NCBI GenBank assembly: GCA_016839555.1 | Contig: JAEOUA010000012.1 | Coordinates: forward strand, 128,001-192,000 | Origin: Promethearchaeota archaeon | GTDB lineage: Archaea; Asgardarchaeota; Lokiarchaeia; Sigyniarchaeales; SOKP01 | Direction: 5' to 3' | Length of the DNA stretch: 64,000 nt | Part shown: piece after piece, positions 1 through 64,000 of the stretch | Position numbering within the stretch: the stretch's first letter is position 1 | How the letters are laid out: each line of letters begins with the position of its first letter | The notes under the pieces: model-generated | Database searches by the model: none | Seen by the model: only the letters and a program-made list of their open reading frames with translations | Told to the model about the DNA's origin: nothing | Program-made: the position numbers and the translations under genes

Positions 1-1821
1 AATAATTTTATATTTTTGCAGTTCCTCTTTATTTGAGATTTTTTCTTTTAATTGTATATCAATTTCATTTAACTTTTTACTTAAAATGGAATATAGTTTA
101 TGCCATTGCTTTATTTCATGAAATAAGGTGGCTTTAATACTAATATAATATAAATCTTCATTAAAAGAATTTTCAATATTTTCATTTAGAAAATCTGCTT
201 CCATAAGTGCATTTCTTATGATATATTTTAACCTTTCTTTTGCTATTTCTATTTCATCAATAAGCAAATAACTTTCTATTTCTTCCTCTATCTGTGAAGC
301 AATATTTTTTAATTTTAAAGTCATATTATAAATATCGTTTTTAATTTCATTTAGCACTTTTTTTTCTTCAAAAATTCTCTCAGAGTTAATTTTTATATCT
401 GAAATAATTACTTTTTCTAAAAAAAAATCCAAATAAAAATAATATTTGGTTAAGATGAAGAATTTCCTTTTTTCTTTTATTTCTCCACTAATAAAGTGAT
501 TATTAATCATACTAGTAATAATCGGACGAAAATCTCTGATTTTAACTTGATCCCTTGGATATTTTGAATTAAACTTATCCATAATATCTGTTAAGGATAC
601 TATACTTTTTTCAGATAAACGCTCATAAAACTCCGAAGCTAAAATCTTTTCACGAGGCGTAAGATTGCGAAGATAGTTCTTAAATTCAATTTGATTATTT
701 AAAATTTTTAAGTTAAAAGTATAATTTAAATTAATATAGGATATAATCTCATCAAGCACTTCATCTAATCCAAATAAACTATTAAGTTGATTTACATCTA
801 TATACTCATTTTCTTCAATTTCCTTAAATATAACCCGCTCTATCTCCTCTATAAATTTTTTCCAGATTATGGAAAGAAGAATTATTAATTTTGAGAATTT
901 GATTAACCCTATGGCATCCCATAGAGCTTTGGAAATTAAAATCCTATTTAAATTAATATTAATATAAGAATAGATTCCAGAAGGATTATAATCTAATAAC
1001 CAGGCGTAGTTTTCTAAAATATATGAAATCCAAAATGTTGTGTTAATTTTTCCTTTCTCTTTTTTAAAACTAAATCCACCATCATCCTTATGAAATTGGT
1101 GCAAATATTGGATAGAGTCTTCTTCCACCTTGTATTCCAAATCTAAATATTTAAGACAAAGTAATTTAAAAACAATGGAAGGTTCTGTTTTTAACCTATT
1201 TATATATAAGGAGAATTTTGATTTATAGGTTCTTACATCAATACCTAATATGGTAAATAGTTCCAAAACATAATAGAGGGTCCTTGCAGGAGATGCTTTT
1301 TTACATATTTCACAATTGTGCTCAAGACAATGAACAAATCTCTCATTTTTATCATGATTTTGAATAAATTCTTTTATTTGAGTTAAAATAACTTCTTCTC
1401 CTTTAGAATTTAAATAAATCTCTAAATATCCCATTAAATGAAGGGATATCATGGCAAAATATGTTGACCATAGATCAGCTTTTTTTTGTGGAGAATATGG
1501 TGATAATCGAAATCCTAATGAGCTTCCTTCAATTTTTTCACATTGTAAAATAAAATCATAAATCTGTTCCTTTATATTTTTTTGTAGATCTTTTTTCAAA
1601 TATTTTTTAAGTAGTAAAAACCAAAAAATGTGTTCCAAATTAAGGGAACTATTAAAAAGATTTTTCGTGAAATAAATGAAAAATTCACTTATATTTTCAT
1701 ATCTACTAAAAAAAAAGGATCCGATTGCTTTTCTCTTTATCAGAACAAACGATTCAAAGGGCTCCTTCTTAAATACTGTTATATAGGGGTACGCAGTTTT
1801 ATTTAATTGAGCAATCGTCAA
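1..1821 (-). CDS. Partial (runs off left edge) protein with N-terminal prenyltransferase/squalene-oxidase-like repeats and a C-terminal winged-helix/coiled-coil region
   Basis: Not in ORF track. Manual translation from TTG at 1821 (GGTGA SD just upstream) appears open to base 1. Motifs: YDFILQCEK..GFRLSP..ADLWSTYFA and QFHKDDGGFSF..INTTFW; later SIVSLTDIMDKF..SMINNHFISGEI. Confidence 0.75.
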   Translation of the reverse strand, partial: MTIAQLNKTAYPYITVFKKEPFESFVLIKRKAIGSFFFSRYENISEFFIYFTKNLFNSSLNLEHIFWFLLLKKYLKKDLQKNIKEQIYDFILQCEKIEGSSLGFRLSPYSPQKKADLWSTYFAMISLHLMGYLEIYLNSKGEEVILTQIKEFIQNHDKNERFVHCLEHNCEICKKASPARTLYYVLELFTILGIDVRTYKSKFSLYINRLKTEPSIVFKLLCLKYLDLEYKVEEDSIQYLHQFHKDDGGFSFKKEKGKINTTFWISYILENYAWLLDYNPSGIYSYININLNRILISKALWDAIGLIKFSKLIILLSIIWKKFIEEIERVIFKEIEENEYIDVNQLNSLFGLDEVLDEIISYINLNYTFNLKILNNQIEFKNYLRNLTPREKILASEFYERLSEKSIVSLTDIMDKFNSKYPRDQVKIRDFRPIITSMINNHFISGEIKEKRKFFILTKYYFYLDFFLEKVIISDIKINSERIFEEKKVLNEIKNDIYNMTLKLKNIASQIEEEIESYLLIDEIEIAKERLKYIIRNALMEADFLNENIENSFNEDLYYISIKATLFHEIKQWHKLYSILSKKLNEIDIQLKEKISNKEELQKYKII

Positions 1822-1978
1822 GAACTATTTTTCACCGATTTTTTTTGATAATAATAATAATTTAACTATATATTTTTCACTATTAAGATAAAAAACTCCT
1901 ATTTTAAACAAATAAAAAATTTTAAAATCTAAACTAAAAAAATAAAAAAAATAAAAATAAAAAGAAATTTTGAAGTTT

Positions 1979-2689
1979 TTATGGTTTTAATCCTAAATAT
2001 AAAAAGACTGCGGAAACGATAATAAACATTCGAACAATAGATAAGAATGCTCCTGGTGGTATTAATGTATCAAAGATAGCTGCTACTGGAAAAATAAGAA
2101 ATGCTAATCCTAAATAGATAAATTTTTTCTTTACTATTCCTGTAGATTCTCTTGCCTTTAGAAATGCCCCTAGACCATTAAATATTATAATTGTGAATAT
2201 TATAATCGCCAATGCATAAAATGTGAAAAACGCGAAATTTAAAGAAGTATCAATAATATTTTCTCCTGTTGGATATGGATCTGGATATATATATGAATCG
2301 TATGGAAATATCAGTAAGCCTATTTCAAATACTATGCCAACAACTAAAATAAATCCTAAGATATATTTCTTTTTATTAGGAGCAATTAATTCGGCTCCTA
2401 TATTCAAAGCTATGAAAATAGCAGGAGCAACCCAAATATAACTTGCATAGACATATATAAATTTTATATCTTCAGGAATATTTGTCCCCGTAAATAAAAT
2501 CTTGGTAAAATCTAAAGCAGGACCAGACCAAAGCAAACCAATCATTATTATCATTACACCAGCATATTTCAGTAATTTAGCATTTAATTTATAAGCTCGG
2601 TATACTATATAAATTCCAATAACTAGATCAATTATAAGTACCCCTAGTGCTGAAAGACCGTTTAAGTACCCATTTAAACTAAGAGCCAT
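1979..2689 (-). CDS. Seven-TM membrane protein (HisKA_7TM-like sensor module, stand-alone)
   Basis: 236 aa with seven hydrophobic segments and no cytoplasmic output domain. Confidence 0.7.
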   Translation of the reverse strand: MALSLNGYLNGLSALGVLIIDLVIGIYIVYRAYKLNAKLLKYAGVMIIMIGLLWSGPALDFTKILFTGTNIPEDIKFIYVYASYIWVAPAIFIALNIGAELIAPNKKKYILGFILVVGIVFEIGLLIFPYDSYIYPDPYPTGENIIDTSLNFAFFTFYALAIIIFTIIIFNGLGAFLKARESTGIVKKKFIYLGLAFLIFPVAAIFDTLIPPGAFLSIVRMFIIVSAVFLYLGLKP

Positions 2690-2976
2690 TTAATTATTTC
2701 ACCATTTATATTAAATTTTTTAGATTTCAAAAAATAACTAATATAAAAATATGTTTTTAGTCTTTATAAAATATCCTTTATTTGAAAAAAATTCAAAACT
2801 AATTGTTTAAGATTGGTAAAATTAATATAATAAATTTTGCTAATTAATTGAATACCACCTTCTATTCAAGATATTAGATTTTTCAAGAGATAAATTCTTT
2901 AAGTTTTAAATTTTTTTATAATAAAAAGTGAGCTATTAATAATTTTTTGAAAATATTTTTGAATCAGTGAATTGAG

Positions 2977-4161
2977 ATGGTTTCAAGGAGATTAAAAGAT
3001 CTGCAGTATGCGATTAGGGATATAGGAGTTATCGCTGAAGAAGTCGAAAAAGCTGGAAAGCAAATTTATCATTTAAATATTGGAGATCCTGTGATATATG
3101 ATTTTAAAACACCAAATTATATTTCCCAAGCATTAGCTGATGCGACGTTTGCGGGGCAAAACTTTTATGTTAATTCTCTGGGTGTTCCAGAGTTAAGAGA
3201 AGAAGTATGTAGATATGAAAAAAATAAAAATTCTATTAATATCACACCCGATGATATCTTGATTACGAGCGGTGTTACAGAAGGAATTTTCTTCTTATTA
3301 GCAGGTTTATTGGAAAATAATGAAGAGATATTGGTACCAGGACCAACATATCCCGTATATCTCAATTATGCTCAATTTTTCGATGGAATCCCAGTAGAAT
3401 ATGAATTAAATGAAAAAAATGAATGGGAACCGAATATTGATGATATAAGAAAAAAGATTTCACCGAAAACAAAAGCCATTTTAATAAGCTCTCCGAATAA
3501 TCCAACTGGTACTTTATTTAGCAACAAAAAAATAAAACAAATAATTGATTTGGCAGGAGAATTTGATATTCCCATCCTTTCGGATGAAATTTATGATCAA
3601 ATTGTTTTTGAAAAACAATACACTTGTCCCGCTACACTCAGTAAAGATGTTCCCATTATAGGTTTAAATGGTTTCTCTAAAGCTCATTTGGCTACAGGTT
3701 GGAGGATGGGATACCTTTACTATTATGATCCGCAAAATAGACTCACAGAATTAAAAAAAGGAATCGAAAATATGGCTCGGGCAAGATTATGTGCCAATTC
3801 AATCGCTCAATATGCTGCAATTGAAGCATTAAAAAACCCGGGACCCCATACAGAGGAAATGGTAAAAAAATTACGAAAAAGAAGAGATTATTCCTATAAA
3901 AGATTACGTCAAATTGAGGGGCTTAATTGCATTAATGCAGATGGAGCTTTTTATCTATTTCCCAAAATAGATATTACTAGCTTTAAAAAATGGAAAAATG
4001 ACAAAGAATTTGTTATCGATTTGCTTAGAAATACTGGAGTTTGTGCCGTCTATGGATCAGGTTTTGGAACATACGGAAAAAACCACTTAAGATTAACATT
4101 TTTGCCAGATTTACATCTCCTTGAAAAAGTATATAATTTAATTGAAGATTTCTTAAAATAA
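2977..4161 (+). CDS. PLP-dependent class I/II aminotransferase (alanine/aspartate type)
   Basis: LNIGDP, SPNNPTG, SDEIYD, GFSKAHLATGWRMG (PLP lysine), GAFYLFP. Confidence 0.93.
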   Translation: MVSRRLKDLQYAIRDIGVIAEEVEKAGKQIYHLNIGDPVIYDFKTPNYISQALADATFAGQNFYVNSLGVPELREEVCRYEKNKNSINITPDDILITSGVTEGIFFLLAGLLENNEEILVPGPTYPVYLNYAQFFDGIPVEYELNEKNEWEPNIDDIRKKISPKTKAILISSPNNPTGTLFSNKKIKQIIDLAGEFDIPILSDEIYDQIVFEKQYTCPATLSKDVPIIGLNGFSKAHLATGWRMGYLYYYDPQNRLTELKKGIENMARARLCANSIAQYAAIEALKNPGPHTEEMVKKLRKRRDYSYKRLRQIEGLNCINADGAFYLFPKIDITSFKKWKNDKEFVIDLLRNTGVCAVYGSGFGTYGKNHLRLTFLPDLHLLEKVYNLIEDFLK

Positions 4162-4229
4162 TTAAGTTTAATTATAAAAATTAGCAGAAATCATAAAAAA
4201 ATAGTATTTTACCATAAATTCCTTTTTTT

Positions 4230-5849
4230 CTACTTCTCAGTTTGTTTATAAGACTGTATCTTATTTAGTCCTTTCAATAATGCAAGCACACTACTCATTA
4301 CAATATCTTCATGTGTGGCGCTGGTCGTTACTATATAATGAGTATCTAAATCCATTAATTCTATCATTACATTTCCAAGAGCATCACTTCCACCGGTAAT
4401 AGCGTCGATATTATATTCAAGCAATTTTACTCTACTCATTGGTTCAAAACATTTAACTATGGCTTTTACAGAAGCATCTACAGGTCCAACACCGGTTGAT
4501 GATGCTAATTTTTCAATAAATTCTCCATTGTTTTTGATTTTAAGACGAACAGTGGAAGTAGGAGTTATAGAACCTGTTAATACTGTCAATTCATCGAGAA
4601 TAACATATTGTTCTTCTTCTGGAAGCTCTCCCATAACATCTTTCACGATTGCGAGAAAATCTTCTTCGGCAACTTCGTGCCCCTTATCTCCGTATCTTTT
4701 GACATTTGTAAATATCTTCTGAAATTGTTCATCTGAAGGATGAATCCCTAAGTCTTCTAATTTGGCTTTAAGCGCATGACCTCCTGTATGTTTTCCCAGC
4801 TTAATAGATTGTTTTACAATTTCTTCTACATTGTCTGTTCTTTTAATGCCGATTAATTCAGGAGTGATAGGCTCATATGCTCTCGCATTTTTGATCATTG
4901 CATGGGCATGAATTCCTGATTCGTGAGCAAAGGCATTCTGTCCTATTAAAGGTTGGAGACGACCAATTTTAATCTTGCCCCCGCAATAGCTTTCTATGAG
5001 TTTTGCGGTAGGAAATATTAATCTTGTATTTATATTCATTGGTACTTGATAAAGAGCATATAGAGACATCGCAGTTTCTTCAAAAGAAGCATTGCCAGCC
5101 CGCTCACCAAGCCCCATAATGGTTGTTTGAGCCTCTGACGCTCCATTTTCAAAACCTGCGATGGTGTTTGCTACAGCTAATCCAAAATCATTATGACAAT
5201 GAACTGCAATTCTAATATTTTTTGGTAAAGCTTCATAGTTTTGTCTAACAATAAATCCAAAGGCATTTGGGGAGATAGTGCCCACAGTATCAGGAATATT
5301 GACACGCGTGGCCCCATGCTCAATAGCTGTCTTATTCGCTTTTATTAAAAAATCAAGATCAGATCTCGTAGCATCTTCAGCTGAAAATAAAACTTTTTCA
5401 TAATGATCCTTCGCATAAGATACATGTTCAGCGATGCTCTCTATAACCTCTTGAGGGGTCATTTCTAGTTTTTCTCTCATATGTAATTCTGATGTGGCGA
5501 TAAAGACATGGATACTATCCATATCTGCCTCGATAACTTTATCTATATCCAATTTTTTCATCCGTGCTAATCCAATGATCTCGGAATTTAGTCCTAATTT
5601 TGAAATATCTCTACAAGCAGCAAAATCTCCCTCTGAGATTACGGGAAATCCTGCTTCAATAACATCAATTCCAAGCTCATTTAATGAGCTTGCTATTGAT
5701 AACTTCTCTTCGTGTGTGAACGATATGCCTGGAGTCTGCTCACCATCACGAAGAGTTGTATCAAAAAAATAAGCCTTATCAGGAAGCAATAGATTCTTCC
5801 TTAGCTTTTCCATCATAGTCGAAACATAAATTTCCTTCTTTTCCATCAT
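4230..5849 (-). CDS. leuA: 2-isopropylmalate synthase (LeuA/CimA family) with C-terminal regulatory domain
   Basis: DTTLRDGEQTPG, HCHNDFGLAVAN, GERAGNA, AHESGIH, GVGPVDA. Citramalate synthase is not excluded. Confidence 0.85.
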   Translation of the reverse strand: MMEKKEIYVSTMMEKLRKNLLLPDKAYFFDTTLRDGEQTPGISFTHEEKLSIASSLNELGIDVIEAGFPVISEGDFAACRDISKLGLNSEIIGLARMKKLDIDKVIEADMDSIHVFIATSELHMREKLEMTPQEVIESIAEHVSYAKDHYEKVLFSAEDATRSDLDFLIKANKTAIEHGATRVNIPDTVGTISPNAFGFIVRQNYEALPKNIRIAVHCHNDFGLAVANTIAGFENGASEAQTTIMGLGERAGNASFEETAMSLYALYQVPMNINTRLIFPTAKLIESYCGGKIKIGRLQPLIGQNAFAHESGIHAHAMIKNARAYEPITPELIGIKRTDNVEEIVKQSIKLGKHTGGHALKAKLEDLGIHPSDEQFQKIFTNVKRYGDKGHEVAEEDFLAIVKDVMGELPEEEQYVILDELTVLTGSITPTSTVRLKIKNNGEFIEKLASSTGVGPVDASVKAIVKCFEPMSRVKLLEYNIDAITGGSDALGNVMIELMDLDTHYIVTTSATHEDIVMSSVLALLKGLNKIQSYKQTEK

Positions 5850-6261
5850 TTTATTTTCCTATTCTAATTTAATTTAATTTAAAAATCAAATGCCTTCTTA
5901 ATCGTATAAGATTTTTAGCCTCTAAATCTTATTACCAATTAAAAGGCTCTTTATAATAATAAGAGTAGATTTAATATACTCAAAGATAAACTAAGGGATA
6001 AAATCTGTTTTAAATTTAGTTTTCTAAAAAGTATCGTGGTTTTCAATTGAAGCATTTTTATTCCTTAGTAATATAATTGATATAAAAAATTAATTTTAGA
6101 ATTAAAAATTTATGATTCTTTTTTTCCTATTAAATCGAGCCTTCAGAATAAGTCATATGATTAATAAAAATTGGCTATTTGTTTCGTGTATGATAAAGTA
6201 TTAATATTAGATCATTATTAGTATAAATCAAACCAAAAAATTTAATAAAATTGTGATTATT

Positions 6262-6678
6262 ATGCCTAAAGCTGAAATAACAAAAGAAATTAAAGCATCT
6301 GCAGAGCGAATTTACTCGATATTAAAAGACAGAGAAGCAAATCCAGTTTGGAATATTACGGTAAACGAGGTCAATATACTCTCCGATACAAAAGCAAATT
6401 ATAAAACGACTGTCGGTGATTTAACACTTACCCTTACCGTAGATAAAAAGAATGAAAAGATTTTTAATGATGTAGAGGGAAATCCCTTAATGAAAACAAT
6501 GGAATATTCCATTAAAGCAAAAGGGGATATCTGTGATGTTACTATTGCCGCTGAATTTCCTGAACCAGACCAGGAACCTATATTAAGGACAGCGGGAGAT
6601 GTACTTTTAGTAAGTTTAAAAAAATATGCGGAATATTTAGAAGAAGGTGGAGATCCAAGCTCATATAAGAAAAAATAA
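6262..6678 (+). CDS. SRPBCC/START-fold (polyketide cyclase-like) protein
   Basis: EIKASAERIYSIL..PVWN..LKKYAE pattern; paralog of 24334-24750; ATG 6262 follows GTGAT SD. Confidence 0.75.
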   Translation: MPKAEITKEIKASAERIYSILKDREANPVWNITVNEVNILSDTKANYKTTVGDLTLTLTVDKKNEKIFNDVEGNPLMKTMEYSIKAKGDICDVTIAAEFPEPDQEPILRTAGDVLLVSLKKYAEYLEEGGDPSSYKKK

Positions 6679-6749
6679 ATCTATTACAAAATCATATTTT
6701 TTTATTTTACTCTAATTTTTTAAATCTAAACCAAATTTTTTTGATTATA

Positions 6750-7937
6750 TTATAATCTTTTTTTTAAGATTTCCGCCATATCTTTTGAATTTAATTTCAC
6801 AGGATTGTTTTTTAAGCCAGTTAATTCAACTATTTTATCAATATCATCTTCGGTTATCCCATACTTTCCTAAGCTTTCTAAATGAAGTGTTTTTGTCCAG
6901 TTATCCAAATTAGTTATTAGAATCTCTAAATATTTTAACATTTCAGTATCTATGCTTCCTGATTCATTTGCAAGTAGCGCGCCTATTTTAGCATGCTTTT
7001 TCAAGGATTCTTTTCCCTTTTCACCCATTTCTTTTAATTTCTCTATATTCATATTTACCGCTTCCGCTAAAAGGGTTCCACATACAACTCCGTGAGGTAT
7101 CTCAAACAAACCACCAATGGAAGAAGCAAAACCATGAACAATTCCCAATCCTGCATTAGCAAGAGTAATCCCTGACATTAATGAACCATATGCTAAAGCT
7201 GTCCTTACTTTAATATTATCTTGAGCATTAGTGCATGCAGGAATGAGATTATCTTTCATATATTTCATACCACTATACGCTAAGGCATCAGTCATAGGAT
7301 TTGCCTTTGTAGATACATAAGAACCATAAAGTTGCGTAAACGCATCCATTCCGCAAGCGGCTGTTATAGAAGGAGGACAACTAAGTGTTAACTCGGGATC
7401 GATGATAGCTATGTTGGGGATGTAATTATCATGCCGTAAGGATTTCTTAAATCCATCCTCACCCACTTGGCTAATAACCGCATTTTTTGTTGCCTCGGAA
7501 CCGGTCCCTGAGGTCGTTGGAATCGCAATGAATGGTATTTTTTCTCCATCAGGTTTTTTGGTTCCAACTCCCTCTAAATAATTTTTTATTGAGTCTTGCT
7601 TTGGGATCATAGCTGATATTGCTTTTCCCGCATCTATTACAGACCCTCCTCCAATAGATACGATTACATCCAAGCTTTCTCTCCTGTATTGCATAGCATA
7701 TTCATCAACCAAGGAAGGGGATGGTTCACTTGAGACTGAAACATGAGAAGAAGTTATTCCCAATGTTTCCATATTTTCTATGATTTTTTCCCACGTGCCA
7801 GATTTTTTTAAAGAACTTTCACCAATTACAAAAAGTACATTATTTCCGAAAGAAGGTATTATATTGAATAAATCTGAAAGTTTTCCTGGCCCAAATATTA
7901 TTTTTGGAATACTTGCAAATTCAAAAGGTAAGATCAT
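6750..7937 (-). CDS. Iron-containing alcohol dehydrogenase
   Basis: GGGSVIDAGK, IPTTSGTGSEAT, GMDAFTQ, GIVHG, PHGVVC; likely ATG start at 7937 (track start 7976). Confidence 0.93.
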   Translation of the reverse strand: MILPFEFASIPKIIFGPGKLSDLFNIIPSFGNNVLFVIGESSLKKSGTWEKIIENMETLGITSSHVSVSSEPSPSLVDEYAMQYRRESLDVIVSIGGGSVIDAGKAISAMIPKQDSIKNYLEGVGTKKPDGEKIPFIAIPTTSGTGSEATKNAVISQVGEDGFKKSLRHDNYIPNIAIIDPELTLSCPPSITAACGMDAFTQLYGSYVSTKANPMTDALAYSGMKYMKDNLIPACTNAQDNIKVRTALAYGSLMSGITLANAGLGIVHGFASSIGGLFEIPHGVVCGTLLAEAVNMNIEKLKEMGEKGKESLKKHAKIGALLANESGSIDTEMLKYLEILITNLDNWTKTLHLESLGKYGITEDDIDKIVELTGLKNNPVKLNSKDMAEILKKRL

Positions 7938-8427
7938 AATAAACTCATCATAAAGGTTTGAATATATTTTTTTCAATTAACTAATAAATATAATTGCTTG
8001 TCTTTTTTATATCTTTTAGATCATCTTTAGAATCACAAAAATAGATTAAGAACTATAGAAAAATTGTATTTTAATATTTAGATTAATCTAAAAATAATTC
8101 GGAAGAGATTTAGGTTATTTTTTTCCTTTAAATTGAGTTAGAACCTTTTTAAGAATAAGGACACGTTAATAAATGTGATTTATTTTCTAAATTTAAATTA
8201 GATGTCAAAGTTTTCCTTAACCCTTTTTATATATTTTTTTTAAACCAACGAACTCTGGTTTATAATTATAAAGATTTGCTTTTTATAAATTTAAATTCTT
8301 ATTCCTAAATATGTGATGCTGATACATACATAATTTTATGAAAATTCATTTCTATATGAATAGTTATAGCTTAAAAAATTAGAATTCTCGTAAAAATATA
8401 CATTCTCTATAGAAAAATTATTTTAAT

Positions 8428-8652
8428 TTGAAAAAATCAATTTTAATGATATTGAATCAAAATACTATTGAAATTTCAGAAATGCTTGATTTTTCTGATC
8501 AAGAATTAAATACTTTAGATAATGTCTTTTCCGATATAGATTTAACACCATTTTTCATTGGAAGCAAATGGGATATATTTAAAGCCACCATGAAACTAAT
8601 GTTTAAAGAAGGGGGAATAAAAAAATGGAAATTTTTAAAACGATTGTTATAA
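8428..8652 (+). CDS. Small ORF, possibly a C-terminal relic of a geranylgeranyl-reductase-type FAD protein
   Basis: 74 aa, TTG start; MLDFSDQELNTL..SDIDL loosely resembles GGR C-terminal helices. Confidence 0.3.
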   Translation: MKKSILMILNQNTIEISEMLDFSDQELNTLDNVFSDIDLTPFFIGSKWDIFKATMKLMFKEGGIKKWKFLKRLL

Positions 8653-8785
8653 TCTAAGATTTAAATTTTACCTGAAAGGATCATTCATTTCTCATTAAAA
8701 AATGAAAAATAGAAAAAGATACAAAAGAAACAAAAAAATAAAATATATTAAAAAAATAATCGATTTTTATTTGTTATAGTGTATT

Positions 8786-10321
8786 TTATTGTTTTTTGGT
8801 ATTTAATTCAATTATTTCTTTTGATGGTTCTTCTACCACTTCAAGTAGATCATATTTCGAAATCATTTCAAGAATTCCCAGTACATCTAACTGATGATCA
8901 TACAGTTCATTCGCATCTGAAAGATTCCTCCAGCAGAAGGGGCATTCAGTCGTTAAGATATCCGCTTCTACAGCATTAGCCTCGTCACATCGCAAACTTG
9001 CTGTACGTAATGAGAAATCAGGATATCCCGCTCGTACTCCGCCGCCTGCACCGCAGCACATCGAATTCTCCTTGATACGGTACATCTCAACGAATATAAT
9101 TCCTACATCTTCTTTTAATTTTCGAAGAATTACACGTGGTTTCTCAAACCACTTTTCAGCTTTTTCGTCGAGTAGTCGTATATCAAACATTAAATTATCA
9201 CTATTATTGATAATTTCTTGTTCAAAGCCCAGATAAAAGTGCCTTCCTGTGTGGCAAGGGTCGTGGTAAGTAACTTTTTTTCCTTTTAGTTCTTTGTTTG
9301 GTTTAAATTTGATTTCCCCAGTTAAATCCTTGATTTGATTATACTCCGCTTCTAAGTCTTCTAAAGTAGCTTTCAACCGTCTATTATCGGGATCTTTGTT
9401 AAGTTTCGCTTTTAGTTCTTTAATTTGTCCCGGGTATTCTCTTTTCTTTTGAGGAATTGAAATCATTTCAGAAATTAACTCAAACGCATGCTTGGTGATA
9501 AAAGGAAGTTCTTCACCTTCTCCCATCCATTTAGGATAGTCCACATAAAATGTTCTATAACATCCCGCACAAGAGAAAAACACTACATCATACGGTTTAA
9601 AATTCTCAAGATTTTTTTTCATTAATTCTTGCGCAGTATCTACGGAACCAATTCTAAAGAACGGACTACCACAGCATACTTCATCGCCCACAAGCGTAAA
9701 GTCAACTCCTAATTGTTCGAAAATCTTACAAGTTGCAATTGCAATGTTTGTTTGACGATAACTCGCGGTACATCCTACATAATACGCATATTTTGCGCCC
9801 TTATTGTCTATATATTTCTCAAGCCCCGAATCTTTTGCCCATTTAAATCTATCTTTAGCCTCTCCACCGTAAGGATTATTTCTCTCTTTCACTAATCTAT
9901 CAACAAATTCGTGCTTGTCAATCATAGGTATGCCAGCTTCTTTACATGCTGCTCGTAGGGACTCAATAATATCTACGGTTTGAACCTTATTCTCGCACTG
10001 TACGGCACACATACCACACGTAATGCAAGGCATAAACACATCGCGTACAGACTCACTAAATTCTAAATCGCCATCCATTATCGCCCTAGCAATCCACATT
10101 TTTCCCGCATTCCAGAAGGCTTCCCAACCATATTCTATTCCCGCAGGACAAGAATCAACCATACCTTCGTAAAGAACGGTTTGTTGTTTGCCTTTATATT
10201 CACCAATTCCTTCTCTACTTGGATCTCCAGAATACGTAAACTTACACGCTTTACAATGAATACAGCGGTATATATCTACTTTTAATTCTTCTAATCTATC
10301 CATTCCAGTTATATTTGACAT
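8786..10321 (-). CDS. (Fe-S)-binding CCG-domain oxidoreductase subunit (HdrD/GlpC/GlcF family)
   Basis: CIHCKAC...CP, CITCGMCAVQC, YVGC, EVCCG, SCAGC, YHDPCH, MCCGAGGG, ECPFC. Confidence 0.9.
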   Translation of the reverse strand: MSNITGMDRLEELKVDIYRCIHCKACKFTYSGDPSREGIGEYKGKQQTVLYEGMVDSCPAGIEYGWEAFWNAGKMWIARAIMDGDLEFSESVRDVFMPCITCGMCAVQCENKVQTVDIIESLRAACKEAGIPMIDKHEFVDRLVKERNNPYGGEAKDRFKWAKDSGLEKYIDNKGAKYAYYVGCTASYRQTNIAIATCKIFEQLGVDFTLVGDEVCCGSPFFRIGSVDTAQELMKKNLENFKPYDVVFFSCAGCYRTFYVDYPKWMGEGEELPFITKHAFELISEMISIPQKKREYPGQIKELKAKLNKDPDNRRLKATLEDLEAEYNQIKDLTGEIKFKPNKELKGKKVTYHDPCHTGRHFYLGFEQEIINNSDNLMFDIRLLDEKAEKWFEKPRVILRKLKEDVGIIFVEMYRIKENSMCCGAGGGVRAGYPDFSLRTASLRCDEANAVEADILTTECPFCWRNLSDANELYDHQLDVLGILEMISKYDLLEVVEEPSKEIIELNTKKQ

Positions 10322-10342
10322 TTTTTTTCAACCTCTTTTAAA

Positions 10343-11830
10343 TTAAGGAAGAGCTAATCTTCCAGGATGCATTATCATATTAGGATCAACTAACTTTTTA
10401 AAAGCTCTCAAATATTTCCAGTACATTCCCGCTTTGCTATATGTTAACGGTGCATGAATATAAGGATCAGGTCTATAATTAAGCCATCCTTGTTCTAATC
10501 CATATTCTGTGGTCTCTCTGTTGAGTTCTTGTACTCTTTCAAAATCTTCAGGATTAGTGGAATCAAAGCATATAATTGGCATGCAAATCGCTTGTCTACC
10601 ACGTTCAATGGAAGCAACCCACATTGTAGGGGGAAAACCGTATTTCTCCATCGCATTACAATACATTTCTGAGAAATGTGCACATTCATTCCAAGGAGTA
10701 TACCAAGTGATAAAGAGGAATCCCGCATCATAGAAGCTATAAGGAATCGCAATTTTATTAGGTTTCCTTAATCTGCTTGCGATCTGTTTCGGATGGAGTT
10801 CCCACTTCTTTATTGCATCAGGATCTTTTGCTCTATTTTCTTTATAATCCTTTGCCATTTTATCAATTCTATCTGTCACATAATCCAATTCTTCTTGGGT
10901 TTGTGCCCAGCATTCAAAATTCATCCACCACTTAGAAATTCCAATCTTTTCATAGAATTCATAATTTTGAGGGATTTTTTCTTTTGGCCAGCGAGTCATA
11001 ATCAATGGATAATTTCCTCCCTGAACCATAACTGTATTATGTGCTATTCCAAATTCTTGTTTCTGGATCTCTAGGGTTAGGTCTTGCATATCGTAAGGAT
11101 TAGACATGCCCCAAGCAACTACAGTTTTAAATTCTGGATGCGGATAAATCTTTACCGCAACTTTAGTAATCACGCCAAATGCTCCTTGGCTTCCCATTAA
11201 TAATGACCACATATCAGGGCCTATCCCATATTTATAGAAAGGTTTAGAACCAGGAAGCGCCCAAGATCCAGTCCTTAAAATATCTCCGTTTGGAAATACT
11301 ACTTCTGCGCACATAAAATTATCTCCCTGGGGTCCTACGCTTGAAGTATATAGGGAAAATCCCCTATCAATCGCGTCTCCCATAACAGTTGATGCTGGTG
11401 GAGCTCCATCCGGTATAGGTGGTGCCCAATCAGGAGTATGCTTATGCATCCAAGCCCATAATCTTCCAATAGTTACTCCTGGTTCCACAATCGCATATCG
11501 ATTTTCTTCGTCAACTTCAAGAATTCTATCCATTCGACTTAAATCCAACATAACTCCCGCCGGGTTAATGGTTGGACATGCAAACCCTCCAGAGAGTCCT
11601 CCAGAGATAGGAGAGACAGCAATCTTTTCTTCTGAACAATAAACCAAAATCTTTCTAATTTCTTCCACGTATTTTGGTCGCAACACGATATCGGGAATCT
11701 GAGATTCCAAGCCCATTACGGATTTTGAGAGATAAGATGCTGTAATGGCTTCATCCATCGATGCGTAGGCCTTACCCACAAACGATTGTAATGCCGAAAA
11801 GTCCTTTTCAGTAGGTGCTTTATAACTCAT
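10343..11830 (-). CDS. FAD-binding oxidoreductase (VAO/GlcD/PCMH family)
   Basis: PDIVLRP, LDLSRMDRILEVD, VEPGV, GSQGAFGVITK, DPNMIMHPG; co-oriented 21 bp upstream of the Fe-S subunit gene. Confidence 0.9.
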   Translation of the reverse strand: MSYKAPTEKDFSALQSFVGKAYASMDEAITASYLSKSVMGLESQIPDIVLRPKYVEEIRKILVYCSEEKIAVSPISGGLSGGFACPTINPAGVMLDLSRMDRILEVDEENRYAIVEPGVTIGRLWAWMHKHTPDWAPPIPDGAPPASTVMGDAIDRGFSLYTSSVGPQGDNFMCAEVVFPNGDILRTGSWALPGSKPFYKYGIGPDMWSLLMGSQGAFGVITKVAVKIYPHPEFKTVVAWGMSNPYDMQDLTLEIQKQEFGIAHNTVMVQGGNYPLIMTRWPKEKIPQNYEFYEKIGISKWWMNFECWAQTQEELDYVTDRIDKMAKDYKENRAKDPDAIKKWELHPKQIASRLRKPNKIAIPYSFYDAGFLFITWYTPWNECAHFSEMYCNAMEKYGFPPTMWVASIERGRQAICMPIICFDSTNPEDFERVQELNRETTEYGLEQGWLNYRPDPYIHAPLTYSKAGMYWKYLRAFKKLVDPNMIMHPGRLALP

Positions 11831-12170
11831 TTTTTTCAGCTTTTTCTTTTTTTTTTCAGTTACTATTATATAATATAAATATTAATTATAGAAATTAACA
11901 ACAAAATTTTAAGATTATCAAAATGCTTTTAATAAAAAGAGTAATAATTTCTTATAATTTCAATCATATAGATTTAAAAGGGAAGTGAAAGTCTAACTTA
12001 TAAATTCTAATGGGGTGTTTTATAAAAAAAGAAAAAATGAACTAAAATTATCGATTTTTCTGTCTGCTTAACGTATATAAGGCAAATTCTTATTTAATCG
12101 GTAGCTTTTGTCATGTCTGTTATTATTTTTCCTGCTTGAAAGTAAAGTCTTCATTTACCATTAAAATATC

Positions 12171-12629
12171 TCATGAAGCACATTCAGAGCATAAATTCTC
12201 TTTTTTATTCCAACATTTATCACAGACATACCTCTGACACTTTGGGCAAAGATTAAAATGCTCTTTTGCTTTTTCCTGACTTTCATTGAACACTTTTTCA
12301 TGTTCTTCATGCCATTTATCGGACATACCTACATATTTTTTTTCAAGAGCGTTAGTACCGGTCCTAATTGCTGTTCTGACTCCTCTTCTAACTGCATATG
12401 AAGTGGTTCCTCTTAATACACCTCTAGTTCCTCTTCTAATTGCACTTGATGTGGCTAAAGATGCTGCAGCTCCAAGCCCTTTAATGAGTTTTCCTTTCTT
12501 GCCTGTTTTTGCTTTTATAAATTCTGTTTTATAACCAATTCCACCACACAAATCACAAAGGAATGTAAATTGAAATCCTTTTTCATTACTCTCATCTTGA
12601 TAATTTTTTGTAAAAGGTGTTAATGCCAT
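12171..12629 (-). CDS. Zinc-ribbon protein with a basic Gly/Ala/Arg-rich insert
   Basis: GFQFTFLCDLCG ... CPKCQRYVCDKCWN..LCSEC. Confidence 0.75.
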   Translation of the reverse strand: MALTPFTKNYQDESNEKGFQFTFLCDLCGGIGYKTEFIKAKTGKKGKLIKGLGAAASLATSSAIRRGTRGVLRGTTSYAVRRGVRTAIRTGTNALEKKYVGMSDKWHEEHEKVFNESQEKAKEHFNLCPKCQRYVCDKCWNKKENLCSECAS

Positions 12630-12983
12630 TTTATTTCACTTTTTTTAATACAATATTGTTTAGTGTTTATTATATTTTTGATATATGTTAAAGTTAGAAA
12701 GGATATACCCATTATTAAATGTTTTCATAGGAATCTAAAGGTCAATTTAATTCTTTTCATGGCTTTAATATAGATGTTTTTCATGTAAATCAGTTTTTTA
12801 AAAGTTTTTTACTCAAAAATTAAAAAAAATGGTTTTCAATCAAAAAAGTTGATATAGATAATAGCTTTATCGCGTTGGAATCATTTATAATTTATTAAAG
12901 ATTTTCCCGTTAAAAATAAAAAGTAAAAAAGGAGAAACTTATAATTTCTAATAGGAATTTTATATTATAGAGAAAAAAAAGGC

Positions 12984-13433
12984 TTAAAAATCATCTTTTT
13001 CACTACTGAGAGGTTTTACTCCCGTAGCTAAGGAGCTCACATTAAAGAGTTTCCAGTATCCATCTTTATTTTTTTTGAGATGTACCGGACTTGCAAAGTC
13101 TTTACCTCCACTTTGCACAAAAATTTTAGACTTTTTTGCCCCTCGTTTAGAAGAATCTTCCACTATTATAGGATCATTATCATAGGAATAGGCATAATCA
13201 TTATCGGGTGTCCCTCCCAAATATGAGCCGGTATTATGCTTATCAAATTGATATTGCAAATAGTATTTTACATTAGAACTTATTTTATTTTTTGGTAGAG
13301 TCATTGCAATCATTTTTTCAGCATTCTCATTCCCATCTAAATATTCTAAGACTCCCATTAAAAAACATTTTATAGTTCCCTCTTCTGTAGTTCCTAATTC
13401 GTTCCACTTTGATTCAAATTCTGCAAATTTCAT
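12984..13433 (-). CDS. Conserved hypothetical protein (DUF6935-like)
   Basis: SYLGGTPDNDY and FVQSGGKDFASPVHLKK..GYWKL..SSLATGVK. Confidence 0.65.
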   Translation of the reverse strand: MKFAEFESKWNELGTTEEGTIKCFLMGVLEYLDGNENAEKMIAMTLPKNKISSNVKYYLQYQFDKHNTGSYLGGTPDNDYAYSYDNDPIIVEDSSKRGAKKSKIFVQSGGKDFASPVHLKKNKDGYWKLFNVSSLATGVKPLSSEKDDF

Positions 13434-13626
13434 AATTCATCTTACCAATTTTTTTTTTAATAAAATAAGGAGTATGAATAAATAAAAACTATTCTTTTTT
13501 TCTATTTTGATGTTGGTGTTTAAAATCTCTTTCTTAATAAAACCATTTGATAGAAATATCGGCATCTATGTAAATCCATACAATATTGAATATATAAAAT
13601 TCACTCTAAATAGTAGCTGTTGAAAT

Positions 13627-14448
13627 CTACGTTAATCTTTTTGTTTTTGCGAATTCATTTCCCAAATATGCTCCACCTAGCGAAGCTATTGCAACAAATG
13701 GCAGAAATGAAAGTATGGGATAAATTAAAATAGAAGCTATCGCACCAAGGGCAAAAAGATGAGCTATTATTATCAAGATAAAATATATAATTGCGTTAAG
13801 GATACTTACCTTTAAATTTAGTAATATATACCCTGAAATAAAGTTTCCTATGCCAAACAAAATTATAAGCTCAGCAAATAGTCCTAGTACTAATATCGGT
13901 ATGGTTTGTTTAACCAAATTTTCAGGTGTTATATATATTGGGATATTTCTTAAAATAAAATTCGCAAAAACCCATATATTTATTATTGTCAGAACAACAC
14001 CTATGCCTATTAATACGATAATAGATATAATGAATCTCAAAAGAAGTGAAGAGGTCCCTCTTCTTCTTAAATTGTCTTTTATTATATCATCCATTTTCTC
14101 TCGATTTTTCACTAATTCAAGATCGTAAGCCGGCGAAAATTCATCAATGAAATCCGTCAACAGAGTTTTTAATATTGTTTTAACCAATCCATTATTATCT
14201 TTTATACTGACAATTGCGGCTCCAAAAATATTTTCTTGAGTATTTAATTCGAATATTACTTTGCTATCTTTACCAAGGTCGACAAAATCTACAATACTCT
14301 CTAATCCTTCTCGGCTAAAATTCACGACGGAACTGAAAAAGCCCAATATTAAATTTTCATCAAAAGGTTGCTTAATAAAGCTCTCTGAATATAATAGCAT
14401 ACCATTTCGACGCAATATATATAAACTTTTAATCAATTTTCTTCTCAC
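13627..14448 (-). CDS. Longin-like domain fused to four TM helices
   Basis: N-terminal IKSLYILRRNGMLLYS..DENLILGFFSSVVNFSRE pattern typical of Asgard longin domains; four hydrophobic helices in the C-terminal half. Confidence 0.75.
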   Translation of the reverse strand: MRRKLIKSLYILRRNGMLLYSESFIKQPFDENLILGFFSSVVNFSREGLESIVDFVDLGKDSKVIFELNTQENIFGAAIVSIKDNNGLVKTILKTLLTDFIDEFSPAYDLELVKNREKMDDIIKDNLRRRGTSSLLLRFIISIIVLIGIGVVLTIINIWVFANFILRNIPIYITPENLVKQTIPILVLGLFAELIILFGIGNFISGYILLNLKVSILNAIIYFILIIIAHLFALGAIASILIYPILSFLPFVAIASLGGAYLGNEFAKTKRLT

Positions 14449-14457
14449 TTTTACTTA

Positions 14458-16170
14458 TTATATTAATTTTAAATATTCGATATAATCCCTTAAATTACAT
14501 TTTACGATTTCGAAATTTATTAATTCAGAACCAAATAAATGAACAATTTTTTTAATTACTTGGGTTGCATCCTTTTTTGGAAATATTTTATATTTCTCAT
14601 TCCTACGCTCTTCAATAATTATTACCGAATCAAGATTAAATAATGTTTTTAGAGTCTCTTCCGTTGGATAATTTAATTCAATTTTTATGATTTCTCCCTC
14701 TTGAGGAACTTGGCATGTCAACTCGTCTACAATTCCAACCTCTGTTTTTTTGTCAGTTATAGTAATTACTTTGTCGCAATTTTCTACAAACTCTTCAGGC
14801 CCTTCTACCAAGAATATTACATGAAATTCTTTTTTAATATTATCTAATGCGTTTTTGAATTCCTTATATTGTAATCTGTTAAATATTTCTTCTTGCATTG
14901 AAAACATTATGATATCAGCAGATTGTATAAGAGCTCTTGCGATTGAAAAAAGTAAGAAGTCTATTGGTTCTAAATCTTTTACTTTTTGATTTTCTTTAAA
15001 TGTTAATCCTGTTAATTGGAGTATTTTTTTAATAAAATCCCGTTTCTTCTTGAATTTTTTTAGAAAAGTAATGAATTTCCAAAAATATCCTTTAGTAATC
15101 AATTCATCGATTAGAGTTGATAATCCAGCTTCTTGTATTTTAGTTCTTAATTCCTCATCCTCAAAACTCGATTCAAATTTAATCTTTATGTTAGATTTTA
15201 TTGCATCCTTGACTTTCTGGTTGGAAATTTTTGGTTCGATTGGTTTAGGTAACACGAAGATTCTCTTTTGATCTTCTTGAGAGAGTAATTGTACAAATTT
15301 TCCAAAAAATTTTATAGTTCCAGAGAAAACTTGCTCTTTACCCGCTATAGCATTATATAATTTCATTACATTTGCCTTTTCAATAAATTCCTCTTTTTTG
15401 GTATTGAATAAAATTCCTATTGATTGCCCTCTATGTACTTTAAGCGAGATATTATTAATTAATTGCCCAGTTGAAACTTTTTTTAATAATAAGATTTGAT
15501 ATTTTTTATAATACTCCACCAACCTTAATAGCTTTAGAATATAATTAATTAAGTGGTCTATTATATCTGTGATATGAGGTGGGTTTAATTCCTCCCAATT
15601 TCTTAATTCCTCAAAATCCAAAAAAGTTTCTAAGTTGATAATTTTTAAAAGGTTTCTTGAAAAGTAAAAAGTAGGTTTTAAAGGATACTTTTCAAGATCC
15701 ACCTTTAATTCCGTAGAAAACTCAGGAAAATATAGTATGATCTCCCTAAAATATGGAATATTATCGATAGCATAATTTTCAAATCTTTGGTCTATTAATT
15801 TTACCTCCATATCTAATATTTTTAAATGATATTGGAATTCCCGTTCTATTAACTCATCAATCCGATTAATAATTTTCATTGGACTTATCAACCCGTCATC
15901 ATCAAAATCGGGATCTATCAAAACATCATTAAAATCAACTTCCGTCTCAATTGGGGTATATATTTCTAAGATGGGCATTGCTTTCTCCAAAACATCCTGA
16001 TTAGGAAAGAATAATATCTCAATATAGCTCCTTTTATAATCCAAATCCAAAATGGTTGATACTCCGAAAGTATCTTTTTTATAAATCATCCAATAATGCT
16101 CAGAATGTCTGATAGTAGTATTTATTTTTTCCCGAATTAACTCTAATTCTTCCTTTCTAGTTCTATTCAA
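14458..16170 (-). CDS. RWD/UEV(E2-like)-domain protein fused to a degenerate ABC ATPase domain
   Basis: aa ~115-215 LDMEVKLI..LKVDLEKYPLKPTFYFS..LRNWEELNPPHITDII; ABC scaffold NNISLKVHRGQSIGIL, FSIARALIQSADII with Walker A, LSGG and DE lost. Confidence 0.7.
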   Translation of the reverse strand: MNRTRKEELELIREKINTTIRHSEHYWMIYKKDTFGVSTILDLDYKRSYIEILFFPNQDVLEKAMPILEIYTPIETEVDFNDVLIDPDFDDDGLISPMKIINRIDELIEREFQYHLKILDMEVKLIDQRFENYAIDNIPYFREIILYFPEFSTELKVDLEKYPLKPTFYFSRNLLKIINLETFLDFEELRNWEELNPPHITDIIDHLINYILKLLRLVEYYKKYQILLLKKVSTGQLINNISLKVHRGQSIGILFNTKKEEFIEKANVMKLYNAIAGKEQVFSGTIKFFGKFVQLLSQEDQKRIFVLPKPIEPKISNQKVKDAIKSNIKIKFESSFEDEELRTKIQEAGLSTLIDELITKGYFWKFITFLKKFKKKRDFIKKILQLTGLTFKENQKVKDLEPIDFLLFSIARALIQSADIIMFSMQEEIFNRLQYKEFKNALDNIKKEFHVIFLVEGPEEFVENCDKVITITDKKTEVGIVDELTCQVPQEGEIIKIELNYPTEETLKTLFNLDSVIIIEERRNEKYKIFPKKDATQVIKKIVHLFGSELINFEIVKCNLRDYIEYLKLI

Positions 16171-19100
16171 TTTTTGGAACCTCCATTGCTTTGTATCTAA
16201 AATATTCTTCCATTTTACTATCAGATTGATTTATTCCCAATATAGAATTATCTCCAAACTCTTCTCCAACTTCCTTCCTGAGTTTAATTTTAGGCAAATT
16301 AGATAAAATTATATAGTCTGTACCTACCTTATTTTCCAGTGCTTTTTTAATTCCTTCTATTGCTTCTAATCTTTCTATGGCATCATCTTGGGGATCATAG
16401 AAAAATAATTCTAATGATCTTCCACCGCCTGGGAGTTGAGATAATAATTCTCTAGGTGTTCCGAAATCTATCATACCACGCCCTCTACCAAAAATAACAA
16501 CTTTATTACAAAACTTAGATTCTTCGGGATAATGGGAAATAACTAATAAAGTGGTATTAAATTTTTCATTAATTTTAGTAAGAGATAGCCATAATCTTTC
16601 TCTCACCACAGGATCTAAACCACTCGTAGGTTCATCAAGGATACAAAAAACTGGATTATGAATTAAAGACATTGCAATGCTTACCCTTCGTTTTTCCCCA
16701 CCAGATAAGTTCTTTAATTTTTCATTTATTTTATCCTCAATTTCAAGACTTCTTAAGGTTCGTTTTGCTTTGCTAACTATTTCTTTTTCAGTCATTCCAT
16801 ATTGTTTTCCAAAATAGATTAAATTTTGAAGAGTAGTAAAGTTCAAATATATTTTTCCTAAATCTTGTGGGACATATCCATAGATCGATCTAAATTTTCT
16901 CTTATTTCTTTTAGCATCCATGCCATAGATTTCGCATATTCCTTTATATTTATGCATTCCTAAAACAGCTTTAATAAAAGTAGATTTTCCAGCGCCACTT
17001 TCTCCTAATATACCCAGAATTTCACCATGTTCTATTTTTAAGGAAACATCATTAACAATCAATTTTCGTCTTATATAGATGTTTAAATTTTCACAATATA
17101 AGGTGGGAAATTTCTTCAAATAGTCTCTACTTAGTTTATCTTTGAAACCGAAAGTAGTTCTTATTTTTTTGACTATATAATTTTTTAAATAATAGAAAAT
17201 ATTAATCAAAATTAATAAAACTAAAAGAAGGCCTTCAGATATGGATAAAAAAGCTAATAAATTATTCCATGGGGTAGGATCAAAGGCTTGATCATATCTT
17301 ATTTCATCAATAAATACTAATGCATAAGCGATATTTCTTAGATCTCCCCCAAAAAAAGCATCATCACCAACTCCACCCGTTGTTTGGCTAATGCAGAATC
17401 GAAACCATCTCACTAAATTTTTTATATGTTCTGGCTGCAAATTATACTCATATAAGGCAATTGATCCAAAATAGGTTCCTAAAAATGAAGATGGTAAATC
17501 CAAAAGCGATGAGAGATATGGTATTACATTAAAACCTCCATCATTAGATTGTGCATTTTTGAGAAATTCCATCGCAGCCATTTCTGATAATGGTTCAATA
17601 CCCAAAAAATTTAGCAATGTTAATCCATAATATGTCGAAATTACATCCGAATGAAACCCATAAAATATTCCAAATCCTCCGTCTGCATTTTGAGAGGAAA
17701 CAAGCCAATGTCTTAAACTTATTGGATTTATGAGGGTTATAGCTTTCAAGCTTGTCAAACTATATACCGCCCAATAAGTACTTTCAATAGTAGATATATT
17801 TGAGTTTACAACATCTAATAAAGGTTCATAAGCAGCACCGAAATAAGAAATAATTATATCCAAGTCTTCAGTTAACTTAAAACCTCCATCGGGATTTTGT
17901 AAGGAAGCTAAATATCGTGCTGTAGCAGTTTCATTATTAATCCAGGTTCTAGTATAAGGTAAGAATAATTGACTTATATAAACTGCACAATAAGTAGAAA
18001 AAACACTAGAATTATATCCTGGTTGAGAACCATAACCTCCATCTACAACATTATAGCATGAATTCACGAAATTTGCTATGCTATTTATATTTATAAATAA
18101 TGGAAATTTAGAACCGGCATAATTATAAATAGATTTTACTCCTAAATAATTACTCAATAGAGAAATCTCCCCAATTAATCCATTCATCGCTTGATGATCA
18201 TATAACCAATTATAATAATTTATTTTTACCGTATCACTTATATTTAAGGAAGGTGAAGCATTATTTTCCAATAACCGGATTGAATTCATGGCAGCCCATC
18301 CTGATTTAAAGTCTGACGTTATATTTGAAAAGGAATGAGATCCGAATCCTCCATCAGTATTTTGACAACTAAGTATATAATTTTTAGTACGATTTTCAGA
18401 TGATGGTGTACTATTAAAATGATATATTGACCATAATGAATAATAGGTAGAACTTATATCAGAAAGACTGGCACTTGATGGAGTTGCTCTATATCCTCCA
18501 TCTAATATATTATATAAAGTAGTAAAATATGTTTTAATCCAAGATTCTTCTGTAGAATTATAAGTATTATTCAACTCTAAATAAGCTTTAATTCCAAAAT
18601 AAGTTGTTTCTGCCGTAATAGTATATGTACGATTAGAAAACCTATAATTCCCAAAAAATGCGATTGTATGATTTCCTAACTCTTTTATATAATTTGTTAG
18701 ACTCTCGTTATTATTTTCCAAAATAGAATTAAAATTTAATAATTTTGCTAATCTTATTCCATAATACGTGGAAATTATATCTGCTTCTTCCGCCTCTTCA
18801 TTGTATTTAAAACCATAGCCATTTTCTGCTAAAGAATCCTTAAGATACTCCTTTATTCTATAAATTCTAATTTGATGAGCGGGATTTTCTAAAAATGAAT
18901 CGCTTAAAAGATTAATTGTTTGTATTGCTTTATAAGTGGAATACATATTGCCTAAACCATTTATATCTGAATATGAACCGTCATCATTCTGTTTTTCGAA
19001 TAAATAATCTAAAAAAAATTGTTTCCTGAAAAAAATTAAATGCGGATTCTTATTAGGATTTATTAAACTAGAATTACTAAATGCGATACTTGAAAAATTA

Positions 19101-19336
19101 ATAGAATCAATCGCTCTATAGTTTGCTACTATAGTGGGTTCAACAAACAAACGACTTGAAGGATTTTGATGGGTATATGCAAAATAGAACATATCAGTTT
19201 TATAAGCCTCAACCTCATTTTCTTCGAAATATATTATAAACTGAGAATTAATTATGAAATAAGTTACTAATTGGCTAAAATAAAGCGCAATAATTATTAT
19301 AACATACGTTAATTGGCGTTTCTTTCTTCTATCCAA
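16163..19336 (-). CDS. Fusion: signal anchor + prenyltransferase/squalene-oxidase repeats + TM helix + ABC ATPase
   Basis: About ten QNxDGG[FY]-type repeats with DxxSTY[YW]-type helices; TM at aa ~690-717; GESGAGKS, YVPQ, LSGGE, ILDEPT, ISH all intact. Confidence 0.88.
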   Translation of the reverse strand: MDRRKKRQLTYVIIIIALYFSQLVTYFIINSQFIIYFEENEVEAYKTDMFYFAYTHQNPSSRLFVEPTIVANYRAIDSINFSSIAFSNSSLINPNKNPHLIFFRKQFFLDYLFEKQNDDGSYSDINGLGNMYSTYKAIQTINLLSDSFLENPAHQIRIYRIKEYLKDSLAENGYGFKYNEEAEEADIISTYYGIRLAKLLNFNSILENNNESLTNYIKELGNHTIAFFGNYRFSNRTYTITAETTYFGIKAYLELNNTYNSTEESWIKTYFTTLYNILDGGYRATPSSASLSDISSTYYSLWSIYHFNSTPSSENRTKNYILSCQNTDGGFGSHSFSNITSDFKSGWAAMNSIRLLENNASPSLNISDTVKINYYNWLYDHQAMNGLIGEISLLSNYLGVKSIYNYAGSKFPLFININSIANFVNSCYNVVDGGYGSQPGYNSSVFSTYCAVYISQLFLPYTRTWINNETATARYLASLQNPDGGFKLTEDLDIIISYFGAAYEPLLDVVNSNISTIESTYWAVYSLTSLKAITLINPISLRHWLVSSQNADGGFGIFYGFHSDVISTYYGLTLLNFLGIEPLSEMAAMEFLKNAQSNDGGFNVIPYLSSLLDLPSSFLGTYFGSIALYEYNLQPEHIKNLVRWFRFCISQTTGGVGDDAFFGGDLRNIAYALVFIDEIRYDQAFDPTPWNNLLAFLSISEGLLLVLLILINIFYYLKNYIVKKIRTTFGFKDKLSRDYLKKFPTLYCENLNIYIRRKLIVNDVSLKIEHGEILGILGESGAGKSTFIKAVLGMHKYKGICEIYGMDAKRNKRKFRSIYGYVPQDLGKIYLNFTTLQNLIYFGKQYGMTEKEIVSKAKRTLRSLEIEDKINEKLKNLSGGEKRRVSIAMSLIHNPVFCILDEPTSGLDPVVRERLWLSLTKINEKFNTTLLVISHYPEESKFCNKVVIFGRGRGMIDFGTPRELLSQLPGGGRSLELFFYDPQDDAIERLEAIEGIKKALENKVGTDYIILSNLPKIKLRKEVGEEFGDNSILGINQSDSKMEEYFRYKAMEVPKIE

Positions 19337-20437
19337 TTATATACCACCACTCTTCTCTGATTTCTCGTTTTCAGTATTTTTTAAGTGTTCTTCCTCTTCT
19401 TTAGTTTCTCCAATTTTTATTTCTTGTTCTCTTTCCTTTTCTTCTTCTTCTTGAATTCTAATTTGGAAATATCTTCTAAAATTAGCGCTGTCTCTACTCA
19501 TTGAAATAATTTTTATTCCTTTTTCAAATAAATAATCAATAAATGGATTAATGTTTTTTCCAAAATCATATAAAAAGACCTCTATATTAATATTTCCTAC
19601 TCTCGAAATTCTTTCACAATATTCAAATGCTTTTATTATATCTATTTTCTCTTGAGTTAAATCTTGAATTGTTAATCTGACCAATAAGCCATTACTTGGG
19701 AGTGTTTGGATTAAATTATGGGGGCTATCAAATGCTAATAATTCTCCTTCTCGTAAAATGGCAGTTTTATCACAAATTAGAGCAGCTTCAAGATCATGAG
19801 TAATTATGAACATTGTTGTCCCCAATTTTCTATTAAGTATTTTGAGATAATTTAATATATCGTATCGCTTATTTGCATCAACTCCTGTTGTTGGTTCATC
19901 AAGAAATAACACTTCTGGATTATGAATGAGCCCTATTGCCATAGAAACTCTTTTTTTTTCACCGCCACTCAGCTTTTTTAAAGCATTTTTCCATGTGTCT
20001 TCTGGAATATCTAATATTGAAAATAATTCCTCTGCAACCTCTTTAGCTTTTTCTTTTTTCATTCCATAATTAGAAGCAAATGTTTCAACATTTACTAAAG
20101 GAGATAATTCATAATAGAGATTTAATAATTCTAATTGAGGCACATACCCGATTCTACTCAATATTTTTTGATGGTTTTTCTCTTTTGCTGGATTTAAATG
20201 AGTTACTAACACATCTCCAGTCCAGTTTTTACTTTTAATCTGACAAGTCAACACCCTTATGATAGTAGTTTTTCCTGCACCTGAAATTCCAAATAATCCT
20301 ATTATTTCACCTTTCCTAACTTCAAAGGAGACATCATGAATGATGTGTGCCTTTCCAAATGTGACATTCAAACCCTGTACCTTAACTACTATCTCATTTG
20401 AATTTAATTCTTTTATGATATCCACCTCATACTTCAT
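19337..20437 (-). CDS. ABC transporter ATP-binding protein (ABC-2/DrrA type)
   Basis: GISGAGKT, YVPQ, LSGGEKKR, FLDEPT, ITHD; acidic C-terminal tail. Confidence 0.93.
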   Translation of the reverse strand: MKYEVDIIKELNSNEIVVKVQGLNVTFGKAHIIHDVSFEVRKGEIIGLFGISGAGKTTIIRVLTCQIKSKNWTGDVLVTHLNPAKEKNHQKILSRIGYVPQLELLNLYYELSPLVNVETFASNYGMKKEKAKEVAEELFSILDIPEDTWKNALKKLSGGEKKRVSMAIGLIHNPEVLFLDEPTTGVDANKRYDILNYLKILNRKLGTTMFIITHDLEAALICDKTAILREGELLAFDSPHNLIQTLPSNGLLVRLTIQDLTQEKIDIIKAFEYCERISRVGNINIEVFLYDFGKNINPFIDYLFEKGIKIISMSRDSANFRRYFQIRIQEEEEKEREQEIKIGETKEEEEHLKNTENEKSEKSGGI

Positions 20438-21593
20438 ATCTCCTTCTATAAAAAAAAATAAATGTGAAAATATTTAATATTAGACTTACTGCAAGTAGCA
20501 TATAAAAATGGAATCCAAAAACTGAAACTCCTTTTGTAAGAATTGATTGTATCATTGGACCACCGTGAGATAGAGGTAAAATATATGAAATTGCTTGAAG
20601 ATAAATGGGCATACTCTCTATTGGTACAAATGATCCAGATAACAAAATAATAATAACAAAGGAGGCCAAAAATAACTGGTTTGCCTCGGTTTTGGTCTTA
20701 CTTACGGAACTAATGAATGTCCCAATGCTTAAACCGCTATATCCAATCATATATATAGCTAAGAATAAATTTATTATTGTTCCTTTAACGAATAAACCAC
20801 CAAACAAGGCGGCAAGGACTATTCCTAGCTCTTGGATAAATAAAATAATCGAAAATGTTAGGAATTTCGCGAAAAGTATTTCTTTTCTCTTTATGGGTGT
20901 TAATAAGAGTCTCGGAATAGGTTTTTCTTTTACTATAATCAATATCGTTAAGACATTCGCAATACCAAATACCATTAGAGGAAGCATAACAACTAATGTT
21001 GAATTGAAGCCCTCATTGTATTCTTTGGGAATTGAAAATGGAGTAAAAGCATTAAGTTTTACTTGAGGGGTCAAATTATTATCATTAGTAAAAATTTTAA
21101 TTGAATCATATACTGCATTAAGATTATTTTGAATATCTGTAATTCGAGATGAATCGGGGATACAATTAATCAACCCCGGAAGCCCATTTACGAGCATTTC
21201 AGTAAAATCCACGGGTATTACAATTATACATTTTATTTCAGAATATAATAGTTGTTGTCTTGCTAATTCCATAGCATAAGGATACTTACTCGTATTATAA
21301 ATAGCTTTTGGAAATAAGTAAAAGGATTTAATTACAGCATCAATATAAGGTTTCGTATAATTATCAACTGCTATTTCCGTAAAATTATTCGGATTTATAT
21401 AAGCGTTGGAATCATTAGAGACAATAGCAACCGGTAATGGGGAAAAAGTAACTTTTTCTTGCTCCATTGATGAAAGCAATATAATTATACCCGGAGGTAA
21501 TAAAAGAGCTATTATTATATTCCAAGGATCTGTTCTTATTAATCTGAATTCTTTTTTAATCATTTTAAAAAATCTATAGGAACTATGTTTCAT
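20427..21593 (-). CDS. ABC-2 type permease
   Basis: IKKEFRLIRTD, one TM + extracellular loop + five TM, RLLLTPI, LLSGSFVPIESMP. Confidence 0.9.
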   Translation of the reverse strand: MKHSSYRFFKMIKKEFRLIRTDPWNIIIALLLPPGIIILLSSMEQEKVTFSPLPVAIVSNDSNAYINPNNFTEIAVDNYTKPYIDAVIKSFYLFPKAIYNTSKYPYAMELARQQLLYSEIKCIIVIPVDFTEMLVNGLPGLINCIPDSSRITDIQNNLNAVYDSIKIFTNDNNLTPQVKLNAFTPFSIPKEYNEGFNSTLVVMLPLMVFGIANVLTILIIVKEKPIPRLLLTPIKRKEILFAKFLTFSIILFIQELGIVLAALFGGLFVKGTIINLFLAIYMIGYSGLSIGTFISSVSKTKTEANQLFLASFVIIILLSGSFVPIESMPIYLQAISYILPLSHGGPMIQSILTKGVSVFGFHFYMLLAVSLILNIFTFIFFYRRRYEV

Positions 21594-21659
21594 ATTCCTG
21601 AAAGTTTCCTTGGTTTTACGAATTAATTTCTCCTTTATCTCATTTATATCGGGGATAAA

Positions 21660-22814
21660 TTACACCTCCACTTTTTTAAATAAAAATATTATATACGATA
21701 AAATGAGATATACACTACTTAAAATTAATAAACCTAAAAATGCCATTAGATTTAATGGTAATCCCTTAAACGTAATATCGTAAATGAGGGGGATGGCATG
21801 AGCTAAGGGAAATATATATACAATTGCTCGCATAATAGTGGGCAATCCTTCTGGATCAATGTAAATACCAGAAAATAGCATGATTACCACGAAAAGGATC
21901 ATATATAATTGATTCGCTTGCTGTTCCGTACCACTAAGTGAAGATATAAACAAACCTATTGATACCCCTGCCAGCCCCACGCCAAGTAGGACTAAAAGCA
22001 ACTCAAATAAGGAACCAAGAGCATATAATCCAAATAACGCTGTGCCTATAAAAATTTCACCTGCTTGTAATACCATAATCAGAACATTCGCAATTAATTT
22101 ACTTAAGACAATGGAACCTTTTGAGGCAGGAGTAATTAACATTCTTGGTAATGGTTCATCAGATACTATTGAAAGACATGCTAAATTCATTGTTGTCCCA
22201 ATAATAATTAGGGGAATGGTTAATGGAAACGCATAATTTAGCGTTTGTTTTTCCCAAAAGGGGACTTCAAATTCTAAATAAGGTATAACAGCAGTTAAAT
22301 TCTCCGTTATCTCTATCTTTTGCCTAAAAGAAGCTATAGGTTCTTGCATTGCAACTTGAATGGCATCAGTAGCTTGTGAATCAGATCCATCAACAAAATA
22401 TGCGATATAACTTGAAGTTTTATTTTCAATGCTTTCAGAAAAATCTTCTGGTAATACTAAAAAGACATCAATTTCTTCATTTTGAAGTAAATCCATATTC
22501 TTTTCATATGCATATAAAAATAGCGCTCCAGATGAGCAAGGATAATAGCCTTGGAAGCCAAAGGAACCAAGGCCCTCTACAAAGACTTTGGCAAAATCAT
22601 CCTCATATTCGGAAGTATTAGAGGGGTAATTACCATAAGTAGGCATCTCATCTATCGAAATAATGCTCGCATTGAAAAATTTGGTAACACTTCCCCCCGT
22701 AGTTAATCCAAAAATAACAATTAAAATGATAGGAATTGAGAATAATAATATAAGGGAGCGCTTATCTGCTCTGATTCTCCCAAGTTCCTTTCGTACTAAG
22801 GTGCTGAGCTTCAT
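21660..22814 (-). CDS. ABC-2 type permease
   Basis: VRKELGRIRAD, RMLITPA, FSGIYIDPEGLP; paralogous to the adjacent permease. Confidence 0.9.
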   Translation of the reverse strand: MKLSTLVRKELGRIRADKRSLILLFSIPIILIVIFGLTTGGSVTKFFNASIISIDEMPTYGNYPSNTSEYEDDFAKVFVEGLGSFGFQGYYPCSSGALFLYAYEKNMDLLQNEEIDVFLVLPEDFSESIENKTSSYIAYFVDGSDSQATDAIQVAMQEPIASFRQKIEITENLTAVIPYLEFEVPFWEKQTLNYAFPLTIPLIIIGTTMNLACLSIVSDEPLPRMLITPASKGSIVLSKLIANVLIMVLQAGEIFIGTALFGLYALGSLFELLLVLLGVGLAGVSIGLFISSLSGTEQQANQLYMILFVVIMLFSGIYIDPEGLPTIMRAIVYIFPLAHAIPLIYDITFKGLPLNLMAFLGLLILSSVYLILSYIIFLFKKVEV

Positions 22815-22990
22815 ATTAGAATTAATAATTAATAATTAATAATAAAAGACAAATGATAAAAAATAAAAATTAATTTAATTATAAAATTCGAAATTAAAAA
22901 TTTTGTCTTCTCTTATTCCACACTCATATTTCAAATATTTAATTGAAATTCCATTTCTATTATATAAAAAACCTAGAAAGATACTCTTAA

Positions 22991-24121
22991 TTATAGAATG
23001 GACTTTCTATTCTGAAATTTATGAAGTCTCTTTAAAGCTTCTAATTTTTCTTGCTTTTCTAAACGAGACTGATCAATGGCATCTTTTAATATTTGTGCGC
23101 ATTTTTCCATTCTTTGTAGATTAACCGGATAAGGGATACCATCTTTTCCTCCTACTGCATAGCTATATTTTGCTGGATCCTTCCAACTTGGAGCTTCTCC
23201 CCAAATAAATTCTGAGATTAAAGCTAAGGCCCTAATCATTCCAGGTCCTAAACCTTCAATTTTCAATAAATCAGTATAGTCGTTTAATCCGATTTGCTTT
23301 GCCATATCAACGCTTTCCCATTTTAGAGTGAAAGGAATTGGCATATCGAGACGAGGAATCTTTTTTACCTTAATTGCTTTTTCTGGCATAGCAAAATCAT
23401 AAAGGCTTTTTTGTGAAGTGTCTTTTAACCTATGGAGATATCTTTTAATTCTCTTCGCTCCTTCATTAATTAAATCTAGAGACACCTTTCGAGATTCATG
23501 ACTTTTGGAACTTACCATATCCAAAACTTTATTTTTATAGACTTCTGTTGTAATATCTTTATGAGGATCATCAATAAAACTCTTAAGTCCTGAATGCCAA
23601 TGATATCTTCTCGCTTTCTTAATAGTTCCATCAAGACCTTGTTGAACAATCCCCCATTTATCTTCCGAAACAATCATGAGGTGATGGTATAATGAAAAGC
23701 CATCTTGCAGAGCAACATTATCAATCTTAGCAACTAATCGACTAATTTCGGCCAAATCATTCACATTATCTTCATTATAATCTAAAATATTAGCATTTTT
23801 ATTTAGATGCTCCCTAACTTTTGTAGCATTTTTCCCTTTTCCACCCGCTATAATTAATCCATGCTCCTTAGGCTTTATTATTTGCTTGAGAATACCTCCC
23901 AATACCGTTGTGCATCCGCTTGAATGCCAATCAAAGCCTAAAATACACGCTAGCCCTTGAAACCAATAAGTGTCAGATAAGCGCTTAATAATTCCATTGG
24001 GCCCCTCAAAATCATATAAGATATCAAAAATAGGTTTTCCTAAGGATATCATCCTCCTCAATAACCAGTGAGGCGCCTTAGAGCTATGTAATGGAAGCGT
24101 TGCTATCCCTACTTTACTCAT
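22991..24121 (-). CDS. DUF763 family protein
   Basis: ATLPLH..APHWL, GFDWHSSG, QDGFSLYHH, DPAKYSYAVGGKDGIPYPV. Confidence 0.88.
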   Translation of the reverse strand: MSKVGIATLPLHSSKAPHWLLRRMISLGKPIFDILYDFEGPNGIIKRLSDTYWFQGLACILGFDWHSSGCTTVLGGILKQIIKPKEHGLIIAGGKGKNATKVREHLNKNANILDYNEDNVNDLAEISRLVAKIDNVALQDGFSLYHHLMIVSEDKWGIVQQGLDGTIKKARRYHWHSGLKSFIDDPHKDITTEVYKNKVLDMVSSKSHESRKVSLDLINEGAKRIKRYLHRLKDTSQKSLYDFAMPEKAIKVKKIPRLDMPIPFTLKWESVDMAKQIGLNDYTDLLKIEGLGPGMIRALALISEFIWGEAPSWKDPAKYSYAVGGKDGIPYPVNLQRMEKCAQILKDAIDQSRLEKQEKLEALKRLHKFQNRKSIL

Positions 24122-24333
24122 AATAATATACTAAAACAAGCTTTTATTTACTATAATTTTTTATTAATCCAAATTATAATAGCCTATAAAAGTATTAAAA
24201 AGCCCAGATACTAAGGAATTTGTAATTTACCTTCATTTTTATGTTTTTTAGAAATTTATTTAAGTTATATTAAAATACTTAAGTATTGAAATCAATTTTT
24301 TTTGATTTAAAAAAAATCAAATGGGATGAATTT

Positions 24334-24750
24334 ATGGTACATATAGAAAGAAAGATAGAAATTAACGCACCTGTAAATGGAGTGTTTGATATTTTGGATG
24401 AGCCCGAGAAATTTGCCATTTGGAATATTACAGTAAATTCTGTTGACATAATTGAGCCTAAGAAGTCAGGATTTGTCAAATCTACTGTTGGAGATTTTAC
24501 ATCCACTAGATATGAGGTTGTTAAAAATGATAGAATATTTTATAATATAGAAGGTGGTGTCTTTGATAAAATGGGATATTCATTGAAAATAAAGGGAGAT
24601 GGAACTGAAGCAACCCTCTGGGCAGAATTTAAGGATGAGAGCAAAGAGAAAATGCTCCTGAAAGCTGGGGAAATACTATTAGATTGTCTCAAGAAATATG
24701 CCGAGTTTTTAGAAAGCGGTGGAAATCCTGCAGAGTATAAAAAAAAATAA
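24334..24750 (+). CDS. SRPBCC/START-fold protein
   Basis: IEINAPVNGVFDIL..WNITVN..LKKYAEFLESGG; paralog of 6262-6678; ATG 24334 preferred over TTG 24286. Confidence 0.75.
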   Translation: MVHIERKIEINAPVNGVFDILDEPEKFAIWNITVNSVDIIEPKKSGFVKSTVGDFTSTRYEVVKNDRIFYNIEGGVFDKMGYSLKIKGDGTEATLWAEFKDESKEKMLLKAGEILLDCLKKYAEFLESGGNPAEYKKK

Positions 24751-25129
24751 GGTTCTTGAATTCTGTGTAATTTTAAATCCTCTTTTTTTTATTTATTGAT
24801 AAAAAAAATTAAGCTTTTTCCTTTTCCAGTAGCTCATCAATACTAAAATTCCTATCACTAAAATTGCTATTATTAATTAGTAATTTTAAATTTCTATATT
24901 TCTAAGAAATTTTTAAACCTCTTTATTCATATAACTTCATTTTTTATAGATAAAAATAAATTTAATTCAAAATTAGTATTTTTTATTTTTAACTTTAATT
25001 ATAATCTAAAAAAAGGAGATAAGCAGATTTTAAATTAAAATGCAATAATAATATTTTTAGGATTTTTATAATTATCTTTATGAGATTAGATTATAAACAA
25101 ATAATAATAGTATTTATGTCGGTGAATAT

Positions 25130-26074
25130 ATGGATTTTTTTACACATTTAGTTATTGGAGCACTTGTATATGCGATTTTCTTCAAGGGAATTACCTGGAA
25201 TTACTTATTTTATGCAATTTTTTTCGCAATTTTACCTGATTTAGATATTTTCCTTTCCCCTTTAAAACGGAAATTCAAATCTGTTTATCTTGAGCATCGT
25301 TCGGGTTCCCATTCTTATGTTATAGGGACTATTGCATCCGCATTAATAGGTGGTATATATTCTCTTTTCACAAACCAGTCATTTTTGATTATTTGGATGA
25401 TTGGAACAATTTTTTATGGAATTCATGTATCTCTTGATTTACTCACGACTACAAAAATCCCCTGTTTTTATCCCTTTTCCAAGAAGGAATTTTGTTTTTA
25501 TGCGGAAAAGGCTGGGAGCTCATTTACTTTAATAATTTCTTTGATCTTTCTAGTAAATATAGCAATAGTATATTTTAATAGCCCAAATAAATCAACTTCC
25601 TTTTTAGTAATTAATATCTATACTTATTTTTTCCTAATTTACTATCTCTATCGGATAATAACAAAATTCTGGATTGATCATCATTTAAATGAAGATCAGA
25701 AATACATTCCGGGAATTTTACCCATTTATTTCTATATTTTTGAAAAAAAGATAATTGACAATACATTATCATTTTCTCTTAAGAAAAAGTCTCATTTTTC
25801 ACGAACTAAATTAATTTATAAGAATAATTCAAACTTAACACCTCAGGAAATGATGCTTTTCTCAAGAGGAATGGAACTCTGTTCAGAAGATTATTATTTG
25901 GCAAAATGGACTGCATTTCCAGAATTTTTAAGAATGGATGGTATATTTTCTATTAAATTTTTCTTCTTAGAACCTATGACTCGCTTAAAAGCGATGTATC
26001 TTCAAATTGATTTTGATGTAGATACTGGACAGATATATAGTTTAAATCAAAAGTTTGGACCAATTAAAACATGA
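25130..26074 (+). CDS. Membrane-bound metal-dependent hydrolase (YdjM family)
   Basis: MDFFTH, LPDLD, HRSGSHS, HVSLDLLT; several TM helices. Confidence 0.85.
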   Translation: MDFFTHLVIGALVYAIFFKGITWNYLFYAIFFAILPDLDIFLSPLKRKFKSVYLEHRSGSHSYVIGTIASALIGGIYSLFTNQSFLIIWMIGTIFYGIHVSLDLLTTTKIPCFYPFSKKEFCFYAEKAGSSFTLIISLIFLVNIAIVYFNSPNKSTSFLVINIYTYFFLIYYLYRIITKFWIDHHLNEDQKYIPGILPIYFYIFEKKIIDNTLSFSLKKKSHFSRTKLIYKNNSNLTPQEMMLFSRGMELCSEDYYLAKWTAFPEFLRMDGIFSIKFFFLEPMTRLKAMYLQIDFDVDTGQIYSLNQKFGPIKT

Positions 26075-26666
26075 TTTTTCTTTCAGAATTTCCTTCTAAT
26101 CATTATTATTATGTTGCTAAGACATGTTTTTTTAAATTATATTTTTCCACTAGATATTTATAAAACCCAAATATTTTTTTCAAATTTAATGCCCCTAACT
26201 TCTCAATATGGATGTCAAAATCAAGATTTTCTTCCATTCTTTTTCATTCATTTCTTTTTTTCCTTAATTTTTATTAAAATTAATACAATCTCTTGTTTTA
26301 TAGATTAAAATTATAAAAAATATAACAGAAAATTATTCAATATAAAAATTCATAATTAGCCATTGCACACGTTCTATTCGTGCCAACGCCAAGCCCAAAA
26401 CCAAGTTTCGTTAAAAAAATAGGTCATTTTTTTTATTGAAATATTATATCATATTCTTGGTTTGTTTATTCTATGGAATAAAGGTAGCTTGAATTGATAT
26501 TTTATTAAATAATAACAATTTTAGTTGATGATGATTTTTTAAAATGTGATTACAATTATCAATTAAATTAAAATCAAAGATTTACAAAAAGAATGCAAAT
26601 AATTAAATAAATTCTTTATTATATATGAAGAAATCTTAAATTTAAATATCCAAAGGAACTTTATGC

Positions 26667-26680
26667 GAACTCTAGAGTTC
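26667..26680. promoter_or_regulatory. Perfect 14-bp palindrome GAACTCTAGAGTTC, candidate operator
   Basis: Inverted repeat about 70 bp upstream of the methyltransferase/HgcAB-like pair. Confidence 0.3.
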
Positions 26681-26752
26681 ATAGTTAAAAATTGAACTAC
26701 TAAAACTGTTTTTACATAAAATTAAAATATAGAAATATGAGGTGATAAATGA

Positions 26753-27427
26753 ATGTCTTATGTATATATGAAAGCTTTGGAAAATAAAGCCGAAAAATAT
26801 GATAAAGGAATAAAACTGTTAACATTAGGTAAGTTGCCTAAAATTAAGCAAGAGATTGTTGATAATTACATTGAAAAAAATAATATTTTATTAGATATAG
26901 GTATGGGAACGGGAACATTTACAATTTTATGTGCTAAAAAAGGAGCTCAAGTGACAGGTATTGATTTCTCAGAAAAAATGCTTGAAATAGCGAATAGACA
27001 CATAAAAGATGAAGAATTAAATGGAACAATTAATATTATTAAAATGCCTATTGTTAATTTAGATAAACAATTTTCAGATAATTCATTTGACAAAATTACG
27101 TCGATTTTGTGTTTTAGCGAATTATATCAAAAAGAACAAGATTATGCTTTAGATCAAATTGCGAGGATACTGAAGGATAATGGCGAATTTATTTTAGTTG
27201 ATGAGGTCAAACCTAAGAATATATTGAAAAAGATACTATATTTTATGATACGAATACCAATTTCACTCATAAATTTTCTAAAAGCTCATATTTCTACTAA
27301 ACCATTAAAAAATTTTGAGGAAAAAATTAGTGAACATAATTTTCAGGTAATAGAAGAAAAATTATACTTACTTGACACATTAAAACTTATACGAATAAAA
27401 AAAAATTTAGCTAATAAGGAGGATTAG
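26753..27427 (+). CDS. Class I SAM-dependent methyltransferase associated with a corrinoid protein
   Basis: LLDIGMGTG, VTGIDFSEKML, FSDNSFD; GAGGTGA SD; 2 bp before the corrinoid gene. Confidence 0.88.
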   Translation: MSYVYMKALENKAEKYDKGIKLLTLGKLPKIKQEIVDNYIEKNNILLDIGMGTGTFTILCAKKGAQVTGIDFSEKMLEIANRHIKDEELNGTINIIKMPIVNLDKQFSDNSFDKITSILCFSELYQKEQDYALDQIARILKDNGEFILVDEVKPKNILKKILYFMIRIPISLINFLKAHISTKPLKNFEEKISEHNFQVIEEKLYLLDTLKLIRIKKNLANKED

Positions 27428-27429
27428 AA

Positions 27430-28521
27430 TTGAGTTTAAAATCAACATTAAAGTTATTTCTAGCATATTTTTTTCGCTTTGTTGGCTTTCCCGTTGAGCC
27501 AGAGTTAAGGAAAATTGGGAATCCCAATCAGCACAGTCCCGTTCTAGTTACTGCAAATTTTAATTTAACAGTAAAAAGACTGTTAAAGAAATTGAAGGGA
27601 TTAGATTGTTATCTTCTAATTGCCCCTTCGAATGGAATAAATGTGTGGTGTGGAGCGTGCGGAGGTGATTTTACTACAGATTCCGTAATCTCGATTATTA
27701 AAACAAGTGGGATAGATCAGCTTGTTTCTCACCGAACATTAATTCTACCTCAATTAAGCGCTTCAGGTATTGATCCTACAATCTTAAAAAAAGAATTAGG
27801 TTGGGATGCAAAATTTGGAACTGTATATGCAAAGGATATTAAAGAATATTTTAAAAATAATTTTAAAAAAACAGACACTCAGAGGAGGATACGATTTCCT
27901 TTAAAAAAAAGACTTGAAATGGCGAATGCATATTATTTCATCTTACTCATACTATTCTCAATCCCATATTGGATTTTTGCAATATTTTTCTCAAGTTTAG
28001 ATTGGATACTTTATTTAGATACACTATTAATCGGTTTTATTATCGTATATGGCTCTCTTGCCATATTACCGAGCATCCCCTCTAACTCAGGGAAAGCAAA
28101 AGTATTGATATTTGGAGCTGGAATCCTTATCCTTATAGTTCTCTTATATATGTTTGTTTATAACAATTTATTTTATTTAATTTGGAATATTATTACTGTC
28201 TTATTTGTAACCCTCGTTATGGCAGAAGATTTTCATGGAATAACACCAATATATAAGAGTGATCTAGGAGAGAAATCGTGGAAAAAGGGAAAAAATAAGA
28301 TGAAGATGATTTTCGGGACATTTAAACTTCAACCTTATGGAGATCTCAAATTAATTAGGGAAGAATGTATTGGCTGCAAAGTATGTATAGATGTTTGTCC
28401 AAGGGAAGTCTATATGTTTAATGAGATAGACAAAAAAGTTGATATAAATAACCCAAATAGATGTATTAATTGCAATGCATGTATTAAGCGATGTTTAGCT
28501 CAATGTCTTAAAATTGTTTAA
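27430..28521 (+). CDS. Fused HgcAB-like protein: CdhD-like corrinoid domain + TM helices + 2x[4Fe-4S] ferredoxin
   Basis: SPVLVTANFNLT, GINVWCGACGGDF, LILPQLSA, four TM helices, CIGCKVCIDVCP and CINCNACIKRC. Confidence 0.87.
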   Translation: MSLKSTLKLFLAYFFRFVGFPVEPELRKIGNPNQHSPVLVTANFNLTVKRLLKKLKGLDCYLLIAPSNGINVWCGACGGDFTTDSVISIIKTSGIDQLVSHRTLILPQLSASGIDPTILKKELGWDAKFGTVYAKDIKEYFKNNFKKTDTQRRIRFPLKKRLEMANAYYFILLILFSIPYWIFAIFFSSLDWILYLDTLLIGFIIVYGSLAILPSIPSNSGKAKVLIFGAGILILIVLLYMFVYNNLFYLIWNIITVLFVTLVMAEDFHGITPIYKSDLGEKSWKKGKNKMKMIFGTFKLQPYGDLKLIREECIGCKVCIDVCPREVYMFNEIDKKVDINNPNRCINCNACIKRCLAQCLKIV

Positions 28522-28619
28522 ATTATAATGTATCTGATATTCTAATAGTATTAAATTCATAAAACTTTTAATATAGAAAACAATTAAGATTTTTTCTATA
28601 TTTATATCAAAATCCATAA

Positions 28620-28865
28620 CTAATTCTCCTTCTTTATAGTAGTTTTTATACGAAAAACAAATTTTACCATTTTAATTTCCATTTTTTGGAAATCTTTTAA
28701 ATTTTCCTTAATAATATGAACCATAGCAGAGCCTATAATAACTCCATTAGCTCCCGTGCTTATTATCGTGCGTGCATGTTCGGGTTTTGAACTACCAAAA
28801 CCAATAAATATAAGTAATTTCTCTTGAATCTTATGTTTAATTCTCTGAATAATAAAGGGTTGAAA
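28620..28865 (-). pseudogene. trpA: 3' relic of tryptophan synthase alpha subunit
   Basis: Manual translation IIQRIKHKIQEKLLIFIGFGSSKPEHARTIISTGANGVIIGSAMVHII..; no start codon ahead of the conserved block; not in ORF track. Confidence 0.75.
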
Positions 28866-28866
28866 A

Positions 28867-29448
28867 CTATCCCAATTTATATATTTTCCAATAACTCATT
28901 AAAACTAATAAATAATGAATTACTATGCAGAAAATTAATCCCAAATGAAACAAAATAAATGCATTTAAGAGCCCTAGAAGAAAAGTATAAACCAGATAGA
29001 CACATACAATTTTTATATCTTTAAGGACAAACCATATATAAATATGATATATAGAAAAAATAATACTTGATAAAATAATTACATTTATCATTTCTAAATA
29101 TTGAATTAATGCTCCTGCTATGTAAAATCTGAAAATCATTTCATCTATTATCATTGATAATAAAAAACTTCTATAAAGTGCTTTATAGTTCTTATTAATA
29201 AAGGCTTTAACAACCTCATGCTTCTTCATCTTTTCAAAGTGCTGAGTCTTAAAAAAAGGCGTTAAAAATAAGATTCCAAAGATAAGAAGAAATATTATCC
29301 CTAAAATAATTATAATAAGATCCACTAATGAAATATTGCTGGGAAAAATAAACTCTTTATTAAATCCAAAAATAAGAGGGATTATTAAAATAATAACAAT
29401 TATAAGCTTAATTCTATAATCTAGGTTGATATTATCTGACTCGCTCAA
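28867..29448 (-). CDS. CPBP (CAAX protease/Abi/Rce1-like) intramembrane glutamic endopeptidase
   Basis: IIDEMIFR, IFSIYH, VIHY motifs in a multi-TM protein. Confidence 0.78.
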   Translation of the reverse strand: MSESDNINLDYRIKLIIVIILIIPLIFGFNKEFIFPSNISLVDLIIIILGIIFLLIFGILFLTPFFKTQHFEKMKKHEVVKAFINKNYKALYRSFLLSMIIDEMIFRFYIAGALIQYLEMINVIILSSIIFSIYHIYIWFVLKDIKIVCVYLVYTFLLGLLNAFILFHLGLIFCIVIHYLLVLMSYWKIYKLG

Positions 29449-29521
29449 GGTTTTATCTTATAGTTTATATGAAATCAATAGTAGAACTATTATATATCTA
29501 AATATCTTATTATAATTTAAT

Positions 29522-31030
29522 ATGTCTACAATTTATAATGAATTAAAAAAAGTAGTTTCAGAGAAATATATCTCAAATAGCATCTATATTAGACATGCAT
29601 ATTCGAGAGTTGTAGATCCTGTCTTACAAGGTATTCCCGATATCGTTATTAGACCAAAAGATGCGCATGAAATCTCCGAGATCCTTAAAATAGCTAATTC
29701 CAATAATGTTCCAGTTTTACCTAGAGGTGGTGGATGTGGTGAATTTGGAGGAGCTAAACCCATTAAAGATGGAGGTATTGTATTAGATTTAAAACGTATG
29801 GAAAATATCATTGATTTCGATCAAGATAATCTTATAGTAACCGTCGAAGCTGGTATATCATGGGGGAAATTGAATGAGTATTTATCTGATTTTGGTTTAT
29901 ACACAGGTTGTCTTGGTCCAGGAAGTGGTATGACGGCATCTGTAGGAGGTGGAATTTCCCATCATTCAGTTGGAGGAGGAGGATGTGCGAAATATGGAGC
30001 TTGTACAAATCATTTAGTGGGTTTAGAAGTCGTTTTACCGACTGGTGAGATAATTGAGACCGCTTCAAAAGCTAATAAATTTACTAAATTTCCTTTTAAT
30101 CGTTTCGGGAATGGTCCTGATTTAACCGGACTATTTTGTGGAGATAATGGTATATTGGGAGTAAAAACTAAAGCCTCATTAAAAGCTTATCCAAAACCTC
30201 AATTTGCTGCTTATAAAACCTTTCTGATGCCACGTAAATCTATGGAATTATCATCTGAAATCTTTTTAGAAATGCGAAAGAAAGGTCTAGATGTGTATGA
30301 TTCAATGTACTTTATGGATTTACTAGTGGCTGTCGGATGTGAGCATGGTCTATTTCCAATGTGGGAGGATTTAAAACGAAAAAGAGGCATAATGTTCTAT
30401 ACTGTTGAGGCAAATTCTGAGAAAGAACTAAGTGAGAAAGTGGAACAATTAGATAAATTATTCATAGAAAGAAAAGCAACAGAATTGGGACCAGAAATCG
30501 CTGATGGAAATATTGCTAAATGGGATTATGAGGAACAAGGACATTGGCTAATTGCTCATAATTTGTGGGGACTTATCCCTGGCTTTTCACCTTTAGATGC
30601 TGAGTGTCATACTGCCATTAATACATATCCATCAATCATGAAAGATGTAGAACTATGGGATATGGAACATTCAGAGGATATGAATAAGGTACTCGAAATA
30701 ACTGGTATGCGACCAATTTCCGGAACAGGACCTGTAATATTAATTAAAGATAATAATGTGGAATTAACCACAGGATTTACAAGTTTTGAAAGTTATTATG
30801 AGGGTAAATATCATGAAGAACTTAGAGAAATTAATTTAAAACTTTGGAAATCCATGCTAAAAAGAATTACTAAACATGGTGTATCTTGGTATATGATGGG
30901 AGATATTCTGAGCAGACTTCTCGTTGAAATTGGAGCGTTTAGAACGGAATATTTCAATTTATTGAAGCTTTTAAAAAATACCCTCGATCCTAGGCATATA
31001 TTAAGCAGAGGTAAATTTAACTTTTGGTAG
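29522..31030 (+). CDS. FAD-binding oxidoreductase (VAO/GlcD family)
   Basis: PDIVIRP, PRGGG, LDLKRM, GLEVVLPTGEII, GDNGILGV, DPRHILSRGK; close paralog of 34707-36221. Confidence 0.9.
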   Translation: MSTIYNELKKVVSEKYISNSIYIRHAYSRVVDPVLQGIPDIVIRPKDAHEISEILKIANSNNVPVLPRGGGCGEFGGAKPIKDGGIVLDLKRMENIIDFDQDNLIVTVEAGISWGKLNEYLSDFGLYTGCLGPGSGMTASVGGGISHHSVGGGGCAKYGACTNHLVGLEVVLPTGEIIETASKANKFTKFPFNRFGNGPDLTGLFCGDNGILGVKTKASLKAYPKPQFAAYKTFLMPRKSMELSSEIFLEMRKKGLDVYDSMYFMDLLVAVGCEHGLFPMWEDLKRKRGIMFYTVEANSEKELSEKVEQLDKLFIERKATELGPEIADGNIAKWDYEEQGHWLIAHNLWGLIPGFSPLDAECHTAINTYPSIMKDVELWDMEHSEDMNKVLEITGMRPISGTGPVILIKDNNVELTTGFTSFESYYEGKYHEELREINLKLWKSMLKRITKHGVSWYMMGDILSRLLVEIGAFRTEYFNLLKLLKNTLDPRHILSRGKFNFW

Positions 31031-31038
31031 AGGGAACT

Positions 31039-31992
31039 TCATCTCTGTATCTCTGCGGGAAGATAGAAAGGATAATTTTTTCTTAATATTTTAGTATGGA
31101 TAAATCTATCTAATTTTCGAACTCTTTGAAAAATTTCCCACATATTCGCATCACTTTTATAATAATCAAATATTTCTTGCCCCTCTATGGGAGTAAGTTC
31201 GTGGTCAGCAGCTTCTTCTCTTAAAAATGTGTTCGCAAGATCTATTAAGGTAGGAATAAATTCAGGTAATTGCTCCTTATAAAAATTTGCGATTAAATCG
31301 ATAATGACCCTTCGAAAATCATAATATCTATCCACAGTATCTTGAAGAAATAAGGCTTTAAGGAGCCAACGTAAAAAAGAGGGAGCGCTTTTAAGTAGTA
31401 ATTCGGGCTCCATCGCTTCATTACCATTTATTCTAAATAAAGGTGTACTGGTATCTAAATATCCAAGTTTAGTATTTTTTTCGATTTTTGGATTATTCAT
31501 ATTATAATCAATCACTATGAAATTAGAAATCTGCCCATCTAATGCCACTTCATAAGTTTGGCTCTTTTTATTAAAATCCCAAACTTTTTTCATTTCCCTT
31601 AATACGAGAAGGACTAAAAGCTTCACTTGTTCCTTTGATAGGTGATGAATGATTTTATCTCCAACAGAATTAACATCAATCATTTCTTGAATACAATAAA
31701 ATTGTATTTTTCCCATATCGTCTTTAAACCATGCAACATCATAATCAGGCAACTTTAACCCTATTTTTTCAAGCAATTCATTATAGGTTTTATAAGCCCA
31801 AACATGTCTTTTAACTTGACTTTCGTTATCAAAAATAGGGATTCTTTTATACGCTACATTCTGTCCTTTTATGGAAAATACAAGGCTTATCTCACCATAG
31901 CCCAGAATGTTGATAGGAATCTTACCGCGTTCTGGGTGAACGGTATCCAATGTTTTTTCAAATTCTTTTAATAATTCAATATCAATTTTCAT
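31039..31992 (-). CDS. DUF6206-like protein with protein-kinase-like motifs
   Basis: LGYGEISLVF (G-loop), VAYKR, LDGQISNF, YLDTSTP. Confidence 0.7.
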   Translation of the reverse strand: MKIDIELLKEFEKTLDTVHPERGKIPINILGYGEISLVFSIKGQNVAYKRIPIFDNESQVKRHVWAYKTYNELLEKIGLKLPDYDVAWFKDDMGKIQFYCIQEMIDVNSVGDKIIHHLSKEQVKLLVLLVLREMKKVWDFNKKSQTYEVALDGQISNFIVIDYNMNNPKIEKNTKLGYLDTSTPLFRINGNEAMEPELLLKSAPSFLRWLLKALFLQDTVDRYYDFRRVIIDLIANFYKEQLPEFIPTLIDLANTFLREEAADHELTPIEGQEIFDYYKSDANMWEIFQRVRKLDRFIHTKILRKNYPFYLPAEIQR

Positions 31993-32059
31993 GCTACATC
32001 TTCTTTTATTTATAATTGATTTCCTATATTATAAAATTATAAAATATATAAAAGCACTA

Positions 32060-33358
32060 TTATTTATTTAGAATTTTAAGTAAATTTTCAATACCTTGAT
32101 GGAATCTTCTAAGTATATCTTCTATATCTTCTTTCTTAGTGATTAATGGAGGCATTATAATAAGGGTATTTTTCTTATTCCCGCAATAATTCTGTAATAC
32201 TCCTTCATTAATAATGCTAACCATAGCTAATTGAGTATGCATCTCATTATAAAATTCTACTCCCCACATTAACCCCCTGCCTCGTGCTTCTTTAATGAGA
32301 TTTGGAAATTGGTTTGCTATTTTCTTGAGACCATTACCAAATATCTCTCCCATCTCTTTTACATGATTTAGGAATTTTGGATCAGATTGAATTTCTAGCA
32401 TTTTATAAGCAACTGCGCATCCTAGATCAGAGCCTCCAGTAGTGGAGATGTGAATAAATGGATCTTCTCTAAAAACAGCACTTTCTATAAAAGGTTTATA
32501 GCTTGTAGTAGATAAAGGGTAAATCCCTGAGCTCATTCCTTTCCCTAAAACCATAAAATCGGGCACAACTTTTTCATCTGGATATAAACCTCCATAAATG
32601 GCCCAAAATTCACCAGTCCTTCCCAGTCCTGCTTGTACCTCATCAATAATCATTAAGGCTCCATTATCATCACAAATTTTCCGAACTGCAGGGAAATAGC
32701 CTTTTGGTGCAATTAATACTCCTCCAGTGGCAGGAATTGTTTCCAAAATCACACATGCCGTCTTTTTATCAACAGCATTTTCCATAGCTTCTATATCACC
32801 AAAAGGAACTTGTTTAAAACCCGGAGGATTCCATTGAAAAGGCTCTTTAAATTCAGGATCCCCAGTTGCTAAAGCAAGTCCAGTATGACCATGATATCCT
32901 CCAATAGCAGAAACACAGCCGCTTCTTTTTGTATATGCAAATGAAAATTTAATCGCTACATCTATAGCTTCACCTCCACTCACTCCGAATGTAGTTTTGG
33001 TAATTCCTGGGGGCATTAGTTCAGCCAATTTTTCTCCCAATAAGGCCCGCCATTCCGACAATAACATATGATCCCCAAGATCTAACCCACCATCTAAAGC
33101 ATCCTTTAACCTCTGTACAATTTCTGGATTATGATGCCCTAAGTTGAACACTCCGCCCGAAGAACGGCAGTTTATAACCTCTAATGGTGGTTCCCCCGCT
33201 TTTGAACCCTCTAACGTTTTAAAACGTATTCCTTCCCTCTCTCCGGGGATCACTCCAAACCCGAACCCTTTAAATGTTCGGACTTTCGGAGCATTCACAT
33301 ATTTGCTATATAATTTTAAAATCTTTTTCTGAGAATATATTCCAATATAATCATTCAT
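32060..33358 (-). CDS. Class III PLP-dependent aminotransferase
   Basis: SGGEAID, GYHGHT, IIDEVQAGLGRTG, LGKGMSSG, RGRGLMWG. Confidence 0.92.
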   Translation of the reverse strand: MNDYIGIYSQKKILKLYSKYVNAPKVRTFKGFGFGVIPGEREGIRFKTLEGSKAGEPPLEVINCRSSGGVFNLGHHNPEIVQRLKDALDGGLDLGDHMLLSEWRALLGEKLAELMPPGITKTTFGVSGGEAIDVAIKFSFAYTKRSGCVSAIGGYHGHTGLALATGDPEFKEPFQWNPPGFKQVPFGDIEAMENAVDKKTACVILETIPATGGVLIAPKGYFPAVRKICDDNGALMIIDEVQAGLGRTGEFWAIYGGLYPDEKVVPDFMVLGKGMSSGIYPLSTTSYKPFIESAVFREDPFIHISTTGGSDLGCAVAYKMLEIQSDPKFLNHVKEMGEIFGNGLKKIANQFPNLIKEARGRGLMWGVEFYNEMHTQLAMVSIINEGVLQNYCGNKKNTLIIMPPLITKKEDIEDILRRFHQGIENLLKILNK

Positions 33359-33482
33359 ATATTGAATTATACATTAGAAATATAAAAAGATTTAATTTTT
33401 GATAATGGTTAATATAGATTAGTAATCAAAAAACTATTAGAATAATAAAATACTCAAATAAACCTAATAATATAATTACATA

Positions 33483-34436
33483 ATGGTCTTCAATCCATCA
33501 AAAATTTTTCAAGATATTAAAAATAATAAGTTGGATATAGATTTTGGAATTCAATTACTCATATCTATAATTGAAAACAGCTATAAGAAAGAATTAAGAT
33601 TTAAAAGCCTTAAATATCTTAAATTATTAAAAAAGAATTCTCACCGAGTATTTAAACTTCTGGAAAATTTATTAATCTCTGATTGTGATGCCCAGATAAG
33701 ATCATATTGCGCGCGCTATTTGAGGGAACAATTTCTCAAAAAAGCTTTTTCTCCAATGAAATGGGCGATTCATTATGAAAGAGATTACTATTCTCAAATT
33801 GAAATTATTAGAACATTAGCTGAAATAGGTACAAAAGAAAGTAAACAACTTTTATTGAATGAATTAAAAAATTTATTAGCTCAAAAATATGTTGATGACC
33901 AAAATAGATACACTAATCAAAAATTTATTGCTGGAGTGAAAAAATTATTAAATCAAAGGGAATTACGTGAATTATCTACTAATAAAATAACAGAAATTCT
34001 TATTAATCATAAAACAATTTCTCATTTTATAAAAAAATATTACTTTGTTTATTTTAAGTGGGAGAATGGACTAGTCAGTGAATTAGATTTATCAGACTTG
34101 GGATGGAATATCTCTAAATCATGGGATTTTATTTATAGCAAAAGATTAACTGAATTATCAGAGATACCAGAACTAATGAATTTAAAATATTTAAAAAAAT
34201 TAGACCTTTCTAATAATAACATTGAAAATATAAAAGAATTGTGTAATTTTAAAAGTCTTACTAGCTTAATTTTAAAGAATAACCAATTAAAAAATCCCAA
34301 AAATATTACATATCTAAAAAAAATGAAAAATCTAACGCATATAAATTTAAAAGGAAATCCTTTGGCCAAGAAGATACGAAAAGATGATTTCTTAAATGTA
34401 AATTTAATTTTAAAAGATTATCTTATGATACCCTAA
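33483..34436 (+). CDS. HEAT-repeat plus leucine-rich-repeat protein
   Basis: FKLLENLLISD..IR..A HEAT-like unit; LKKLDLSNNNI, LTSLILKNNQL, LTHINLKGNP. Confidence 0.82.
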   Translation: MVFNPSKIFQDIKNNKLDIDFGIQLLISIIENSYKKELRFKSLKYLKLLKKNSHRVFKLLENLLISDCDAQIRSYCARYLREQFLKKAFSPMKWAIHYERDYYSQIEIIRTLAEIGTKESKQLLLNELKNLLAQKYVDDQNRYTNQKFIAGVKKLLNQRELRELSTNKITEILINHKTISHFIKKYYFVYFKWENGLVSELDLSDLGWNISKSWDFIYSKRLTELSEIPELMNLKYLKKLDLSNNNIENIKELCNFKSLTSLILKNNQLKNPKNITYLKKMKNLTHINLKGNPLAKKIRKDDFLNVNLILKDYLMIP

Positions 34437-34532
34437 TTTATATGATTATCTTTTTCAAAAGTGTATTTTTTAAGATGTTTTTATATACAAAAAATATAAT
34501 ATGTAAAATCTCTAATAAATTGTCTTAGGGAT

Positions 34533-34548
34533 TGTTGAATATTCAACA
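34533..34548. promoter_or_regulatory. Perfect 16-bp palindrome TGTTGAATATTCAACA, candidate operator
   Basis: Intergenic, about 160 bp upstream of the FAD oxidoreductase at 34707. Confidence 0.3.
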
Positions 34549-34706
34549 CCTCCAAGCGTTCTTTATAAATTTCTATGATACATAGTAAATAAATATAAAG
34601 CACCTTTTAACATTTGAACTGGATAATTTATAAATATCTTAAGATATACTATTTTATAACGAAAAATTAAATTTTCGATATAAAAGTTAAAACCTATGAA
34701 AATATA

Positions 34707-36221
34707 ATGTCGGATTTATATCAAAAATTAGAGGATATTGTGTCAGAAAAATTCATTTCAAATAGTGAATATGTTCGACATGCCTATTCAAGAAATGTTG
34801 ATCCTGTCTTACAAGGTATTCCCAGTATAGTCATTCGACCACGAGATGCAAAGGAGATTTCGGAAATCTTAAAAATCGCGAATGAAGATAATATTCCTGT
34901 TTATCCAAGAGGTGGTGGCGATTGTGAATTTGGAGGAAGCAAACCTATCGGAGATGGTGGTATTCTCCTCGACATGAAAAGGATGAATAATATTATAAAT
35001 CTTGATCAAGAAAATCTTATAATCACCGCTGAAGCTGGTATATCGTGGGGGAAATTGAATGAATATTTATCTGATTATGGATTGTATACGGGATGTATGG
35101 GTCCTGGCTCGGGGATGACTGCTTCTATTGGAGGTGGGATTTCTCATCATTCTGTGGGAGGAGGGGGATGTGCGAAATATGGCGCTTGTACTAATCAATT
35201 GGTTTCTTTAGAAGTTGTTTTACCTACCGGGGAAATAATAGAAACAGGTTCACAAGCAAATAAATTTTCTAAAATACCCTTTAATCGTTTCGGGAATGGT
35301 CCGGATTTAGCAGGCTTATTTTGTGGAGATAATGGCATATTAGGAGTAAAAACTAAGGTATCATTACAAATTTTTCCAAAACCACCTTATGCAAATTACA
35401 AAACTTTTGCTCTAAATAGGAAATCCGCTCCAATAAGCTCTGAAATACTTTCGGATATTAGACATAAAGGAATTGACGTGTATGATGCGATGTATATCAT
35501 GGATTTAGTAGTAGGTCTTGGCCTTAAAGAAGGACTTTTTCCTATGTGGGAAAAAAATCTGAAGCGAAAATGTGGAATATTTTTTTATACTATAGAAGCT
35601 AATTCGGAAGCAGAACTTGAGGAAAAAACTAAACAATTAGATAACATTATTTTGGGTAAGAATAAAACACAAGAACTTGGTTCTGAGATTTCTGATGGGA
35701 ATATTGCAAGGTGGCACTATGAAGAACAAGGCCACTGGCAAATGTATCATAATTTATGGGGCTTATATCCTGCATTAGAACCATTAACGGCAGAATGTTT
35801 TACTCCAATTAATACATATCCGGATATTCTATTAGATCTTGATCAATGGGATATGGAACACAATGACGATATTCAAAAAGTTACTAATATTACTGGTCAG
35901 AGACCAATTACAGGAAGTGGACCAGTATTATTAGTCGATGGATGCAATGTAGAGCTTACCTGTGGATTTACCAGTAACCCACCATATTTTGATGGAAAAT
36001 ATTATGATATAATTGATGAAATTAATTTAAAATTATGGAAATCAATATTAGAACGAGTCACTAAGCATGGAGTCCAATGGTATATGATGGGAGACATTCT
36101 AAGTCGACTTTTCGTTGAAATTGGGGCAATCAGACCCGAATATCACTATTTAATGAAGCTAATAAAAGATTCGGTTGATCCAAAACATATATTAAGCAGA
36201 GGCAAATTCAACTTTTGGTAA
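34707..36221 (+). CDS. FAD-binding oxidoreductase (VAO/GlcD family)
   Basis: Same motifs as 29522-31030; ends DPKHILSRGKFNFW. Confidence 0.9.
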   Translation: MSDLYQKLEDIVSEKFISNSEYVRHAYSRNVDPVLQGIPSIVIRPRDAKEISEILKIANEDNIPVYPRGGGDCEFGGSKPIGDGGILLDMKRMNNIINLDQENLIITAEAGISWGKLNEYLSDYGLYTGCMGPGSGMTASIGGGISHHSVGGGGCAKYGACTNQLVSLEVVLPTGEIIETGSQANKFSKIPFNRFGNGPDLAGLFCGDNGILGVKTKVSLQIFPKPPYANYKTFALNRKSAPISSEILSDIRHKGIDVYDAMYIMDLVVGLGLKEGLFPMWEKNLKRKCGIFFYTIEANSEAELEEKTKQLDNIILGKNKTQELGSEISDGNIARWHYEEQGHWQMYHNLWGLYPALEPLTAECFTPINTYPDILLDLDQWDMEHNDDIQKVTNITGQRPITGSGPVLLVDGCNVELTCGFTSNPPYFDGKYYDIIDEINLKLWKSILERVTKHGVQWYMMGDILSRLFVEIGAIRPEYHYLMKLIKDSVDPKHILSRGKFNFW

Positions 36222-36484
36222 AGGAAGATTTTTATCTTGGAGATAATGAATAATTAGAAAAAACATTTTAGATATATAAGGATCTTGATTAGTCCGAGAA
36301 GAGAAATTTTTAAGAGAATCTCCTATCCATTCTGGAACAGCCGAGCGATGTGAGGTATTATTTATTGATTTAGGATTCAAAGAATAAAAAAATATTTTTA
36401 AAGAAACAAGAATCTTTAGCATCTCTACCATAACTTATATATGATATAAATGCTTGCAATTCTCACAATTACCAGATAATTATC

Positions 36485-37150
36485 TTAGGGAGAATCATAA
36501 ACTTTGGTGAAAACTCTAACTCCTCGAGCTTTTAAAAATTCAAGGGGCTCTAAATAATCTATAATTTTATTGCCTGCTAAATTCAATTGTTCAAGTGATA
36601 TCAGTTTTGTAATTGAGTAGGGAACGGTCTTAATTTGATTTTCTGTTAAACGCAGATATTTAAGCGATTCCAGATTAGAAATTTCCTCTGGAATAGTCAG
36701 AATTTTGTTATAACTTAAATCTAAAACTTCAAGGGAAGTTAGCTCAGTTATAACATTAGGAAACTCCTTATAATCATTAATTATTAAACTCAATTTTTTA
36801 ATGGATTTCAATTTTCGAATTGAGTCTGGCAAAAAAATAGAAGTATTGACACTTAAGTCTAATTCTATGATAGAAGTAAGGTTTCCTATCCATTCTGGAA
36901 CAATCGAAATCCTTTGGTGACGCATATATAGCTTCTTAAGTGATACGAGGCTTCTTATAGGCTCTGGAATTTCATTTAATTGGAAATGAGAAATGGCAAG
37001 TGCAGTAACCCTCCCCTTTTCCGTAGTGAACCCCATTTTTGTTTTCCATGAAATATCTTCAACCCTTAAAAATCTTTGGCCCACTATAGATTCCAATTCT
37101 TTCAAAACCTCTAAATCTTGCTGCTCAAGTTCGACCCCACGAAATAGCAA
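36485..37150 (-). CDS. Leucine-rich repeat protein (copy 1)
   Basis: IPEPIRSLVSLKKL, VPEWIGNLTSIIELDL, LEVLDLSYNKI, LKYLRLTENQI. Confidence 0.9.
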   Translation of the reverse strand: MLFRGVELEQQDLEVLKELESIVGQRFLRVEDISWKTKMGFTTEKGRVTALAISHFQLNEIPEPIRSLVSLKKLYMRHQRISIVPEWIGNLTSIIELDLSVNTSIFLPDSIRKLKSIKKLSLIINDYKEFPNVITELTSLEVLDLSYNKILTIPEEISNLESLKYLRLTENQIKTVPYSITKLISLEQLNLAGNKIIDYLEPLEFLKARGVRVFTKVYDSP

Positions 37151-37390
37151 TACATTTCACCTTGTTATAAATAATACCTTTATTTTTCTTATCTATATAA
37201 CTTTTTAAATATATTAAATTATTCATTCTACTAAATTAAGGTTTTTTAATGATTTTTGTTGAATTATTTATTGGTTTAGGATTTAAAGAATAAAAAAATA
37301 TATTTAAAGAAACAAGAATCTTTAGCATCTCTATCATAACTTATATATGATATAAATGCTTGTAATTCTTACAATTCCCACATAATTATC

Positions 37391-38056
37391 TTAGGGAGAG
37401 TCATAAACTTTAGTGAAAACTCTAACTCCTCGAGCTTTTAAAATTTCAAGGGGCTCTAAATAATCTATAATTTTATTGCCTGCTAAATCCAATTCTTCAA
37501 GGGATATTAACTTAGTAATTGAGTAAGGAACTGTCTTAATTTGATTTTCTGTTAAACGCAGATATTTAAGTGATTCCAGATTAGAAATTTCTTCTGGAAT
37601 GGTCTGAATTTCGTTAAGACCAAGATTTAAATAAATAAGCGATGGTAATTTAGTTATTACTTTTGGAAACTCTTTATAACCGTTAAGTATTAAATTTAAT
37701 TTTTTAAGGTCTTTTAACTTTTGGAGAGATTCTGGTAGCTTTATAGAGTCATTCGTACTTAAATCCAATTCTGCTAGAGAAGTGAGGTCCCCTATCCATT
37801 CTGGAAGGATCGAAAATTTATTATGGGACAAATATAACTTCTTAAGCGAGGTAAGATCTCTTATAGAGTGTGGAATCTCTTTTAATTGGAATTGAGAGAG
37901 CGCAAGCCCAGTAACTCTTCCCTTTTCCGCAATAAATCCCATTTTCGTATCCCATCTAAGATCTATAACCCTTGAAAATTTTTGATAAACCAAAGGTTCC
38001 AACTCTTTCAAAACATTTAAATCTTGCTGAACAAGCTCAGTATCACGAAAGAACAA
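37391..38056 (-). CDS. Leucine-rich repeat protein (copy 2)
   Basis: LKKLYLSHNKF, LPEWIGDLTSLAELDLSTN, LEELDLAGNKI. Confidence 0.9.
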   Translation of the reverse strand: MFFRDTELVQQDLNVLKELEPLVYQKFSRVIDLRWDTKMGFIAEKGRVTGLALSQFQLKEIPHSIRDLTSLKKLYLSHNKFSILPEWIGDLTSLAELDLSTNDSIKLPESLQKLKDLKKLNLILNGYKEFPKVITKLPSLIYLNLGLNEIQTIPEEISNLESLKYLRLTENQIKTVPYSITKLISLEELDLAGNKIIDYLEPLEILKARGVRVFTKVYDSP

Positions 38057-38349
38057 TACATTTCACCTTATTAAATATAAAATTTTTATTTCTATTATGG
38101 ATATAACTTTATTTTTTTATTTTATGTTTTTATAGCATTTCTTAAAGATTAAAAAAGTATTAATACTTCATTTTTTATAAGTTAATAACTATATTAACAA
38201 ATTTTTTTAAATATTTTTATTATTTAAAATCACATAAGAATATATCTTAATTTTATTTAATTTAATCAGTTTTAATTATTTATAATTATTTTACTAAATA
38301 TCGTTGAAAAATTATGATTTTATATTTCGGATCTGATATAATTTTAAAG

Positions 38350-38406
38350 ATTGATCCCAAATTTATCTTAAGTAGGGGTAAATTTCATTTTGGAGGTGAA
38401 AAATAA
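38350..38406 (+). pseudogene. 3'-terminal relic of a FAD-oxidoreductase gene abutting the Fe-S subunit start
   Basis: Translates IDPKFILSRGKFHFGGEK* (compare DPKHILSRGKFNFW*); its TAA directly precedes ATG 38407. Confidence 0.75.
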
Positions 38407-39642
38407 ATGGCGGAATTAAAAAATTTAAAGAAGCAATGGGAAGCTATAATGTCCTGTATGCTTTGTGGTGATTGTGGCTACGCCATCCGTCCAGCGGTTG
38501 GGAGATATCTTACTTGTCCCGTAAAAGAGGCTTTGGGCGAAGATGCATTTGAAATTTATTTTGCTCGTGGACGTATGAATGTACTTAAAAGTATTTTAGA
38601 AGGAAAACTTCCCTTAAGTAGAGAATTGGCTGAATATGTTTACCAATGTTCAGAATGCGGCAATTGCACGGAGGTATGCCATATGACGCAAAATGAAAAT
38701 ATCGTATTAAACACTTCTAAATGGATCGATCATGTAGAAGTATGGGATGCCTTAAGGAGAGATTTAGTGGAAGCGGGTTATGCACCGTTAGATAAACATG
38801 CACGATTAATCGAATTTATGAACAAGGAAGATATGAGGAACCCCTATGGCGAACCAAAATCTGAAAAATATGCATGGGCAGAAGGTTTTTCGAATATAAA
38901 GGAAAAAGGAGAATTAGCTATCTTTGCAGGATGCACGATGCCTTTAAGAGAATCTGATACATTGAGAAATATGATGAAAATATTCCAAGCAGCGGGAATG
39001 GAAATCGCTTATTCTAAAGATGAATGGTGTTGCGGTTCGATTGCCATGAGAATTGGCGATTATGATTCCGTACAAGAAGAAATGAAACATAATATAGAAA
39101 TGTTTAAAAATATGGGGGCTAAAGTAGTGTTTTCTCCCTGCGCGGGATGTTTTCGAACGTTAAAAAAAGATTATCCCGAGCAAATCGGTGAAGAGCTGCC
39201 ATTTGAAGTAAAGCATATTACCGAATTACTAATTGATATGATTAATAAGGGTCAGATTCCATTTAAAGAGACCGATGCTGAACCTATTAAGGTGACTTAT
39301 CATGATCCTTGCCATTTAGGACGACATATGGACTTATATGAGATACCTCGTGAGGTTATAAAAAAGATTCCCGGAATAGAATTGATTGAGATGAAGAGAA
39401 ATCGAAAAAATGCTTGGTGCTGTGGAGCTGGAGGAGGCGTGAAAAGCCAATTTCCAGATTTAGCGGTAGAAATCTCAAAAGAACGCATTTTAGAAGCTAT
39501 TGAAAGCGGAGCAGAAATCTTATTAACAAGCTGTCCCTTTTGCGTTGGTAATTTGCAAGATGCATATGAGTCAATGGGTTCAGAAGTTCAAGAAAAAATT
39601 AAAGTAGTAGATATCATTGACTTCATTGCCTCTAAAATCTAA
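38407..39642 (+). CDS. (Fe-S)-binding CCG-domain oxidoreductase subunit (HdrD/GlpC/GlcF family)
   Basis: CMLCGDC..CP, CSECGNCTEVC, FAGC, WCCG, PCAGC, YHDPCHLGR, WCCGAGGG, SCPFC; GGAGGTGA SD. Confidence 0.92.
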   Translation: MAELKNLKKQWEAIMSCMLCGDCGYAIRPAVGRYLTCPVKEALGEDAFEIYFARGRMNVLKSILEGKLPLSRELAEYVYQCSECGNCTEVCHMTQNENIVLNTSKWIDHVEVWDALRRDLVEAGYAPLDKHARLIEFMNKEDMRNPYGEPKSEKYAWAEGFSNIKEKGELAIFAGCTMPLRESDTLRNMMKIFQAAGMEIAYSKDEWCCGSIAMRIGDYDSVQEEMKHNIEMFKNMGAKVVFSPCAGCFRTLKKDYPEQIGEELPFEVKHITELLIDMINKGQIPFKETDAEPIKVTYHDPCHLGRHMDLYEIPREVIKKIPGIELIEMKRNRKNAWCCGAGGGVKSQFPDLAVEISKERILEAIESGAEILLTSCPFCVGNLQDAYESMGSEVQEKIKVVDIIDFIASKI

Positions 39643-39768
39643 TTATTTTATTTTTTTTACATTTTATTTTTTTAAATTTCTATAAAATAGATCTCAAAAA
39701 AAACCATAAACATAATATTTTTACAATAATTTACCTAAATAACATAAAAGTATGATTAATTTAGGTAT

Positions 39769-40422
39769 ATGAATGATTTTCAAGCTTATTTAAAGCCTAC
39801 TGAATTTCTTGATTTTGATAAGAAACGAGTGAAGGAAAAAGCGTTAGATATTACAAAAAACAAACAGACTAACAAAGAAAAGGCAATAGCTCTCTTTTAT
39901 TGGGTGAGGGATCAAATAAAATATAATATGTATACGTATGTTCCCCAATATAGAAGTAATTTAAAAGCCTCTACCACCCTTCGTCGAGGATATGGATTTT
40001 GTATGTCCAAAGCTGTTTTATTATCTACTTTAGCGAGAGCTGTGGGAATTCCTGCCAAAATTCATATGGTTGATATAAAAAATCATAAAGCTCCAGATTG
40101 GGTGGAGGATTTTATGGGCTCCAAAAATTTTCATTGTCATGGATATAGTGAAATGTACTTAGATGGAAAATGGGTAAAAGCTACTCCAGTTTTTGATAAA
40201 CGGACCTGTCAAAAAGGAGGATATCCCTTAGTAGAATTTGATGGAGTTCATGATGCCATGCTGTCGAAATATGATAAGGATGGGAATTTATTTGTTGAAT
40301 ATATAGGAGATTGGGGTAGTTATCAAGATGTTCCGATTAAGAAAATTCAGGAAATATTTAAAGAAAAATATGGAACGATATTCACCGAATTAAAATTTCA
40401 AAGACCTCCGAAAAGATTCTAG
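39769..40422 (+). CDS. Transglutaminase-like protein
   Basis: FYWVRDQIKY, GFCMSKAVLLSTLARAVGIPA (catalytic Cys), HGYSEMYLDGKW. Confidence 0.88.
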   Translation: MNDFQAYLKPTEFLDFDKKRVKEKALDITKNKQTNKEKAIALFYWVRDQIKYNMYTYVPQYRSNLKASTTLRRGYGFCMSKAVLLSTLARAVGIPAKIHMVDIKNHKAPDWVEDFMGSKNFHCHGYSEMYLDGKWVKATPVFDKRTCQKGGYPLVEFDGVHDAMLSKYDKDGNLFVEYIGDWGSYQDVPIKKIQEIFKEKYGTIFTELKFQRPPKRF

Positions 40423-40821
40423 ATTAGAAGTATAAACATAAACTATTTTTAGGAGAGGAAAAAACCTAACTCTGAGATACTTTAATAATATATATAATTC
40501 TTTCTGAAATGAATCGAAATAAATCTTTAAAATTTCACTAAATATTTTTTAATTTATTTTGTAAAAAAAATATAGAGTTAGATTAATTCTTAAAAATACA
40601 ATTCTTTACTTGAAAAGGCTTATAATAAGATATGATTTTTTAGAAATTATTATTTTTATTTTGATATTCTTATATATTTTAGCATTAGTTATTCCTAATA
40701 AAAGGAAACCAAATTATTTAAAGATTAAACCTAATTTTATATTATTATGTGAATTCTTTAGTTTTTTAGAAATAATGAATACAGGATCAATTAAAAATTA
40801 AAAGCTGAAATATATTAAGAA

Positions 40822-42417
40822 ATGGAAAATGAGCAATTAGAACAAAAATCGAAAATAAACCTTGAAAAATTTAAAATAATTGCAGATCAAAGCAATAATG
40901 GAATAGCCATTGTCGATTTAAAGGGAGACATTCAATACATTAATTACTATTTTGCAGAAATTCATGGTTATTCACCTAATGAACTCGTAGGAAAAAATTT
41001 AAGTATATTTCATACAGAAGATCAAATGAAGGATGTCCGGGAAATTAACAAAAATTTGATACAAATAGGAAGTTATTCTGCGAAGGAAGTATGGCATAAG
41101 CATAAAGATGGAACACAATTCCTAATGCTTATGAACGCAATCGTAATAAAGGATGATCAAGGAAAACCAGAATATTTGGCAGCAACCGCTATTGATGTAA
41201 CGAAGCAAAAGAGAATACAAAAAAGATATAAATTTTTATTTGAATCCTCTAGAGATGCAATAATGATTTTAGAACCTCCAGAGTGGAAATTTACACGAGG
41301 TAATCCCGCAACCATAGAGATGTTTAAAGCCAAAAACGAAAAAGATTTTTGCTCACGGGCACCCTGGCAATACTCTCCTAAACTGCAACCTGATAATAAA
41401 CCCTCTAAGGAAAAAGCAATGGAAATTATTAACAAGGCTTTAAGAAAGGGTAGTCATTTTTTTGAATGGACTCATAAAAGACTTAATGGAGAGGTGTTTC
41501 CAGCAACAGTGCTCTTAAGCAAAATGGAGATAGGAGAGAGAAAATTTTTGTAAGCGACAGTTAGAGATATAACTAAACGAAAGAAAGCAGAACTGCAATT
41601 AAAACAATCCAGGGAAGAGTTAAGAGAATTAAATAATATTTTGGAACAGAAAGTAAAAGCGCGAACTAAAAAATTAGAAGAATCACAAGAAAAATTACGA
41701 CAACAAAATATTCAATTAAAAGAATTAGACAAAAAGAAAAACGATTTCATTACAATGGCGGCTCATGAATTAAAGACGCCTTTAGTTTCGATCTATGGCT
41801 ATGTGGATTATTTTCTGATGGCATACCAAGATGATTTGAATCCAGATATGAAACGAGATTTGAAAATTGTGCAAAGAAACATTGAGAGACTAAGAAATTA
41901 TATGAATCAACTTTTGGATGTGATGAAAATTGATGAGTCAAAAATGAGATTAAACAAAACTTATACGAATATAAATGAGTTAATTAAAAAATGTGTGAAA
42001 GAATTAGGATATCTTGTGAAAAAAAAGAATCATACGATCTATTTAAATTTGGAAGATAGTATCATATTAAATATTGATTCAGGACGTATATTTCAGGTTA
42101 TTTCAAATCTTTTATCGAATGCAATTAAGTTTACTGCTGAAGGCGGTCAAATTATTATCGAAATAGAAAAAAAGAATTCCCAAATAATTGTAAAAATTAA
42201 AGATAATGGAATAGGTATAAAGAAGGAAAATCTTGAAAATATTTTTGAAAAATTTGAATCATTTGATCCTAATATAGACAATTATCCAAGAGAAAGAGGT
42301 ACAGGACTTGGACTTTATATCTCTAAAGGAATTATAGAAGCACATGGTGGAGAAATAACAGCATTTTCTGAAGGTGAAGGAAAAGGCTCTACTTTTACTT
42401 TTTCTCTCCCTTTATAA
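40822..42417 (+). pseudogene. PAS-PAS sensor histidine kinase interrupted by an in-frame TAA at 41551-41553
   Basis: FL*ATVRDITKRKKAE continues in frame into AAHELKTPL, NLLSNAIKF, DNGIGI, GTGLGL. Confidence 0.85.
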
Positions 42418-42489
42418 ATCTATAATATTATTTATTATTAATTCCATTTAATTAAAAGACTTTAAAACAATAAAATTTAGATTTAATGC

Positions 42490-43398
42490 TCAAAAATAAT
42501 GTTCTGGTAAATCTAAATCTTTTAAATATATCTTATATTTTCCCAATTTACCTCCATAATTACCTGCCGATATTTTTATAAGACCATCCATATCTATAAT
42601 TCCCTTAATTACTTTTTCCATAGTTTTTTTAATAATATTAGAATCTAAAGCATTGAAAATGATTTCAGGTATGGATTTTACTCCTTTCGGAACTTTATAT
42701 ATCTCTGGAGATAATCTATCTTTAAGAGTAGGACAAAAGGGATGATTGGTAGTTGGGCCAATTTCGGGAAAATTTGTCTCAGGCTTAGAACCTGCAGAAC
42801 AAACATCAAATGTAGTACATACGTTATTGATCTGCTCTATTATTCTCACTGCTTCTCTTCCAATTATAATGCCTGAATCTATAGAATCGGTAAAGAGCCA
42901 TAAATTTCCTCCCATCACTCCTTTAGCAAATGTAATATTACGTTCAATTAAAAAATCATATCCAAACATAATAGGAACGGAAATCATTTCCCTTTCATAT
43001 TTTTGAATTATTTCCTCATATCCGTCTCCGCAATGTCCCACATTATCCATTACATCGAATTTTATATTGATATTTTTTGGATATGCATTAAAAACGGCTG
43101 TAGTTGGAACGACCAGAATTCCTTGTCGCAACCTTCTCCCGAATTGTATATATAATTTGGATTGTGCTTTTTCATTTGTACCGGTTACCCATAGTTGTAC
43201 AATCGCTCCAACTCTGCCATCCATGGTTTCACTTTCATTTAACCACTTTACGAGTCCTCCTTCAGCATCCCCAAACACAGTTGAAGGTAATGCTGTAAAA
43301 GAATTCACCGCACGCTCTAAAAATTGTCTATCTTTTGCGGTTACTTGTATTTGTACCACTAAACCTTCAAAAGCCTCGCAGAAAGTATCTTCAATCAT
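42490..43398 (-). CDS. ftr: Formylmethanofuran--tetrahydromethanopterin N-formyltransferase
   Basis: IEDTFCEAF, ETMDGRVGA, VPTTAVFN, GDGYE, GVMGGNL, TTNHPFCPTL, ISAGNYGGKLG. Confidence 0.93.
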   Translation of the reverse strand: MIEDTFCEAFEGLVVQIQVTAKDRQFLERAVNSFTALPSTVFGDAEGGLVKWLNESETMDGRVGAIVQLWVTGTNEKAQSKLYIQFGRRLRQGILVVPTTAVFNAYPKNINIKFDVMDNVGHCGDGYEEIIQKYEREMISVPIMFGYDFLIERNITFAKGVMGGNLWLFTDSIDSGIIIGREAVRIIEQINNVCTTFDVCSAGSKPETNFPEIGPTTNHPFCPTLKDRLSPEIYKVPKGVKSIPEIIFNALDSNIIKKTMEKVIKGIIDMDGLIKISAGNYGGKLGKYKIYLKDLDLPEHYF

Positions 43399-43546
43399 CT
43401 AATCACCTCCTCATTCTCCTAACAATTTACTAAATAATTTAATGAACATAAATTATTTAATAATTATTTCTTAAATTTTAATATTAAATTTCATGTATAA
43501 ATTTAAAAAAGTAATTAATAAAATAAAAATAAATAATTAGAGATTC

Positions 43547-44458
43547 ATGCCTATTGGAATTTTTCTTTATGAAATTAATTCGTCATCTACCCCCAATATT
43601 ATAATTGATTATTATCTTGGAGAAGAAAAAGTATCCTCTTCAATATTAAAACAATTATATGAAAAACATAAGAAAGGCATTATAGATGCAACCATTCAAG
43701 AAGAAGAAATTATCTTTTATTCCAGCATGGTCGAGGAAAAAAAAGATTTATTTTTAGGATTTATTTTAAAAAAAAATGAGGACTTAATTTCTCTAAAAAG
43801 TATTTTCAAAGAGATCCAAGAAAAAATTACTGAAAATTATGAATCCCTTGATAAAACTAAAATGAAAGAGTTTTTAAAAGAAACCTTAGACTCTATATCA
43901 GATTTGATGGAAAAACTCAAAAATCCAGAAATGATAAAAGAACAATTGAATAAAAGAACAAAAGAATTACTCGATGAGAATAATCTCGAAGTGGCAAAAA
44001 AATTGATTGATCTTGGAGAAACAATACCAAATGAATTATCAAAATTGGTAGAAAAAGCAGAAGAATATTTCAAAGGGGAAAAATTTCGAAAAGCAAAAAA
44101 AAAATTGTTAAAGGCAGCAGAGCGTGCTGAATTGATTCAAGAAAATCGAATCGTTACTTTTTTAAGGAATAAAGCAAATAAGGTAGGAAGTTATCCTCAA
44201 CTTCTGGAAGAGCGAGAAGATCTTCAAAAGCAAATATTAAATCATTATGATAAATTGGAAGATATTCAAGATTTATTACATGAATATAGTGAGTTAATGC
44301 CTATTATAAAACGATTAATGGAAATAGCTAATATTTTTAGCCAAAGTGAAAGATATATACTTTTATCTAATTTGCTGAATGAGATTAAGCAAGCGGTAAG
44401 ATTAGCAAAAAAATTACAAGACATTAATAAAAAACTTTTGAAAGAGGATTTATTTTAA
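43547..44458 (+). CDS. Longin/uDENN-like N-terminal domain plus helical (MIT/TPR-like) repeats
   Basis: MPIGIFLYE..FYS..LFLGFILKKNED; helical KAEEYFKGEKFRKAKKKLLKAAE; paralog of 47238-48131. Confidence 0.6.
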   Translation: MPIGIFLYEINSSSTPNIIIDYYLGEEKVSSSILKQLYEKHKKGIIDATIQEEEIIFYSSMVEEKKDLFLGFILKKNEDLISLKSIFKEIQEKITENYESLDKTKMKEFLKETLDSISDLMEKLKNPEMIKEQLNKRTKELLDENNLEVAKKLIDLGETIPNELSKLVEKAEEYFKGEKFRKAKKKLLKAAERAELIQENRIVTFLRNKANKVGSYPQLLEEREDLQKQILNHYDKLEDIQDLLHEYSELMPIIKRLMEIANIFSQSERYILLSNLLNEIKQAVRLAKKLQDINKKLLKEDLF

Positions 44459-44530
44459 ATAAGTAGATTTGAATAGCTTTTTTTAAGATTTCATTCCCTT
44501 TCTTCAAAATATTTATCACATTAAATAAAT

Positions 44531-46336
44531 TTATTCTTCCTCTTCTATTTGAGGTTCAGGTGGACTATATTCTCCGATATCTCCCCAAATTATTTTCACA
44601 ATTTCCCATGCCTCTTTTGAAGGAGTATTCAATGCACTTTCAATCAATTTCCTTCCGAGATCTTCATTAATCTCAATCTTATATAAATTTTCATTATTCT
44701 CTAAAATGCGCGAATATTTAACTCCTCCTGTTTTTTCGGGAACTATAACAATTCCCGCATCATAGATACCCGCTTCAATTCCATCATGGATTCGTTTAAC
44801 GGCATAATAGCCCGCTACACCTGCTGATCTGTTAAAGGTTTTTATTGAAGGGATCTCAATGCCCCATTTCTTTCCTTCGGTTTCCACAATCGCCGCAATG
44901 GTTTGATTCCTATCCTCTATTTTATATTTATATTCCAATTTTGTATTAAATTCTTTGCCATTCTGTTCCCCAATTTTCATTATACATTTCAAAGTTGCGC
45001 TCGCGATTGATGAAGGATTGACTTCAATTGTATATTCTTCTTCAGCCAAAATCGCATCAATTTCTTTCCTTATTTTTTCTCTCGGTGAAGAAAAATCGAT
45101 TTCCGCTTCAGGGATTTCTGGTGCTCTTGCAACTGCTTCTATATCTGGAGCCTCTTTAATTAATTCATCAACACTCATTTCTTCCAAAATTATTTTATCA
45201 ATAAATCGTTTGCATAATTTAATCGAATTTCGAGGGTTTCCTCCAGTTTTTTCATAAATAATATCCAAAATTTTTTCGTTTAACGGAAAGAGAGGATATA
45301 ATGGAGAATTGAGGTTATTTTTATCCCAGAAATCTTCCATTGTTTTAGAATAAAAGATCTTCAAATCATTTAAGCTAAAAGGTTTTAATTCTTGCGCAGG
45401 TTCCATTCTTGACCTTAATGGTGGATCCGCAATCTCTAAAATTCGTGGCCAAATTTCTTTTAATACCGCAATTACGATAACCAAACCTTTTACTTCATTA
45501 TATAACCTTTTAAGCACTTCAAGAAATTGTTTCTCTCCCTCTTCGCCGAACATACGATACGGTGATTCTATTTCATCAAAATAAAGAATAAGAACCCGAT
45601 CCAAATTTTCGGTAATTATTTTTATCATGGCAAGGCAAATGTCATCATCTTCCAGCACAGAATTAATTCCAAGCTTATCTAACTCTTGGGTATCTAGATC
45701 TTCTCCCAATAACCACCTTTCTGCAAGCGCTTTTTTATCTTTATCTAATTGATAAAGAACTAAAGCCTTTACACAATCGGCAAATACTCCGGGAAATTCT
45801 CTTAGTCCAGTCTGTATAACTTCATCAACTTTAGGTCTCTGAAAAAAAGCGGTTTTTTTACCCCCCCATTTTTTTATTAATCTTTCAGATACAATTTCTA
45901 GCATTTCTGGTCCAATTTCTTCTATTATACATGTATATACATGAAGAATTACTCGAACACTTCCTGGTGGACTAGGAACGTACACAATTGACCAATTTAC
46001 AGGTTCTAATTGACTAGATTCAACCTCTTCTCCTTGCTCTATTTTTTTTAATTTCTTACGGTTTTCTAACTCTTTATCTTTAAAACTATGATATGCGTGA
46101 GTCTTTCCACTGCCTGCAGATCCCAAAATAGGCAAGAACCTTGAACCTCTATCTCGATATGTCTGCCTCACAAGTCTGAACACTTCTCTATCGATATAAC
46201 TTCTCGGGCGTGCAACGTCAACAGGATCTCGAATGTCCCCTCTAGACACATAATTGCTAAAGGGCATCATAGGGCTTTCCCTAAGTACATCCAAATAGAG
46301 TTGTTTTTCATCCTCGTCTAACTCTAAATCTGCCAT
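44531..46336 (-). CDS. P-loop/AAA+ ATPase (BrxD/DUF2791-like core) with a C-terminal extra domain
   Basis: GSAGSGKT, LAERWLLGE, LILYFDEIE, PLRSRM, TGGNPR. Confidence 0.8.
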   Translation of the reverse strand: MADLELDEDEKQLYLDVLRESPMMPFSNYVSRGDIRDPVDVARPRSYIDREVFRLVRQTYRDRGSRFLPILGSAGSGKTHAYHSFKDKELENRKKLKKIEQGEEVESSQLEPVNWSIVYVPSPPGSVRVILHVYTCIIEEIGPEMLEIVSERLIKKWGGKKTAFFQRPKVDEVIQTGLREFPGVFADCVKALVLYQLDKDKKALAERWLLGEDLDTQELDKLGINSVLEDDDICLAMIKIITENLDRVLILYFDEIESPYRMFGEEGEKQFLEVLKRLYNEVKGLVIVIAVLKEIWPRILEIADPPLRSRMEPAQELKPFSLNDLKIFYSKTMEDFWDKNNLNSPLYPLFPLNEKILDIIYEKTGGNPRNSIKLCKRFIDKIILEEMSVDELIKEAPDIEAVARAPEIPEAEIDFSSPREKIRKEIDAILAEEEYTIEVNPSSIASATLKCIMKIGEQNGKEFNTKLEYKYKIEDRNQTIAAIVETEGKKWGIEIPSIKTFNRSAGVAGYYAVKRIHDGIEAGIYDAGIVIVPEKTGGVKYSRILENNENLYKIEINEDLGRKLIESALNTPSKEAWEIVKIIWGDIGEYSPPEPQIEEEE

Positions 46337-46354
46337 TTTTCTACGCTATCATTA

Positions 46355-46406
46355 ATTTATTGGAATAAATTTATTTTTTTTTAATTGTTTTATTTATTGG
46401 AATAAA
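46355..46406. promoter_or_regulatory. Two copies of ATTTATTGGAATAAA (TTTATT-NN-AATAAA dyad) in the divergent ATPase/hsp20 promoter
   Basis: Copies start at 46355 and 46392. Confidence 0.35.
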
Positions 46407-46484
46407 ACCTATTAGAAATGGGTTCTTTATTTATTTAATGAAATTAAATTTAATTAATTTAATTAATTTTAAAGTGATCCTATT

Positions 46485-47141
46485 ATGAAAGATAAAGATG
46501 AGAAAGAAGATAAAGAAGAGCCGAACGATGATGAAGATGATGAATTTCAAGAACCTTTTAATTTCTTTAATTTTCTTCAAAATCCCGAGAAATTATTCAA
46601 ATCGAAACAATTTAAGAATATGTTTCAGAAAGTATTTAAAAATGTTATGGAAAACATAGATAAACTACCTTCAGATCTTAAAGATCTCTCTTCAGAAGAT
46701 TTTCAAAAAGAATTAATGAAAAATATGGAAAAGCTTGGTATAAAAGGACCCTTCATGGCGGGATTTAATGTAAATTTTGACTCAGAAGGAAGACCGATCA
46801 TTAATTCATTCGGTAATATTAAGCAAAAACCCGATGGAAAAACAGAGGTTGATAAAACCAGAGAACCCTTAGTAGAGCTGAATGAGGAAGAAGATCAAAT
46901 TATAGTGATTGCAGAGATGCCGGGAGTAAGGAAAGAAGATATCGCATTAAAAGCAACCAGTCATTCTTTAACAATTTCAACCGAAGAAAAATCGTCTTTA
47001 GGTCACCACTATTATAAAGAAATAGAATTGCCCTCAGCTATCAATTCTGATTATGCGAAGGCCCGATATGCCAATGGAATTCTTGAAGTTAAATTGAAAA
47101 AAGAAAAAGCAGAAGAACAAAAAGATATAAAAATAGATTAA
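46485..47141 (+). CDS. hsp20: Archaeal small heat-shock protein Hsp20
   Basis: GPFMAGF..GRPIINSFGNIK, REPLVE, VIAEMPGVRKEDI, YYKEIELP, ARYANGILEVKL. Confidence 0.93.
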   Translation: MKDKDEKEDKEEPNDDEDDEFQEPFNFFNFLQNPEKLFKSKQFKNMFQKVFKNVMENIDKLPSDLKDLSSEDFQKELMKNMEKLGIKGPFMAGFNVNFDSEGRPIINSFGNIKQKPDGKTEVDKTREPLVELNEEEDQIIVIAEMPGVRKEDIALKATSHSLTISTEEKSSLGHHYYKEIELPSAINSDYAKARYANGILEVKLKKEKAEEQKDIKID

Positions 47142-47237
47142 TTTGATTTTTGATTCATAATTTTAATATATTAAAAAAAAGTTTGTAAGAATTAAAAGCG
47201 AAAATTAATTAATTAATAAGTATAAGTGATAATTTAA

Positions 47238-48131
47238 ATGCTAAAAGGTGGCTTTTGCATTCTCCTGCCTCTGCATTCTGATTACCAAATTCTTGGTCAA
47301 TATATTGAGGGCGGTGGTGAATTTCAAATTACAAGTAATATATTTCTACGCCTCAAGCTGGGGCTTGATCGTGATGAATTTAATTTCTTAAAAACAAATA
47401 CTTATGATATTTTTTCGTATTTTCATGAATTCACAGGCAAAAAAAAATTAAAGGCTTCTGGGCTTATTCTGGGATTATATTTAGAAGCTGAAGAAGATCC
47501 TGAAAAATTTAGATCCTCTCTAAAAGATGCTGCAAAAAGTCTGGAACAGTTAGACTTAATGAATATGGAACAAAAAGAGTTTGAGAGAGACTTAAAAAAG
47601 ACGATCCAAAATGTTGTTGAGCCCTTATCAGATATTCTCAATCCAGAAATTATGAAAAAAAAAATCATTGATAGAACAAAAGCCTTATTATCAGGAGGAA
47701 AAACTCAAAGAAGTTTAGCTCATGAATTATTGGAAAAAATTGAAGATAAAGAACATGTAAAAATCTCTAAATACTGCGAAGCAGCAGAAAAAGAGATTGA
47801 AAAGAAAAATTATAAAAAAGCAGCAAAAAAATTTCAAAAGGCAAAACAATTATCTGAAGAATTATGTGGAAAAGACTCTCGAATAACTAAAGAATTGCAA
47901 GAGAGAGTAGCGATCTCAGAGAATATACCGGAAATAATTAAGGAACGTGATGAAACTGCATCTGAAGCTAGAGAAGCCCTAAAAAATGAAAAATTTCACG
48001 AGGCATATTTATTATATCATAAAGCAAGCAAATTATCAAAAGATTTGGCTCAATTTGATAAAGAAGAGGAATATCGCATGAAATCTAAAGCTCTGAATGA
48101 ATTTGCTAAAGTCGATGAGAAATTTAAATAA
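47238..48131 (+). CDS. Longin/uDENN-like N-terminal domain plus helical (MIT/TPR-like) repeats
   Basis: LILGLYLEAEED, LNPEIMKKKIIDRTKALL, AEKEIEKKNYKKAAKKFQKA; paralog of 43547-44458. Confidence 0.6.
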   Translation: MLKGGFCILLPLHSDYQILGQYIEGGGEFQITSNIFLRLKLGLDRDEFNFLKTNTYDIFSYFHEFTGKKKLKASGLILGLYLEAEEDPEKFRSSLKDAAKSLEQLDLMNMEQKEFERDLKKTIQNVVEPLSDILNPEIMKKKIIDRTKALLSGGKTQRSLAHELLEKIEDKEHVKISKYCEAAEKEIEKKNYKKAAKKFQKAKQLSEELCGKDSRITKELQERVAISENIPEIIKERDETASEAREALKNEKFHEAYLLYHKASKLSKDLAQFDKEEEYRMKSKALNEFAKVDEKFK

Positions 48132-48255
48132 AGATAAACTATTTCTTCCAGAGTTAATATCGCTTCTTTTTATAATATTTTTTAAAAGATTTATTGGTAA
48201 GAATAAGATTTATTAATTAGTTTAATGAATATTTTCTATATAGGTCTTTTAAGAG

Positions 48256-49266
48256 ATGATTAAAATGTCAAATAAAAATTCTGAAAAACAAATTCCCCGG
48301 AATTTTTTACTGATTCAAATAGTTCTTATTATTCTTGGGATCATTGGATTCATTTTCTCAATATGGATTGATGTAATATATATAGAAATTGATTTGATAC
48401 AGATTATCTTTAACATAATTACTTATCTTGGCGATACCTTAGTTTTTATCGTTATTATTGCTGTAATATATATTGTATATGATAAACGATTTGCGAAGAA
48501 TCTTACATTGGCATTATTAACAACAGTTTACATTAATAGCTTTTTAAAGGATATTTTCCAAGACCCAAGACCTGTTCAAAATGAATTAAGAGAAATTGGC
48601 TATGGTTTCCCTTCTGGTCATTCGCAGAGTGCGGCGACCTTTTGGGGATATATCGGTTATGAATTCAAGGATACCTTAAAAGATAATATTGTACCAATAA
48701 TATTCTCTGCTCTTATCCTTATTGTAGCATTATCAAGAATTATTATTGCCGTTCACGATTTACAAGATATAAGTGGTGGGATCATTTTAGGCGTCCTTGT
48801 ATTATTAGCATTCATTTATTTAGAACCAATAGTAGCTGAGAAACTCAATTCTTATAAGTTCGTCATCAGAATTGTTATAGGTATAATCGTATCATTCGCT
48901 CTCTTTCTCTTTGGAACATTATTATTTCCAACATCAGGGGAACAATTATTAGGAGATAAAGCGGTACCCTTCTCTGATACAGGATCATATGCACTGGTTG
49001 GTGGCGTTATATTAGGTTTAACTATTGGATATGAATTAGAAAATCAATATGTGCATTATGAACCCTCTAGAATTCAGTTAAAATATAGGATCCTTAACCT
49101 TGTAATCGGCCTCGTTATTGTCTTTATATTATATTTCGGATTGGAATTTCTCAAGGATATATTTAATACTGTAATTTATAGATTTATCCGTTATGCCCTA
49201 ATAGCTTTTATCCTTGTTTTCGTTACACCTTGGATTTTTACAAAAATTAATCCTAAAAAGGAATAA
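48256..49266 (+). CDS. PAP2-family membrane phosphatase
   Basis: KDIFQDPRP, FPSGHS, SRIIIAVHDLQD. Confidence 0.9.
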   Translation: MIKMSNKNSEKQIPRNFLLIQIVLIILGIIGFIFSIWIDVIYIEIDLIQIIFNIITYLGDTLVFIVIIAVIYIVYDKRFAKNLTLALLTTVYINSFLKDIFQDPRPVQNELREIGYGFPSGHSQSAATFWGYIGYEFKDTLKDNIVPIIFSALILIVALSRIIIAVHDLQDISGGIILGVLVLLAFIYLEPIVAEKLNSYKFVIRIVIGIIVSFALFLFGTLLFPTSGEQLLGDKAVPFSDTGSYALVGGVILGLTIGYELENQYVHYEPSRIQLKYRILNLVIGLVIVFILYFGLEFLKDIFNTVIYRFIRYALIAFILVFVTPWIFTKINPKKE

Positions 49267-49401
49267 AGTTTCCAAGATTTTCCCTTTTTATTTTTTTTAA
49301 TATTTATTTTCTCTTGTTTTTTATTTTTTACCAAAATAAAGTTAAAAACAAAATCTCTATATGAAATAAATATTCGCGAAATAAATTATTTTTGAAAAGG
49401 G

Positions 49402-49584
49402 TTAATATTCCACGATGTGCGTCTCAGCATAAAATGCTAAAGAATGAGAATAGTCGATTTCTTTTAATAAAATCTTTTTAATAGTTCTTTTCTCTTCTTG
49501 AGAGATTTCTTCTGGAGGAGTAATGTCATAATCTAAATAAATTTCTTCTCGATCAGGGTGGGGTAAAACGCGCTCTAGCAACAT
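49402..49584 (-). CDS. Small hypothetical protein
   Basis: 60-aa ORF with protein-like composition in an otherwise empty gap, co-oriented with the upstream gene. Confidence 0.4.
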   Translation of the reverse strand: MLLERVLPHPDREEIYLDYDITPPEEISQEEKRTIKKILLKEIDYSHSLAFYAETHIVEY

Positions 49585-49674
49585 TGTCTTTTCCTCTTAC
49601 GAAAGATATTATATAATACTATTAAAGGTTTTTCCTTTTTTTCAATTTATTAAGAGGAAAAAGCATCTCTTACA

Positions 49675-50130
49675 TTAAAATAATTCTAATAATGCGTTAA
49701 TATGTTTATTATCTTGAGAATCCTTTACATATTCTAGAATTCTCTTTGCCAATTCTTTTTTCTTTTTAAAATAAAGTTTCATTATTTCTTGTAGTTCTAA
49801 ATTGGGATATCTTCTCTTTAATGAAAGATCACGCCTTTCACACCCTCCACTTCTCATACAACAATAAGCCATTGATCCAAAACAGACTTTATCAGAATCC
49901 CATCTATTTTCTTTAGAAAATTCTTCTTTTATTTTTATGAAATCCTCTTGAGAGAGTCCTAATTCTGCTAATGTTTGGTCTCTTTTACATTTAAACCCGA
50001 ATGTCAGACTATAACCCGGTTTACAGCAAAATGTTAATGCTCTATAATCTCCCCCCATACAGATGGGAACGGGTGCATTTTTCTCCCAGCCGGGTAAATC
50101 TCGAAGTTTATCCTCTTTTAAGTTAAGTAT
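49675..50130 (-). CDS. Cys-rich methanogenesis-marker-9-like domain protein (stand-alone)
   Basis: WEKNAPVPICMGGDYRALTFCC..C..LGLSQEDFIKIKEEF..CFGSMAYCC..C.RRD; conserved N-terminus extends upstream of ATG 50058, so the start is uncertain. Confidence 0.75.
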   Translation of the reverse strand: MLNLKEDKLRDLPGWEKNAPVPICMGGDYRALTFCCKPGYSLTFGFKCKRDQTLAELGLSQEDFIKIKEEFSKENRWDSDKVCFGSMAYCCMRSGGCERRDLSLKRRYPNLELQEIMKLYFKKKKELAKRILEYVKDSQDNKHINALLELF

Positions 50131-50193
50131 GATTTATTTTATAATTTTCTTTCTTTGTAAGAAACGAATGAAAAATATTTTAAAATAAAGGAG

Positions 50194-50328
50194 GGCCCGG
50201 AGCGGGAATCTCGGATAAAGGGAAATCCTTAGATCTATCGAACCCGCGCCTAAGAATCACTGCCTATAAGGATTGAAAAACCCATACAGATCACAGTCCC
50301 CAATACTAACCACTATACTATCCGGGCC
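50194..50328 (-). tRNA. tRNA-His(GUG) with two introns (37/38 at 50258-50290; 59/60 at 50208-50236) and encoded G-1
   Basis: Acceptor GCCCGGA/TCCGGGC, C73 discriminator, D-loop AGTGGTTA, anticodon GTG at 50292-50294, T-arm GCGGG-TTCGATT-CCCGC; both introns fold into bulge-helix-bulge motifs. Confidence 0.9.
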
Positions 50329-50463
50329 ATACCTACTTTTATATTAATGAATAATTTATAACATAAAATTTTAATGAATTGGTTTAAAAAATTATTAAAA
50401 TTGAGCTAGATTACCATCAATAGTAATAATTAATTAAAAATAATAAAAAATAGTGACAGATCA

Positions 50464-51510
50464 ATGAGAATAATCGATCTAAGATCTGATACTTTTACAA
50501 AACCAAATGATAAAATGTGGAAACAGTTAAGGTCTTTAGATAATTCAAATATTGGAGATGATGTCTTTGGGGAAGATCCCACAGTTAATGCATTGGAAGA
50601 GAAAGCAGCGAAGGTAATAGGTAAAGAAGCCGCATTATATGTTACTTCTGGCACTCAAGGTAATCTTGTTTCTCTATTATCGCATACTAATCGAGGTGAT
50701 ACAATTTTGGTTGAAGAATTAAGTCATATCTATCAAAATGAGTTAAGTGGTGCGACTCAAATTGCGGGATTAGAAGTTAAAACATATTCATCTAATAAGG
50801 GAGTTCCTAATTTCGAGGAACTTTCAGATTTAATCGAAAATGATAAAAAAAGGGATTCCTCTATAAAAGTTATTTGTTCAGAAAACACACATAATTATCA
50901 TGGAGGAGCAATTATAAGACCTAATGTCCTAAAAGATCTTCATAAATTTGTCGAAAAATATGAATTGAAATTACATTTAGATGGAGCAAGAATATTTAAC
51001 GCGGCTGTCGGTCTTAATATCCCAGTAACTAAATTTTCAAAAGAAGTTGATAGTGTTATGTTTTGCTTATCAAAAGGACTTTCTTGTCCTGTTGGATCCT
51101 TAGTAGCAGGCTCAAAAAATTTTATTTCTAAAGCGAGGAAATACAGAAAAATGGTTGGAGGGGGAATGAGGCAAGCAGGAATCATTGCGTCATTTGGTTT
51201 GGTTGCGTTGGAGATAAATTGGATACAGAGATTAGAAGAGGATCATAAAAATGCAAAATTATTGGCTAAAGGACTTAAAAATTTAAATCTTCCTATAGAA
51301 GTGAATAACCCAGAAACAAATATTGTGATAATTTCTATACCAAAAGAAATCAGAATTGGAAAAATAGTAAGAAAGCTAAGTGATGCAGGAATCTTAGCTT
51401 TCAATATTGATAAACAAAGAATTAGATTTGTTACTCATTTTGGGATATATAAAGACGATATTGAATATGCTTTAGAAAAAATGGAAATGCTCTTACCAGA
51501 TCTCTTTTAA
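50464..51510 (+). CDS. ltaE: Low-specificity L-threonine aldolase
   Basis: DLRSDT, GDDVFGEDPTV, SGTQGNL, ENTHN, HLDGARIFNA, CLSKGL, GGGMRQAG. Confidence 0.93.
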   Translation: MRIIDLRSDTFTKPNDKMWKQLRSLDNSNIGDDVFGEDPTVNALEEKAAKVIGKEAALYVTSGTQGNLVSLLSHTNRGDTILVEELSHIYQNELSGATQIAGLEVKTYSSNKGVPNFEELSDLIENDKKRDSSIKVICSENTHNYHGGAIIRPNVLKDLHKFVEKYELKLHLDGARIFNAAVGLNIPVTKFSKEVDSVMFCLSKGLSCPVGSLVAGSKNFISKARKYRKMVGGGMRQAGIIASFGLVALEINWIQRLEEDHKNAKLLAKGLKNLNLPIEVNNPETNIVIISIPKEIRIGKIVRKLSDAGILAFNIDKQRIRFVTHFGIYKDDIEYALEKMEMLLPDLF

Positions 51511-51563
51511 TTCTCTTCTTATCAAAATTCCGTGATTCTTATCATTAGATTAAATTTATATTC

Positions 51564-51839
51564 TTAAATTATCTCCATATTTTCTAATACAAATTGTTTT
51601 CCATAAGCTCCTTGGCTAATAGCACCATTATTATCGATTTGAGGATCTTGAATCAACTTTATTTTTTTTAAATGTCCCTTTATAGTTATTTCCGTATCTA
51701 ATAACTTATCTGACCATTCTAACAAACCCTTGATATATATAACCTTATTATCTTCAGTTATTAATACAGCCCAGCCTTTAGCATTTTTAGCCATTCCTTT
51801 TAAAACAACATGCTGACCCAATAAATTATTTAAATCCAT
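51564..51839 (-). CDS. Small hypothetical protein (possible OB-like beta fold)
   Basis: 91 aa, beta-rich; GTGA SD-like element upstream. Confidence 0.6.
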   Translation of the reverse strand: MDLNNLLGQHVVLKGMAKNAKGWAVLITEDNKVIYIKGLLEWSDKLLDTEITIKGHLKKIKLIQDPQIDNNGAISQGAYGKQFVLENMEII

Positions 51840-51917
51840 TAATTATTTCACTTTATTAGTTTTTTATTTTCTTAATTTTCACCAAAATATTAGAAAAACC
51901 TTTGTCTAAAATGTTTA

Positions 51918-52487
51918 TTAGCTATTTGATTTCACGGTTTTGATTATATAATCCAAACATTTTGAAATTGCCTCATCTAAATTACCTGAGTTATTAATTT
52001 GAATATCTGCTTCAGGAAATTTTTGATGGGTTTTGGCTCTGTTAATTCTTTCCTCCAAATGTTTACCTTTTTCTCTTCCCCTCTCTCTTAATCGTTTTAT
52101 TGTTATCTCAATGGGAACCGAAATAAAAATGACTTTTAGATTTTTATATTTTTTTCTTGCATCCTTTACAATTGTTCTGCTTACATTGATTAGCACTGGA
52201 TGTCCTTTTTTTAAGAAAATATCAATATTAATGGGAATACCGTAGTCTAATCCATAAATATGCCATTTTAATGCAAATTTTCCCTTCCTTTCTAACTTTT
52301 TAAACTCTTCGGGACTCACAGATATGCTATTTTCAGTATCAGAGGCTTCTCTTGTAATATATCTATGAGGACTATCTATCTCTTTTAAATTTTGCGGGTA
52401 ATTGGCTATAACACCAGTAATAATTGAATCTTTTCCAGCTCCTGAATTTCCTATAATCAGAAAGAGTGTTCCGGGATAATTTTTTAT
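51918..52487 (-). CDS. phnN: Ribose 1,5-bisphosphate phosphokinase / guanylate-kinase-like protein
   Basis: Frame extends upstream of the track ORF to give TLFLIIGNSGAGKDSII..HRYITR; also FALKWHIYGLDYGIP, NVSR, RLRERGRE; apparent ATA start at 52487. Confidence 0.82.
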   Translation of the reverse strand: MKNYPGTLFLIIGNSGAGKDSIITGVIANYPQNLKEIDSPHRYITREASDTENSISVSPEEFKKLERKGKFALKWHIYGLDYGIPINIDIFLKKGHPVLINVSRTIVKDARKKYKNLKVIFISVPIEITIKRLRERGREKGKHLEERINRAKTHQKFPEADIQINNSGNLDEAISKCLDYIIKTVKSNS

Positions 52488-52639
52488 TTTTTATCACTTT
52501 ATAGAATAAATTATCGAAAATAATGCTTATTAAAAGTTAAAATAAAATTAATTTCTTACTTACTATAAATGTATTTAAAAATCTAAATTATTATTTAAAT
52601 CTAAAATATATTATTTTTATAGAGGAAGAGAAAAATAAT

Positions 52640-53038
52640 ATGAAGCTCTCAGATATACCTGAATCATATCAATCTTATCTTGATGAGATTTATACAATAG
52701 CTATCAAAAAAAAAGGAGGGTGGGTCACTAATAAGGAAATAGCAGAAAGTTTGAATGTTGAACCAGCAAGCGTTTCAGGTATGTTAGAAAAATTAAAGGA
52801 ACAAGGATTGATTCAATGGGAACCGAGAAAAGCTATACGAATGACTAAGAAAGGAAAAGAATTAGCGAAAGAATTAACTGAGATTCATAAATTATTAAAT
52901 ATATTCTTTGAAAAAGTCTTAAAGCTCGAAAATAAAGAGACTATAAATAAACTCTCGTGTGAAATTGAACATCATATTTCTTCCAAGGTAAAGAATTCCC
53001 TAAAACAGTTTTTGAATCAGTATTTAGATCAAAAATAA
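52640..53038 (+). CDS. DtxR/MntR-family metal-dependent transcriptional regulator
   Basis: YLDEIY, EIAESLNVEPASVSGMLEKL, HKLL..F, CEIEHHIS. Confidence 0.9.
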   Translation: MKLSDIPESYQSYLDEIYTIAIKKKGGWVTNKEIAESLNVEPASVSGMLEKLKEQGLIQWEPRKAIRMTKKGKELAKELTEIHKLLNIFFEKVLKLENKETINKLSCEIEHHISSKVKNSLKQFLNQYLDQK

Positions 53039-53247
53039 CCTTATGGAATCAATTAGTTTTAACCATGAATTCTGAATGATATTATGACATCTAATATATA
53101 TTAAGGCGATAAAATAAAGGGCTTTTAACTCGATACTCTATTTTAAAGATATAATAATATAATCCATTTAATTTTTATAGTTAAATTAATTAATTCAATC
53201 ACCTTTAGATTTTGATTCTAAACTAAAAGATAGATTTAAAAATAAAA

Positions 53248-54006
53248 ATGATGCAAGAATTCAAAAAAAAAATAGCTATTGCTCGCAAAAATTTTGAAAA
53301 CTTTAAAAATTATATTGAATTAGAAAATTTCCGAGATTTTTTATTATTTGTGTTAAATAGCCAAGTATCTTCAAATATTTTACAACAACTAGGAATCGGA
53401 GGAGGGAAAGATGTTATAAATTTACCATATAACCCTTTATTTAAAATATATTATCAAAAAATTAATTTGATTTCTGCCGGATCATTGATTATTTATGTAA
53501 AGAGTGAGCCTATATCAGATGAATTTATTCTTGATAAAGATGATCCGATTTTCAAAGAATACCTACGACAAAATGAGAGGGAATTGGCATTTCGGGGTAA
53601 AGAAAAGTTTTTAACTCCAAAAATTACTGATTGTACATTCCTTACTGAAATAGATACTAATCCTATCACCTTAAAATTTGATGATCTTTATTATGATTTG
53701 AAAAGTTTTATGGCGGTCGCAGAACCAAATATTTTATTTGTTCGGGATGCTCCCTCTGAATCTGAACCAGATCTGATATTTGCTTTCAATCTTATGCCAG
53801 AAATACCAGGAAAATCGGATGAGAAGGTTCTGAAGTTAGATATCTTATTTGATTCTGAGCACAAAACAAGAAACATTAAATATATTAAACGAGAAGAGGA
53901 TTATGAATTGAAGTATTTAGAAAATCTCACTAGTATAAGTCATTCCGATATTTTTAAGTCAGCCTTCTCATTAATACTTCACATTAAGTCGTTTGAAAAA
54001 CCTTAA
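53248..54006 (+). CDS. Hypothetical protein
   Basis: 252-aa ORF; no motif recognised. Confidence 0.7.
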   Translation: MMQEFKKKIAIARKNFENFKNYIELENFRDFLLFVLNSQVSSNILQQLGIGGGKDVINLPYNPLFKIYYQKINLISAGSLIIYVKSEPISDEFILDKDDPIFKEYLRQNERELAFRGKEKFLTPKITDCTFLTEIDTNPITLKFDDLYYDLKSFMAVAEPNILFVRDAPSESEPDLIFAFNLMPEIPGKSDEKVLKLDILFDSEHKTRNIKYIKREEDYELKYLENLTSISHSDIFKSAFSLILHIKSFEKP

Positions 54007-54240
54007 ATTCAAGAAAGAGCTATTTATTCACTCTTAATTTCTATTGCCTTCTTAAATTGAATATTTTCTTAATATATATTAGTTTATCCACTTGATCCAA
54101 AAATTCTCTCTCCAAATTATTTTAAAATCCTCTAATTAAGCAGTTAATAAATCAAGGGATTAATATTCTCTATTTATAAGCAATCCGACAAATTATGTTA
54201 AGTATAATTATTAAAAATAAATTAAGGTAGTAAAAGTAAA

Positions 54241-54441
54241 ATGAAAATAATTACAATTAATTTACCAGAAAAATATTTAGAAGCGATACAAATTTTAAAT
54301 GATCTTAATATCTATCCTTCTCGAAGCGATGCCATTCGAAATGCTCTTCATAATTTTTTATCAGATGAATTAAAAATGTTTGAAGATTTGGATAAAGAAA
54401 GTTTTGAAATGCTTATTAAACATAATCATGAAAAGAAGTAA
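54241..54441 (+). CDS. Ribbon-helix-helix (CopG-like) regulator
   Basis: MKIITINLPEKYLEAI..YPSRSDAIRNAL. Confidence 0.87.
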   Translation: MKIITINLPEKYLEAIQILNDLNIYPSRSDAIRNALHNFLSDELKMFEDLDKESFEMLIKHNHEKK

Positions 54442-54669
54442 TGATTATTCTTCTTATTTTTTCCTTTTTTTAAAATCATAGCAATTATTTCGGTTATATT
54501 TTAATCTTAATCTCTAATATAAATGCTCTTTGCTTGAAAAAGGGATATATTATGCAATAAGATAAAAGTTCAAAAATATGAAAAATAACATTAATTCTAA
54601 AAATTACAAAAAGAAAGAAATAAATGGAAAAAAAAACAATATAAACTTTTTAATTTTTAGTATTAATTA

Positions 54670-55764
54670 TTATGCTAAAGTTATTTCTTTATTTAGATAC
54701 ACATCTTGGACGGCACGAATGATTTTTAAACCTTGCTCCATCGGCCGCTGAAAAGATTTTCTTCCCATAATTAATCCCCATCCTCCAGCGCGTTTATTGA
54801 TAATAGCTGCTTTTACTGCTTCTTGTATATCATTTTCTCCAGAAGGACCACCAGAATTAATAAGGCCTACTCTCCCCATATAACAATTAGCGACTTGGAA
54901 TCTATTCCATTCTAACATTTTACACGCTTCGGACAAACCTTCTGTGGGTGCTAACTTTTCATACACAAGCTTATTTGTCTTACCAAAACCTAATTCCAGA
55001 AAACCTCTATTTTTAGTAGATATCTTTTGTTTTATAATATCCGCTTCAATAGTAGCTCCTAAGTGATCTGCTTGGGAGCACATATCATTTGAATCATGAT
55101 AATCCACTCCATCCTTTATAAATTCATCAGGATTTCTAAGATATGCCCATAATACGGCAACCATACCTAGATCATGAGCATAATCAAATGCATCACTGAT
55201 TTCCTTAATTTGACGACGAGATTCCTGAGAACCAAAATAAATTGTAGCCCCTACCGCAACAGCCCCCATTTTATAAGCTTGATCAACGTTTGCAAATAAG
55301 GTTTGGTCGTAAAAATTAGGCTTTGAAAGTAATTCGTTATGATTTATTTTAAGAATAAATGGAATTTTTCTCGCATATCGACGAGAAAGAGATCCTAACA
55401 CTCCTAAAGTTGATGCAACACCACTACAGCCTCCTTTTATTGCTAATTCGATAATTTTTTTAGGATCCATATAGATAGGATTTGGGGCAAAGTCAGCTCC
55501 CGCCCCATGTTCTACTCCGTGATCCACTGGTAAGATGGATAGATATCCAGTATTTGCTAACCTCCCCGATTCAAATAGTCGTTGCATGTTGTTTAAAACT
55601 CTATTATTTCTATCAGATTGTTCTACTATGCGTTCAATAAAATCTGGACCAGGAGGATACAAATTTTCTTTAGGGATTCCTCTGCATGTATAGTTTAAAA
55701 AATCGTCTGCTTCATTTCCTAAAATTTGTCGGATTTCATTTAATGATTGCGACATATTTATCAT
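54670..55764 (-). CDS. fbaB: Class I fructose-bisphosphate aldolase (FbaB/DhnA long type)
   Basis: GYLSILPVDHGVEH, KINHNELL, GATIYFGS, ADIIKQK, NSGG, GRKSFQRP. Confidence 0.9.
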   Translation of the reverse strand: MINMSQSLNEIRQILGNEADDFLNYTCRGIPKENLYPPGPDFIERIVEQSDRNNRVLNNMQRLFESGRLANTGYLSILPVDHGVEHGAGADFAPNPIYMDPKKIIELAIKGGCSGVASTLGVLGSLSRRYARKIPFILKINHNELLSKPNFYDQTLFANVDQAYKMGAVAVGATIYFGSQESRRQIKEISDAFDYAHDLGMVAVLWAYLRNPDEFIKDGVDYHDSNDMCSQADHLGATIEADIIKQKISTKNRGFLELGFGKTNKLVYEKLAPTEGLSEACKMLEWNRFQVANCYMGRVGLINSGGPSGENDIQEAVKAAIINKRAGGWGLIMGRKSFQRPMEQGLKIIRAVQDVYLNKEITLA

Positions 55765-55917
55765 TTACAATTAAAATTTCTTAACTTTTTAATTTTTCAT
55801 TAAAAAAATAAAAAATATATTTATATGGAAATCAAGTTGTATAAAATCATTATTAAAATAAAATTTTTATTTTTAAAAATTATAAGATTGATAAAGAATT
55901 AAGAAGTTGCGAAAAAT

Positions 55918-56958
55918 TTGAAAGTCGCGAGATATTTCAGTAATGATGATGTGAGAGTTGATGAGATTCCAAAACCTTCTATCAATGCTGATGAATTTTT
56001 AGTTAAGGTCAAAAAATCGGGTATCTGTGGAAGTGATATCTTGGAATATTATCGCTTTGCCAAAATGAAAAAATTAGGGGTTGATTCCTTGATATTAGGG
56101 CATGAAATTGCAGGAGATATTGTTGAAATAGGTGAAAATATTAAGAACTATCAAAAAGGGGATAAAGTATTTGTATCTCATCATGTCCCTTGCTTTGAAT
56201 GTCATTATTGCAAAGAAGATCATCATACAGCTTGTCATCTTTTACATAATACAAATTTTGATCCTGGTGGATTTTCTGAATATATAAGGATTCCCCATAT
56301 TAATATCGAAAAGAAAGGAGTATATGTCTTAGATAAGGAAGTAAGCTATGAAGAGGGAGTATTTATTGAGCCTTTGGGATGTGTCTGCAGAGCTCAAAGA
56401 CTAGCCGATATACATGAAGGACAAACAATCTTAATTTTAGGAAGTGGCGTCTCGGGGTTATTGCATCTTAAATTAGCAAAAGCCAAAGGTGTTCAGAAAA
56501 TTATCACAACGGATATTAGTGGATATCGAATGAACAAGGCTAAAGAAATGGGGGCATCATTTGTTTTAAATGCGAACGAGGATATAGCAACTAAAGTAAA
56601 AGAATTTAATGAGAATCGTGCTCCAGATATTATTATTGTATGTACAGGTGCGGTTTCAGCAGTAAAACAAGCTTTAGATTGCATTGGCCCTGGAACTATT
56701 ATAATCTTTTTTGCAGTTCCCAAACCAGGGATTAACCTTGAAATTCCTATCAATAATTATTGGAGAAATGAAGTGAAATTAATGACATCCTATGGTGCTG
56801 CTCCTCCCGATTTGGATGAATCTTATGAATGGATAAAATCGAAAAAAATCGAAGTGACAGACCTCATAACTCATCGATTTCCCTTAGATAATATAGCAGA
56901 AGCTTTTAACATTGTTTGTCAAGCAGATGAGTCCCTAAAAGTCATAATTGAACCCTAA
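55918..56958 (+). CDS. Zinc-dependent (polyol/threonine-type) dehydrogenase
   Basis: GICGSD, GHEIAG, CFECHYC..C, EPLGC, GSGVSG. Confidence 0.9.
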   Translation: MKVARYFSNDDVRVDEIPKPSINADEFLVKVKKSGICGSDILEYYRFAKMKKLGVDSLILGHEIAGDIVEIGENIKNYQKGDKVFVSHHVPCFECHYCKEDHHTACHLLHNTNFDPGGFSEYIRIPHINIEKKGVYVLDKEVSYEEGVFIEPLGCVCRAQRLADIHEGQTILILGSGVSGLLHLKLAKAKGVQKIITTDISGYRMNKAKEMGASFVLNANEDIATKVKEFNENRAPDIIIVCTGAVSAVKQALDCIGPGTIIIFFAVPKPGINLEIPINNYWRNEVKLMTSYGAAPPDLDESYEWIKSKKIEVTDLITHRFPLDNIAEAFNIVCQADESLKVIIEP

Positions 56959-57051
56959 GACGGAACTTATTTTATTCAATTTTCCGTAAAAAAAAATTAT
57001 GAACTAGTTAAAATACATAAAATTGGAAAAAATAAAAAATTATAGAAAAAA

Positions 57052-57834
57052 TTATAGCCCTTTCGGTCCTTGCTTATAAATTTCGTATGCCTCATCAACA
57101 GAAGCATTATTATGCACTATCTCTCTCACTGCTTTAATCATTCCAATAGGACTATCGCTTAGAAAAATGTTTCTTCCCATATCCACGCCAACGGCTCCTT
57201 CATTTATTGCATTCTTTGCCATTTGTAGAGCATCTCGCTCAGGAATCTTTTTACCGCCCGCAATGACGACTGGTATAGGAGTGACTCGTATCACTTCTTC
57301 GAAATTTTCACAATAATACGTCTTAACAAAATGCGTCCCCATTTCAGCCGCTAATCGACTCGCCATACCTAAATATCGAGCATCTCTCGCCATTTCCCTT
57401 CCCACCGCAGTAACAGCTAATACTGGAATTCCGTATTGTTCTCCAAAATTAATCAGTTTCGATAAGTTCATAATGGTCTGTTTTTCATATTCACTTCCAA
57501 CAAATATAGAACATGTTATTGCTGATACATTTAAACGTATAGCGTCATCAATCGCGACATTTATCTCTTCGTTTGAGAGCTCTTTTAGCATGCTTGCTCC
57601 CGCAGAAACACGTAATACTATTGGTTTATCAATTTCTGCAGAAACACAGCTCCTTAACATACCTCTTGTCAGCATTAACGCATCAGCATATTCAAATAAG
57701 GGCTTCAAATCATCAAAACATTTTAATGTTCCGGGAATATTCCCAAAATATCCATGATCCATCGCTAACATTACACAATGACCAGTTTTAGGACTTATAA
57801 TTCGAGAAAGTCTATTCTGCATACCCCATTGCAT
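57052..57834 (-). CDS. lsrF: LsrF-like thiolase/aldolase (DhnA family)
   Basis: MQWGMQNRLSRI, MLAMDHGYF, AVTAVGREMARDARY, VKTYY, VIAGGKK, GVDMGRNIF. Confidence 0.87.
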   Translation of the reverse strand: MQWGMQNRLSRIISPKTGHCVMLAMDHGYFGNIPGTLKCFDDLKPLFEYADALMLTRGMLRSCVSAEIDKPIVLRVSAGASMLKELSNEEINVAIDDAIRLNVSAITCSIFVGSEYEKQTIMNLSKLINFGEQYGIPVLAVTAVGREMARDARYLGMASRLAAEMGTHFVKTYYCENFEEVIRVTPIPVVIAGGKKIPERDALQMAKNAINEGAVGVDMGRNIFLSDSPIGMIKAVREIVHNNASVDEAYEIYKQGPKGL

Positions 57835-58039
57835 ATTTATCACTTTTTTACTTAATATAATTCATTTGTTTTATTAATATGCTATAAAATTATTCAAATG
57901 TTTTATATTTTAAGTTTAAGATTTTTTGGGTTAAGAGTTCATCTTTTTTAAAATTATCTAGATTAGATAAAGAATAAAAAAAGAGTAAATTAAACAAAAA
58001 AATTAATTAAATAAAACAAAATAAAAAAAAGAATTTAAA

Positions 58040-60040
58040 TTAGTAGGTTAATTGAGCCTTGCTGGGATGATATTCGCCTTGGCCAGTAATGGTATATGTG
58101 ATTTCAATATCTTGTTCAGGTTCTAACAACTCAATCTCCCATTTCAAGGTATCTTCTCCATACTCATCAATTATTTCTGGTTTTATTGAAAATTCACCGT
58201 ATTTGAAGTTATCCGGAACTTTATCTATGATAGTAAAGTTTTGAATTTCATTCTCCTTTGCATCGCCGAGGTTTGTAACGAAGAGTATAATTTTATATTT
58301 CCCTTCTGCTTTCATAGGAATAATTTCTTTTCCAACTCTGAACTTACGACGAACATGTACAATGGAAATAATGGGAATTTCCTCCGGAACTGGCACGGCT
58401 TCTAATTCTTCCCCTAAAGGATAGGTATTGGCATTATAAATGACATCCGCTTCAAATTCTCCTTCTCTAGGCTGGATAGCATGAATAGGATATCGTAATT
58501 CTACCTTAGAATCAGCTTCTATCATTCCTATTGATGTATTTCTCAAGTTGAATTTACTAACTTGAATCATATCTTTGGTTACTCGAATATCTCCTCGATC
58601 TAAGTCAACAGGCTCTCCATCAACAAGTAATTCCATCCGCTCAAAATCTTCCGGATCATCGGGATTGGGTGGACTAAAATCAGGATAATCTGAAAATCCT
58701 CTCTGAGTTAATTTGATCTCATCTAAAGGTGCAGAGCCATTGTTTTCAAGCGTTAAGATTGCAATAACATCATTATCTTCATAAGAAGGTAGTGTATTTT
58801 CAGGGAACCTTTTTGCAACCTCTTCTGGAAATTCATATGTTAATATACCTGTTATACTGGCTAGTACTAATTGTTCTTCTGCGAGAGAAGTTTCACCCAC
58901 CACTTCTGCCTCAAACTCTGGCAGTATTCGAAAGCTTAATTCTCTTCTAAATGCCGGATAATCCTCACTTTCATATTCCCACATTGGAGATCTCCACATC
59001 GCATTTGGAGGTAATAAGAGAGGATAGTCTGGGTCAATAGTAATATAACTTTTATCGGGATTTTCTGGGGCATATACATTCGCATCATAGAATTCAATAT
59101 CAAATTCTGAAGGATTTTCAAATACTAATTCGCATTCCCACATATCAGGCTCTTCGTCCCTTTCTACTAAATCCATATAATGCTTATTAGTTGTATAACC
59201 TTCAAATGTTTCAATTTCTAATCCTCCGGTGAATGAGGAAGCACCATTATAGCTTACTTTAATTGTTCCAGTGCTAACCGCATCCTTTGTTTGGACTGTA
59301 ATATCTGCCTTTATCTTTAAAACCGCTAATCTCTCTGGTTCTAATTCTTCTATAGTCCATTCAACTTCATCACCTTCAACCTCAGCATATCCTTCTGAAG
59401 AATCTGTAATTTTAATATTTTCGAATTCAGATGGAACACTTTTAATTACTTTTAGGTTTGTTATAGGTTTTTCAAATAAATTATAAACACTAATGGCAAA
59501 TGTAACAGTATTTAGTTGTCCAATACCTATTCCAAATGATTCTAGACTCTTTTCCTCACCACGTCTCTCACTTTCAGGTTCTTTTAAAGTTAATATATTA
59601 TCTTCAATATTCCTATATCTTAAAATTTCATCAGCATTCGAAAGAGTATTTATATATTCTTTAATTAAAAGGAGATTTTGAACTTTTTCTGCTAATTTAA
59701 ATTCCTCAGTATAAGTATTATTATCCTCCTCAGTACCCAATTCTTTTATTTCAATTTCTGGAGACTTTAAATTAGTTGCTCCAACATTTTCGAATTTTAA
59801 GACAATATCCCATAATCGATTATTAGTACTAGGATTTATTACTTCTAATTGACCAGAGAAATTAATGTCTTCTATGTTTCCATAATGATCTTGCTCTACA
59901 TTAACGCTTTCAGCTAATTTAATTATAGCACTTAATCCTTTTCTTCGTTCATCGGGATAGATAATCTCTCCAGTAGTAACTCTACGAGGTTTTTTTTCTT
60001 CTTTTTTCTTTTCTTTTTCGCCAGCACCAAATAATGGCAT
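58040..60040 (-). CDS. Acidic beta-sandwich protein with adaptor mu-homology-domain-like segments
   Basis: IIKLAESVNVEQDHYGNIEDINFSGQL; ITNLKVIKSVP..EGDEVEWTIEEL; IIDKVP..LKWEIELL; no signal peptide. Confidence 0.6.
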   Translation of the reverse strand: MPLFGAGEKEKKKEEKKPRRVTTGEIIYPDERRKGLSAIIKLAESVNVEQDHYGNIEDINFSGQLEVINPSTNNRLWDIVLKFENVGATNLKSPEIEIKELGTEEDNNTYTEEFKLAEKVQNLLLIKEYINTLSNADEILRYRNIEDNILTLKEPESERRGEEKSLESFGIGIGQLNTVTFAISVYNLFEKPITNLKVIKSVPSEFENIKITDSSEGYAEVEGDEVEWTIEELEPERLAVLKIKADITVQTKDAVSTGTIKVSYNGASSFTGGLEIETFEGYTTNKHYMDLVERDEEPDMWECELVFENPSEFDIEFYDANVYAPENPDKSYITIDPDYPLLLPPNAMWRSPMWEYESEDYPAFRRELSFRILPEFEAEVVGETSLAEEQLVLASITGILTYEFPEEVAKRFPENTLPSYEDNDVIAILTLENNGSAPLDEIKLTQRGFSDYPDFSPPNPDDPEDFERMELLVDGEPVDLDRGDIRVTKDMIQVSKFNLRNTSIGMIEADSKVELRYPIHAIQPREGEFEADVIYNANTYPLGEELEAVPVPEEIPIISIVHVRRKFRVGKEIIPMKAEGKYKIILFVTNLGDAKENEIQNFTIIDKVPDNFKYGEFSIKPEIIDEYGEDTLKWEIELLEPEQDIEITYTITGQGEYHPSKAQLTY

Positions 60041-60425
60041 TTTTTATCACTTTTTATAAGTTTTTTTAGACTTAATTTTTTTTTAAAAAATTAATTGATT
60101 TTTATTAAAGAGTTATTTTAAATATTAAGATTTAAAAATATAAATCTTTTATGTTGATCTGAAAATAACTAGTTTTATGATTTCTTCCTTTAAAAAATAA
60201 AATTAATATATAGCTTTCTTAAAATCCATACAATCTGGTTCACTTCCTCTTAAAACCTAGGTTTATGTGGCCTTAGGGCATCGAATAGAAGTTATCATGC
60301 TTAATTTTAATTACGGAAGGAAAAAAAAGTCTAATGAAGTAAAGATCTATCTTCATTCAACGAAATAAAACAAAAAAGGTTGATTCCGCTATACTTAATA
60401 ATAGAAAGACCCAATTGTTGGGGAT

Positions 60426-61280
60426 TTAAAGAGAACTGAGGAATTCCTGAACCTTATTTTGAATTTTATTCCCTAAGTCTTCTGAAATATTTCTCATGAT
60501 AAAGTTTCTTATGAGATTTAATCGAGTTTTTCCTATTTTAGAAATCTTTAAATCGTGCTGCATTGAATCAATTAAATCTGTATCGTAAATTTCCTTTACA
60601 TCTTCCAAAATTTTTACCGTATAATTTACTTCTTTTAAAAAATTGTTAATATCTTGTTGTATTAAAACAATTTGTTCCTCAGGATTGAAAATTTCTAAGG
60701 CTTTTTTAACTAAAAGCTCCTCGAATGAAAGTTTCTCTTCCCATGGAGTTTGCATAATATTATTATGGGCATCTATTAAGAGAGCATTTGTATTTTTTAA
60801 AGTAATTTGATTATAATCAGTTTCTGCAATGAATTCAATATTTTTAGCAGTATTATATTGATTTTGCGTTATTCTATTTAAAAAGTTATTAATTTGATTC
60901 TTAAATTCTTCAGAAATATTTTCTCTTATTATATATGCATGATATCCGAAAAATTTTGAATGAACCAAACTAAAAACTCCATATAATCCAAAAATATTAA
61001 TCAATTGATTAAGATTTAGTTTTCCCTTAAATATTTTTTCTCTTTCCCCTTTTTCAGTGGGAGCCCCCATAAGAATGTCAATTTTTTCATATCCTCTTAC
61101 TAAACCTTTTGTATCTAAAAATACAATAAATTGATGATCAGGACAAACGGCTCCCGGAGGTACTTGAATTTTAATGCTCCCAAATTGCTTCTGTGCGAAT
61201 ATTTTCTCGGGAATTTCTATCGTACTTTTAGCTTGACATACAGGACAAGTTAAATCTATCTTCCTTTTTGTAATTTCCAT
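60426..61280 (-). CDS. Hypothetical protein with N-terminal zinc-ribbon-like motif
   Basis: CPVC..CPDHQFIVFLD..VRGYEKID. Confidence 0.7.
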   Translation of the reverse strand: MEITKRKIDLTCPVCQAKSTIEIPEKIFAQKQFGSIKIQVPPGAVCPDHQFIVFLDTKGLVRGYEKIDILMGAPTEKGEREKIFKGKLNLNQLINIFGLYGVFSLVHSKFFGYHAYIIRENISEEFKNQINNFLNRITQNQYNTAKNIEFIAETDYNQITLKNTNALLIDAHNNIMQTPWEEKLSFEELLVKKALEIFNPEEQIVLIQQDINNFLKEVNYTVKILEDVKEIYDTDLIDSMQHDLKISKIGKTRLNLIRNFIMRNISEDLGNKIQNKVQEFLSSL

Positions 61281-61536
61281 TTTGTAATACCTTAAGATCT
61301 AATAATGTTAATAGCAACTAATCTCTAATATTCAGCTACATTAAAAATAAAAATAGATCTATATTAATATATGGTTTTTTAGATTGTGTGAAAATATAAT
61401 ATTTTAGGAATAAAATAATTAAACTATTAGAATTTATTTCTTTAATTTTATAGAAATATTATTTCAATTATAATTTTTCATTCTTTCTTTATTCGCCTAA
61501 TGATCTTTGATTTGCTGAAAAAGGAGGAATAAGTGA

Positions 61537-62382
61537 TTGTCAAAAAAAAATGATAAAGACTTAATGTATAAGATTACTAAAAAATTAATCGAAATAAAAA
61601 ATCTTATTAAAAATAATAATTTAGGAGAAATCTTAAAAAAACCCGAAACTATACGGCTAATCGAATTTAGTGTATTAAATTTAAGTTGTTTAATTGAATA
61701 TTTATCAGAGAAATTGAAAGAAAAATATCTGGCAAAAGAATGGGGCAAAATATATAATCTTGGACATTTGATTAGTAGAAATGAGATTGATTTTGATGGT
61801 GTTTGGTATATAATTAACAAGAATTTTACTAAATTTGAATTATTAATTGATTCAATTATAAAAACGGAAAACTATGATTTCACAGAGCAAGAAAGATTAG
61901 AAGAGATAAAAAGAATTTATGATTTAAACGATAAATTCAATACAAATAATTTAAACGCATGTCAAGAAGAACCACTAAAAGACAAGGAGATTCCTGAAAT
62001 TAATCCAGAAGAAAGTAGAAAGTATGGAAGATTTAAAATTGAAACCATAAACTATGGTAATGAAGAGGATGGGGGAGAGTATTCTATTGTTGAATATCTA
62101 TGTTTAAAGGAAGAAGATAAATGGAAACAACTTTTATATAATATAATTAAAGGAAGAGATATTGATTATGAACATGGTAAAATAAGTGAATACTTAGATT
62201 ATCCTCTTCAACGAGTAATTTATATTGACATAGAAGATTTGATATATTATATCGAAAATGAAATTGGGATGTTATATTGTTCTATAGATAAATTCCGTTG
62301 GTATAGATATAATGTGGAACTTAAAGAGAGACCCTATTATAATAGAATTGAAAAATTACGAAAATTTAAAATACCGAATTAG
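61537..62382 (+). CDS. Hypothetical protein with a degenerate HEPN/DUF86 (HepT-like) N-terminal domain
   Basis: LSEKLKEKY..EWGKIYNLGHLISRNEIDFDGVWYII matches the DUF86 layout but lacks R-X4-H; GGAGG SD. Confidence 0.55.
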   Translation: MSKKNDKDLMYKITKKLIEIKNLIKNNNLGEILKKPETIRLIEFSVLNLSCLIEYLSEKLKEKYLAKEWGKIYNLGHLISRNEIDFDGVWYIINKNFTKFELLIDSIIKTENYDFTEQERLEEIKRIYDLNDKFNTNNLNACQEEPLKDKEIPEINPEESRKYGRFKIETINYGNEEDGGEYSIVEYLCLKEEDKWKQLLYNIIKGRDIDYEHGKISEYLDYPLQRVIYIDIEDLIYYIENEIGMLYCSIDKFRWYRYNVELKERPYYNRIEKLRKFKIPN

Positions 62383-62453
62383 CTAAAATGCTCAAATTTA
62401 TAAATTACTTAATTCTACCATAATTATTCGAATTATTAGTCTTTCTTAGAATT

Positions 62454-63344
62454 ATGATTATTACTGGTATAGATGACGAAAAATGTATTAAATGTTTAGA
62501 ATGTGTTAAAGAATGTCCATCTGGACTTTTTTATAAACCCCCTACTCAAATTGGTGAAAAACGAGTAGTAAAATTTAAAGGACAAGAGGGATGCATTGAA
62601 TGTGGTCATTGCATTGCTGTGTGTCCAACAGATGCGATCTTATATGAGGAGGCGGAAAAACCACTGAAATTTGAAAATATTAAAGATCCTGCTTCATTAA
62701 TCAATTATGATATTTTATTAAAAGCTTTCCAAGCGAGACGATCTATTAGAAGATATAAAAAACAAACGGTTTCTAAATCTGATATTGAAACAATTCTTAA
62801 GGCAATGAGGTACTCTCCGACTGCTCAGAATTCTCGCTCATGGAAATATATTGTCATTCAAGATGAGGAAAAAAGGGATCCAATAAGAAATAAAGTTATT
62901 AAAATGTTAGGATTACTCAAAAAACTTGTTGATCATAAAAGAATTTTAAAATACTTTATGCCCAAAGGAATTAAGGAATTAATAACAGATCCAAAAGAAG
63001 AAATAGTGTTAGAAGATTTTTTTGAAAGAATTGAAAATGGTGAGGATCCGGTTTTTTATAACGCACCAGTTCTTTTAATTACATATAATTCAAAATATAA
63101 TGGATTTGCCGATATTGATGCAGGTATAGCATTTACTCATGGAATGTTTGCAGCTCAATCATTAGGATTAGGAACCTGCTGCATTGGATTTGCTCAAGAG
63201 GCAATAAATAGATATAAAAATTTAAAAAAAACTCTTAATATTCCAAAAGATATGAGAATAAATGGAGTCATGATTATAGGACATTCTGAGGTAAAATTCT
63301 ATAATATTCCTCCCAGAGATCCGTTAGATGTAACTTGGGTATAA
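62454..63344 (+). CDS. Nitroreductase family protein with N-terminal 2x[4Fe-4S] ferredoxin
   Basis: CIKCLECVKECP, CIECGHCIAVCP, RRSIRRY, SPTAQNSRSW, LGLGTCCIG. Confidence 0.92.
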   Translation: MIITGIDDEKCIKCLECVKECPSGLFYKPPTQIGEKRVVKFKGQEGCIECGHCIAVCPTDAILYEEAEKPLKFENIKDPASLINYDILLKAFQARRSIRRYKKQTVSKSDIETILKAMRYSPTAQNSRSWKYIVIQDEEKRDPIRNKVIKMLGLLKKLVDHKRILKYFMPKGIKELITDPKEEIVLEDFFERIENGEDPVFYNAPVLLITYNSKYNGFADIDAGIAFTHGMFAAQSLGLGTCCIGFAQEAINRYKNLKKTLNIPKDMRINGVMIIGHSEVKFYNIPPRDPLDVTWV

Positions 63345-63796
63345 AACCTAAAAAGTTAGTTTTAAAAAGAAAGTTTTAGCCTATTTTATAGACTTTTTCC
63401 TGTTTTTGCTTTTAAATTAAGACCCATTTCTATGATAATATAAATCTAGCTAATTTATTTGAACTTTCAAGTAAGTGAGAGAGAATGAAATAACCTTTAC
63501 TATAAATTGAATTAAACTGAATAATTTTTATAGATTCTTATTAATTATGACATTGGCATTAAATATGACTTATTAAATCAAAATTATTTCAAAACTGATA
63601 ATAATGAACAGATATGATCATTTACTAAATTAATCCTCACAAATTAATCCTAACTTTCAAAAAGCTATAAAAATTATTCAAGAATTGAAATGATACAAAG
63701 TTTAAAATATTTTGATTTCTCCACCCATTATGTTAATAGATATTCAACTATAAATAATTAATAAGATACTAAATTTAAAAAATAAAAAAATAGATA

Positions 63797-64000
63797 TTAA
63801 TCTTTTGCTATCATGACGCTAGTAGCTTTTATAACCGCGTAGGCTTTTACTCCCTCTTTTAGCCCTAATCGCTCTGCAGAGTTCTTTGTAATTATTGAGG
63901 TAATTTCTATTCCTCCAGGGAGTTCAATTGTTATCTCTGAATTGACCGCTCCATGAATTACTTTTTTAATTGTACCTTTTAATTGATTTCGAGCACTCCA
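63797..64000 (-). CDS. Molybdate/tungstate-binding TOBE protein (Mop-like), 5' end outside window
   Basis: Manual translation WSARNQLKGTIKKVIHGAVNSEITIELPGGIEITSIITKNSAERLGLKEGVKAYAVIKATSVMIAKD*. Confidence 0.9.
   Translation of the reverse strand, partial: WSARNQLKGTIKKVIHGAVNSEITIELPGGIEITSIITKNSAERLGLKEGVKAYAVIKATSVMIAKD

Follow-up and report, generated by a model that had tools for sequence, protein, structure and literature searches.

Six co-oriented genes in the window (the whole stretch of 64,000 nucleotides of Promethearchaeota DNA analysed here) form a real unit that is conserved in many Loki-type Asgard archaea. To an ordinary-looking ABC-2 exporter core it adds three undescribed components, namely an ATPase joined to a large helical barrel at the cell surface, a dead ATPase with RWD/E2-like domains, and a longin protein anchored in the membrane. 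Most likely the unit is a heteromeric exporter or mechanotransducer that has the pseudo-ATPase and the longin protein as its regulatory pair. Our favoured reading, of moderate confidence, is a single machine in the membrane with a heteromeric ABC-2 (type V) transporter at its core, to which genes 5 and 6 would contribute accessory subunits. The analysis shows the gene content, the folds, the motif loss and strict co-inheritance. The operon places two ‘eukaryotic signature’ folds (longin and RWD-like) in a concrete genetic context. The first-pass annotation knew of no described system with such a layout, and our literature search likewise found none.

Operon organization and conservation

The six open reading frames span positions 13627-22814, and all of them, with every feature described below, lie on the minus strand. 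They encode permease 1 (gene 1, 21660-22814, 384 aa), permease 2 (gene 2, 20427-21593, 388 aa), a stand-alone ABC ATPase (gene 3, 19337-20437, 366 aa), a fusion of a TM helix, a prenyltransferase-repeat ectodomain, a second TM helix and an ATPase (gene 4, 16163-19336, 1057 aa), an RWD-like protein with a pseudo-ATPase (gene 5, 14458-16170, 570 aa), and a longin protein with four TM helices (gene 6, 13627-14448, 273 aa). The ORF coordinates reproduced exactly the tight junctions claimed initially: genes 1 and 2 are 66 bp apart, genes 2 and 3 overlap by 11 bp, genes 3 and 4 abut, genes 4 and 5 overlap by 8 bp, and 9 bp separate genes 5 and 6. Homologues of gene 6 begin four codons downstream, at MIKSLYIL; thus, its true start may be the TTG at 14436, in which case the last gap would be 21 bp.

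Across species, the last two genes stayed beside the transporter, with the longin-TM gene directly following the pseudo-ATPase gene in all 69 informative species loci; the refuting observation named at the outset, a loss of this adjacency in other genomes, was not made. The adjacency also outlasted insertions of unrelated genes, in L002, L008, L009, L065 and L078. All five upstream parts were found in 47 of 52 informative loci, as was permease 1 (47/52), and a locus from another family of the window's class (L085) had the six genes in the same order at just 24–50% identity. The six genes are not an indivisible block, since the permease pair was not within 8–10 kb in 3 of 52 species (L017, L040 and L062) and the gene order was rearranged in L083. 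The system was confined to Promethearchaeota, and nearly all strong orthologues came from a single GTDB family within the class of the window. Diverged copies were present in a few sister families. In one sister family, the two closed genomes gave no more than weak matches. The initial description of an ‘Asgard’ exporter was therefore too broad as a range. The conserved neighbours of the operon (a GlcD-like oxidase, an Fe-S protein and a kinase/regulator) gave no clue to the pathway, and no small GTPase gene was found in the operon or among the conserved neighbours scanned.

The same loci bear on a distinctly unlikely alternative, in which genes 5 and 6 encode a separate membrane ‘pseudo-transporter’, a pseudo-ATPase on a 4-TM protein, that merely has its promoter in common with the exporter and serves another task. 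The pair remains intact where unrelated genes interrupt genes 4 and 5 (L002, L008, L009, L065 and L078) and is retained in the three loci without nearby permeases, and the pseudo-NBD has kept a Q-loop-like segment, which in real NBDs contacts the membrane partner. However, in those three loci the pair still comes directly after the genes for the ATPase and the barrel-ATPase, and no locus read has the pair without a gene-4 type ATPase, apart from the rearranged L083; there, the pseudo-ATPase gene still adjoins the counterparts of genes 3 and 4, and the 16.5 kb that were read showed no longin-TM gene. Moreover, the pseudo-NBD represents a diverged version of the NBD type found in this operon, C-terminal domain included.

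The ABC-2 core

Permeases 1 and 2 matched the Pfam family ABC2_membrane_3 (PF12698; 95.7 and 85.9 bits, respectively, against a cut-off of 31.6) and also exceeded the cut-off of 26.9 for PF01061 (64.5 and 59.5 bits). A crude hydropathy scan of permease 1 gave TM1, an outside loop of ~150 aa with four N-x-S/T sequons, and then 5–7 clustered hydrophobic segments. Permease 2 is a paralogous ABC-2 permease, syntenic with permease 1, whose outside loop carries six sequons. The product of gene 3 matched ABC_tran (PF00005, 89.9 bits) and was covered by the TIGR01188 drrA alignment over residues 26–317, making it DrrA/GldA-like, with a C-terminal domain. All of its catalytic motifs could be read directly (Walker A GISGAGKTT, LSGGE, LFLDEPT and ITHD). 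It is a paralogue of the gene 4 ATPase (35% identity), and the NBDs of both genes contain Walker A, the Q-loop, an LSGGQ-type signature, Walker B and the H-loop. Membership in a named equivalog was not reached, the best NCBIfam scores being 177 for drrA (cut-off 312), 137 for GldA (403) and 151 for RbbA (1050).

The ATPase domains had been annotated as sharing a terminal extension (L.Q.LP..G). The motif is real, but it marks the place where the ATPase core meets a further C-terminal domain of ~80–100 residues and does not lie at the protein end. It is the known junction of DrrA/GldA-type C-terminal domains rather than a special feature of this operon.

A predicted barrel ectodomain tethered to an ATPase

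The gene 4 protein begins with a predicted signal-anchor TM helix (approximately residues 9–30, 19247..19312), corresponding to a hydropathy segment at residues 9–27 preceded by RRKKRQ. This is followed by a prenyltransferase/terpene-cyclase-type alpha/alpha-repeat domain (approximately residues 31–692, 17261..19246) and a second predicted TM helix (approximately residues 693–717, 17186..17260; hydropathy segment 691–709, then a K/R-rich stretch), which connects the ectodomain with a cytoplasmic ABC ATPase and its C-terminal domain (residues 745–1057, 16166..17104). The ATPase matched ABC_tran (PF00005) with 96.4 bits, and GESGAGKST, LSGGEKRR, LDEPTSGLD and SHY were invariant in 42 homologues.

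The repeat domain contains at least eight Q..DGGF-type repeats with conserved aromatic, Gly and Gln columns. In Pfam it matched Prenyltrans (PF00432) in four stretches, with 125 bits against a cut-off of 26.5, and also SQHop_cyclase_N/C, while the best PDB sequence matches were the beta subunits of RabGGTase and FTase (E 7e-7 to 1e-4). Its 15 sequons correspond to 2.3 per 100 aa, versus 0.5–1.2 in the cytoplasmic parts. Since the domain is flanked by two TM helices and rich in sequons, it probably lies outside the cell and is probably glycosylated. It is also probably a binding module and not an enzyme of the prenyltransferase/cyclase family, and its fold family tells nothing firm about the cargo.

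The covalent link from ectodomain through TM helix to NBD would also suit a force or signal transmitter, and we considered the possibility, unlikely in our assessment, that the complex is a transmembrane mechanotransducer or sensor and not a substrate exporter. The barrel would then bind a ligand or partner outside, the single TM helix would relay ATP- or ligand-driven motion, and the pseudo-ATPase/RWD and longin proteins would serve as the cytoplasmic output, that is, a signalling or recruitment platform. In line with this, NosDFY is among the NBD structural matches (7qba, Z 16.7, see below), RWD and longin folds are typically protein–protein platforms (PMC6601020, PMC10933270), and a histidine kinase and a response regulator are encoded near the operon in ~20 loci. 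On the other hand, the permeases are of the ordinary ABC-2 exporter type, both NBDs have full catalytic motifs, and the operon encodes no output enzyme or DNA-binding domain; the kinase and regulator accompany the operon in a minority of loci, where relatedness of the genomes alone may explain them.

A pseudo-ATPase with an RWD-like module

Residues 223–570 of the gene 5 protein (14461..15504) have an ABC NBD fold followed by a C-terminal domain. In the AF2 model, which is confident (pLDDT 85.7), this region aligned to 4yer_B, the solved NBD TM_1403, with Z 18.9 and an rmsd of 4.0 Å over 258 residues; the NosF NBD (7qba) was also a structural neighbour (Z 16.7). In column counts over 49 sequences of the family, GxxGxGK[ST], LSGGQ and a D-E Walker B were all absent; in their places the family has G-I-[LI]-Y-[DE]-E (Walker A), [SK]xLTPL[DE] (signature) and IIMFS[IL]P (Walker B). 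Judged by these motifs, gene 5 does not encode a functional ABC ATPase, in agreement with its initial annotation as a pseudoATPase, and the loss, common to the whole family, is old and stable. A Q-loop-like FG..xQ has been retained (F289 and G290 invariant, Q294 in 36/49), as has the junction between the NBD and the C-terminal domain (P489 and E498 invariant, G492 conserved). The pseudo-NBD is nearer to the NBD of gene 4 (BLASTP 1e-4) than to that of gene 3 (not significant).

With every ATP-binding motif gone, genes 5 and 6 might be viewed as decaying or neutral passengers, namely a duplicated ATPase that has lost its function and a hitch-hiking membrane protein. We disfavour this view as highly improbable: the two genes are full-length open frames in 77 species (40–88% identity), many columns other than those of the lost motifs are invariant, the gene 5 protein is modelled with confidence, and the motif loss is an old, family-wide state.

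Two domains precede the pseudo-NBD. Domain 1 (residues 1–96, 15883..16170) is an alpha+beta domain (AF2 model, pLDDT ~85) with helices at residues 5–21 and 57–63 and strands at residues 26–31, 34–42, 47–54 and 68–71, and had no Pfam, PDB or profile link to any fold. Domain 2 (residues 97–222, 15505..15882) resembles a non-catalytic RWD/UBC-like module. Its secondary structure in the AF2 model follows the alpha-4 beta-alpha topology with a YPxxP turn (one residue short of YPxxxP), its conserved residues include Y162-P163-x-x-P166 and W192...P197-H199, and no conserved Cys was found in residues 1–222. HMMER linked the domain (iE 1e-10 to 1e-13) to repeat units inside Loki multi-RWD proteins, other units of which exceed Pfam cut-offs (UQ_con, 33–36 bits; RWD, 31–34 bits). 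A combined profile of domain 2 and the linked units matched the Pfam-certified RWD cores at 90.6% in hhalign (E 1.3e-6, 96 columns), and domain 2 alone matched them in the same register with P 0.04. The gene 5 protein itself gave no direct match to Pfam RWD, UEV or UQ_con, nor in a PDB sequence search, and a search of the whole model against BFVD gave weak E2 rows (E 0.013–0.024). The proposed RWD/UEV-like module was thus only partly supported: topology, HMMER links and profile–profile comparison point to an RWD-like character of residues 97–222, whereas direct Pfam and PDB sequence searches were empty.

A longin domain on a four-helix membrane anchor

Structure searches clearly recovered the longin fold proposed for the gene 6 protein, followed by four TM helices. 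The cytoplasmic longin domain (residues 1–133, 14050..14448) matched AP sigma, zeta-COP, TRAPP and Sec22b in Foldseek (E 4.5e-5). The VIA match (9c58_M) gave Z 13.9 and an rmsd of 2.8 Å over 120/124 residues, with a domain extent of residues 5–132, and other solved longins followed, including VAMP7 (4afi_B, Z 13.0), Sec22b (1ifq_B, 12.7) and SRX (11.8). Overall, the longin matches had Z 11–14 and rmsd 2.6–3.4 Å over 114–123 residues, in a model with a pLDDT of only 68 overall and 62–83 within the longin domain. The DSSP order is beta-beta-alpha-beta-beta-beta-alpha-alpha, without an N-terminal helix. No Pfam longin-type model reached its cut-off for gene 6, and an orthologue matched Clat_adaptor_s at E 0.18. 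Soluble relatives detected by HMMER gave sub-threshold Pfam matches to Fuz_longin_1 (24.1 bits against a cut-off of 26.1), Clat_adaptor_s, Sybindin and Longin. The membrane domain (residues 134–273, 13630..14049), supported by AF2 helices and hydropathy, has helices at residues 135–166, 175–209, 212–233 and 239–270 and conserved residues P184, N202, G206, N218, P250 and G263.

Proposed assembly

In the favoured single machine, whose subunit stoichiometry, contacts, transport direction and cargo we infer, the anatomy of the genes suggests that the two paralogous permeases would form the membrane pair and that gene 3 and the C-terminal ATPase of gene 4 would form the ATP-hydrolysing pair. One TM helix would connect the latter ATPase with a large domain outside the cell, glycosylated and of double-barrel size. 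Positioned over the outside loops of the permeases, this domain could either accept a hydrophobic or glycan-like cargo after its export or be set in motion by ATP, in mechanotransmission of the NosDFY/MacB type. Genes 5 and 6 would supply accessory subunits that are permanently associated with the transporter at its cytoplasmic face. The dead ATPase, unable to bind ATP but retaining partner-docking parts (the Q-loop-like segment and the NBD–C-terminal domain junction), could act as a scaffold or brake presenting the RWD-like domains; the longin-4TM protein could anchor a longin platform at the same membrane, and the two might jointly regulate or localise the pump. Several points count against this arrangement: three species have no permease pair nearby, L083 is rearranged, and a pseudo-NBD that lacks Walker A as well as the signature would, by pairing with an active NBD, inactivate both ATP sites. 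A lipid or lipidated-protein cargo and a coupling to ‘trafficking/ubiquitin’ processes would be pure conjecture.

Comparison with known systems

The core resembles prokaryotic ABC-2 (type V) exporters with DrrA-like ATPases (DrrAB, NodIJ, GldAFG and the YbhFSR/RbbA group) in its ABC2_membrane_3 permeases with an outside loop after TM1, in the order permease-permease-ATPase and in NBDs that align over their full length, C-terminal domain included, to TIGR01188 drrA and TIGR03522 GldA. Scores far under the curated cut-offs, however, make it no equivalog of DrrA, NodI, GldA or RbbA. Unlike these DrrA-type exporters, which have one NBD-type protein, the operon encodes three, one of them carrying a surface domain of 660 aa, fused through a TM helix, and another a dedicated pseudo-NBD with RWD-like domains, in addition to a longin-TM subunit. 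We know of no DrrA-type exporter described with such a fused surface domain, RWD pseudo-NBD or longin-TM subunit.

FtsEX, LolCDE, MacB and NosDFY perform work outside the membrane, and the present system is like them in combining an ABC motor with a large extracytoplasmic domain that is possibly moved rather than passed by cargo. In those systems the outside domain is part of the permease or a separate protein, whereas here it is covalently linked to the ATPase by one TM helix; it is an alpha/alpha repeat barrel here and a beta-helix or Sabre/Porter domain in NosDFY/MacB-type systems. The ectodomain belongs to the alpha/alpha toroid repeat family of prenyltransferase beta subunits and squalene-hopene cyclase (PF00432), but differs from these enzymes in being predicted extracellular, glycosylated and TM-flanked, with no gene for an alpha-subunit partner in the operon.

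Domain 2 of gene 5, as modelled, may be compared with RWD and other non-catalytic UBC-fold domains (GCN2 RWD, UEV, FANCL double RWD and kinetochore RWDs; the UBC superfamily is defined in PMC6601020) in its alpha-4 beta-alpha order, a YPxxP turn joining strands 3 and 4, a conserved Trp followed by a helix, the lack of a catalytic Cys, the tandem arrangement and the profile link to Pfam-certified RWD units. It differs from them in its fusion with a dead ABC ATPase and in a turn one residue shorter than YPxxxP. The gene 6 longin has the same fold and strand/helix order as the N-domains of AP sigma and mu, zeta-COP, TRAPP Bet5/Trs23/synbindin, Sec22b/VAMP7, SRX, Fuzzy/Mon1 and soluble Asgard longins. 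It differs in that a four-helix membrane domain takes the place of a tail-anchored SNARE motif, and in that its gene lies within an ABC transporter operon. The GTPase genes of MK-D1 are reported to lie generally outside operons with longin or roadblock genes (PMC10933270), which makes the operon context of this longin unusual.

Operon organization and core transporter

Six minus-strand ORFs were found between positions 13627 and 22814 of the window, and their coordinates reproduced the junctions reported in the first-pass annotation (gaps of 66, 0, and 9 bp at the first, third, and fifth junctions and overlaps of 11 and 8 bp at the second and fourth). The genes flanking the operon, DUF6935 (12984–13433) and DUF763 (22991–24121), were conserved as neighbours only in the closest relatives and were thus not regarded as part of it. 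All seven sequencing runs listed for this DNA were recorded as probable DNA, from marine-sediment and marsh metagenomes, and no RNA run was among them. In Pfam and NCBIfam searches, genes 1 (21660–22814) and 2 (20427–21593) encoded two ABC2_membrane_3 permeases, and gene 3 (19337–20437) a DrrA/GldA-like ATPase. Gene 4 (16163–19336; 1057 aa) carried Prenyltrans repeats (125 bits) and, C-terminal to them, an ABC_tran match (96 bits). Faint ABC matches were confined to the C-terminal part of gene 5 (14458–16170; 570 aa), and gene 6 (13627–14448; 273 aa) matched no family in either database. The ATPase domains of genes 3 and 4 shared 35% identity over 254 residues; all catalytic motifs were present in both translations and were invariant across 42 gene-4 homologues.

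Seven species had a gene 3 orthologue split by a 31–32-nt insert (L005:6301–6332, and the same site in loci L006, L014, L017, L040, L051, and L062), located exactly between the codons of Walker B (LDEPTT) and those of the D-loop (GVDA). The length of the insert is not divisible by three and it carries stop codons; the coding sequence was conserved on both sides, and the frame was restored only by removing the insert in full. A hairpin of 9–10 bp was kept in structure between the two insert types while its sequence differed. The insert is possibly a small archaeal mRNA intron, in which no clear canonical bulge-helix-bulge was seen, and it is absent from gene 3 of the window.

In gene 4, hydrophobic helices at residues 9–27 and 691–709 bracket a 660-residue domain with 15 N-x-S/T sequons (2.3 per 100 aa), compared with 2.6–3.9 per 100 aa in the permease loops and 0.5–1.2 in cytoplasmic parts. 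The sequon density and the flanking helices fit a domain that lies outside the cell and is glycosylated, with the ATPase inside. This domain contained at least eight Q..DGGF-type repeats, from which we infer a number sufficient for two alpha/alpha barrels, and its best sequence relatives in the PDB were the beta subunits of RabGGTase and FTase (E 7e-7 to 1e-4). At least 149 protein clusters contained the barrel-ATPase fusion; those with a named source were all assigned to Promethearchaeota. Such an ectodomain-TM-ATPase fusion is an undescribed wiring of an ABC motor to the cell surface.

A degenerate ATPase with a probable RWD-like unit

The AlphaFold2 (AF2) model of gene 5, built from 49 homologues, was confident (pLDDT 85.7, pTM 0.78), and its residues 223–570 matched ABC ATPases with a C-terminal domain (CTD; 4yer_B, Z 18.9, rmsd 4.0 Å, 258 residues). 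By column counts, the entire family has lost the Walker A, signature, and Walker B motifs; a Q-loop-like FG..xQ was kept (F289 and G290 invariant, Q294 in 36 of 49), as was the junction between the nucleotide-binding domain (NBD) and the CTD (P489 and E498 invariant). This pseudo-NBD aligned to the gene-4 NBD at E 1e-4, with the shared L.Q.P..G junction included, and gave no significant alignment with gene 3; judged from these alignments, it is closer kin to the former. The first-pass annotation had described a similar extension at the end of all three ATPases. The shared feature is real, but NCBIfam alignments identified it as the NBD-CTD junction, which is normal in DrrA/GldA-type NBDs.

The first 222 residues of gene 5 were modelled as two alpha+beta units. 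Unit 2 (residues 97–222) comprises one long helix, four strands, and then further helices. Strands 3 and 4 are separated by a conserved Y162-P163-x-x-P166, and a conserved W192...P197-H199 precedes the last helix. These features fit the layout described for the UBC/RWD superfamily (PMC6601020). Scanned directly against Pfam with E values of up to 10 allowed, the 49 N-terminal domains yielded scattered chance matches only, a PDB profile search returned only Rpb8 (E 0.2), and a Protein Atlas feature search with residues 1–218 and 97–222 produced no usable match. Whole-model fold searches were filled by ABC ATPases, and weak rows labelled 'E2 ubiquitin-conjugating enzyme' in BFVD (E 0.013 and 0.024) were discounted as evidence. 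Neither hhalign nor HMMER linked unit 1 (residues 1–96) to unit 2 or to RWD cores.

When genomes across the phylum were scanned with the gene-5 N-terminal profile, weaker matches, to residues ~100–215, appeared in other Lokiarchaeial ORFs. These are multi-unit proteins in which two to four UBC/RWD-like units stand in tandem ahead of a C-terminal, Cys-rich zinc-ribbon/RING-like end. Lokiarchaeial proteins of this build, 360–720 aa long, were noted at L081:7458–9194, L086:898–3054 (minus strand), L084:7417–8514, and 30 further loci (L088–L117). Their first and last units exceeded the Pfam cut-offs for UQ_con and RWD, and their middle units, the closest relatives of unit 2, matched it at iE 1e-10 to 1e-13. 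At E <=0.001, the Pfam RWD model matched in 41 of the 61 genomes of the class searched (36 above the cut-off). When a profile combining unit 2 with the middle units was compared with trimmed, Pfam-certified RWD cores, hhalign gave 90.6% probability (E 1.3e-6, 96 columns) and placed both the YP turn and the Trp in register, and HMMER agreed in both directions (1e-5 to 1e-6). Unit 2 alone aligned to these cores in the same register (P 0.04). From its topology and these indirect profile links through the multi-unit proteins, we accept unit 2 as a probable non-catalytic RWD/UBC-like domain. The 'RWD/UEV-like' module of the first-pass annotation is partly supported for unit 2 by the indirect route; direct Pfam and PDB sequence searches recovered no such match.

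One further protein, P0125 (L082:7464–8330; 288 aa), joins an N-terminal alpha/beta domain to a single gene-5-type RWD unit (iE 1.2e-13). By eye, the N-domain is longin- or roadblock-like; it had no detectable similarity to the gene-6 longin and no Pfam match, and P0125 was rejected as a Rosetta-stone fusion of longin and RWD.

A longin domain with four membrane helices

Although the AF2 model of gene 6 was modest (pLDDT 68), structure searches with it recovered the longin fold that had been proposed from the sequence. Residues 5–132 covered solved longin domains almost end to end (Foldseek E 4.5e-5), and VIA returned AP-3 (Z 13.9, rmsd 2.8 Å, 120/124 residues), followed by VAMP7 (Z 13.0), Sec22b (12.7), and SRX (11.8). 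The predicted order, beta-beta-alpha-beta-beta-beta-alpha-alpha with no N-terminal helix, is the longin arrangement as contrasted with the roadblock one (PMC10933270), and four long helices follow the domain. Searched exhaustively with HMMER, 1.84 billion representatives contained only 125 clusters matching gene 6, approximately half of them full-length longin-TM proteins and the remainder soluble longin proteins, whose Pfam longin-type matches were consistent yet sub-threshold. The listed GTG start adds four residues (14436–14448) that were found in no homologue, and the database copy has 269 aa; the start is thus probably the TTG at 14436.

Conservation and distribution

One genome per GTDB species was scanned, which yielded 77 loci; their record titles all read Promethearchaeota or a named Asgard group. 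By tblastn of each part, the longin-TM gene lay directly downstream of the pseudo-ATPase gene at all 69 loci where the downstream DNA was long enough, and the five upstream parts were all present at 47 of the 52 where the upstream DNA was. The five exceptions consisted of two loci cut by contig ends and three (L017, L040, and L062) without a permease pair nearby. The first-pass annotation had made its reading depend on the last two genes lying beside the transporter in other genomes, which is what was found. Five loci had unrelated genes between genes 4 and 5, and the pair of genes 5 and 6 remained unbroken. At L002 (540–3884), the gene between barrel-ATPase and pseudo-ATPase encodes a beta-propeller surface protein of 1114 aa that is membrane-anchored at its C-terminus; at L008, L009, L065, and L078, other insertions of 2.6–3.5 kb occupied the same boundary, and the remaining operon order was unchanged.

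Strong orthologues (E <1e-50) were almost restricted to the GTDB family of the window, in which 115 of 134 genomes had matches at E <=0.001. In another family of the class, a complete but diverged six-gene copy (L085, 24–50% identity) was found, and a third family had a rearranged copy (L083). No match was obtained in 26 other families searched, and a 27th gave one borderline match (E 7.5e-4). Two closed genomes of a sister family, G138 (6.0 Mb) and G143 (4.3 Mb), had weak paralogue-level matches only, and a strong orthologue is apparently absent from both, which may belong to the cultured strains. Overall, the range of the system does not extend beyond part of one Asgard class. Submitter labels of eight loci (L014, L025, L031, L032, L034, L041, L058, and L078) included Hodarchaeota, Hermodarchaeota, Odinarchaeota, and Thorarchaeota. 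The GTDB-based search placed nearly all strong holders in one family of the window's class, and the phylum-level record labels of operon-bearing MAGs look unreliable.

In the flanks of loci L004–L080, the most frequent downstream neighbours were a GlcD-like FAD oxidase, at 44 loci, and an accompanying CCG/4Fe-4S protein, at 42. A second large Prenyltrans-repeat protein recurred at 25 loci, a legumain-like peptidase C13 at 19, and a PAS histidine kinase with a response regulator at about 20; glycerol-3-phosphate dehydrogenase lay directly downstream at 9 loci. These neighbours were judged uninformative as a pathway clue. In the window, a 495-aa ORF (10343–11830) is similar in length to the GlcD-like oxidase cluster.

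Possible function and relation to known systems

The anatomy of the operon suggests one heteromeric ABC-2 machine, in which a permease heterodimer would be driven by a heterodimer of active NBDs, one of them tethered to the surface barrel domain, and the pseudo-ATPase/RWD and longin-TM proteins would form a cytoplasmic accessory pair. We consider it fairly probable that the machine works as an exporter or a mechanotransducer and that the accessory pair regulates or localises it; its contacts, direction, and cargo are what we infer. The main rival, in which the machine is purely a mechanotransducer or sensor, appears unlikely. More speculative still is a reading of the accessory pair as an archaeal forerunner of eukaryotic adaptor platforms, which we rate as improbable: a membrane-held longin and an E2-variant-like domain would jointly sense a cytoplasmic signal, which could be a small GTPase, an ESCRT-type factor, or a ubiquitin-like modifier. 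The signal would gate an ABC machine engaged in remodelling or supplying the cell envelope, for instance through delivery of isoprenoid lipid or of glycolipid to the barrel at the surface. If true, the forerunner reading would tie Asgard 'trafficking' and 'ubiquitin' folds functionally to a membrane transporter within one operon, as a first link of this kind.

Regardless of function, the operon is a real, conserved, and undescribed variant of ABC-2 systems with eukaryote-like accessory folds; full-text literature searches returned no description of this six-gene combination. Its main interest lies in giving the longin and RWD domains of Asgard archaea a tractable setting: the six proteins form a concrete target that can be expressed to ask which roles these folds had before eukaryotes arose. 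Longin and UBC/RWD-type 'eukaryotic signature' domains number in the dozens in Asgard genomes and, to our knowledge, almost none has a known partner or role. In MK-D1, small-GTPase genes generally lie outside operons with roadblock, longin, or TRAPPC3 genes (PMC10933270), so partners are hard to guess. Here, across about 77 species, longin and RWD-like domains occupy fixed places in the two final genes of a defined membrane machine.
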